Below are positions 1 through 64,000 of a stretch of DNA of 64,000 bases, one piece after another. A program made the translations under genes and the position numbers. Numbering within the stretch: the stretch's first letter is position 1; each line of letters opens with the position of its first letter. The DNA lies in NCBI GenBank assembly GCA_964016885.1, contig OZ024740.1:104346001-104410000 (forward strand), in the 5' to 3' direction. This stretch comes from Eledone cirrhosa. Lineage: Eukaryota. Below the pieces are notes generated by a model that saw only the letters and a list, made by a program, of their open reading frames with translations, was not told the origin of the DNA and did not search any database.

Positions 1-37
1 TAGAGGACATTTACAATAAAGTGCTGACTTTGTGATA

Positions 38-81
38 ACCCTTGCTAGCAGCGAAACCAGACTTTAAATGTTGATGATGAT
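38..81 (+). mobile_element. Degenerate 3' tail of the RTE LINE/SINE family
   Basis: acccttgctagcagcgaaaccagactttaaatgttgatgatgat aligns with the tails at 800-836, 2596-2646 and 2913-2966. It ends in (GAT)n followed by (TA)n. Confidence 0.65.
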
Positions 82-109
82 TATATATATGCATACACAC
101 ACACATATA

Positions 110-185
<76 letters not shown>

Positions 186-232
186 TACACACACATATAT
201 ATGTGTATGTATATATATATATATATATACAT
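82..232. repeat. (TA)n microsatellite with (CA)n/(TG)n segments
   Basis: Dinucleotide runs seen directly. Confidence 0.97.
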
Positions 233-345
233 ACTGTAAATATTGATTCAATTCAATTCAAGCACTCAACATACTTCTTCCACATAGGAATGACAGAGTA
301 TATTTAGAATAAGAAAATGCGAAGTAGTTTCAGATGTTAAAGTCC

Positions 346-351
346 TTTATT
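346..351 (-). promoter_or_regulatory. AATAAA polyadenylation-like signal just downstream of the hammerhead
   Basis: tttatt on the + strand, 6 nt beyond stem I of the ribozyme. Confidence 0.4.
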
Positions 352-357
352 GATAAG

Positions 358-433
358 GCTGTGATACATATTTCGATGACGACAGTGGCCACCCCAAATC
401 CGCATACCCAATGCCATGATCTCATCAGACAGC
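358..433 (-). ncRNA. Type I hammerhead ribozyme motif
   Basis: Minus strand reads GCUGU (433-429), CUGAUGA (428-422), stem II GAUCAUGGCA...UGUCGUCAUC (421-375), GAAA (374-371), UAUGUA (370-365), UC (364-363), ACAGC (362-358). The catalytic core is complete and stem I GCUGU/ACAGC is perfect. Stem II is closed by G-C, stem III is minimal and near-palindromic, and the cleavage triplet is AUC. Confidence 0.85.
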
Positions 434-524
434 TTCTTACATGATAAGGTTACATTCCAGAGGCAATCTAAATTGAAACAACAAGGGAACTGACAAAGAT
501 GATGTTCTCGAAGCCTTCGCCTGT

Positions 525-541
525 TTATATATATATATATA
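525..541. repeat. (TA)n microsatellite
   Basis: Seen directly; abuts SINE copy 1. Confidence 0.95.
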
Positions 542-847
542 TGTTGTTTCCTTGAGCAAGACACTTTATTTCACATTGCTCCAGTTTAGTCAGCTGTAGA
601 AATGAGATGATAGGGACTGGGGTCCCTATCATTCCACTGCAAAGTGGTCGTGGAGGCGCCACGGCAAAAAAGCACCCAGCCCACACTGTAAAATGGTCGT
701 GTAGGCGCCACAGAAAAAAGCACCCAGCACTCACTGTAAATGAGGTTGGTGTTAGGAAGGGCATCCAGCTGTAGAAATCAAGCCAGAATCAGTTCCCGTC
801 CCACCCTTGCAAGCAGGGAAAAAGCGGACGTAAAATGAAAAAAAAAA
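542..847 (+). mobile_element. SINE copy 1, 5'-truncated (no tRNA head)
   Basis: Collinear with ~2747-2945: tgttgtttccttgagcaagacactttatttcacattgctccag...ggttggtgttaggaagggcatccagctgtagaaatc...cttgcaagcagggaaaa. Ends in an A-rich tail. Confidence 0.88.
645..740 (+). repeat. ~48-bp tandem duplication inside SINE copy 1
   Basis: tggtcgtggaggcgccacggcaaaaaagcacccagcccacactgtaaaa (645-693) and tggtcgtgtaggcgccacagaaaaaagcacccagcactcactgtaaa (694-740). Single copy in SINE 2. Confidence 0.9.
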
Positions 848-884
848 TATATCTATATATATATATATACTATGTACATATGTG

Positions 885-920
<36 letters not shown>

Positions 921-953
921 TATATACACATATGTATATATCCATATGTATAT
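848..953. repeat. Degenerate (TA)n/(CA)n microsatellite
   Basis: Seen directly; lies between SINE copy 1 and the LINE. Confidence 0.93.
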
Positions 954-1181
954 TGCGTAAACAGCAATAACACTAACCATGTTAGGGCTGCGCACAGTAG
1001 TGTGGTCGCCGGTGCGGCCATGTGCGAGAAGCCCCCGACTGTCATCAAGCAATCCCATAAAAACAACTGCATAAACAGCAATAACACTAACCATGTTAGG
1101 GCTGCGCATGGTAGTCGGGTGGCTGGTGCGGCCATGTGCGAGATCCCCACCACCATCATCAAGCAATCGCACAACAGGAAA
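954..1181 (+). repeat. 114-bp (38-codon) in-frame tandem duplication at the LINE 5' end
   Basis: CVNSNNTNHVRAAHSSVVAGAAMCEKPPTVIKQSHKNN (954-1067) versus CINSNNTNHVRAAHGSRVAGAAMCEIPTTIIKQSHNRK (1068-1181). Confidence 0.93.
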
Positions 1182-1208
1182 AAGAACGAGACGTCGCATA
1201 TCAGAGAT

Positions 1209-2630
1209 GCCACACTTAATGTTGGCACTCTAACAGGTAGATCTGGTGAGATAGCGGAGATGCTGGAGAGAAGGCATGTGGATGTATGCTGCATGCAAGA
1301 GGTGAGATGGAGAGGTGCCTCTGCAAGACTAATCGCAGGCAAACATCGTAGTTATAAACTTTTCTGGGTGGGTAATGATGATGGGTTAGGTGGGGTGGGC
1401 ATATTTCTGGCTGAGAGATAGATCAATAAGACAATAGAGGTAGTTCGAGTTAGTAATAGAATAATTAAGCTTAGATTAGTTGTAGGCAAGAGGCTACTGA
1501 CAATCATCTCTTCCTATGCTCCCCAGGCAGGCCTAGGTAAAGAAGAGAAAGACTGCTTTTACAAGCAACTTTTACAAACAGCCTCAATGACAGAGGACAG
1601 AGACATCGTTATGCTAGCAGGGGACTTCAATGGACATGTTGGAGAGCTCCAGGATGGATATACTGGGGTACATGGTGGGCATGGTTACGGCTCAAGAAAT
1701 TAAGAAGGAGTGAGGCTTCTTGAATTTTGTGATGCAAATGCACTAACTATTTGCAACACTAACTTCCAGAAGCCTACCAACCACCTAATAGCCTACAAAT
1801 CAGGCGAGCACATAAACCAGATTGACTTCCTGCTAGTTAGACGGTGAGACAGACATGGTGTCAAATACTAAGGCATATCCTGGGGAAGAATGTACCCCAC
1901 AGCATAGGTTAGTCATTAGTGACATCTCAGTAAGCATGAGAAAGAATGAGACATACAGGAAAGTGTGGAAAAGAAAGGTCTGGAAGCTAAAAGACCTTTC
2001 ATTAAAATATAAATTTAGCAAAGACCTTCAAGACGTGTATGATGAAAAAGAAGACGATTTAGAGGTGTATGACATAGATGATAACTGGACTTTCTTATGT
2101 GACAACTTACTGCAGGCTACTGAAGAAACTTGTTGTTGAGGCAGAGCTTCAACCAGACAGAGAGTGACCTGGTGGTGGAACAGCACGGTAGATAGTAGAG
2201 CCATTAGAGACAAAAGACTGGCATGGAAGGCTTGGAAAAATGGTGGGAGTAGGGAAGGATACACAGCTGCTAGGAGAGAAGCTAGACATCAGGTGTACTT
2301 AGCACGCAGGGAGGCTGAGAGTAGGAGGTTTGTCAATGTTCTGCGACGGGAAGATCAGAGACATGCAGTGTTCCGCATTGCAAGGCAGTGTGTCAGTGCA
2401 AATCAGGATGTTGGAGATAAGTGTGTCCAGAATGAAGCCGGTGTACTTATGTACTTAGTGTCACGAATGATCAAAAAAGGAGGCCTGGAAATGTTACTAT
2501 GAGAGACTGATGAATGTGGAGAATGAATGGGACAGAGAAATTACCCCAGTAGACCCAACAGAGGGACAAGTGGAGAGATGCTGTGCTGAATAGGACCCAC
2601 CCTTGCAAGCAGGGAAAAGCGGACGTATGA
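1209..2630 (+). pseudogene. Disrupted RTE ORF (apurinic-like endonuclease, linker and extreme C-terminus)
   Basis: In-frame stops at 1419-1421 (TAG), 1701-1703 (TAA), 1845-1847 (TGA) and 2137-2139 (TGA). Frameshifts near 1850 and at an 8-bp duplication tgtactta x2 (2442-2457). No YADD or other RT motifs. Confidence 0.9.
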
Positions 2631-2645
2631 TGATGATGATGATGA

Positions 2646-2660
2646 TATATATATATATAT
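2646..2660. repeat. (TA)n spacer between the LINE tail and SINE copy 2
   Basis: Seen directly. Confidence 0.93.
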
Positions 2661-2962
2661 GGAGGCACATGGCTTAGGGCTTAGTGGTTAGAGCATTGGC
2701 CTTGCAATCGAAAGGTTGTGAGTTCAATTCTCAGACCGGGTGATGTGTTGTTTCCTTGAGCAAGACACTTTATTTCACATTGCTCCAGTTTACTCAGCAA
2801 AGTGGTCGTGGAGGTGACACGGCAAAAAAAAAGCACCCAGCACTCACTGTAAATGAGGTTGGTGTTAGGAAGGGCATCCAGCTGTAGAAATCAAGCCAGA
2901 ATCAGTTCCCGTCCCTTGTAAGCAGGGAAAAGCAGACGTTAAATGAAAGGATGAAATGATGA

Positions 2963-2966
<4 letters not shown>
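2661..2966 (+). mobile_element. tRNA-derived SINE copy 2, head to tail
   Basis: tRNA-like head with pol III A and B boxes. Central ccttgagcaagacactt motif resembling conserved CORE-type SINE central domains. RTE-like 3' tail ending in (GAT)n. Confidence 0.9.
2670..2732 (+). promoter_or_regulatory. Pol III internal promoter (A box 2670-2687, B box 2720-2732) of the SINE head
   Basis: tggcttag[ggcttag]tgg is an A box with a 7-bp duplication. gagttcaattctc is a GTTCRANNC-like B box. Confidence 0.75.
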
Positions 2967-3001
<35 letters not shown>

Positions 3002-3047
3002 TATATATATATATATATGTTTGTATATATATATATATATATACGTA

Positions 3048-3079
<32 letters not shown>

Positions 3080-3141
3080 CATATATATACATATGTGTAT
3101 ATATATATATATACATATATATATACGTATGTGTGTATATA
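2966..3141. repeat. Interrupted (TA)n microsatellite
   Basis: Seen directly. Confidence 0.96.
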
Positions 3142-3417
3142 AACATAAGTAAAATGCTTCCTAACAATTTCCATGTACATTGCAATGTATCGTTAAGCAG
3201 GAAGAACACACACTGTTATTGATAGCTGTTAAAGCAGTACATACAATATTCACCTGGATAACGTATGCAGCAATCACTGTATCACATGAATATTGGTTTC
3301 ACTAATTAGGTAAAATGGTATTGCTCAGCAGTAGTGGCAGAATTTTAAAAGACTTTGTTTTGTTATATGGGATATTTGGAAGCTTGAAAGACATTCAGTT
3401 TTCATACAATTCAACAT

Positions 3418-3760
<343 letters not shown>

Positions 3761-3920
3761 GTATGGTTGTTTATTTGTGACTGTTTCCCAGCCAACACAG
3801 AGAAAAAGAAAATAACAACAACATTTCTACTTTTACTTCATAGCAGAGTGAAGAAACAGGCTTTTCTGCATATTTTGAAAATATTGCATGCAGTGGTGTT
3901 GATATTCCATGTCAAGAGAT

Positions 3921-4015
3921 GTGACATCTACATCTACACGTTATCTGCAAATTATTTCTACTGAACCACACTGTGTTACTAGAAAGGCAATACCTACTCA
4001 CAGTATCTAACTATT
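3921..4015 (+). repeat. Degenerate satellite-like monomers at the left array border
   Basis: Fragments tctacatctacacg, tctactgaaccacactgtgt, cctactcacagtatcta and ctattctctcaacatcc resemble the 28-mer. Confidence 0.6.
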
Positions 4016-5691
4016 CTCTCAACATCCACACACTGTGTCTATCTACTCAACATCTACACACTGTGTCTATCTACTCAACATCTACACACTGTGTCTATCT
4101 ACTCAATATCCACACACCGTGTCTATCTACTCAACATCCACACACTGTGTCTATCTACTCTACATCTACACACTGTGTCTATCTACTCAACATCAACACA
4201 CTGTCTCTATCTACTCAACATCTACACACTGTGTCTATCTACTCTACATCTACACACTGTGTCTATCTACTCAATATCTACACACTGTATCTATCTACTC
4301 AATATTTACACACTGTGTCTATCTACTCAATATCCACACACTGTGTCTATCTACTCAACATCCACACACTATGTCTATCTACTCAACATCCACACACTGT
4401 GTCTATCTACTCAACATCCACACACTGTGTCTATCTACTCAACATCTACACACTGTGTCTATCTACTCAACATCTACACACTGTGTCTATCTACTCAACA
4501 TCTACACACCGTGTCTATCTACTCAACATCTACACACCGTGTCTATCTACTCAACATCTACACACCGTGTCTATCTACTCTACATCTACACACTGTGTCT
4601 ATCTACTCAACATCTACACACTGTGTCTATTTACTGAATATCTACACACTGTGTCAATTTACTCAACATCTACACACTGTGTCTATCTACTCAATATCTA
4701 CACACTGTCTATCTACTCAACTTCTACACACTGTCTATCTACTCAATATATACACACTGTGTCTATCTACTCAATATCTACACACTGTGTCTATTTACTG
4801 AATATCCATACACTGTGTTTATCTACTCAACATCTACACACTGTGTCTATCTACTCCACATCTACACGCTGTGTCTATCTACTCAATAACTACACACTGT
4901 GTCTATCTACTCAACATCTACACACCGTGTCTATCTACTGAATATATACACACTGTGTCTATCTACTCTACATCCACACACTGTGTCTATCTACTCAATA
5001 TCTCCACACTGTGTCTATCTACTCAACATCTACACACTGTGTCTATCTACTCAATATCTACACACTGTGTCTATCTACTCAACATCTACACACTGTGTCT
5101 ATCTAATAGACATCCACACACTGTGTCTATTTACTCAATATCCACACACTGTGTCTATCTACTAAACATCCACACACTGTGTCTATCTACTCAACATCTA
5201 CACAATGTCTATCTACTCAATATCTACACACTGTGTCTATCTACTCAATATCTACACACTGTGTCTATCTACTCAACATCTACACACTGAGTCTATCTAC
5301 TCAACATCTACACAATGTCTATCTACTCAATATCTACACACTGTGTTTATTTACTCAATATCTACACACTGTGTCTATCTACTCAACATCCACACACTGT
5401 CTCTATCTAGTCAACATCTACACACTGTGTGTATCTACTCAACATCCACACACTCTGCGTATCTACTCAATATCTACACACTGTGTCTATCTACTCAACA
5501 TCTACACACTGTGTCTATCTACTCAACATCTACACACCGTGTCTATCTACTCAACATCTACACACCGTGTCTATCTACTCTACATCTACACACTGTGTCA
5601 ATTTACTCAACATCTACACACTGTGTATATCTACTCAATATCTACACACTGTCTATCTACTCAACATCTACACACTGTCTATCTACTCTAC

Positions 5692-8600
5692 ATCCACAGA
5701 CTGTGTCTATCTACTCAATAACTACACACTGTGTCTATCTACTCAACATCTACACACTGTGTCTATCTTCTCAATATCGACACACGGTGTCTATTTACAC
5801 AATATCCACACACTGTGTCTATCTACTAAACGTCTACACAATCTGTCTATCTACTCAACATCCACACACTGTGTCTATCAACTCAAAATCTACACACTGT
5901 GTCTACCTACTCAACTTCTACACACTGTGTCTATCTACTCAACATCTACACACTGTGTCTATCTACTCAATATCTACACACTGTGTCTATCTACTCAATA
6001 TCCACACACTGTGTCTATCTATTCAACATCTACACACTGTGTCTATCTACTCAACATCTACACACTGTGTCTATCTACTCAACATCTACACACTGTGTCT
6101 ATCTACTCAACATCTACACAGCGTGTCTATCTACCCAACATCTGCACACTGTGTCTATCTACTCAACATCTACACACCGTGTCTATCTACTCAACATCTA
6201 CAAACTGTGTTTATTTACTCAATATCTACACACTGTGTCTATCTACACACCGTGTCTATCTACTCAACATCTACACACTGGCTATCTACTCAATATCTAC
6301 ACAACGTGTCTATCTACTCAATATCCACACACGGTGTCTATCTACTCAACATATACACACTGTCTATCTACTCAATATCTACACACCGTGTCTATCTACT
6401 CAATATCTACACACTGTGTCTATCTACTCAACATCAACACACTGTCTCTATCTACTCAACATCTACACACTGTCTATATCTACTCAACATCTACACACTG
6501 TGTCTATCTACTCAATATCTACACACTGAGTTTATCTACTAAACATCTACACACTGTGTCTATCTACTCAACATCTACAAACTGTGTCTATCTACTCAAC
6601 ATCTACACACTGTGTCTATCTACTCAATATCCACAAAGTGTGTCTATCTACTCAATATCTACACACTGTGTCTATCTACTAAACATCTACACACTGTGTC
6701 TATCTACTCTACATCTACACACTGTGTCTATCTACTCAACCTCCATACACTGTGTCTATTTATTCAAAATCCACAGACTGTGTCTATCTACTCAACATCT
6801 ACACACTGTGTCTATGTCCTCAACATCCACACACTGTCTCTATTTACTCAATATCCACACACTGTGTCTATTTACTCAATATCCACACAGTGTGTATATC
6901 TACTCAATATCCACACGCTGTCTATCTACTCAACATCTACACACTGAGTCTATCTACTCAACATCTACACACTGTCTATCTACTCAATATCTACAGACTG
7001 TGTTTATCTACTCAATATCGACACACTGTGTCTATCTACTCAACATCCACCCACTGTCTCTATCTAGTCAACATCTACACACTGTCACTATCTACTCAAC
7101 ATCTACACACTGTGTCTATCTACTCAACATCTACACACTGTGTCTATCTACTCAACATCTACACACCGTGTCTATCTACTCAACATCTACACACTGTGTC
7201 TATTTACTGAATATCTACACACTGTGTCTATCTACTCAATATCTACACACTCTCTATCTACTCAACATCTACACACTGTCTATCTACTCAATATCTACAC
7301 ACTGTGTCTATCTACTCAACTTCTACACACTGTCTATCTACTCAATATATACACACTGTGTCTATTTACTCAATATCTACACACTATGTCTATTTACTGA
7401 ATATCCATACACTGTGTTTATCAACTCAATATCTACACACTGTGTCTATCTACTCCACATCTACACGCTGTGTCTATCTACTCAATAACTACACACTGTT
7501 TCTATCTACTCAACATCTACACACCGTGTCTATCTACTGAATATATACACACTGTGTCTATCTACTCTACATCCACACACTGTGTCTATCTACTTAATAT
7601 CTCCACACTGTGTCTATCTACTCAACATCTACACACTGTGTCTATCTACTCAATATCTACACACTGTGTCTATCTACTAAACATCCACACACTGTGTCTA
7701 TCTACTCAACATCTACACACTGTGTCTACCTACTCAACATCTCCACACTGTGTCTATCTACTCAATATCTACACACTGTGTCTATCTACTCAATATCCAC
7801 ACACTGTGTCTATCTATTCAACATCTACACACTGTGTCTATCTACTCAACATCTACACACTGTGTCTATCTACTCAAGATCTACACAGCGTGTCTATCTA
7901 CTCAACATCTACACAGCATGTCTATCTACTCAACATCAACACACTGTATCTATCTACTCAACATCTACACACCGTGTCTATCTACTCGACATCTACAAAC
8001 TGTGTTTATTTACTCAATATCTACACACTGTGTCTATCTACACACCGTGTCTATCTACTCAACATCTACACACTGTCTATCTACTCAATATCTACACACC
8101 GTGTCTATCTACTCAATATCCACACACGGTGTCTATCTACTCAACATCTACACACTGTCTATCTAGTCAATATCTACACACCGTGTCTATCTACTCAATA
8201 TCTACACACTGTGTCTATCTACTCAACATCAACACACTGTCTCTATCTACTCAACATCTACACAATGTCTCTATCTACTCAACATCTACACACTGTGTCT
8301 ATCTACTCAATATCTACACACTGAGTTTATCTACTAAACATCTACACACTGTGTCTATCTACTCAACATCTACACACCGTGTCTATCTACTCAACATCTA
8401 CACACTGTGTCTATCTACTCAATATCCACACAGTGCGTCTATCTACTCAATATCTACACACTGTGTCTATCTACTCAACATCTACACACTGTGTCTATCT
8501 ACTCAACATCCACACACTGTGTCTATTTACTCAATATCCACAGACTGTGTCTATCTACTCAATAACTACACACTGTGTCTATCTACTCAACATCTACACA

Positions 8601-11386
8601 CTGTGTCTATCTTCTCAATATCGACACACGGTGTCTATTTACACAATATCCACACACTGTGTCTATCTACTAAACGTCTACACAATCTGTCTATCTACTC
8701 AACATCCACACACTGTGTCTATCAACTCAAAATCTACACACTGTGTCTACCTACTCAACTTCTACACACTGTGTCTATCTACTCAACATCTACACACTGT
8801 GTCTATCTACTCAATATCTACACACTGTGTCTATCTACTCAATATCCACACACTGTGTCTATCTATTCAACATCTACACACTGTGTCTATCTACTCAACA
8901 TCTACACACTGTGTCTATCTACTCAACATCTACACACTGTGTCTATCTACTCAACATCTACACAGCGTGTCTATCTACCCAACATCTGCACACTGTGTCT
9001 ATCTACTCAACATCTACACACCGTGTCTATCTACTCAACATCTACAAACTGTGTTTATTTACTCAATATCTACACACTGTGTCTATCTACACACCGTGTC
9101 TATCTACTCAACATCTACACACTGTCTATCTACTCAATATCTACACAACGTGTCTATCTACTCAATATCCACACACGGTGTCTATCTACTCAACATATAC
9201 ACACTGTCTATCTACTCAATATCTACACACCGTGTCTATCTACTCAATATCTACACACTGTGTCTATCTACTCAACATCAACACACTGTCTCTATCTACT
9301 CAACATCTACACACTGTCTATATCTACTCAACATCTACACACTGTGTCTATCTACTCAATATCTACACACTGAGTTTATCTACTAAACATCTACACACTG
9401 TGTCTATCTACTCAACATCTACAAACTGTGTCTATCTACTCAACATCTACACACTGTGTCTATCTACTCAATATCCACAAAGTGTGTCTATCTACTCAAT
9501 ATCTACACACTGTGTCTATCTACTAAACATCTACACACTGTGTCTATCTACTCTACATCTACACACTGTGTCTATCTACTCAACCTCCATACACTGTGTC
9601 TATTTATTCAAAATCCACAGACTGTGTCTATCTACTCAACATCTACACACTGTGTCTATGTCCTCAACATCCACACACTGTCTCTATTTACTCAATATCC
9701 ACACACTGTGTCTATTTACTCAATATCCACACAGTGTGTATATCTACTCAATATCCACACGCTGTCTATCTACTCAACATCTACACACTGAGTCTATCTA
9801 CTCAACATCTACACACTGTCTATCTACTCAATATCTACAGACTGTGTTTATCTACTCAATATCGACACACTGTGTCTATCTACTCAACATCCACCCACTG
9901 TCTCTATCTAGTCAACATCTACACACTGTCACTATCTACTCAACATCTACACACTGTGTCTATCTACTCAACATCTACACACTGTGTCTATCTACTCAAC
10001 ATCTACACACCGTGTCTATCTACTCAACATCTACACACTGTGTCTATTTACTGAATATCTACACACTGTGTCTATCTACTCAATATCTACACACTCTCTA
10101 TCTACTCAACATCTACACACTGTCTATCTACTCAATATCTACACACTGTGTCTATCTACTCAACTTCTACACACTGTCTATCTACTCAATATATACACAC
10201 TGTGTCTATTTACTCAATATCTACACACTATGTCTATTTACTGAATATCCATACACTGTGTTTATCAACTCAATATCTACACACTGTGTCTATCTACTCC
10301 ACATCTACACGCTGTGTCTATCTACTCAATAACTACACACTGTTTCTATCTACTCAACATCTACACACCGTGTCTATCTACTGAATATATACACACTGTG
10401 TCTATCTACTCTACATCCACACACTGTGTCTATCTACTTAATATCTCCACACTGTGTCTATCTACTCAACATCTACACACTGTGTCTATCTACTCAATAT
10501 CTACACACTGTGTCTATCTACTAAACATCCACACACTGTGTCTATCTACTCAACATCTACACACTGTGTCTACCTACTCAACATCTCCACACTGTGTCTA
10601 TCTACTCAATATCTACACACTGTGTCTATCTACTCAATATCCACACACTGTGTCTATCTATTCAACATCTACACACTGTGTCTATCTACTCAACATCTAC
10701 ACACTGTGTCTATCTACTCAAGATCTACACAGCGTGTCTATCTACTCAACATCTACACAGCATGTCTATCTACTCAACATCAACACACTGTATCTATCTA
10801 CTCAACATCTACACACCGTGTCTATCTACTCGACATCTACAAACTGTGTTTATTTACTCAATATCTACACACTGTGTCTATCTACACACCGTGTCTATCT
10901 ACTCAACATCTACACACTGTCTATCTACTCAATATCTACACACCGTGTCTATCTACTCAATATCCACACACGGTGTCTATCTACTCAACATCTACACACT
11001 GTCTATCTAGTCAATATCTACACACCGTGTCTATCTACTCAATATCTACACACTGTGTCTATCTACTCAACATCAACACACTGTCTCTATCTACTCAACA
11101 TCTACACACTGTCTCTATCTACTCAACATCTACACACTGTGTCTATCTACTCAATATCTACACACTGAGTTTATCTACTAAACATCTACACACTGTGTCT
11201 ATCTACTCAACATCTACACACCGTGTCTATCTACTCAACATCTACACACTGTGTCTATCTACTCAATATCCACACAGTGCGTCTATCTACTCAATATCTA
11301 CACACTGTGTCTATCTACTCAACATCTACACACTGTGTCTATCTACTCAACATCCACACACTGTGTCTATTTACTCAATATCCACA
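5692..11386 (+). repeat. Higher-order tandem duplication, 2844-bp unit x2
   Basis: Constant offset of 2844 between matching ORFs and variants (5899/8743, 6612/9456, 7470/10314, 8379/11223). Confidence 0.92.
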
Positions 11387-11454
11387 CACTGTGTCTATCT
11401 ACTCAATATCTACACACTGTGTCTATCTACTCAACATCTACACACTGAGTCTAT

Positions 11455-12290
11455 CTACTCAACATATACACACTGTCTATCTACTCAACATCAACACACT
11501 GTCTCTATCTACTCAACATCTACACACTGTCTCTATCTACTCAACATCTACACACTGTCTCTATCTACTCAACATCTACACACTGTGTCTATCTACTCAA
11601 CATCCACACACTCCGCGTATCTACTCAATATCTAAACACTGTGTCTATCTACTCAACATCTACACACTCTGTCTATCTACTCAACATCTACACACCGTGT
11701 CTATCTACTCAACATCTACACACCGTGTCTATCTACTCTACATCTACACACTGTGTCTATCTACTCAACATCTACACACTGTGTCTATTTACTGCATATC
11801 TACACACTGGGTCAATTTACTCAACATCTACACACAGTGTCTATCTACTCAATATCTACACACTGTCTATCTACTCAACATATACACACTGTCTATCTAC
11901 TCAACATCAACACACTGTCTCTATCTACTCAACATCTACACACTGTCTCTATCTACTCAACATCTACACACTGTCTCTATCTACTCAACATCTACACACT
12001 GTGTCTATCTACTCAACATCCACACACTCCGCGTATCTACTCAATATCTAAACACTGTGTCTATCTACTCAACATCTACACACTGTGTCTATCTACTCAA
12101 CATCTACACACCGTGTCTATCTACTCAACATCTACACACCGTGTCTATCTACTCTACATCTACACACTGTGTCTATCTACTCAACATCTACACACTGTGT
12201 CTATTTACTGCATATCTACACACTGGGTCAATTTACTCAACATCTACACACAGTGTCTATCTACTCAATATCTACACACTGTCTATCTAC
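11455..12290 (+). repeat. Higher-order tandem duplication, 416-bp unit x2
   Basis: Rare variants ccgcgtat..tctaaacact (11613/12029) and actgcatatc..ctgggtcaat (11791/12207) recur at offset 416. Confidence 0.85.
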
Positions 12291-15200
12291 TCAACATCTA
12301 CACACTGTCTATCTACTCAATATCTACATACTGTGTCTATCTACTCAACTTCTACACACTGTCTATCTACTCAATATATACACACTGTGTCTATTTACTC
12401 AATATCTACACACTGTGTCTATTTACTCAATATCCATACACTGTGTTTATCTACTCAACATCTACACACTATGTCTATCTACTCCACATCTACACGCTGT
12501 GTCTATCTACTCAATAACTACACACTGTGTCTATCTACTCACCATCTACACACTGTGTCTATCTACTGAATATCTACACACTGTGTCTATCTACTCTACA
12601 TCCACAGACTGTGTCTATCTACTCAATAACTACACACTGTGTCTATCTACTAGACATCCACACACTGTGTCTATTTACTCAATATCCACACACTGTGTCT
12701 ATCTACTAAACATCTACACAATCTGTCTATCTACTCAACATCCACACACTGTGTCTATCAACTCAACATCTACACACTGTATCTACCTACTCAACTTCTA
12801 CACACTGTGTCTATCTACTCAACATCTACACACTGTGTCTATCTACTCAATATCTACACACTGTGTCTATCTACTCAATATCCACACACTGTGTCTATCT
12901 ATTCAACATCTACACACTGTGTCTATCTACTCAACATCTACACACTGTGTCTATCTACTCAATATCTACACACTGTGTCTATCTACTCAACATCTACACA
13001 GCGTGTCTATCTACTCAACATCAACACACTGTGTCTATCTACTCAACATCTACACACCGTGTCTATCTACTCAACATCTACAAACTGTGTTTATTTACTC
13101 AATATCTACACACTGTGTCTATCTACACACCGTGTCTATCTACTCAACATCTACACACTGTCTATCTACTCAATATCTACACACCGTGTCTATCTACTCA
13201 ATATCCACACACGGTGTCTATCTACTCAACATCTACACACTGTCTATCTACTCAATATCTACACACCGTGTCTATCTACTCAATATCTACACACTGTGTC
13301 TATCTACTCAACATCAACACACTGTCTCTATCTACTCAACATCTACACACTGTGTCTATCTACTCAATATCTACACACTGAGTTTATCTACTAAACATCT
13401 ACACACTGTGACTATCTACTCAACATCTACACACTGTGTCTATCTACTCAACATCTACACACTGTGTCTATCTACTCAATATCCACACAGTGTGTCTATC
13501 TACTCAATATCTACACACTGTGTCTATCTATTCAACATCTACACACTGTGTCTATCTACTCAACATCCACACACTGTGTCTATTTACTCAATATCCACAC
13601 ACTGTGTCTATCTACTCAACAACTACACACTGTGTCTATCTACTCAACGTCCACACACTGTCTACTTACTCAATATCCACACAGTGTGTCTATCTACTCA
13701 ATATCTACACACTGTGTCTATCTACTCAATATCTACACACTGTGTCTATCTACTCAACATCTACACACTGAGTATATCTACTCAACATCTACACACTGTC
13801 TATCTACTCAATATCTACACACTGTGTTTATTTACTCAATATCTACACACTGTGTCTATCTACTCAACATCCACACACTGTCTATATCTAGTCAACATCT
13901 ACACACTGTCTCTATCTACTCAACATCTACACACTGTGTCTATCTACCTAACATCCACACACTCTGCGTATTTACTCAATATCTACACACTGTGTCTATC
14001 TACTCAACATCTACACACTGTGTCTATCTACTCAACATCTACACACCGTGTCTATCTACTCAACATCTACACACCGTGTCTATCTACTCTACATCTACAC
14101 ACTGTGTCTATTTACTGAATATCTACACACTGTGTCAATTTACTCAACATCTACACACAGTGTCTATCTACTCAATATCTACACACTGTCTATCTACTCA
14201 ACATCTACACACTGTCTATCTACTCAATATCTACACACTGTGTCTATCTACTCAACTTCTACACACTGTCTATCTACTCAATATATACACACTGTGTCTA
14301 TCTACTGAATATCTACACACTGTGTCTATCTACTCTACATCCACAGACTGTGTCTATCTACTCAATAACTACACACTGTGTCTATCTACTCAACATCTAC
14401 ACACTGTGTCTATCTTCTCAATATCTACACACTGTGTCTATCTACTCAACATCTACACACTGTGTCTATCTACTAGACATCCACACACTGTGTCTATTTA
14501 CTCAATATCCACACACTGTGTCTATCTACTAAACATCTACACAATCTGTCTATCTACTCAACATCCACACACTGTGTCTATCAACTCAACATCTACACAC
14601 TGTGTCTACCTACTCAACTTCTACACACTGTGTCTATCTACTCAACATCTACACACTGTGTCTATCTACTCAATATCTACACACTGTGTCTATCTACTCA
14701 ATATCCACACACTGTGTCTATCTACTCAACATCTACACACTGTGTCTATCTACACAACATCTACACAGCGTGTCTATCTACCCAACATCTGCACACTGTG
14801 TCTATCTACTCAACATCTACACACCGTGTCTATCTACTCAACATCTACAAACTGTGTTTATTTACTCAATATCTACACACTGTGTCTATCTACACACCGT
14901 GTCTATCTACTCAACATCTACACACTGTCTATCTACTCAATATCTACACAACAAGTCTATCTACTCAATATCCACACACGGTGTCTATCTACTCAACTTA
15001 TACACACTGTCTATCTACTCAATATCTACACACCGTGTCTATCTACTCAATATCTACACACTGTGTCTATCTACTCAACATCAACACACTGTCTCTATCT
15101 ACTCAACATCTACACACTGTCTATATCTACTCAACATCTACACACTGTGTCTATCTACTCAATATCTACACACTGAGTTTATCTACTAAACATCTACACA

Positions 15201-17482
15201 CTGTGTCTATCTACTCAACATCTACACACTGTGTCTATCTACTCAACATCTTCACACTGTGTCTATCTACTCAATATCCACACAGTGTGTCTATCTACTC
15301 AATATCTACACACTGTGTCTATCTACTAAACATCTACACACTGTGTCTATCTACTCTACATCTACACACTGTGTCTATCTACTCAACATACATACACTGT
15401 GTCTATTTACTCAATATCCACAGACTGTGTCTATCTACTCAACATCTACACACTGTCTATCTACTCAATATCTACACAACGTGTCTATCTACTCAATATC
15501 CACACACGGTGTCTATCTACTCAACATATACACACTGTCTATCTACTCAATATCTACACACCGTGTCTATCTACTCAATATCTACACACTGTGTCTATCT
15601 ACTCAACATCAACACACTGTCTCTATCTACTCAACATCTACACACTGTCTATATCTACTCAACATCTACACACTGTGTCTATCTACTCAATATCTACACA
15701 CTGAGTTTATCTAGTAAACATCTACACACTGTGTCTATCTACTCAACATCTACACACTGTGTCTATCTACTCAACATCTACACACTGTGTCTATCTACTC
15801 AATATCCACAAAGTGTGTCTATCTACTCAATATCTACACACTGTGTCTATCTACTAAACATCTACACACTGTGTCTATCTACTCTACATCTACACACTGT
15901 GTCTATCTACTCAACCTCCATACACTGTGTCTATTTATTCAAAATCCACAGACTGTGTCTATCTACTCAACATCTACACACTGTGTCTATGTACTCAACA
16001 TCCACACACTGTCTCTATTTACTCAATATCCACACACTGTGTCTATTTACTCAATATCCACACAGTGTGTATATCTACTCAATATCCACACGCTGTCTAT
16101 CTACTCAACATCTACACACTGAGTCTATCTACTCAACATCTACACACTGTCTATCTACTCAATATCTACAGACTGTGTTTATCTACTCAATATCGACACA
16201 CTGTGTCTATCTACTCAACATCCACCCACTGTCTCTATCTAGTCAACATCTACACACTGTCACTATCTACTCAACATCTACACACTGTGTCTATCTACTC
16301 AACATCTACACACTGTGTCTATCTACTCAACATCTACACACCGTGTCTATCTACTCAACATCTACACACTGTGTCTATTTACTGAATATCTACACACTGT
16401 GTCTATCTACTCAATATCTACACACTCTCTATCTACTCAACATCTACACACTGTCTATCTACTCAATATCTACACACTGTGTCTATCTACTCAACTTCTA
16501 CACACTGTCTATCTACTCAATATATACACACTGTGTCTATTTACTCAATATCTACACACTGTGTCTATTTACTGAATATCCATACACTGTGTTTATCAAC
16601 TCAATATCTACACACTGTGTCTATCTACTCCACATCTACACGCTGTGTCTATCTACTCAATAACTACACACTGTTTCTATCTACTCAACATCTACACACC
16701 GTGTCTATCTACTGAATATATACACACTGTGTCTATCTACTCTACATCCACACACTGTGTCTATCTACTTAATATCTCCACACTGTGTCTATCTACTCAA
16801 CATCTACACACTGTGTCTATCTACTCAATATCTACACACTGTGTCTATCTACTAAACATCCACACACTGTGTCTATCTACTCAACATCTACACACTGTGT
16901 CTACCTACTCAACATCTCCACACTGTGTCTATCTACTCAATATCTACACACTGTGTCTATCTACTCAATATCCACACACTGTGTCTATCTACTCAAGATC
17001 TACACAGCGTGTCTATCTACTCAACATCTACACAGCATGTCTATCTACTCAACATCAACACACTGTATCTATCTACTCAACATCTACACACCGTGTCTAT
17101 CTACTCAACATCTACAAACTGTGTTTATTTACTCAATATCTACACACTGTGTCTATCTACACACCGTGTCTATCTACTCAACATCTACACACTGTCTATC
17201 TACTCAATATCTACACACCGTGTCTATCTACTCAATATCCACACACGGTGTCTATCTACTCAACATCTACACACTGTCTATCTAGTCAATATCTACACAC
17301 CGTGTCTATCTACTCAATATCTACACACTGTGTCTATCTACTCAACATCAACACACTGTCTCTATCTACTCAACATCTACACACTGTCTCTATCTACTCA
17401 ACATCTACACAATGTGTCTATCTACTCAATATCTACACACTGAGTTTATCTACTAAACATCTACACACTGTGTCTATCTACT

Positions 17483-20400
17483 CAACATCTACACACCGTG
17501 TCTATCTACTCAACATCTACACACTGTGTCTATCTACTCAATATCCACACAGTGCGTCTATCTACTCAATATCTACACACTGTGTCTATCTACTCAACAT
17601 CTACACACTGTGTCTATCTACTCAACATCCACACACTGTGTCTATTTACTCAATATCCACACACTGTGTCTATCTACTCAATATCTACACACTGTGTCTA
17701 TCTACTCAACATCTACACACTGAGTCTATCTACTCAACATATACACACTGTCTATCTACTCAACATCAACACACTGTCTCTATCTACTCAACATCTACAC
17801 AATGTCTCTATCTACTCAACATCTACACACTGTCTCTATCTACTCAACATCTACACACTGAGTCTATCTACTCAACATCCACACACTCCGCGTATCTACT
17901 CAATATCTAAACACTGTGTCTATCTACTCAACATCTACACACTGTGTCTATCTACTCAACATCTACACACCGTGTCTATCTACTCAACATCTACACACCG
18001 TGTCTATCTACTCTACATCTACACACTGCGTCTATCTACTCAACATCTACACACTGTGTCTATTTACTGCATATCTACACACTGGGTCAATTTACTCAAC
18101 ATCTACACACAGTGTCTATCTACTCAATATCTACACACTGTCTATCTACTCAACATCTACACACTGTCTATCTACTCAATATCTACATACTGTGTCTATC
18201 TACTCAACTTCTACACACTGTCTATCTACTCAATATATACACACTGTGTCTATTTACTCAATATCTACACACTGTGTCTATTTACTCAATATCCATACAC
18301 TGTGTTTATCTACTCAACATCTACACACTATGTCTATCTACTCCACATCTACACGCTGTGTCTATCTACTCAATAACTACACACTGTGTCTATCTACTCA
18401 CCATCTACACACTGTGTCTATCTACTGAATATCTACACACTGTGTCTATCTACTCTACATCCACAGACTGTGTCTATCTACTCAATAACTACACACTGTG
18501 TCTATCTACTAGACATCCACACACTGTGTCTATTTACTCAATATCCACACACTGTGTCTATCTACTAAACATCTACACAATCTGTCTATCTACTCAACAT
18601 CCACACACTGTGTCTATCAACTCAACATCTACACACTGTATCTACCTACTCAACTTCTACACACTGTGTCTATCTACTCAACATCTACACACTGTGTCTA
18701 TCTACTCAATATCTACACACTGTGTCTATCTACTCAATATCCACACACTGTGTCTATCTATTCAACATCTACACACTGTGTCTATCTACTCAACATCTAC
18801 ACACTGTGTCTATCTACTCAATATCTACACACTGTGTCTATCTACTCAATATCCACACACTGTGTCTATCTATTCAACATCTACACACTGTGTCTATCTA
18901 CTCAACATCTACACACTGTGTCTATCTACTCAACATCTACACACTGTGTCTATCTACTCAACATCTACACAGCGTGTCTATCTACTCAACATCAACACAC
19001 TGTGTCTATCTACTCAACATCTACACACCGTGTCTATCTACTCAACATCTACAAACTGTGTTTATTTACTCAATATCTACACACTGTGTCTATCTACACA
19101 CCGTGTCTATCTACTCAACATCTACACACTGTCTATCTACTCAATATCTACACACCGTGTCTATCTACTCAATATCCACACACGGTGTCTATCTACTCAA
19201 CATCTACACACTGTCTATCTACTCAATATCTACACACCGTGTCTATCTACTCAATATCTACACACTGTGTCTATCTACTCAACATCAACACACTGTCTCT
19301 ATCTACTCAACATCTACACACTGTGTCTATCTACTCAATATCTACACACTGAGTTTATCTACTAAACATCTACACACTGTGACTATCTACTCAACATCTA
19401 CACACTGTGTCTTTCTACTCAACATCTACACACTGTGTCTATCTACTCAATATCCACACAGTGTGTCTATCTACTCAATATCTACACACTGTGTCTATCT
19501 ATTCAACATCTACACACTGTGTCTATCTACTCAACATCCACACACTGTGTCTATTTACTCAATATCCACACACTGTGTCTATCTACTCAACAACTACACA
19601 CTGTGTCTATCTACTCAACGTCCACACACTGTCTACTTACTCAATATCCACACAGTGTGTCTATCTACTCAATATCTACACACTGTGTCTATCTACTCAA
19701 TATCTACACACTGTGTCTATCTACTCAACATCTACACACTGAGTATATCTACTCAACATCTACACACTGTCTATCTACTCAATATCTACACACTGTGTTT
19801 ATTTACTCAATATCTACACACTGTGTCTATCTACTCAACATCCACACACTGTCTCTATCTAGTCAACATCTACACACTGTCTCTATCTACTCAACATCTA
19901 CACACTGTGTCTATCTACCTAACATCCACACACTCTGCGTATCTACTCAATATCTACACACTGTGTCTATCTACTCAACATCTACACACTGTGTCTATCT
20001 ACTCAACATCTACACACCGTGTCTATCTACTCAACATCTACACACCGTGTCTATCTACTCAACATCTACACACTGTGTCTATTTACTGAATATCTACACA
20101 CTGTGTCAATTTACTCAACATCTACACACAGTGTCTATCTACTCAATATCTACACACTGTCTATCTACTCAACATCTACACACTGTCTATCTACTCAATA
20201 TCTACACACTGTGTCTATCTACTCAACTTCTACACACTGTCTATCTACTCAATATATACACACTGTGTCTATCTACTGAATATCTACACACTGTGTCTAT
20301 CTACTCTACATCCACAGACTGTGTCTATCTACTCAATAACTACACACTGTGTCTATCTACTCAACATCTACACACTGTGTCTATCTTCTCAATATCTACA

Positions 20401-23400
20401 CACTGTGTCTATCTACTCAATATCTACACACTGTGTCTATCTACTAGACATCCACACACTGTGTCTATTTACTCAATATCCACACACTGTGTCTATCTAC
20501 TAAACATCTACACAATCTGTCTATCTACTCAACATCCACACACTGTGTCTATCAACTCAACATCTACACACTGTGTCTACCTACTCAACTTCTACACACT
20601 GTGTCTATCTACTCAACATCTACACACTGTGTCTATCTACTCAATATCTACACACTGTGTCTATCTACTCAATATCCACACACTGTGTCTATCTATTCAA
20701 CATCTACACACTGTGTCTATCTACTCAACATCTACACACTGTGTCTATCTACTCAACATCTACACACTGTGTCTATCTACACAACATCTACACACCGTGT
20801 CTATCTACTCAACATCTACACACTGTGTCTATCTACTCAATATCCACACAGTGCGTCTATCTACTCAATATCTACACACTGTGTCTATCTACTCAACATC
20901 TACACACTGTGTCTATCTACTCAACATCCACACACTGTGTCTATTTACTCAATATCCACACACTGTGTCTATCTACTCAATATCTACACACTGTGTCTAT
21001 CTACTCAACATCTACACACTGAGTCTATCTACTCAACATATACACACTGTCTATCTACTCAACATCAACACACTGTCTCTATCTACTCAACATCTACACA
21101 ATGTCTCTATCTACTCAACATCTACACACTGTCTCTATCTACTCAACATCTACACACTGAGTCTATCTACTCAACATCCACACACTCCGCGTATCTACTC
21201 AATATCTAAACACTGTGTCTATCTACTCAACATCTACACACTGTGTCTATCTACTCAACATCTACACACCGTGTCTATCTACTCAACATCTACACACCGT
21301 GTCTATCTACTCTACATCTACACACTGCGTCTATCTACTCAACATCTACACACTGTGTCTATTTACTGCATATCTACACACTGGGTCAATTTACTCAACA
21401 TCTACACACAGTGTCTATCTACTCAATATCTACACACTGTCTATCTACTCAACATCTACACACTGTCTATCTACTCAATATCTACATACTGTGTCTATCT
21501 ACTCAACTTCTACACACTGTCTATCTACTCAATATATACACACTGTGTCTATTTACTCAATATCTACACACTGTGTCTATTTACTCAATATCCATACACT
21601 GTGTTTATCTACTCAACATCTACACACTATGTCTATCTACTCCACATCTACACGCTGTGTCTATCTACTCAATAACTACACACTGTGTCTATCTACTCAC
21701 CATCTACACACTGTGTCTATCTACTGAATATCTACACACTGTGTCTATCTACTCTACATCCACAGACTGTGTCTATCTACTCAATAACTACACACTGTGT
21801 CTATCTACTAGACATCCACACACTGTGTCTATTTACTCAATATCCACACACTGTGTCTATCTACTAAACATCTACACAATCTGTCTATCTACTCAACATC
21901 CACACACTGTGTCTATCAACTCAACATCTACACACTGTATCTACCTACTCAACTTCTACACACTGTGTCTATCTACTCAACATCTACACACTGTGTCTAT
22001 CTACTCAATATCTACACACTGTGTCTATCTACTCAATATCCACACACTGTGTCTATCTATTCAACATCTACACACTGTGTCTATCTACTCAACATCTACA
22101 CACTGTGTCTATCTACTCAATATCTACACACTGTGTCTATCTACTCAATATCCACACACTGTGTCTATCTATTCAACATCTACACACTGTGTCTATCTAC
22201 TCAACATCTACACACTGTGTCTATCTACTCAACATCTACACACTGTGTCTATCTACTCAACATCTACACAGCGTGTCTATCTACTCAACATCAACACACT
22301 GTGTCTATCTACTCAACATCTACACACCGTGTCTATCTACTCAACATCTACAAACTGTGTTTATTTACTCAATATCTACACACTGTGTCTATCTACACAC
22401 CGTGTCTATCTACTCAACATCTACACACTGTCTATCTACTCAATATCTACACACCGTGTCTATCTACTCAATATCCACACACGGTGTCTATCTACTCAAC
22501 ATCTACACACTGTCTATCTACTCAATATCTACACACCGTGTCTATCTACTCAATATCTACACACTGTGTCTATCTACTCAACATCAACACACTGTCTCTA
22601 TCTACTCAACATCTACACACTGTGTCTATCTACTCAATATCTACACACTGAGTTTATCTACTAAACATCTACACACTGTGACTATCTACTCAACATCTAC
22701 ACACTGTGTCTTTCTACTCAACATCTACACACTGTGTCTATCTACTCAATATCCACACAGTGTGTCTATCTACTCAATATCTACACACTGTGTCTATCTA
22801 TTCAACATCTACACACTGTGTCTATCTACTCAACATCCACACACTGTGTCTATTTACTCAATATCCACACACTGTGTCTATCTACTCAACAACTACACAC
22901 TGTGTCTATCTACTCAACGTCCACACACTGTCTACTTACTCAATATCCACACAGTGTGTCTATCTACTCAATATCTACACACTGTGTCTATCTACTCAAT
23001 ATCTACACACTGTGTCTATCTACTCAACATCTACACACTGAGTATATCTACTCAACATCTACACACTGTCTATCTACTCAATATCTACACACTGTGTTTA
23101 TTTACTCAATATCTACACACTGTGTCTATCTACTCAACATCCACACACTGTCTCTATCTAGTCAACATCTACACACTGTCTCTATCTACTCAACATCTAC
23201 ACACTGTGTCTATCTACCTAACATCCACACACTCTGCGTATCTACTCAATATCTACACACTGTGTCTATCTACTCAACATCTACACACTGTGTCTATCTA
23301 CTCAACATCTACACACCGTGTCTATCTACTCAACATCTACACACCGTGTCTATCTACTCAACATCTACACACTGTGTCTATTTACTGAATATCTACACAC

Positions 23401-24093
23401 TGTGTCAATTTACTCAACATCTACACACAGTGTCTATCTACTCAATATCTACACACTGTCTATCTACTCAACATCTACACACTGTCTATCTACTCAATAT
23501 CTACACACTGTGTCTATCTACTCAACTTCTACACACTGTCTATCTACTCAATATATACACACTGTGTCTATCTACTGAATATCTACACACTGTGTCTATC
23601 TACTCTACATCCACAGACTGTGTCTATCTACTCAATAACTACACACTGTGTCTATCTACTCAACATCTACACACTGTGTCTATCTTCTCAATATCTACAC
23701 ACTGTGTCTATCTACTCAATATCTACACACTGTGTCTATCTACTAGACATCCACACACTGTGTCTATTTACTCAATATCCACACACTGTGTCTATCTACT
23801 AAACATCTACACAATCTGTCTATCTACTCAACATCCACACACTGTGTCTATCAACTCAACATCTACACACTGTGTCTACCTACTCAACTTCTACACACTG
23901 TGTCTATCTACTCAACATCTACACACTGTGTCTATCTACTCAATATCTACACACTGTGTCTATCTACTCAATATCCACACACTGTGTCTATCTATTCAAC
24001 ATCTACACACTGTGTCTATCTACTCAACATCTACACACTGTGTCTATCTACTCAACATCTACACACTGTGTCTATCTACACAACATCTACACA
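17483..24093 (+). repeat. Higher-order tandem duplication, 3299-bp unit x2
   Basis: Matching ORFs at offset 3299 (17916/21215, 18722/22021, 19407/22706, 20321/23620). Junction at ~20782-20794. Confidence 0.92.
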
Positions 24094-27000
24094 GCGTGTC
24101 TATCTACCCAACATCTGCACACTGTGTCTATCTACTCAACATCTACACACCGTGTCTATCTACTCAACATCTACAAACTGTGTTTATTTACTCAATATCT
24201 ACACACTGTGTCTATCTACACACCGTGTCTATCTACTCAACATCTACACACTGTCTATCTACTCAATATCTACACAACAAGTCTATCTACTCAATATCCA
24301 CACACGGTGTCTATCTACTCAACTTATACACACTGTCTATCTACTCAATATCTACACACCGTGTCTATCTACTCAATATCTACACACTGTGTCTATCTAC
24401 TCAACATCAACACACTGTCTCTATCTACTCAACATCTACACACTGTCTATATCTACTCAACATCTACACACTGTGTCTATCTACTCAATATCTACACACT
24501 GAGTTTATCTACTAAACATCTACACACTGTGTCTATCTACTCAACATCTACACACTGTGTCTATCTACTCAACATCTTCACACTGTGTCTATCTACTCAA
24601 TATCCACACAGTGTGTCTATCTACTCAATATCTACACACTGTGTCTATCTACTAAACATCTACACACTGTGTCTATCTACTCTACATCTACACACTGTGT
24701 CTATCTACTCAACATCCATACACTGTGTCTATTTACTCAATATCCACAGACTGTGTCTATCTACTCAACATCTACACACTGTGTCTATGTACTCAACATC
24801 CACATACTGTGTCTATTTACTCAACATCCACACACTGTGTCTATTTACTCAAAATCCACACAGTGTGTATATCTACTCAATATCCACACGCTGTCTATCT
24901 ACTCAACATCTACACACTGAGTCTATCTACTCAACATCTACACACTGTCTATCTACTCAATATCTACAGACTGTGTTTATCTACTCAATATCTACACACT
25001 GTGTCTATCTACTCAACATCCACCCACTGTCTCTATCTAGTCAACATCTACACACTGTCTCTATCTACTCAACATCTACACACTGTGTCTATCTACTCAA
25101 CATCCACACACTCTGCGTATCTACTCAATATCTACACACTGTGTCTATCTACTCAACATCTACACACTGTGTCTATCTACTCAACATCTACACACCGTGT
25201 CTATCTACTCAACATCTACACACTGTGTCTATCTACTCAACATCCACACACTGTGTCTATCCTGCTCACCATCCACACACGGTGTCTATCTACTCAACAT
25301 CTACTCACTGTGTCTATCTACTCAACATCTACACACTGTGTTGATTTACTCAATATCTACACACAGTGTCTATCTACTCAACATCTATACACTGTGTCTA
25401 TTTACTCAATATCCTCACACTGTCTATCTACTCAACATCTACACACTGTGTCTATCTACTCAACATCTACACGCCGTGTCTATCTACTCAATATCTACAA
25501 ACTGTGTCTCTTTACTCAATATCTACACACTGTGTCTATCTACTCGATATCTACACACCGTGTCTATCTAGTAAACATCTACACACTGTGTCTATCTACT
25601 CAACACCTACACACTGTGTCTATTTCCTCAATATCCACACACTGTCTATCTAGTCAATATCTACACACCGTTTCTATTTACTCAATATCTACACACTGTG
25701 TCTATCTACTCAACATCTAGACACTGTGTCTATCTACTCCACATCTACACGCTGTGTCTATCTACTCAACATCTACACACTGTGTCTATCTACTCAATAT
25801 CTACGCACTGTGTCTATCTACTCAACATCTACACACTGTGTCTATCTACTAGACATCCACACACTGTGTCTATTTACTCAATATCCACACACTGTGTCTA
25901 TCTACTAAACGTCTACACAATGTGTCTATCTACTCAACATCTACACACTGTGTCTACCTACTCAACATCTACACACTGTGTCTATCTACTCAACATCTAC
26001 ACACTGTGTCTATCTACTCCACATCTACACGTTGTGTCTATCTACTCAACTTCTACACACCGTGTCTATCTACTGAGTATATACACACTGTGTCTATCTA
26101 CTCTACATCCACACACTGTGTCTATCTACTCAATATCTACACACTGTGTCTATCTACTCAACATCTACACACTGTGTCTATCTACTCAATATCTACACAC
26201 TGTGTCTATCTACTCAACATCTACACACTGTGTCTATCTACTAGACATCCACACACTGTGTCTATTTACTCAATATCCACACACTGTGTCTATCTACTAA
26301 ACGTCTACACAATGTGTCTATCTACTCAACATCCACACACTGTGTCTATCTGCTCAACATCTACACACTGTGTCTACCTACTCAACATCTATACACTGTG
26401 TCTATCTACTCAACATCTACACACTGTGTCTATCTACTCAATATCTACACACTGTGTTTATCTACTCAATATCCACACACTGTGTCTGTCTATTCAACAT
26501 CTACACACTGTTTCAATCTACTCAACATCTACACACTGTGTCTATCTACTCAACATCTACACACTGTGTCTATCTACTAAACATCTACACACCGTGTCTA
26601 TCTACTCAATATCTACAAACTGTGTTTATTTACTCAATATCTACACACTGTGTCTATCTACACACCGTGTCTATCTACTCAACATCTACACACTGTCTAT
26701 CTACTCAATATCTACACACCGTGTCTATCTACTCAATATGCACACACGGTGTCTATCTACTCAATATCCTCACGCTGTGTCTATCTACTCAACATCAACA
26801 CACTGTCTCTATCTACTCAACATCTACACACTGTCTCTATCTACTCAACATCTACACACTGTGTCTCTCTACTCAATATCTACACACTGAGTTTATCTAC
26901 TAAACATCTACACACTGTGTCTATCTACTCAACATCTACACACTGTGTCTATCTACTCAACATCTACACACTGTGTCTATCTACTCAATATCCACACAGT

Positions 27001-30000
27001 GTGTCTATCTACTCAAAATCTACACACTGTGTCTATTTACTCAATATCCACACACTGTGTCTATCTACTCAACATCTACACACTGTGTCTATCTACTCAA
27101 CGTCCACACACTGTGTCTATTTACTCAATATCCACACACTGTGTCTATTTACTCTATATCCACACAGTGTGTCTATCTACTCAATATCTACACACTGTGT
27201 CTATCTACTCAGTATCTACACACTGTGTCTATCTACTCAACATCTACACACTGAGTCTATCTACTCAACATCTACACACTGTCTATCTACTCAATATCTA
27301 CACACTGTGTTTATCTACTCAATATCTACACACTGTGTCTATCTACTCAACATCCACACACTGTCTCTATCTAGTCAACATCTACACACTGTCTCTATCT
27401 AGTCAACATCTACACACTGTGTCTATCTACTCAACATCCACACACTGTGTCTATCTACTCAACATCTACACACCGTGTCTATCTACTCAACATCCACACA
27501 CCTTGTCTATCTACTCTACATCTACACACTGTGTCTATCTACTCAACATCTACACGCTGTGTCTATTTACTGAATATCTACACACTGTGCCAATTTACTC
27601 AACATCTACACACTGTGTCTATCTACTCAATATCTACACACTGTGTCTATCTACTCAACATCTACACACTGTCTATCTACTCAATATCTACACACTGTGT
27701 CTATCTACTCAACTTATACACACTGTCTATCTACTCAATATATACACACTGTGTCTATTTACTCATTATCTACACACTGTGTCTATTTACTCAATATCCA
27801 CACACTGTGTCTATCTACTCAACATCCACACACTGTGTCTATCTACTCAACATCTACACACTGTGTCTATGTACTCAACATCTACACACTGTGTCTATCT
27901 ACTCAACATCTACACACTGTGTCTATCTACTCAACATCTACACATTGTGTTTATCTACTCAACATCTACACACTGTGTCTATCTACTCCACATCTACACG
28001 CTGTGTCTATCTACTCAACATCTACACACCGTGTCTAGCTACGGAATATCTACACACTGTGTCTATCTACCCTAAATCCACACACTGTGTCTATCTACTC
28101 AATAACTACACACTGTGTCTATCTACTCAACATCTACACACTGTGTCTATCTACTCAATATCTACACACTGAGACTATCTACTCAACATCTACACACTGT
28201 GTCTATCTACTAGACATCCACACACTGTGTCTATTTACTCAATTTCCACACACTGTGTCTATCTCCTAAACATCTACACAATCTGTCTATCTACTCAACA
28301 TCCACACACTGTGTCTATCTATTCAACATCTACACACTGTGTCTTTCTACTCAACATCTACACACTGTGTCTATCTACTCAACATCTACACACTGTGACC
28401 ATCTACTCAACATCTACACAGCGTGTCTATCTACTCAACATCTACACACTGAGTCTATCTACTCAACATCTACACACCGTGTCTATCTACTCAACATCTA
28501 CAAACTGTGTTTATTTACTCAATATCTACACACTGTGTCTAGCTACACACCATGTCTATCTACTCAACATCTACACACTGTCTATCTACTCAATATCTAC
28601 ACACCGTGTCTATCTACTCAATATCCACACACGGTGTCTATCTACTCAACATCTACACACTGTCTATCTACTCAATATCTACACACCGTGTCTATCTACT
28701 CAATATCTACACACTGTGTCTATCTACTCAACATCTACACACTGTGTCTATCTACTCAACATCCATACACTGTGTCTACTTACTCAATATCCACAGACTG
28801 TGTCTATCTACTCAACATCTACACACTGTGTCTATGTACTCAACATCCACACACTGTGTCTATTTACTCAATATCCACACACTGTGTCTATTTACTCAAT
28901 ATCCACACAGTGTGTATATCTACTCAATATCCACACGCTGTCTATCTACTCAACATCTACACACTGAGTCTATCTACTCAACATCTACACACTGTCTATC
29001 TACTCAATATCTACAGACTGTGTTTATCTACTCAATATCTACACACTGTGTCTATCTACTCATCATCCACCCACTGTCTCTATCTAGTCAACATCTACAC
29101 ACTGTCTCTATCTACCCAACATCTACACACTGTGTCTATCTACTCAACATCCACACACTCTGCGTATCTACTCAATATCTACACACTGTGTCTATCTACT
29201 CAACATCTACACACTGTGTCTATCTACTCAACATCTACACACCGTGTCTATCTACTCAACATCTACACACTGTGTCTATTTACTGAATATCTACACATTG
29301 TGTCAATTTACTCAACATCTACACACTGTGTCTATCTACTCAATATCTACACACTGTGTCTATCTACTCAACATCTACACACTGTCTATCTACTCAATAT
29401 CCGGACACTGTGTCTATCTACTCAACATCTACACACTGTGTCTATCTTCTCAATATCTACACACTGTGTCTATCTACTCAACATCTACACACTGTGTCTA
29501 TCTACTAGACATCCACACACTGTGTCTATTTACTCAATATCCACACACTGTGTCTATCTACTAAACATCTACACAATCTGTCTATCTACTCAACATCCAC
29601 ACACTGTGTCTATCATCTCAACATCTACACACTGTGTCTACCTACTCAACTTCTACACACTGTGTCTATCTACTCAACATCTACACATTGTGTCTATCTA
29701 CTCAATATCTACACACTGTGTCTATCTACTCAATATCCACACACTGTGTCTATCTATTCAACATCTACACACTGTGTCTATCTACTCAACATCTACACAC
29801 TGTGTCTATCTACTCAACATCTACACAGCGTGTCTATCTACCCAACATCTGCACACTGTGTCTATCTACTCAACATCTACACACCGTGTCTATCTACTCA
29901 ACATCTACAAACTGTGTTTATTTACTCAATATCTACACACTGTGTCTATCTACACACCGTGTCTATCTACTCAACATCTACACACTGTCTATCTACTCAA

Positions 30001-33000
30001 TATCTACACAACAAGTCTATCTACTCAATATCCACACACGGTGTCTATCTAAACTTATACACACTGTCTATCTACTCAATATCTACACACCGTGTCTATC
30101 TACTCAATATCTACACACTGTGTCTATCTACTCAACATCAACACACTGTCTCTATCTACTCAACATCTACACACTGTCTATATCTACTCAACATCTACAC
30201 ACTGTGTCTATCTACTCAATATCTACACACTGAGTTTATCTACTAAACATCTACACACTGTGTCTATCTACTCAACATCTACACACTGTGTCTATCTACT
30301 CAACATCTACACACTGTGTCTATCTACTCAATATCCACACAGTGTGTCTATCTACTCAATATCTACACACTGTGTCTATCTACTAAACATCTACACACTG
30401 TGTCTATCTACTCTACATTTACACACTGCGTCTATCTACTCAACATCCATACACTGTGTCTATTTACTCAATATCCACAGACTGTGTCTATCTACTCAAC
30501 ATCCACACACTGTGTCTATTTACTCAATATCCACACACTGTGTCTATTTACTCAATATCCACACAGTGTGTATATCTACTCAATATCAACACGCTGTCTA
30601 TCTACTCAACATCTACACACTGAGTCTATCTACTCAACATCTACACACTGTCTATCTACTCAATATCTACAGACTGTGTTTATCTACTCAATATCTACAC
30701 ACTGTGTCTATCTACTCAACATCCACCCACTGTCTCTATCTAGTCAACATCTACACACTGTCTCTATCTACTCAACATCTACACACTGTGTCTATCTACT
30801 CAACATCCACACACTCTGCGTATCTACTCAATATCTACACACTGTGTCTATCTACTCAACATCTACACACTGTGTCCTTCTACTCAACATCTACACACCG
30901 TGTCTATCTACTCAACATCTACACACTGTGTCTATCTACTCAACATACACACACTGTGTCTATCCTGCTCACCATCCACACACGGTGTCTATCTACTCAA
31001 CATCTACTCACTGTGTCTATCTACTCAACATCTACACACTGTGTTGATCTACTCAATATCTACACACTGTGTCTATCTACTCAACATCTATACACTGTGT
31101 CTATTTACTCAATATCCTCACACTGTCTATCTACTCAACATCTACACACTGTGTCTATCTACTCAACATCAACACGCCGTGTCTATCTACTCAACATCTA
31201 CAAACTGTGTCTCTTTACTCAATATCTACACACTGTGTCTATCTACTCAATATCTACACACCGTGTCTATCTAGTAAACATCTACACACTGTGTCTATCT
31301 ACTCAACATCTACACACTGTGTCTATTTCCTCAATATCCACACACTGTCTATCTACTCAATATCTACACACCGTTTCTATTTACTCAATATCTACACACT
31401 GTGTCTATCTACTCAACATCTACACACTGTGTGTATCTACTCCACATCTAGACGTTGTGTCTATCTACTCAACATCTACACACTGTGTCTATCTACTCAA
31501 TATCTACGCACTGTGTCTATCTACTCAACATCTACACACTGTGTCAATCTACTAGACATCCACACACTGTGTCTATTTACTCAATATCCACACACTGTGT
31601 CTATCTACTAAACGTCTACACAATGTGTCTATCTACTCAACATCTACACACTGTGTCTACCTACTCAACATCTACACACTGTGTCTATCTACTCAACATC
31701 TACACACTGTGTCTATCTACTCCACATCTACACGCTGTGTCTATCTACTCAACTTCTACACACCGTGTCTATCTACTGAATATATACACACTGTGTCTAT
31801 CTACTCTACATCCACACACTGTGTCTATCTGCTCAATATCTACACAGTGTCTATCTACTCAACATCTACACACTGTGTCTATCCACTAGACATCCAAACA
31901 CTGTGTCTATTTACTCAATATCCACACACTGTGTCTATCTACTAAACGTCTACACAATGTGTCTATCTACTCAACATCCACACACTGTGTCTATCTGCTC
32001 AACATCTACACACTGTGTCTACCTACTCAACATCTATACACTGTGTCTACCTACTCAACATCTATACACTGTGTCTATCTACTCAACATCTACACACTGT
32101 GTCTATCTACTCCACATCTACACACTGTGTCTATCTACTCAATATCCACACATTGTGTCTGTCTATTCAACATCTACACACTGTGTCTATCTACTCAACA
32201 TCTACACACTGTGTCTATCTACTCAACATCTACACAGCGTGTCTATCTACTCAACATCTACACACTGTGTCTATCTACTCAACATCTACAAACTGTGTTT
32301 ATTTACTCAATATCTACACACTGTGTCTATCTACACACCGTGTCTATCTACTCAACATCTACACACTGTCTATCTACTCAATATCTACACACCGTGTCTA
32401 TCTACTCAATATGCACACACGGTGTCTATCTACTCAACATCTACACACTGTCTATCTACTCAATATCTACACACCGTGTCTATCTACTCAATATCTACAC
32501 ACTGTGTCTATCTACTCAACATCAACACACTGTCTCTATCTACTCAACATCTACACACTGTCTCTATCTACTCAACATCTACACACTGTGTCTCTCTACT
32601 CAATATCTACACACTGAGTTTATCTACTAAACATCTACACACTGTGTCTATCTACTCAACATCTACACACTGTGTCTATCTACTCAATATCCACACAGTG
32701 TGTCTATCTAATCAATATCTACACACTGTGTCTATTTACTCAATATCCACACACTGTGTCTATCTACTCAACATCTACACACTGTGTCTATCTACTCAAC
32801 GTCCACACACTGTGTCTATTTACTCAATATCCACACACTGTGTCTATTTACTCAATATCCACACAGTGTGTCTATCTACTCAATATCTACACACTGTGTC
32901 TATGTACTCAATATCTACACACTGTGTCTATCTACTCAACATCTACACACTGAGTCAATCTACTCAACATCTACACACTGTCTATCTACTCAATATCTAC

Positions 33001-33810
33001 ACACTGTGTTTATCTACTCAATATCTACACACTGTGTCTATCTACTCAACATCCACACACTGTCTCTATCTAGTCAACATCTACACACTGTCTCTATCTA
33101 GTCAACATCTACACACTGTGTCTATCTAATCAACATCCACACACTCTGCGTATCTACTCAATATCTACACACTGTGTCTATCTACTCAACATCTACACAC
33201 TGTGTCTATCTACTCAACATCCAAACACCTTGTCTATCTACTCTACATCTACACAATGTGTCTATCTACTCAACATCTACACGCTGTGTCTATTTACTGA
33301 ATATCTACACACTGTGCCAATTTACTCAACATCTACACACTGTGTTTATCTACTCAACATCTACACACTGTGTCTATCTACTCCACATCTATACGCTGTG
33401 TCTATCTACTCAACATCTACACACCGTGTCTAGGTACGGAATATCTACACACTGTGTCTATCTACTCAACTTATACACACTGTCTATCTACTCAATATAT
33501 ACACACTGTGTCTATTTACTCATTATCTACACACTGTGTCTATTTACTCAATATCCACCCACTGTGTCTATCTACTCAACATCCACACACTGTGTCTATC
33601 TACTCAACATCTACACACTGTGTCTATCTACTCAACATCTACACACTGTGTCTATCTACTCAACATCTACACTCTGTGTCTATCTACTCCACATCTATAC
33701 GCTGTGTCTATCTACTCAACATCTACACACCGTGTCTATGTACGGAATATCTACACACTGTGTCTATCTACTCAACATCTACACACTGTGTCTATCTACT
33801 CAATATCTAC

Positions 33811-36800
33811 ACAGTGAGTCTATCTACTCAACATCTACACACTGTGTCTATCTACTAAACATCTACACAATCTGTCTATCTACTCAACATCCACACACTG
33901 TGTCTATCTATTCAACATCTACACACTGTGTCTTTCTACTCAACATCTACACACTGTGTCCATCTACTCAACATCTACACAGCGTGTCTATCTACTCAAC
34001 ATCTACACACTGAGTCTATCTACTCAACATCTACACACCGTGTCTATCTACTCAACATCTACAAACTGTGTTTATTTACTCAATATCTACACACTGTGTC
34101 TATCTACACACCGTGTCTATCTACTCAACATCTACACACTGTCTATCTACTCAATATGTACACACCGTGTCTATCTACTCAATATCCACACACGGTGTCT
34201 ATCTACTCAACATCTACACACTGACTATCTACTCAATATCTACACACCGTGTCTATCTACTCAATATCTACACACTGTGTCTATCTACTCAACATCAACA
34301 CACTGTCTCTATCTACTCAACATCTACACACTGTGTCTATCTACTCAACATCTACACACTGTGTCTATCTACTAAACATCTACACACTGTGTCTATCTAC
34401 TCAATATCCACACAGTGTGTCTATCTACTCAATATCTACACACAGTGTCTATCTACTCAACATCTACACACTGTGTCTATCTACTCAACATCCATACACT
34501 GTGTCTATTTACTCAATATCCACACACTGTGTCTATCTACTCAACATCTACACACTGTGTCTATGTACTCAACATCCACACACTGTGTCTATTTACTCAA
34601 TATCCACACAGTGTGTATATCTACTCAATATCCACACGCTGTCTATCTACTCAACATCTACACACTGAGTCTATCTACTCAACATCTACACACTGTCTAT
34701 CTACTCAATATCTACAGACTGTGTTTATCTACTCAATATCTACACACTGTGTCTATCTACTCATCATCCACCCACTGTCTCTATCTAGTCAACATCTACA
34801 CACTGTCTCTATCTACTCAACATCTACACACTGTGTCTATCTACTCAACATCCACACACTCTGCGTATCTACTCAATATCTACACACTGTGTCTATCTAC
34901 TCAACATCTACACACTGTGTCTATCTACTCAACATCTACACACCGTGTCTATCTACTCAACATCTACACACTGTGTCTATCTACTCAACATCCACACACT
35001 CTGCGTATCTACTCAATATCTACACACTGTGTCTATCTACTCAATATCTACACACTGTGTCTATCTACTCAACATCTACACACTGTCTATCTACTCAATA
35101 TCCGGACACTGTGTCTATCTACTCAACATCTACACACTGTGTCTATCTTCTCAATATCTACACACTGTGTCTATCTACTCAACATCTACACACTGTGTCT
35201 ATCTACTAGACATCCACACACTGTGTCTATTTACTCAATATCCACACACTGTGTCTATCTACTAAACATCTACACAATCTGTCTATCTACTCAACATCCA
35301 CACACTGTGTCTATCATCTCAACATCTACACACTGTGTCTACCTACTCAACTTCTACACACTGTGTCTATCTACTCAACATCTACACATTGTGTCTATCT
35401 ACTCAATATCTACACACTGTGTCTATCTACTCAATATCCACACACTGTGTCTATCTATTCAACATCTACACACTGTGTCTATCTACTCAACATCTACACA
35501 CTCTGTCTATCTACTCAACATCTACACACTGTGTCTATCTACTCAACATCTACACAGCGTGTCTATCTACCCAACATCTGCACACTGTGTCTATCTACTC
35601 AACATCTACACACCGTGTCTATCTACTCAACATCTACAAACTGTGTTTATTTACTCAATATCTACACACTGTGTCTATCTACACACCGTGTCTATCTACT
35701 CAACATCTACACACTGTCTATCTACTCAATATCTACACAACAAGTCTATCTACTCAATATCCACACACGGTGTCTATCTAAACTTATACACACTGTCTAT
35801 CTACTCAATATCTACACACCGTGTCTATCTACTCAATATCTACACACTGTGTCTATCTACTCAACATCAACACACTGTCTCTATCTACTCAACATCTACA
35901 CACTGTCTATATCTACTCAACATCTACACACTGTGTCTATCTACTCAATATCTACACACTGAGTTTATCTACTAAACATCTACACACTGTGTCTATCTAC
36001 TCAACATCTACACACTGTGTCTATCTACTCAACATCTACACACTGTGTCTATCTACTCAATATCCACACAGTGTGTCTATCTACTCAATATCTACACACT
36101 GTGTCTATCTACTAAACATCTACACACTGTGTCTATCTACTCTACATCTACACACTGTGTCTATCTACTCAACATCCATACACTGTGTCTATTTACTCAA
36201 TATCCACAGACTGTGTCTATCTACTCAACATCCACACACTGTGTCTATTTACTCAATATCCACACACTGTGTCTATTTACTCAATATCCACACAGTGTGT
36301 ATATCTACTCAATATCAACACGCTGTCTATCTACTCAACATCTACACACTGAGTCTATCTACTCAACATCTACACACTGTCTATCTACTCAATATCTACA
36401 GACTGTGTTTATCTACTCAATATCTACACACTGTGTCTATCTACTCAACATCCACCCACTGTCTCTATCTAGTCAACATCTACACACTGTCTCTATCTAC
36501 TCAACATCTACACACTGAGTCTATCTACTCAACATCCACACACAGTGTCTATCTACTCAACATCTACACACTGTGTCTATCTACTCAACATACACACACT
36601 GTGTCTATCCTGCTCACCATCCACACACGGTGTCTATCTACTCAACATCTACTCACTGTGTCTATCTACTCAACATCTACACACTGTGTTGATCTACTCA
36701 ATATCTACACACTGTGTCTATCTACTCAACATCTATACACTGTGTCTATTTACTCAATATCCTCACACTGTCTATCTACTCAACATCTACACACTGTGTC

Positions 36801-39800
36801 TATCTACTCAACATCAACACGCCGTGTCTATCTACTCAACATCTACAAATTGTGTCTCTTTACTCAATATCTACACACTGTGTCTATCTACTCAATATCT
36901 ACACACCGTGTCTATCTAGTAAACATCTACACACTGTGTCTATCTACTCAACATCTACACACTGTGTCTATTTCCTCAATATCCACACACTGTCTATCTA
37001 CTCAATATCTACACACCGTTTCTATTTACTCAATATCTACACACTGTGTCTATCTACTCAACATCTACACACTGTGTGTATCTACTCCACATCTACACGT
37101 TGTGTCTATCTACTCAACATCTACACACTGTGTCTATCTACTCAATATCTACGCACTGTGTCTATCTACTCAACATCTACACACTGTGTCAATCTACTAG
37201 ACATCCACACACTGTGTCTATTTACTCAATATCCACACACTGTGTCTATCTACTAAACGTCTACACAATGTGTCTATCTACTCAACATCTACACACTGTG
37301 TCTACCTACTCAACATCTACACACTGTGTCTATCTACTCAACATCTACACACTGTGTCTATCTACTCAACATCTACACACTGTGTCTATCTACTCCACAT
37401 CTACACGCTGTGTCTATCTACTCAACTTCTACACACCGTGTCTATCTACTGAATATATACACACTGTGTCTATCTACTCTACATCCACACACTGTGTCTA
37501 TCTACTCAATATCTACACACTGTGTCTATCTACTCAACATCTACACACTGTGTCTAACCACTAGACATCCACACACTGTGTCTATTTACTCAATATCCAC
37601 ACACTGTGTCTATCTACTAAACGTCTACACAGTGAGTCTATCTACTCAACATCTACACACTGTGTCTATCTACTAAACATCTACACAATCTGTCTATCTA
37701 CTCAACATCCACACACTGTGTCTATCTATTCAACATCTACACACTGTGTCTTTCTACTCAACATCTACACACTGTGTCCATCTACTCAACATCTACACAG
37801 CGTGTCTATCTACTCAACATCTACACACTGAGTCTATCTACTCAACATCTACACACCGTGTCTATCTACTCAACATCTACAAACTGTGTTTATTTACTCA
37901 ATATCTACACACTGTGTCTATCTACACACCGTGTCTATCTACTCAACATCTACACACTGTCTATCTACTCAATATGTACACACCGTGTCTATCTACTCAA
38001 TATCCACACACGGTGTCTATCTACTCAACATCTACACACTGTCTATCTACTCAATATCTACACACCGTGTCTATCTACTCAATATCTACACACTGTGTCT
38101 ATCTACTCAACATCAACACACTGTCTCTATCTACTCAACATCTACACACTGTGTCTATCTACTCAACATCTACACACTGTGTCTATCTACTAAACATCTA
38201 CACACTGTGTCTATCTACTCAATATCCACACAGTGTGTCTATCTACTCAATATCTACACACAGTGTCTATCTACTCAACATCTACACACTGTGTCTATCT
38301 ACTCAACATCCATACACTGTGTCTATTTACTCAATATCCACACACTGTGTCTATCTACTCAACATCTACACACTGTGTCTATGTACTCAACATCCACACA
38401 CTGTGTCTATTTACTCAATATCCACACAGTGTGTATATCTACTCAATATCCACACGCTGTCTATCTACTCAACATCTACACACTGAGTCTATCTACTCAA
38501 CATCTACACACTGTCTATCTACTCAATATCTACAGACTGTGTTTATCTACTCAATATCAACACACTGTGTCTATCTACTCATCATCCACCCACTGTCTCT
38601 ATCTAGTCAACATCTACACACTGTCTCTATCTACTCAACATCTACACACTGTGTCTATCTACTCAACATCCACACACTCTGCGTATCTACTCAATATCTA
38701 CACACTGTGTCTATCTACTCAACATCTACACACTGTGTCTATCTACTCAACATCTACACACCGTGTCTAACTACTCAACATCTACACACTGTGTCTATCT
38801 ACTCAACATCCACACACTCTGCGTATCTACTCAATATCTACACACTGTGTCTATCTACTCAATATCTACACACTGTGTCTATCTACTCAACATCTACACA
38901 CTGTCTATCTACTCAATATCCGGACACTGTCTCTATCTACTCAACATCTACACACTGTGTCTATCTTCTCAATATCTACACACTGTGTCTATCTACTCAA
39001 CATCTACACACTGTGTCTATCTACTAGACATCCACACACTGTGTCTATTTACTCAATATCCACACACTGTGTCTATCTACTAAACATCTACACAATCTGT
39101 CTATCTACTCAACATCCACACACTGTGTCTATCATCTCAACATCTACACACTGTGTCTACCTACTCAACTTCTACACACTGTGTCTATCTACTCAACATC
39201 TACACATTGTGTCTATCTACTCAATATCTACACACTGTGTCTATCTACTCAATATCCACACACTGTGTCTATCTATTCAACATCTACACACTGTGTCTAT
39301 CTACTCAACATCTACACACTCTGTCTCTCTACTCAACATCTACACACTGTGTCTATCTACTCAACATCTACACAGCGTGTCTATCTACCCAACATCTGCA
39401 CACTGTGTCTATCTACTCAACATCTACACACCGTGTCTATCTACTCAACATCTACAAACTGTGTTTATTTACTCAATATCTACACACTGTGTCTATCTAC
39501 ACACCGTGTCTATCTACTCAACATCTACACACTGTCTATCTACTCAATATCTACACAACAAGTCTATCTACTCAATATCCACACACGGTGTCTATCTAAA
39601 CTTATACACACTGTCTATCTACTCAATATCTACACACCGTGTCTATCTACTCAATATCTACACACTGTGTCTATCTACTCAACATCAACACACTGTCTCT
39701 ATCTACTCAACATCTACACACTGTCTATATCTACTCAACATCTACACACTGTGTCTATCTACTCAATATCTACACACTGAGTTTATCTACTAAACATCTA

Positions 39801-41445
39801 CACACTGTGTCTATCTACTCAACATCTACACACTGTGTCTATCTACTCAACACCTACACACTGTGTCTATCTACTCAATATCCACACAGTGTGTCTATCT
39901 ACTCAATATCTACACACTGTGTCTATCTACTAAACATCTACACACTGTGTCTATCTACTCTACATCTACACACTGTGTCTATCTACTCAACATCCATACA
40001 CTGTGTCTATTTACTCAATATCCACAGACTGTGTCTATCTACTCAACATCCACACACTGTCTATTTACTCAATATCCACACACTGTGTCTATTTACTAAA
40101 TATCCACACAGTGTGTATATCTACTCAATATCAACACGCTGTCTATCTACTCAACATCTACACACTGAGTCTATCTACTCAACATCTACACACTGTCTAT
40201 CTACTCAATATCTACAGACTGTGTTTAGCTACTCAATATCTACACACTGTGTCTATCTACTCAACATCCACCCACTGTCTCTATCTAGTCAACATCTACA
40301 CACTGTCTCTATCTACTCAACATCTACACACTGAGTCTATCTACTCAACATCCACACACCGTGTCTATCTACTCAACATCTACACACTGTGTCTATCTAC
40401 TCAACATACACACACTGTGTCTATCCTGCTCACCATCCACACACGGTGTCTATCTACTCAACATCTACTCACTGTGTCTATCTACTCAACATCTACACAC
40501 TGTGTTGATCTACTCAATATCTACACACTGTGTCTATCTACTCAACATCTATACACTGTGTCTATTTACTCAATATCCTCACACTGTCTATCTACTCAAC
40601 ATCTACACACTGTGTCTATCTACTCAACATCAACACGCCGTGTCTATCTACTCAACATCTACAAATTGTGTCTCTTTACTCAATATCTACACACTGTGTC
40701 TATCTACTCAATATCTACACACCGTGTCTATCTAGTAAACATCTACACACTGTGTCTATCTACTCAACATCTACACACTGTGTCTATTTCCTCAATATCC
40801 ACACACTGTCTATCTACTCAATATCTACACACCGTTTCTATTTACTCAATATCTACACACTGTGTCTATCTACTCAACATCTACACACTGTGTGTATCTA
40901 CTCCACATCTACACGTTGTGTCTATCTACTCAACATCTACACACTGTGTCTATCTACTCAATATCTACGCACTGTGTCTATCTACTCAACATCTACACAC
41001 TGTGTCAATCTACTAGACATCCACACACTGTGTCTATTTACTCAATATCCACACACTGTGTCTATCTACTAAACGTCTACACAATGTGTCTATCTACTCA
41101 ACATCTACACACTGTGTCTACCTACTCAACATCTACACACTGTGTCTATCTACTCAACATCTACACACTGTGTCTATCTACTCAACATCTACACACTGTG
41201 TCTATCTACTCCACATCTACACGCTGTGTCTATCTACTCAACTTCTACACACCGTGTCTATCTACTGAATATATACACACTGTGTCTATCTACTCTACAT
41301 CCACACACTGTGTCTATCTACTCAATATCTACACACTGTGTCTATCTACTCAACATCTACACACTGTGTCTATCCACTAGACATCCACACACTGTGTCTA
41401 TTTACTCAATATCCACACACTGTGTCTATCTACTAAACGTCTACA
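33811..41445 (+). repeat. Higher-order tandem duplication, ~3818-bp unit x2
   Basis: Offsets 3818/3816 (33928/37746, 35335/39153, 36545/40361, 37326/41142). Marker acagtgagtc at 33811 and 37629. Confidence 0.85.
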
Positions 41446-44400
41446 CAATGTGTCTATCTACTCAACATCCACACACTGTGTCTATCTGCTCAACATCTAC
41501 ACACTGTGTCTACCTACTCAACATCTATACACTGTGTCTACCTACTCAACATCTATACACTGTGTCTATCTACTCAACATCTACACACTGTGTCTATCTA
41601 CTCCACATCTACACACTGTGTCTATCTACTCAATATCCACACATTGTGTCTGTCTATTCAACATCTACACACTGTGTCTATCTACTCAACATCTACACAC
41701 TGTGTCTATCTACTCAACATCTACACACTGTGTCTATCTACTCAACATCTACACAGCGTGTCTATCTACTCAACATCTACACACTGTGTCTATCTACTCA
41801 ACATCTACACACCGTGTCTATCTACTCAACATCTACAAACTGTGTTTATTTACTCAACATCTACACACTGTCTATCTACTCAATATCTACACACCGTGTC
41901 TATCTACTCAATATGCACACACGGTGTCTATCTACTCAACATCTACACACTGTCTATCTACTCAATATCTACACACCGTGTCTATCTACTCAATATCTAC
42001 ACACTGTGTCTATCTACTCAACATCCACCCACTGTCTCTATCTAGTCAACATCTACACACTGTCTCTATCTACTCAACATCTACACACTGAGTCTATCTA
42101 CTCAACATCCACACATCGTGTCTATCTACTCAACATCTACACACTGTGTCTATCTACTCAACATACACACACTGTGTCTATCCTGCTCACCATCCACACA
42201 CGGTGTCTATCTACTCAACATCTACTCACTGTGTCTATCTACTCAACATCTACACACTGTGTTGATCTACTCAATATCTACACACTGTGTCTATCTACTC
42301 AACATCTATACACTGTGTCTATTTACTCAATATCCTCACACTGTCTATCTACTCAACATCTACACACTGTGTCTATCTACTCAACATCAACACGCCGTGT
42401 CTATCTACTCAACATCTACAAATTGTGTCTCTTTACTCAATATCTACACACTGTGTCTATCTACTCAATATCTACACACCGTGTCTATCTAGTAAACATC
42501 TACACACTGTGTCTATCTACTCAACATCTACACACTGTGTCTATTTCCTCAATATCCACACACTGTCTATCTACTCAATATCTACACACCGTTTCTATTT
42601 ACTCAATATCTACACACTGTGTCTATCTACTCAACATCTACACACTGTGTGTATCTACTCCACATCTACACGTTGTGTCTATCTACTCAACATCTACACA
42701 CTGTGTCTATCTACTCAATATCTACGCACTGTGTCTATCTACTCAACATCTACACACTGTGTCAATCTACTAGACATCCACACACTGTGTCTATTTACTC
42801 AATATCCACACACTGTGTCTATCTACTAAACGTCTACACAATGTGTCTATCTACTCAACATCTACACACTGTGTCTACCTACTCAACATCTACACACTGT
42901 GTCTATCTACTCAACATCTACACACTGTGTCTATCTACTCAACATCTACACACTGTGTCTATCTACTCCACATCTACACGCTGTGTCTATCTACTCAACT
43001 TCTACACACCGTGTCTATCTACTGAATATATACACACTGTGTCTATCTACTCTACATCCACACACTGTGTCTATCTACTCAATATCTACACACTGTGTCT
43101 ATCTACTCAACATCTACACACTGTGTCTAACCACTAGACATCCACACACTGTGTCTATTTACTCAATATCCACACACTGTGTCTATCTACTAAACGTCTA
43201 CACAGTGAGTCTATCTACTCAACATCTACACACTGTGTCTATCTACTAAACATCTACACAATCTGTCTATCTACTCAACATCCACACACTGTGTCTATCT
43301 ATTCAACATCTACACACTGTGTCTTTCTACTCAACATCTACACACTGTGTCCATCTACTCAACATCTACACAGCGTGTCTATCTACTCAACATCTACACA
43401 CTGAGTCTATCTACTCAACATCTACACACCGTGTCTATCTACTCAACATCTACAAACTGTGTTTATTTACTCAATATCTACACACTGTGTCTATCTACAC
43501 ACCGTGTCTATCTACTCAACATCTACACACTGTCTATCTACTCAATATGTACACACCGTGTCTATTTACTCAATATCCACACACGGTGTCTATCTACTCA
43601 ACATCTACACACTGTCTATCTACTCAATATCTACACACCGTGTCTATCTACTCAATATCTACACACTGTGTCTATCTACTCAACATCAACACACTGTCTC
43701 TATCTACTCAACATCTACACACTGTGTCTATCTACTCAACATCTACACACTGTGTCTATCTACTAAACATCTACACACTGTGTCTATCTACTCAATATCC
43801 ACACAGTGTGTCTATCTACTCAATATCTACACACAGTGTCTATCTACTCAACATCTACACACTGTGTCTATCTACTCAACATCCATACACTGTGTCTATT
43901 TACTCAATATCCACACACTGTGTCTATCTACTCAACATCTACACACTGTGTCTATGTACTCAACATCCACACACTGTGTCTATTTACTCAATATCCACAC
44001 AGTGTGTATATCTACTCAATATCCACACGCTGTCTATCTACTCAACATCTACACACTGAGTCTATCTACTCAACATCTACACACTGTCTATCTACTCAAT
44101 ATCTACAGACTGTGTTTATCTACTCAATATCAACACACTGTGTCTATCTACTCATCATCCACCCACTGTCTCTATCTAGTCAACATCTACACACTGTCTC
44201 TATCTACTCAACATCTACACACTGTGTCTATCTACTCAACATCCACACACTCTGCGTATCTACTCAATATCTACACACTGTGTCTATCTACTCAACATCT
44301 ACACACTGTGTCTATCTACTCAACATCTACACACCGTGTCTAACTACTCAACATCTACACACTGTGTCTATCTACTCAACATCCACACACTCTGCGTATC

Positions 44401-47400
44401 TACTCAATATCTACACACTGTGTCTATCTACTCAATATCTACACACTGTGTCTATCTACTCAACATCTACACACTGTCTATCTACTCAATATCCGGACAC
44501 TGTGTCTATCTACTCAACATCTACACACTGTGTCTATCTTCTCAATATCTACACACTGTGTCTATCTACTCAACATCTACACACTGTGTCTATCTACTAG
44601 ACATCCACACACTGTGTCTATTTACTCAATATCCACACACTGTGTCTATCTACTAAACATCTACACAATCTGTCTATCTACTCAACATCCACACACTGTG
44701 TCTATCATCTCAACATCTACACACTGTGTCTACCTACTCAACTTCTACACACTGTGTCTATCTACTCAACATCTACACATTGTGTCTATCTACTCAATAT
44801 CTACACACTGTGTCTATCTACTCAATATCCACACACTGTGTCTATCTATTCAACATCTACACACTGTGTCTATCTACTCAACATCTACACACTCTGTCTA
44901 TCTACTCAACATCTACACACTGTGTCTATCTACTCAACATCTACACAGCGTGTCTATCTACCCAACATCTGCACACTGTGTCTATCTACTCAACATCTAC
45001 ACACCGTGTCTATCTACTCAACATCTACAAACTGTGTTTATTTACTCAATATCTACACACTGTGTCTATCTACACACCGTGTCTATCTACTCAACATCTA
45101 CACACTGTCTATCTACTCAATATCTACACAACAAGTCTATCTACTCAATATCCACACACAGTGTCTATCTAAACTTATACACACTGTCTATCTACTCAAT
45201 ATCTACACACCGTGTCTATCTACTCAACATCAACACACTGTCTCTATCTACTCAACATCTACACACTGTCTATATCTACTCAACATCTACACACTGTGTC
45301 TATCTACTCAATATCTACACACTGAGTTTATCTACTAAACATCTACACACTGTGTCTATCTACTCAACATCTACACACTGTGTCTATCTACTCAACACCT
45401 ACACACTGTGTCTATCTACTCAATATCCACACAGTGTGTCTATCTACTCAATATCTACACACTGTGTCTATCTACTAAACATCTACACACTGTGTCTATC
45501 TACTCTACATCTACACACTGTGTCTATCTACTCAACATCCATACACTGTGTCTATTTACTCAATATCCACAGACTGTGTCTATCTACTCAACATCCACAC
45601 ACTGTCTATTTACTCAATATCCACACACTGTGTCTATTTACTAAATATCCACACAGTGTGTATATCTACTCAATATCAACACGCTGTCTATCTACTCAAC
45701 ATCTACACACTGAGTCTATCTACTCAACATCTACACACTGTCTATCTACTCAATATCTACAGACTGTGTTTATCTACTCAATATCTACACACTGTGTCTA
45801 TCTACTCAACATCCACCCACTGTCTCTATCTAGTCAACATCTACACACTGTCTCTATCTACTCAACATCTACACACTGAGTCTATCTACTCAACATCCAC
45901 ACACCGTGTCTATCTACTCAACATCTACACACTGTGTCTATCTACTCAACATACACACACTGTGTCTATCCTGCTCACCATCCACACACGGTGTCTATCT
46001 ACTCAACATCTACTCACTGTGTCTATCTACTCAACATCTACACACTGTGTTGATCTACTCAATATCTACACACTGTGTCTATCTACTCAACATCTATACA
46101 CTGTGTCTATTTACTCAATATCCTCACACTGTCTATCTACTCAACATCTACACACTGTGTCTATCTACTCAACATCAACACGCCGTGTCTATCTACTCAA
46201 CATCTACAAATTGTGTCTCTTTACTCAATATCTACACACTGTGTCTATCTACTCAATATCTACACACCGTGTCTATCTAGTAAACATCTACACACTGTGT
46301 CTATCTACTCAACATCTACACACTGTGTCTATTTCCTCAATATCCACACACTGTCTATCTACTCAATATCTACACACCGTTTCTATTTACTCAATATCTA
46401 CACACTGTGTCTATCTACTCAACATCTACACACTGTGTGTATCTACTCCACATCTACACGTTGTGTCTATCTACTCAACATCTACACACTGTGTCTATCT
46501 ACTCAATATCTACGCACTGTGTCTATCTACTCAACATCTACACACTGTGTCAATCTACTAGACATCCACACACTGTGTCTATTTACTCAATATCCACACA
46601 CTGTGTCTATCTACTAAACGTCTACACAATGTGTCTATCTACTCAACATCTACACACTGTGTCTACCTACTCAACATCTACACACTGTGTCTATCTACTC
46701 AACATCTACACACTGTGTCTATCTACTCAACATCTACACACTGTGTCTATCTACTCCACATCTACACGCTGTGTCTATCTACTCAACTTCTACACACCGT
46801 GTCTATCTACTGAATATATACACACTGTGTCTATCTACTCTACATCCACACACTGTGTCTATCTACTCAATATCTACACACTGTGTCTATCTACTCAACA
46901 TCTACACACTGTGTCTATCCACTAGACATCCACACACTGTGTCTATTTACTCAATATCCACACACTGTGTCTATCTACTAAACGTCTACACAATGTGTCT
47001 ATCTACTCAACATCCACACACTGTGTCTATCTGCTCAACATCTACACACTGTGTCTACCTACTCAACATCTATACACTGTGTCTACCTACTCAACATCTA
47101 TACACTGTGTCTATCTACTCAACATCTACACACTGTGTCTATCTACTCCACATCTACACACTGTGTCTATCTACTCAATATCCACACATTGTGTCTGTCT
47201 ATTCAACATCTACACACTGTGTCTATCTACTCAACATCTACACACTGTGTCTATCTACTCAACATCTACACACTGTGTCTATCTACTCAACATCTACACA
47301 GCGTGTCTATCTACTCAACATCTACACACTGTGTCTATCTACTCAACATCTACACACCGTGTCTATCTACTCAACATCTACAAACTGTGTTTATTTACTC

Positions 47401-48800
47401 AATATCTACACACTGTGTCTATCTACACACCGTGTCTATCTACTCAACATCTACACACTGTCTATCTACTCAATATCTACACACCGTGTCTATCTACTCA
47501 ATATGCACACACGGTGTCTATCTACTCAACATCTACACACTGTCTATCTACTCAATATCTACACACCGTGTCTATCTACTCAATATCTACACACTGTGTC
47601 TATCTACTCAACATCCACCCACTGTCTCTATCTAGTCAACATCTACACACTGTCTCTATCTACTCAACATCTACACACTGAGTCTATCTACTCAACATCC
47701 ACACACCGTGTCTATCTACTCAACATCTACACACTGTGTCTATCTACTCAACATACACACACTGTGTCTATCCTGCTCACCATCCACACACGGTGTCTAT
47801 CTACTCAACATCTACTCACTGTGTCTATCTACTCAACATCTACACACTGTGTTGATCTACTCAATATCTACACACTGTGTCTATCTACTCAACATCTATA
47901 CACTGTGTCTATTTACTCAATATCCTCACACTGTCTATCTACTCAACATCTACACACTGTGTCTATCTACTCAACATCAACACGCCGTGTCTATCTACTC
48001 AACATCTACAAATTGTGTCTCTTTACTCAATATCTACACACTGTGTCTATCTACTCAATATCTACACACCGTGTCTATCTAGTAAACATCTACACACTGT
48101 GTCTATCTACTCAACATCTACACACTGTGTCTATTTCCTCAATATCCACACACTGTCTATCTACTCAATATCTACACACCGTTTCTATTTACTCAATATC
48201 TACACACTGTGTCTATCTACTCAACATCTACACACTGTGTGTATCTACTCCACATCTACACGTTGTGTCTATCTACTCAACATCTACACACTGTGTCTAT
48301 CTACTCAATATCTACGCACTGTGTCTATCTACTCAACATCTACACACTGTGTCAATCTACTAGACATCCACACACTGTGTCTATTTACTCAATATCCACA
48401 CACTGTGTCTATCTACTAAACGTCTACACAATGTGTCTATCTACTCAACATCTACACACTGTGTCTACCTACTCAACATCTACACACTGTGTCTATCTAC
48501 TCAACATCTACACACTGTGTCTATCTACTCAACATCTACACACTGTGTCTATCTACTCCACATCTACACGCTGTGTCTATCTACTCAACTTCTACACACC
48601 GTGTCTATCTACTGAATATATACACACTGTGTCTATCTACTCTACATCCACACACTGTGTCTATCTACTCAATATCTAAACACTGTGTCTATCTACTCAA
48701 CATCTACACACTGTGTCTATCCACTAGACATCCACACACTGTGTCTATTTACTCAATATCCACACACTGTGTCTATCTACTAAACGTCTACACAATGTGT
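36450..48800 (+). repeat. Higher-order duplication, ~5.55-5.59-kb unit, two copies plus a partial third
   Basis: Offsets 5573 (36545/42118, 37746/43319, 39181/44754), 5545 (40361/45906) and 5590 (42118/47708). Confidence 0.83.
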
Positions 48801-51800
48801 CTATCTACTCAACATCCACACACTGTGTCTATCTGCTCAACATCTACACACTGTGTCTACCTACTCAACATCTATACACTGTGTCTACCTACTCAACATC
48901 TATACACTGTGTCTATCTACTCAACATCTACACACTGTGTCTATCTACTCCACATCTACACACTGTGTCTATCTACTCAATAACCACACATTGTGTCTGT
49001 CTATTCAACATCTACACACTGTGTCTATCTACTCAACATCTACACACTGTGTCTATCTACTCAACATCTACACACTGTGTCTATCTACTCAACATCTACA
49101 CAGCGTGTCTATCTACTCAACATCTACACACTGTGTCTATCTACTCAACATCTACACACCGTGTATATCTACTCAACATCTACAAACTGTGTTTATTTAC
49201 TCAATATCTACACACTGTGTCTATCTACACACCGTGTCTATCTACTCAACATCTACACACTGTCTATCTACTCAATATCTACACACCGTGTCTATCTACT
49301 CAATATGCACACACGGTGTCTATCTACTCAACATCTACACACTGTCTATCTACTCAATATCTACACACCGTGTCTATCTACTCAATATCTACACACTGTG
49401 TCTATCTACTCAACATCAACACACTGTCTCTATCTACTCAACATCTACACACTGTCTCTATCTACTCAACATCTACACACTGTGTCTCTCTACTCAATAT
49501 CTACACACTGAGTTAATCTACTAAACATCTACACACTGTGTCTATCTACTCAACATCTACACACTGTGTCTATCTACTCAATATCCACACAGTGTGTCTA
49601 TCTACTCAATATCTACACACTGTGTCTATTTACTCAATATCCACACACTGTGTCTATCTACTCAACATCTACACACTGTGTCTATCTACTCAACGTCCAC
49701 ACACTGTGTCTATTTACTCAATATCCACACACTGTGTCTATTTACTCAATATCCACACAGTGTGTCTATCTACTCAATATCTACACACTGTGTCTATCTA
49801 CTCAATATCTACACACCGTGTCTATCTAGTAAACATCTACACACTGTGTCTATCTACTCAACATACACACACTGTGTCTATCCTGCTCACCATCCACACA
49901 CGGTGTCTATCTACTCAACATCTACTCACTGTGTCTATCTACTCAACATCTACACACTGTGTTGATCTACTCAATATCTACACACTGTGTCTATCTACTC
50001 AACATCTATACACTGTGTCTATTTACTCAATATCCTCACACTGTCTATCTACTCAACATCTACACACTGTGTCTATCTACTCAACATCAACACGCCGTGT
50101 CTATCTACTCAACATCTACAAATTGTGTCTCTTTACTCAATATCTACACACTGTGTCTATCTACTCAATATCTACACACCGTGTCTATCTAGTAAACATC
50201 TACACACTGTGTCTATCTACTCAACATCTACACACTGTGTCTATTTCCTCAATATCCACACACTGTCTATCTACTCAATATCTACACACCGTTTCTATTT
50301 ACTCAATATCTACACACTGTGTCTATCTACTCAACATCTACACACTGTGTGTATCTACTCCACATCTACACGTTGTGTCTATCTACTCAACATCTACACA
50401 CTGTGTCTATCTACTCAATATCTACGCACTGTGTCTATCTACTCAACATCTACACACTGTGTCAATCTACTAGACATCCACACACTGTGTCTATTTACTC
50501 AATATCCACACACTGTGTCTATCTACTAAACGTCTACACAATGTGTCTATCTACTCAACATCTACACACTGTGTCTACCTACTCAACATCTACACACTGT
50601 GTCTATCTACTCAACATCTACACACTGTGTCTATCTACTCAACATCTACACACTGTGTCTATCTACTCCACATCTACACGCTGTGTCTATCTACTCAACT
50701 TCTACACACCGTGTCTATCTACTGAATATATACACACTGTGTCTATCTACTCTACATCCACACACTGTGTCTATCTACTCAATATCTACACACTGTGTCT
50801 ATCTACTCAACATCTACACACTGTGTCTATCCACTAGACATCCACACACTGTGTCTATTTACTCAATATCCACACACTGTGTCTATCTACTAAACGTCTA
50901 CACAATGTGTCTATCTACTCAACATCCACACACTGTGTCTATCTGCTCAACATCTACACACTGTGTCTACCTACTCAACATCTATACACTGTGTCTACCT
51001 ACTCAACATCTATACACTGTGTCTATCTACTCAACATCTACACACTGTGTCTATCTACTCCACATCTACACACTGTGTCTATCTACTCAATAACCACACA
51101 TTGTGTCTGTCTATTCAACATCTACACACTGTGTCTATCTACTCAACATCTACACACTGTGTCTATCTACTCAACATCTACACACTGTGTCTATCTACTC
51201 AACATCTACACAGCGTGTCTATCTACTCAACATCTACACACTGTGTCTATCTACTCAACATCTACACACCGTGTCTATCTACTCAACATCTACAAACTGT
51301 GTTTATTTACTCAATATCTACACACTGTGTCTATCTACACACCGTGTCTATCTACTCAACATCTACACACTGTCTATCTACTCAATATCTACACACCGTG
51401 TCTATCTACTCAATATGCACACACGGTGTCTATCTACTCAACATCTACACACTGTCTATCTACTCAATATCTACACACCGTGTCTATCTACTCAATATCT
51501 ACACACTGTGTCTATCTACTCAACATCAACACACTGTCTCTATCTACTCAACATCTACACACTGTCTCTATCTACTCAACATCTACACACTGTGTCTCTC
51601 TACTCAATATCTACACACTGAGTTAATCTACTAAACATCTACACACTGTGTCTATCTACTCAACATCTACACACTGTGTCTATCTACTCAATATCCACAC
51701 AGTGTGTCTATCTACTCAATATCTACACACTGTGTCTATTTACTCAATATCCACACACTGTGTCTATCTACTCAACATCTACACACTGTGTCTATCTACT

Positions 51801-51970
51801 CAACGTCCACACACTGTGTCTATTTACTCAATATCCACACACTGTGTCTATTTACTCAATATCCACACAGTGTGTCTATCTACTCAATATCTACACACTG
51901 TGTCTATCTACTCAATATCTACACACCGTGTCTATCTAGTAAACATCTACACACTGTGTCTATCTACTCA
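47750..51970 (+). repeat. Higher-order tandem duplication, 2110-bp unit x2
   Basis: Offset 2110 (47877/49987, 48797/50907, 49538/51648). Confidence 0.88.
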
Positions 51971-54900
51971 ACATCTACACACTGTGTCTATTTCCTCAAT
52001 ATCCACACACTGTCTATCTACTCAATATCTACACACCGTTTCTATTTACTCAATATCTACACACTGTGTCTATCTACTCAACATCTACACACTGTGTGTA
52101 TCTACTCCACATCTACACGTTGTGTCTATCTACTCAACATCTACACACTGTGTCTATCTACTCAATATCTACGCACTGTGTCTATCTACTCAACATCTAC
52201 ACACTGTGTCAATCTACTAGACATCCACACACTGTGTCTATTTACTCAATATCCACACACTGTGTCTATCTACTAACCGTCTACACAATGTGTCTATCTA
52301 CTCAACATCTACACACTGTGTCTACCTACTCAACATCTACACACTGTGTCTATCTACTCAACATCTACACACTGTGTCTATCTACTCAACATCTACACAC
52401 TGTGTCTATCTACTCCACATCTACACGCTGTGTCTATCTACTCAACTTCTACACACCGTGTCTATCTACTGAATATATACACACTGTGTCTATCTACTCT
52501 ACATCCACACACTGTGTCTATCTACTCAATATCTACACACTGTGTCTATCTACTCAACATCTACACACTGTGTCTATCCACTAGACATCCACACACTGTG
52601 TCTATTTACTCAATATCCACACACTGTGTCTATCTACTAAACGTCTACACAGTGAGTCTATCTACTCAACATCTACACACTGTGTCTATCTACTAAACAT
52701 CTACACAATCTGTCTATCTACTCAACATCCACACACTGTGTCTATCTATTCAACATCTACACACTGTGTCTTTCTACTCAACATCTACACACTGTGTCCA
52801 TCTACTCAACATCTACACAGCGTGTCTATCTACTCAACATCTACACACTGAGTCTATCTACTCAACATCTACACACCGTGTCTATCTACTCAACATCTAC
52901 AAACTGTGTTTATTTACTCAATATCTACACACTGTGTCTATCTACACACCGTGTCTATCTACTCAACATCTACACACTGTCTATCTACTCAATATGTACA
53001 CACCGTGTCTATCTACTCAATATCCACACACGGTGTCTATCTACTCAACATCTACACACTGTCTATCTACTCAATATCTACACACCGTGTCTATCTACTC
53101 AATATCTACACACTGTGTCTATCTACTCAACATCAACACACTGTCTCTATCTACTCAACATCTACACACTGTGTCTATCTACTCAACATCTACACACTGT
53201 GTCTATCTACTAAACATCTACACACTGTGTCTATCTACTCAATATCCACACAGTGTGTCTATCTACTCAATATCTACACACAGTGTCTATCTACTCAACA
53301 TCTACACACTGTGTCTATCTACTCAACATCCATACACTGTGTCTATTTACTCAATATCCACACACTGTGTCTATCTACTCAACATCTACACACTGTGTCT
53401 ATGTACTCAACATCCACACACTGTGTCTATTTACTCAATATCCACACAGTGTTTATATCTACTCAATATCCACACGCTGTCTATCTACTCAACATCTACA
53501 CACTGAGTCTATCTACTCAACATCTACACACTGTCTATCTACTCAATATCTACAGACTGTGTTTATCTACTCAATATCTACACACTGTGTCTATCTACTC
53601 ATCATCCACCCACTGTCTCTATCTAGTCAACATCTACACACTGTCTCTATCTACTCAACATCTACACACTGTGTCTATCTACTCAACATCCACACACTCT
53701 GCGTATCTACTCAATATCTACACACTGTGTCTATCTACTCAACATCTACACACTGTGTCTATCTACTCAACATCTACACACCGTGTCTATCTACTCAACA
53801 TCTACACACTGTGTCTATCTACTCAACATCCACACACTCTGCGTATCTACTCAATATCTACACACTGTGTCTATCTACTCAATATCTACACACTGTGTCT
53901 ATCTACTCAACATCTACACACTGTCTATCTACTCAATATCCGGACACTGTGTCTATCTACTCAACATCTACACACTGTGTCTATCTTCTCAATATCTACA
54001 CACTGTGTCTATCTACTCAACATCTACACACTGTGTCTATCTACTAGACATCCACACACTGTGTCTATTTACTCAATATCCACACACTGTGTCTATCTAC
54101 TAAACATCTACACAATCTGTCTATCTACTCAACATCCACACACTGTGTCTATCATCTCAACGTCTACACACTGTGTCTACCTACTCAACTTCTACACACT
54201 GTGTCTATCTACTCAACATCTACACATTGTGTCTATCTACTCAATATCTACACACTGTGTCTATCTACTCAATATCCACACACTGTGTCTATCTATTCAA
54301 CATCTACACACTGTGTCTATCTACTCAACATCTACACACTCTGTCTATCTACTCAACATCTACACACTGTGTCTATCTACTCAACATCTACACAGCGTGT
54401 CTATCTACCCAACATCTGCACACTGTGTCTATCTACTCAACATCTACACACCGTGTCTATCTACTCAACATCTACAAACTGTGTTTATTTACTCAATATC
54501 TACACACTGTGTCTATCTACACACCGTGTCTATCTACTCAACATCTACACACTGTCTATCTACTCAATATCTACACAACAAGTCTATCTACTCAATAACC
54601 ACACACGGTGTCTATCTAAACTTATACACACTGTCTATCTACTCAATATCTACACACCGTGTCTATCTACTCAATATCTACACACTGTGTCTATCTACTC
54701 AACATCAACACACTGTCTCTATCTACTCAACATCTACACACTGTCTATATCTACTCAACATCTACACACTGTGTCTATCTACTCAATATCTACACACTGA
54801 GTTTATCTACTAAACATCTACACACTGTGTCTATCTATTCAACATCTACACACTGTGTCTATCTACTCAACATCTACACACTGTGTCTATCTACTCAATA

Positions 54901-57900
54901 TCCACACAGTGTGTCTATCTACTCAATATCTACACACTGTGTCTATCTACTAAACATCTACACACTGTGTCTATCTACTCTACATCTACACACTGTGTCT
55001 ATCTACTCAACATCCATACACTGTGTCTATTTACTCAATATCCACAGACTGTGTCTATCTACTCAACATCCACACACTGTCTATTTACTCAATATCCACA
55101 CACTGTGTCTATTTACTCAATATCCACACAGTGTGTATATCTACTCAATATCAACACGCTGTCTATCTACTCAACATCTACACACTGAGTCTATCTACTC
55201 AACATCTACACACTGTCTATCTACTCAATATCTACAGACTGTGTTTATCTACTCAATATCTACACACTGTGTCTATCTACTCAACATCCACCCACTGTCT
55301 CTATCTAGTCAACATCTACACACTGTCTCTATCTACTCAACATCTACACACTGAGTCTATCTACTCAACATCCACACACCGTGTCTATCTACTCAACATC
55401 TACACACTGTGTCTATCTACTCAACATACACACACTGTGTCTATCCTGCTCACCATCCACACACGGTGTCTATCTACTCAACATCTACTCACTGTGTCTA
55501 TCTACTCAACATCTACACACTGTGTTGATCTACTCAATATCTACACACTGTGTCTATCTACTCAACATCTATACACTGTGTCTATTTACTCAATATCCTC
55601 ACACTGTCTATCTACTCAACATCTACACACTGTGTCTATCTACTCAACATCAACACGCCGTGTCTATCTACTCAACATCTACAAATTGTGTCTCTTTACT
55701 CAATATCTACACACTGTGTCTATCTACTCAATATCTACACACCGTGTCTATCTAGTAAACATCTACACACTGTGTCTATCTACTCAACATCTACACACTG
55801 TGTCTATTTCCTCAATATCCACACACTGTCTATCTACTCAATATCTACACACCGTTTCTATTTACTCAATATCTACACACTGTGTCTATCTACTCAACAT
55901 CTACACACTGTGTGTATCTACTCCACATCTACACGTTGTGTCTATCTACTCAACATCTACACACTGTGTCTATCTACTCAATATCTACGCACTGTGTCTA
56001 TCTACTCAACATCTACACACTGTGTCAATCTACTAGACATCCACACACTGTGTCTATTTACTCAATATCCACACACTGTGTCTATCTACTAAACGTCTAC
56101 ACAATGTGTCTATCTACTCAACATTTACACACTGTGTCTACCTACTCAACATCTACACACTGTGTCTATCTACTCAACATCTACACACTGTGTCTATCTA
56201 CTCAACATCTACACACTGTGTCTATCTACTCCACATCTACACGCTGTGTCTATCTACTCAACTTCTACACACCGTGTCTATCTACTGAATATATACACAC
56301 TGTGTCTATCTACTCTACATCCACACACTGTGTCTATCTACTCAATATCTACACACTGTGTCTATCTACTCAACATCTACACACTGTGTCTATCCACTAG
56401 ACATCCACACACTGTGTCTATTTACTCAATATCCACACACTGTGTCTATCTACTAAACGTCTACACAATGTGTCTATCTACTCAACATCCACACACTGTG
56501 TCTATCTGCTCAACATCTACACACTGTGTCTATCTACTCAATATCCACACATTGTGTCTGTCTATTCAACATCTACACACTGTGTCTATCTACTCAACAT
56601 CTACACACTGTGTCTATCTACTCAACATCTACACACTGTGTCTATCTACTCAACATCTACACAGCGTGTCTATCTACTCAACATCTACACACTGTGTCTA
56701 TCTACTCAACATCTACACACCGTGTCTATCTACTCAACATCTACAAACTGTGTTTATTTACTCAATATCTACACACTGTGTCTATCTACACACCGTGTCT
56801 ATCTACTCAACATCTACACACTGTCTATCTACTCAATATCTACACACCGTGTCTATCTACTCAATATGCACACACGGTGTCTATCTACTCAACATCTACA
56901 CACTGTCTATCTACTCAATATCTACACACCGTGTCTATCTACTCAATATCTACACACTGTGTCTATCTACTCAACATCAACACACTGTCTCTATCTACTC
57001 AGCATCTACACACTGTCTCTATCTACTCAACATCTACACACTGTGTCTCTCTACTCAATATCTACACACTGAGTTAATCTACTAAACATCTACACACTGT
57101 GTCTATCTACTCAACATCTACACACTGTGTCTATCTACTCAATATCCACACAGTGTGTCTATCTACTCAATATCTACACACTGTGTCTATTTACTCAATA
57201 TCCACACACTGTGTCTATCTACTCAACATCTACACACTGTGTCTATCTACACAACGTCCACACACTGTGTCTATTTACTCAATATCCACACACTGTGTCT
57301 ATTTACTCAATATCCACACAGTGTGTCTATCTACTCAATATCTACACACTGTGTCTATCTACTCAATATCTACACACTGTGTCTATCTACTCAACATCTA
57401 CACACTGAGTCAATCTACTCAACATCTACACACTGTCTATCTACTCAATATCTACACACTGTGTTTATCTACTCAATATCTACACACTGTGTCTATCTAC
57501 TCAACATCCACACACTGTCTCTATCTAGTCAACATCTACACACTGTCTCTATCTAGTCAACATCTACACACTGTGTCTATCTACTCAACATCCACACACT
57601 CTGCGTATCTACTCAATATCTACACACTGTGTCTATCTACTCAACATCTACACACTGTGTCTATCTACTCAACATCTACACACCGTGTCTATCGACTCAA
57701 CATCCACACACCTTGTCTATCTACTCTACATCTACACACTGTGTCTATCTACTCAACATCTACACGCTGTGTCTATTTACTGAATATCTACACACTGTGT
57801 TTATCTACTCAACATCTACACACTGTGTCTATCTACTCAACATCTACACACTTTGTTTATCTACTCAACATCTACACACTGTGTCTATCTACTCCACATC

Positions 57901-60900
57901 TATACGCTGTGTCTATCTACTCAACATCTACACACCGTGTCTAGGTACGGAATATCTACACACTGTGTCTATCTACTCAACTTATACACACTGTCTATCT
58001 ACTCAATATATACACACTGTGTCTATTTACTCATTATCTACACACTGTGTCTATTTACTCAATATCCACACGCTGTGTCTATCTACTCAACATCCACACA
58101 CTGTGTCTATCTACTCAACATCTACACACTGTGTCTATCTACTCAACATCTACACACTGTGTCTATCTACTCAACATCTACACACTGTGTCTATCTACTC
58201 AACATCTACACACTGTGTCTATCTACTCCACATCTATACGCTGTGTCTATCTACTCAACATCTACACACCGTGTCTAGGTACGGAATATCTACACACTGT
58301 GTCTATCTACTCAACATCTACACACTGTGTCTATCTACTCAATATCTACACACTGAGTCTATCTACTCAACATCTACACACTGTGTCTATCTACTAAACA
58401 TCTACACAATCTGTCTATCTACTCAACATCCACACACTGTGTCTATCTATTCAACATCTACACACTGTGTCTTTCTACTCAACATCTACACACTGTGTCT
58501 ATCTACTCAACATCTACACACTGTGTCCATCTACTCAACATCTACACAGCGTGTCTATCTACTCAACATCTACACACTGAGTCTATCTACTCAACATCTA
58601 CACACCGTGTCTATCTACTCAACATCTACAAACTGTGTTTAATTACTCAATATCTACACACTGTGTCTATCTACACACCGTGTCTATCTACTCAACATCT
58701 ACACACTGTCTATCTACTCAATATGTACACACCGTGTCTATCTACTCAATATCCACACACGGTGTCTATCTACTCAACATCTACACACTGTCTATCTACT
58801 CAATATCTACACACCGTGTCTATCTACTCAATATCTACACACTGTGTCTATCTACTCAACATCAACACACTGTTTTCTATCTACTCAACATCTACACACT
58901 GTGTCTATCTACTAAACATCTACACACTGTGTCTATCTACTCAATATCCACACAGTGTGTCTATCTACTCAATATCTACACACTGTGTCTATCTACTCAA
59001 CATCTACACACTGTGTCTATGTACTCAACATCCACACACTGTGTCTATTTACTCAATATCCACACACTGTGTCTATTTACTCAATATCCACACAGTGTGT
59101 ATATCTACTCAATATCCACACGCTGTCTATCTACTCAACATCTACACACTGAGTCTATCTACTCAACATCTACACACTGTCTATCTACTCAATATCTACA
59201 GACTGTGTTTATCTACTCAATATCTACACACTGTGTCTATCTACTCAACATCCACCCACTGTCTCTATCTATTCAACATCTACACACTGTCTCTATCTAC
59301 TCAACATCTACACACTGTGTCTATCTACTCAACATCCACACACTCTGCGTATCTACTCAATATCTTCACACTGTGTCTATCTACTCAACATCTACACACC
59401 GTGTCTATCTACTCAACATCTACACACTGTGTCTATTTACTGAATATCTACACACTGTGTCAATTTACTCAACATCTACACACTGTGTCTATCTACTCAA
59501 TATCTACACACTTTGTCTATCTACTCAACATCTACACACTGTCTATCTACTCAATATCCGCACACTGTGTCTATCTCCTCAACATCTACACACTGTGTCT
59601 ATCTACTCAACTTCTACACACTGTCTATCTACTCAATATCTACACACTGTGTCTATTTACTCAATATCTACACACTGTGTCTATTTACTCAATAACCACA
59701 CACTGTGTCTATCTACTCAACATCCACACACTGTGTCTATCTACTCAACATCTACACACTGTGTCTATCTACTCAACATCTACACACTGTGTCTATCTAC
59801 TCAACATCTACACACTGTGTCTATCTACTCCACATCTACACGCTGTGTCTATCTACTCAACATCTACACACCGTGTCTATCTACTGAATATCTACACACT
59901 GTGTCTATCTCCTGAATATCTACACACCGTGTCTACTTACTCAATATCTACACACTGTGTCTATCTACTCAACATCTACACACTGTGTCTATCTACTCAA
60001 TATCCACACACTGTGTCTATCTACTCAAAATCTACACACTGTGTCTATCTACTCAATATCCACACACTGTGTCTATCTACTCAATATCTACACACTGTGT
60101 CTATCTACTCAATATCCACACACTGTGTCCATCTACTCAATATCCACACACTGTCTATCTACTCAACATCCACACAAGGTGTCTATCTACTCAATATCTA
60201 CATACTGTGTCTATCTACTCAACATCTACACACTGTGTCTATCTACTCAACATCCACACACTGTGTCTATCCTGCTCACCATCCACACACGGTGTCTATC
60301 TACTCAACATCTACTCACTGTGTCTATCTACTCAACATCTACACACTATGTTGATCTACTCAATATCCTCACACTGTCTATCTACTCAACATCTACACAC
60401 TGTGTCTATCTACTCAACATCTACACGCCGTGTCTATCTACTCAACATCTACACACTGTGTCTATCTACTCCACATCTACACGCTGTGTCTATCTACTCA
60501 ACATCTACACACTGTGTCTATCTACTCAACGTCCACACACTGTGTCTATCCTACTCACCATCCACACACGGTGTCTATCTACTCAACATCTACTCACTGT
60601 GTCTATCTACTCAACATCTACACACTGTGTTGATCTACTCAATATCCTCACACTGTCTATCTACTCAACATCTACATACTGTGTCTATCTACTCAACATC
60701 TACACGCCGTGTCTATCTACTCAACATCTACAAACTGTGTCTCTTTACTCAATATCTACACACTGTGTCTATCTACTCAATATCTACACACCGTGTCTAT
60801 CTAGTAAACATCTACACACTGTGTCTATCTACTCAACATCTACACACTGTGTCTATTTCCTCAATATCCACACACTGTCTATCTACTCAATATCTACACA

Positions 60901-63900
60901 CCGTTTCTATTTACTCAATATCTACACACTGTGTCTATCTACTCAACATCTACACACTGTGTCTATCTACTCCACATCTACACGCTGTGTCTATCTACTC
61001 AACATCTACACACTGTGTCTATCTACTCAATATCTACGCACTGTGTCTATCTACTCAACATCTACACACTGTGTCTATCTACTAGACATCCACACACTGT
61101 GTCTATTTACTCAATATCCACACACTGTGTCTATCTACTAAACGTCTACACAATGTGTCTATCTACTCAACATCCACACACTGTGTCTATCTGCTCAACA
61201 TCTACACACTGTGTCTACCTACTCAACATCTACACACTGTGTCTATCTACTCAACATCTACACACTGTGTCTATCTACTCAACATCTACACACTGTGTCT
61301 ATCTACTCAACATCAACACACTGTGTCTATCTACTCAACATCTACACACTGCGTCTATCTACTCAACATCTACACACTGTGTCTATCTACTCAATATCCA
61401 CACAGTGTGTCTATCTACTCAATATCTACACACTGTGTCTATTTACTCAATATCCACACACTGTGTCTATCTACTCGACATCTACACACTGTGTCTATCT
61501 ACTCAACATCTACAAACTGTGTCTATCTACTCCACATCTACACACTGTGTCTATCTACTCAACATCTACACACCGTGTCTATCTACTGAATATGTACACA
61601 CTGTGTCTATCTACTCATTATCCACACACTGTGTCTATCTATTCAACGTCTACACACTGTGTCTATCTACTCAATATCTACAAACTGTGTCTATCTACTC
61701 AACATCTAGACACTGTCTATTTACTCAATTTCCACACACTGTGTCTATCTACTCAACATCTACACACTGTGTCTATCTACTCAACATCTACACACAGTGT
61801 CTATCAACACAAAATTCACTCAATGTGTCTATCTACTCATTATCCACACACTGTGTCTATCTACTCAGTATCTACATACTGTGTTTATCTACTCAACACC
61901 TACACACTGTGTCTATCTTTCTCAACATCCACACACTGTGTCTATCTACTCAATATCTACACACTGTTTCTATCTACTCAACATCCACACACTGTGTCTA
62001 TCTTCTCAATATCTACACACTGTGTCTATCTACTCAACATCTACACACTGTGTCTATCTACTCAACATCTACACACTGTGTCTATCTACTAGACATCCAC
62101 ACACTGTGTCTATTTACTCAATATCCACACACTGAGTCTATCTACTAAACGTCTACACAATGTGTCTATCTACTCAACATGCACACGCTGTGTCTATCTG
62201 CTCAACATCTACACACTGTGTCTACCTACTCAACATCTACACACTGTGTCTATCTACTCAACATCTACACACTGTGTCTATCTACTCAATATCTACACAC
62301 TGTGTCTATCTACTCAATATCCACACACTGTGTCTATCTACTCAACATCCACACACTGTTTCTATCTAATCAACATCTACACACTGTGTCTATCTACTCA
62401 ACATCTACACACTGTGTTTATCTACTCAACATCTACACACTGTGTCTATCTACGCCACATCTACACGCTGTGTCTATCTACTCAACATCTACACACCGTG
62501 TCTAGCTACTGAATATCTACACACTGTGTCTATCTACTCTACATCTACACACTGTGTCTATCTACTCAACATCTACACACTGTGTCTATCTACTAGACAT
62601 CCACACACTGTGTCTATTTACTCAATATCCACACACAGTGTCTATCTACTAAACAACTATACAATCTGTCTATCTACTCAACATCCACACACTGTGTCTA
62701 TCAACTCAACATCTACACACTGTCTCTACCTACTCAACATCTACACACTGTGTCTATCTACACAACATCTACACACTGTGTCTATCTACTCAATATCTAC
62801 ACACTGTGTCTATCTACTCAATATCCACACACTGTGTCTATCTATTCAACATCTACACACTGTGTCTATCTACTCAACATCTACACAGCGTGTCTATCTA
62901 CTCAACATCTACACACTGTGTCTATCTACTCAACATCTACACACCGTGTCTATCTACTCAACATCTACAAACTGTGTTTATTTACTCAATATCTACACAC
63001 TGTGTCTATCTACACACCGTGTCTATCTACTCAACATCTACACACTGTCTATCTACTCAATATCTACACACCGTGTCTATCTACTCAATATCCACACACG
63101 GTGTCTATCTACTCAACATCTACACACTGTCTATCTACTCAATATCTACACACCGTGTCTATCTACTCAATATCTACACACTGTGTCTATCTACTCAACA
63201 TCAACACACTGTCGCTATCTACTCAACATCTACACACTGTCTATATCTACTCAACATCTACACACTGTGTCTATCTACTCAATATCTACACACTGAGTTT
63301 ATCTACTAAACATCTACACACTGTGTCTATCTACTCAACATCTACACACTGTGTCTATCTACTCAACATCTACACACTGTGTCTATCTACTCAATATCCA
63401 CACAGTGTGTCTATCTACTCAATATCTACACACTGTGTCTATCTACTCAATTTCTACACACTGTGTCTATCTACTCTACATCTACACACTGTGTCTATCT
63501 ACTCAACATCCACACACTGTGTCTATTTACTCAATATCCACACACTGTGTCTATCTACTCAACATCTACACACTGTGTCTATGTACTCAACATCCACACA
63601 CTGTGTCTATTTACTCAATATCCACACACTGTGTCTATTTACTCAATATCCACACAGTGTGTATTTCTACTCAATATCCACACGCTGTCCCTATCTACTC
63701 AACATCTACACACTGAGTCTATCTACTCAACATCTACACACTGTCTATCTACTCAATATCTACAGACTGTGTTTATCTACACAATATCTACACACTGTGT
63801 CTATCTACTCAACATCCACCCACTGTCTCTATCTAGTCAACATCTACACACTGTCCCTATCTACTCAACATCTACACACTGTGTCTATCTACTCAACATC

Positions 63901-64000
63901 CACACACTCTGCGTATCTACTCAATATCTACACACTATATCTATCTCCTCAACATCTACACACTGTGTCTATCTACTCAACATCTACACACCGTGTCTAT

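Follow-up and report, generated by a model that had tools for sequence, protein, structure and literature searches.

Does the minus strand of Eledone cirrhosa at positions 358–433 of the window (by which we mean the whole stretch of DNA analyzed here, 64,000 nucleotides of contig OZ024740.1) contain a genuine hammerhead ribozyme and, if so, which element carries it and would it cleave? Read directly from the sequence, minus-strand positions 433 to 358 contain a complete hammerhead core of type I, with predicted cleavage between 363 and 362, as supported by the sequence and by exact core matches elsewhere. Helix I is formed by the 5′ strand GCUGU (429–433) and its partner ACAGC (362–358), with a pairing probability of 0.94, and the core box C3–A9 reads CUGAUGA (422–428; sequence and column counts). 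A long helix II domain of 47 nt (375–421, GAT…ATC) contains three pairs, a conserved C418·C378 mismatch, and then more helix. It is followed at 374–363 by GAAA (374–371), the palindromic loop III (A371–U364, AUAUGUAU), and C17, which is C363, an arrangement found family-wide, the letters 3′ of GAAA on the minus strand being TATGTA (370–365), T364, C363, and ACAGC (362–358). The hammerhead positions C3, U4, G5, A6, N7, G8, and A9, the G12–A13–A14 run, the A15.1–U16.1 pair, and H17, here a C, are all present. The core is flanked by helices I and II and the molecule is open at helix I. The first-pass annotation had already read the core nucleotides, stem I, and the predicted cut at 363/362 in this way, and the minus-strand sequence bears it out.

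The motif is real and lies beyond chance. Its core boxes and stem I have 646 exact matches genome-wide, against 0 for a reversed-pattern control, and a loose hammerhead descriptor, which gives 0.03 matches per 24 kb of Markov-1 random sequence, matches the window only at 358–433, in keeping with the earlier claim that this is the sole candidate catalytic element there. The idea that the motif merely happens to match the hammerhead consensus, to which we give practically no weight, could draw on two null results. The Rfam hammerhead models, which the annotation had proposed as a check, gave no match at the window motif at the gathering score or at E≤10, and none at the gathering score in six related loci; and the folding energy of the window motif is no better than that of shuffled sequences (z −0.32). 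Lack of an Rfam match lowers the case for filing the motif under an Rfam family, not the case for a hammerhead. The genome-wide counts already refute a chance match, with the 646 exact core matches joined by 83,203 matches (control, 207) to the related pattern discussed below, and the helices covary. By comparison, a metagenome scan returned 114 pattern-matching stretches, and 0 of the 80 examined fold as hammerheads.

As located by BLAST, the motif lies in a solo copy (~230–525, minus strand), truncated at its 5′ end, of the 3′ terminal repeat (pLTR) belonging to what is likely a non-autonomous Penelope-like element (PLE), which we assign to a family termed A; the similarity of the window repeat to complete units spans 224/236–525. 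A 251-base query gave 2903 first-look candidates genome-wide, and among the 40 that were scored the best other copy is 91% identical. The 3′ end of the window copy is sharp and is followed by a (TA)n microsatellite (122–233), likely the insertion target, as a TA run lies 3′ of the element in 27 of 30 copies; a further (TA)n run (527–541) sits at the point of 5′ truncation. Eleven nucleotides past the cut site is AAUAAA (346–351, minus strand), likely a poly(A) signal. AAUAAA or AUUAAA occurs in most copies of every subfamily, the latter in 18 of 26 copies of the subfamily A_TG. Minus-strand positions 230–305 correspond to an optional 3′ tail between two preferred 3′ ends, which lie near +57 and +132 counted from the predicted cut. 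The longer of these ends, in the window copy (234–230, minus strand) and in family copies, falls on GTAAG, which in tandems continues into the internal region; we take this word to resemble a splice donor. A second hammerhead was sought in the 20 kb to the left, the window itself, and the 10 kb to the right, and none was found, so the window copy is without a partner.

The surroundings of the copy are repetitive. A 28-bp satellite of 2158 copies fills the window from 4018 to 64000 and continues for at least 10 kb past it (also seen at locus L318), with a 17-bp variant every 1–4 kb that suggests a higher-order structure. A broken LINE fragment with an AP-endonuclease-like start occupies ~1190–2600 on the plus strand and is preceded by a 114-bp direct repeat (954–1168); it is presumably RTE-like. 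Copies of a SINE-like interspersed repeat, also seen beside many other loci, are at 540–840 and 2660–2960, with a 49-bp duplication at 635–740 within the repeat.

Copies of family A allow the irregularities of the motif, several of which had been put down to decay, to be judged column by column, using counts over 75 copies that were found by BLAST and not by motif. In loop III, position 368 is T in 72 and position 367 is G in 70 of the 73 copies with a letter, whereas true CpG columns such as 381/380 carry 12 T and 10 A. Hence, the suggestion that UAUGUA is a CpG-decayed UACGUA does not hold for the copies, where the loop TG is near-universal and unlike the true CpG columns, while an older change of loop III could still have occurred in the master lineage. 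Decay had also been proposed for the mismatches in helix II, and here the answer is divided. The C·C mismatch is not decay, because it is conserved among the copies (C418 in 68 of 74, C378 in 68 of 73) and recurs in families whose helix II is of unrelated sequence, but the apical changes U411, U404, U398, and U396 and the extra G395 are private to the window copy and constitute its only private decay; helix II measures 46 nt in most family A copies as against 47 nt in the window. Similarly, the description of stem II as closed by GAU/AUC is correct for the window copy, which has the G10.1–C11.1 closing pair, but this is a minority state (C375 in 7 of 73 copies, U in 65 of 73). Most relatives have G·U or U·U, specifically G·U in 37 of 42 copies of subfamily A_GA, U·U in all 26 of A_TG, and U·U in 18 of 28 of the sister family B (123 motifs were found and the 96 of fixed length tabulated). 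Conservation of the core columns is barely above that of the flanks (0.949 versus 0.91 and 0.931), which is what neutral decay of the copies would produce.

These data also bear on whether the host might use the window copy as a monomer-active ribozyme, aided by the rare G10.1–C11.1 pair and an extended helix I. The base of its helix II does fold best among the relatives (P 0.85 versus medians near 0.01), but with C375 in only 7 of 73 copies, private apical damage, a monomer helix III limited to two pairs, and a position among repeats beside a 60-kb satellite, we consider such a role very unlikely. With no partner and a divergence of ~9% or more, the copy in the window has most likely become an inert relic.

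Secondary structure is supported unevenly. Past an AA bulge (435–434), the minimum free energy fold predicts that GUAAG (436–440, minus strand) pairs with CUUAU (357–353), extending helix I; this extension beyond the 2-nt bulge, the AATAAA at 351–346, and the location of the motif within a high-copy repeat had all been absent from the first-pass annotation. In 40 copies, 94.8% of the cells of helix I plus its extension are paired, and the extension shows one-sided compatible changes between families A and B and loses a base pair in A_TG. For the complete proposed fold, 85.3% of cells are paired in 40 chosen copies, compared with 22–49% when the fold is slid along the alignment. Of the two outcomes of the covariation analysis that had been suggested, one favors the fold, with 38 double-change cells versus 20.3 in shuffles (a number that 0 of 500 shuffles reach), and the other does not, as pairs that carry double changes are no more numerous than in shuffles (111 of 500); the remaining measures are raised by relatedness among the copies. 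RNAalifold on the 40 copies misses helix II and prefers a core-blocking pairing, and the hammerhead-compatible ensemble lies above the free ensemble by 2.4 kcal/mol for the window copy and by 4.3–5.2 kcal/mol for the subfamily medians. The octamer AUAUGUAU can self-pair via two G·U pairs at −2.2 kcal/mol, versus −6.5 with C. In all subfamilies the core box (427–421, minus strand) can pair with 357–351, with a median probability of 0–0.25, and G421/C357 is replaced by U/A in A_TG, one possible compensatory change; judging from these folding models, this helix may possibly represent an off-state.

The full family A unit is ~1.1–1.6 kb with the ribozyme in both terminal repeats. Of the first 30 loci, seven proved on upstream walking to contain two ribozyme-bearing repeats 1082–1598 bp apart in partial tandem, 16 had an inverted, 5′-truncated piece of the element on the 5′ side, and 27 were bordered 3′ by a TA run. 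The distinct 3′ ends (n = 96) include 42 at 45–64 nt and 44 at 120–139 nt past the cut site and two at the cut site itself. PLEs are known for this set of features, namely partial tandems, inverted pieces, tails, and insertion at microsatellites (PMC8557442, PMC11167929), and the tail of family A matches the internal-start tail described in PMC11167929. The two fixed 3′ ends and the inverted 5′ pieces mark family A as a non-autonomous PLE, and the copies and their ends sustain the original view of a type I hammerhead with a short palindromic helix III in a Penelope-like context. The unit itself is non-coding: stop-free frames in five units reach 135 aa at most, a length divisible by 3 is found for 34 of the 195 pairwise indels, and a search for the PLE ORF with reverse transcriptase (RT) and GIY-YIG endonuclease gave no ORF above 135 aa and no tblastn similarity. 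Without that ORF, family A is not an autonomous PLE and we file it as a non-autonomous derivative. The layout is equally non-coding in sister family B (52-nt helix II, ~70% alike upstream) as far as that family was followed, upstream walking in both families yielded the non-coding unit only, and no autonomous element with a family A repeat was found.

Several candidates for a full-length or parental element were rejected. The repeats on contig C1765 are duplications inside another satellite, a Hydra-like RT downstream of the copy L247 is a separate insertion after a TA run without the family A ribozyme at its end, and the ORF after the ribozyme in L305 belongs to a different, nested PLE. A very abundant PLE (36,623 candidates; L125:2037–5021) has a 995-aa open frame with RT and C-terminal GIY-YIG, a CX4CX2C linker, and a minimal hammerhead of its own; it was rejected as the parent, as its ribozyme and 3′ end differ and it has no similarity to family A. 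By BLAST the family A unit is similar neither to this element nor to the ORF/UTR of family E, introduced below. A word, GCGC(A/C)TGCGC, precedes the ribozyme both in families A and B and in the unrelated 995-aa PLE (L018, L184, and L125); from its resemblance we assume that it could be a promoter element.

A pattern with the loop III of the window and a shorter helix II revealed other hammerhead families. With an AUAYRUAU loop and a helix II of 12–40 nt there are 83,203 genome matches versus 207 for the control and, when C·C at pair 4 is required (helix II of 14–42 nt), 73,478 versus 6, counts that leave out the longer-helix family of the window. The first 30 loci of this clan contain 21 distinct motifs, in which C·C is present in 20 and position 4 is paired in none, every one of the 21 forms pairs 2 and 3, with differing sequences, and helix I pairs are formed in 18–21 of 21; the identity of loop III across the clan is imposed by the search pattern, while the C·C of the 21-motif set is not. 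Across families D, E, F, and H the sequences of helices I and II differ, and their pairing is maintained. The tail words UACUC (ACTC; 300–296, minus strand) and GAGUGCU (267–261) are common to families A, B, D, E, and H, and A, D, E, and H each have two 3′ ends, near +50 and +130–150. The tail words are candidates for an enzyme recognition site; their predicted pairing has a median of 0.96 in E, 0.86 in B, and 0.01 in A. Further hammerhead families were noted at L105, L124, L031, L227, L123, and L158, with the loops ACUAGU, AUGCGCAU (C·U at pair 4), ACUAAUUAGU, ACGU, and ACGCGU.

Within the clan, family E has the ribozyme subtype of family A as the 3′ terminus of an RT/GIY-YIG element at other genomic sites. 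In five of eight regions, which were picked mostly for paired motifs, RT and GIY-YIG frames precede the ribozyme by ~1.3–1.9 kb and are read in its direction. The endonuclease is C-terminal with a CxCX5C linker, CxxC, and CxH, which together are given as the Hydra-clade signature (PMC8557442). Homologues of family E are mostly unnamed proteins of ~700 aa, and a local Pfam search of the frames gave no match. These Hydra-type PLEs (L303–L307) have an unusually long 3′ non-coding region of ~1.3–1.9 kb before the ribozyme, whereas published Hydra elements measure <3 kb in all. Family A is likely linked to the Hydra clade, a reading that draws on ribozyme subtype, tail words, end spacing, and motif matching rather than on a tree. 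With no BLAST similarity between family A and the family E ORF/UTR, we infer the partner of family A. The (TA)n insertion seen in 27 of 30 family A loci agrees with Hydra membership but is not diagnostic of it, because other PLE clades also show it.

Comparison with known systems places family A among the PLE hammerheads while setting it apart in detail. Like those of the Hydra clade (Craig et al., 2021, PMC8557442), its ribozyme is of type I and near the 3′ end, with (TA)n targets, a self-complementary helix III, and U/U or G/C, both frequent in that clade, at the base of helix II; U and U often flank helix II in File S2 of that paper. The motifs in File S2 have a short, fully paired helix II (3–7 bp) and other loop III sequences, and family A differs from the Hydra rows listed there in its 46-nt helix II and its lack of an ORF; neither AUAYRUAU nor a C·C in helix II appears in those rows. 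As in the minimal hammerheads of metazoan PLEs described by Cervera and de la Peña (2014, PMC4209133), there are terminal repeats and a palindromic helix III, together with a dimer model and mostly solo truncated copies; the Aedes and Drosophila variants in that paper have palindromes of 6–8 nt. In the metazoan consensus A9 is followed by one additional base and the G10.1–C11.1 pair is conserved, while family A has no one-sided extra base, a pair that is usually G·U or U·U, and an extended helix I. Non-LTR retrozymes (PMC7229834; 10.64898/2026.07.22.740005) are likewise non-coding, with one type I hammerhead per unit, and are proposed PLE derivatives. They form tandem arrays of 170–400 nt units (≤972 bp) with circular RNAs, whereas family A units are 1.1–1.6 kb, dispersed, and at most partially tandem, with PLE-type tails and inversions. 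The Poseidon PLE of the anole (PAc; PMC11167929) shares two internal 3′ ends with an optional tail and AT-rich targets but is autonomous and of another clade, and its ribozyme works with protein assistance and is not required for insertion in vitro.

Taken as a whole, we judge it probable that the ribozyme is a type I hammerhead of a terminal repeat and that the window holds an isolated, 5′-truncated copy of an ORF-less family of 1.1–1.6 kb, likely a non-autonomous PLE moved by a Hydra-clade enzyme and likely cleaving only as a dimer. In the mechanism that we propose, a partial tandem would be transcribed into an RNA holding two ribozymes ~1.3 kb apart, whose two AUAUGUAU loops would pair to form one 8-bp helix III. 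Each core in the paired dimer would then cut after C17, slowly and perhaps helped by the element protein. A trans-acting RT/endonuclease of Hydra type would nick (TA)n, and reverse transcription would start internally, ~57 or ~132 nt beyond the position of cleavage, which would produce the two 3′ ends; with such an internal start, cleavage would not set the ends of genomic copies. Cleavage is likely dimer-dependent by analogy with the loop III pairing modelled in PMC4209133 and PMC6765202. U·U at the base of helix II is compatible with cleavage, as the axolotl hammerhead HHR_Amex2 has the same U·U and its monomer is reported to reach 22% cleavage in one hour, its dimer doing better (PMC7229834). 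Genomic ends that do not follow the cut site are in line with the anole element, where the ribozyme depends on protein and is not essential to insertion in vitro (PMC11167929).

The same observations could be taken to mean that families A and B retain their long-helix motif as a structural signal, for protein binding, poly(A), or the start of reverse transcription, the motif being a vestige without catalytic activity. The helix II base of G·U or U·U with C·C after three pairs, the competing core-blocking folds, and copy ends that avoid the cut site would all suit a vestige, as would anole PLE insertion that is unaffected by ribozyme mutants (PMC11167929) and the eight of nine Xenopus retrozyme dimers that were uncleaved (10.64898/2026.07.22.740005). 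Given that the core boxes and loop III are alike in the majority of A and B copies while the flanks are 72–78% alike, and that U·U-based hammerheads do cleave (PMC7229834), we regard it as unlikely, though deserving of weight. A different route to the partial tandems would be that of a large retrozyme, in which two cuts free a unit-length RNA that circularizes and is reverse transcribed round the circle, as modelled in PMC4209133. Such a route would account for an ORF-less unit with a ribozyme in each repeat, and several 5′ repeats begin before the cut site, the pattern expected if more than one unit length were copied. Nevertheless, we think it quite improbable, as no arrays of three or more units occur in the loci examined, an uncut tandem precursor accounts for the identical ends, and the family A units of 1082–1598 bp, found in partial tandems only and not in head-to-tail arrays of 150–1000 bp, exceed the metazoan retrozymes of 170–400 nt (PMC7229834) or ≤972 bp (10.64898/2026.07.22.740005). 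The circular route and our preferred reading, dimer cleavage in a non-autonomous PLE, are not mutually exclusive.

The window locus is ordinary, and it is the C·C subtype, not found in the literature examined, that carries most of the interest. Hammerheads of PLEs, elements of the Hydra clade, and the derivation of retrozymes from PLEs have been described before (also bioRxiv 10.64898/2026.07.22.740005), and PMC6962438 only counts Rfam hammerheads in squid. The AUAYRUAU/C·C subtype is absent from the File S2 listing of PMC8557442, and C·C from the alignment text, as distinct from the drawings, of Fig. S3 in PMC4209133. As a tentative proposal, there is an as yet unreported hammerhead subtype, defined by loop III AUAYRUAU, a fixed C·C at helix II pair 4, and a closing pair that varies, with more than 70,000 copies in many Hydra-type PLE families, in which the C·C is functional and which families A and B, as an ORF-less parasite of 1.3–1.4 kb, exploit. 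With equal reserve, the C·C might then be a tertiary contact or a docking site for an element protein that activates cleavage. Hammerhead variants are reportedly as many as about 150,000 in the collection of Lünse et al. 2017. Our full-text literature search found no paper on the C·C subtype, which that collection may contain.

The window locus is one dead copy among thousands, and its context is more useful than the copy itself. The motifs of the clan are missed by Rfam, which leaves tens of thousands unannotated. Hammerheads of PLEs cleave poorly, and one tested case needed the protein of the element; here, one mismatch is kept across many families while all of the neighboring pairs change. 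The kept mismatch, an autonomous carrier, and an ORF-less passenger occur together in one genome, and they would allow a direct test of ribozyme activation.
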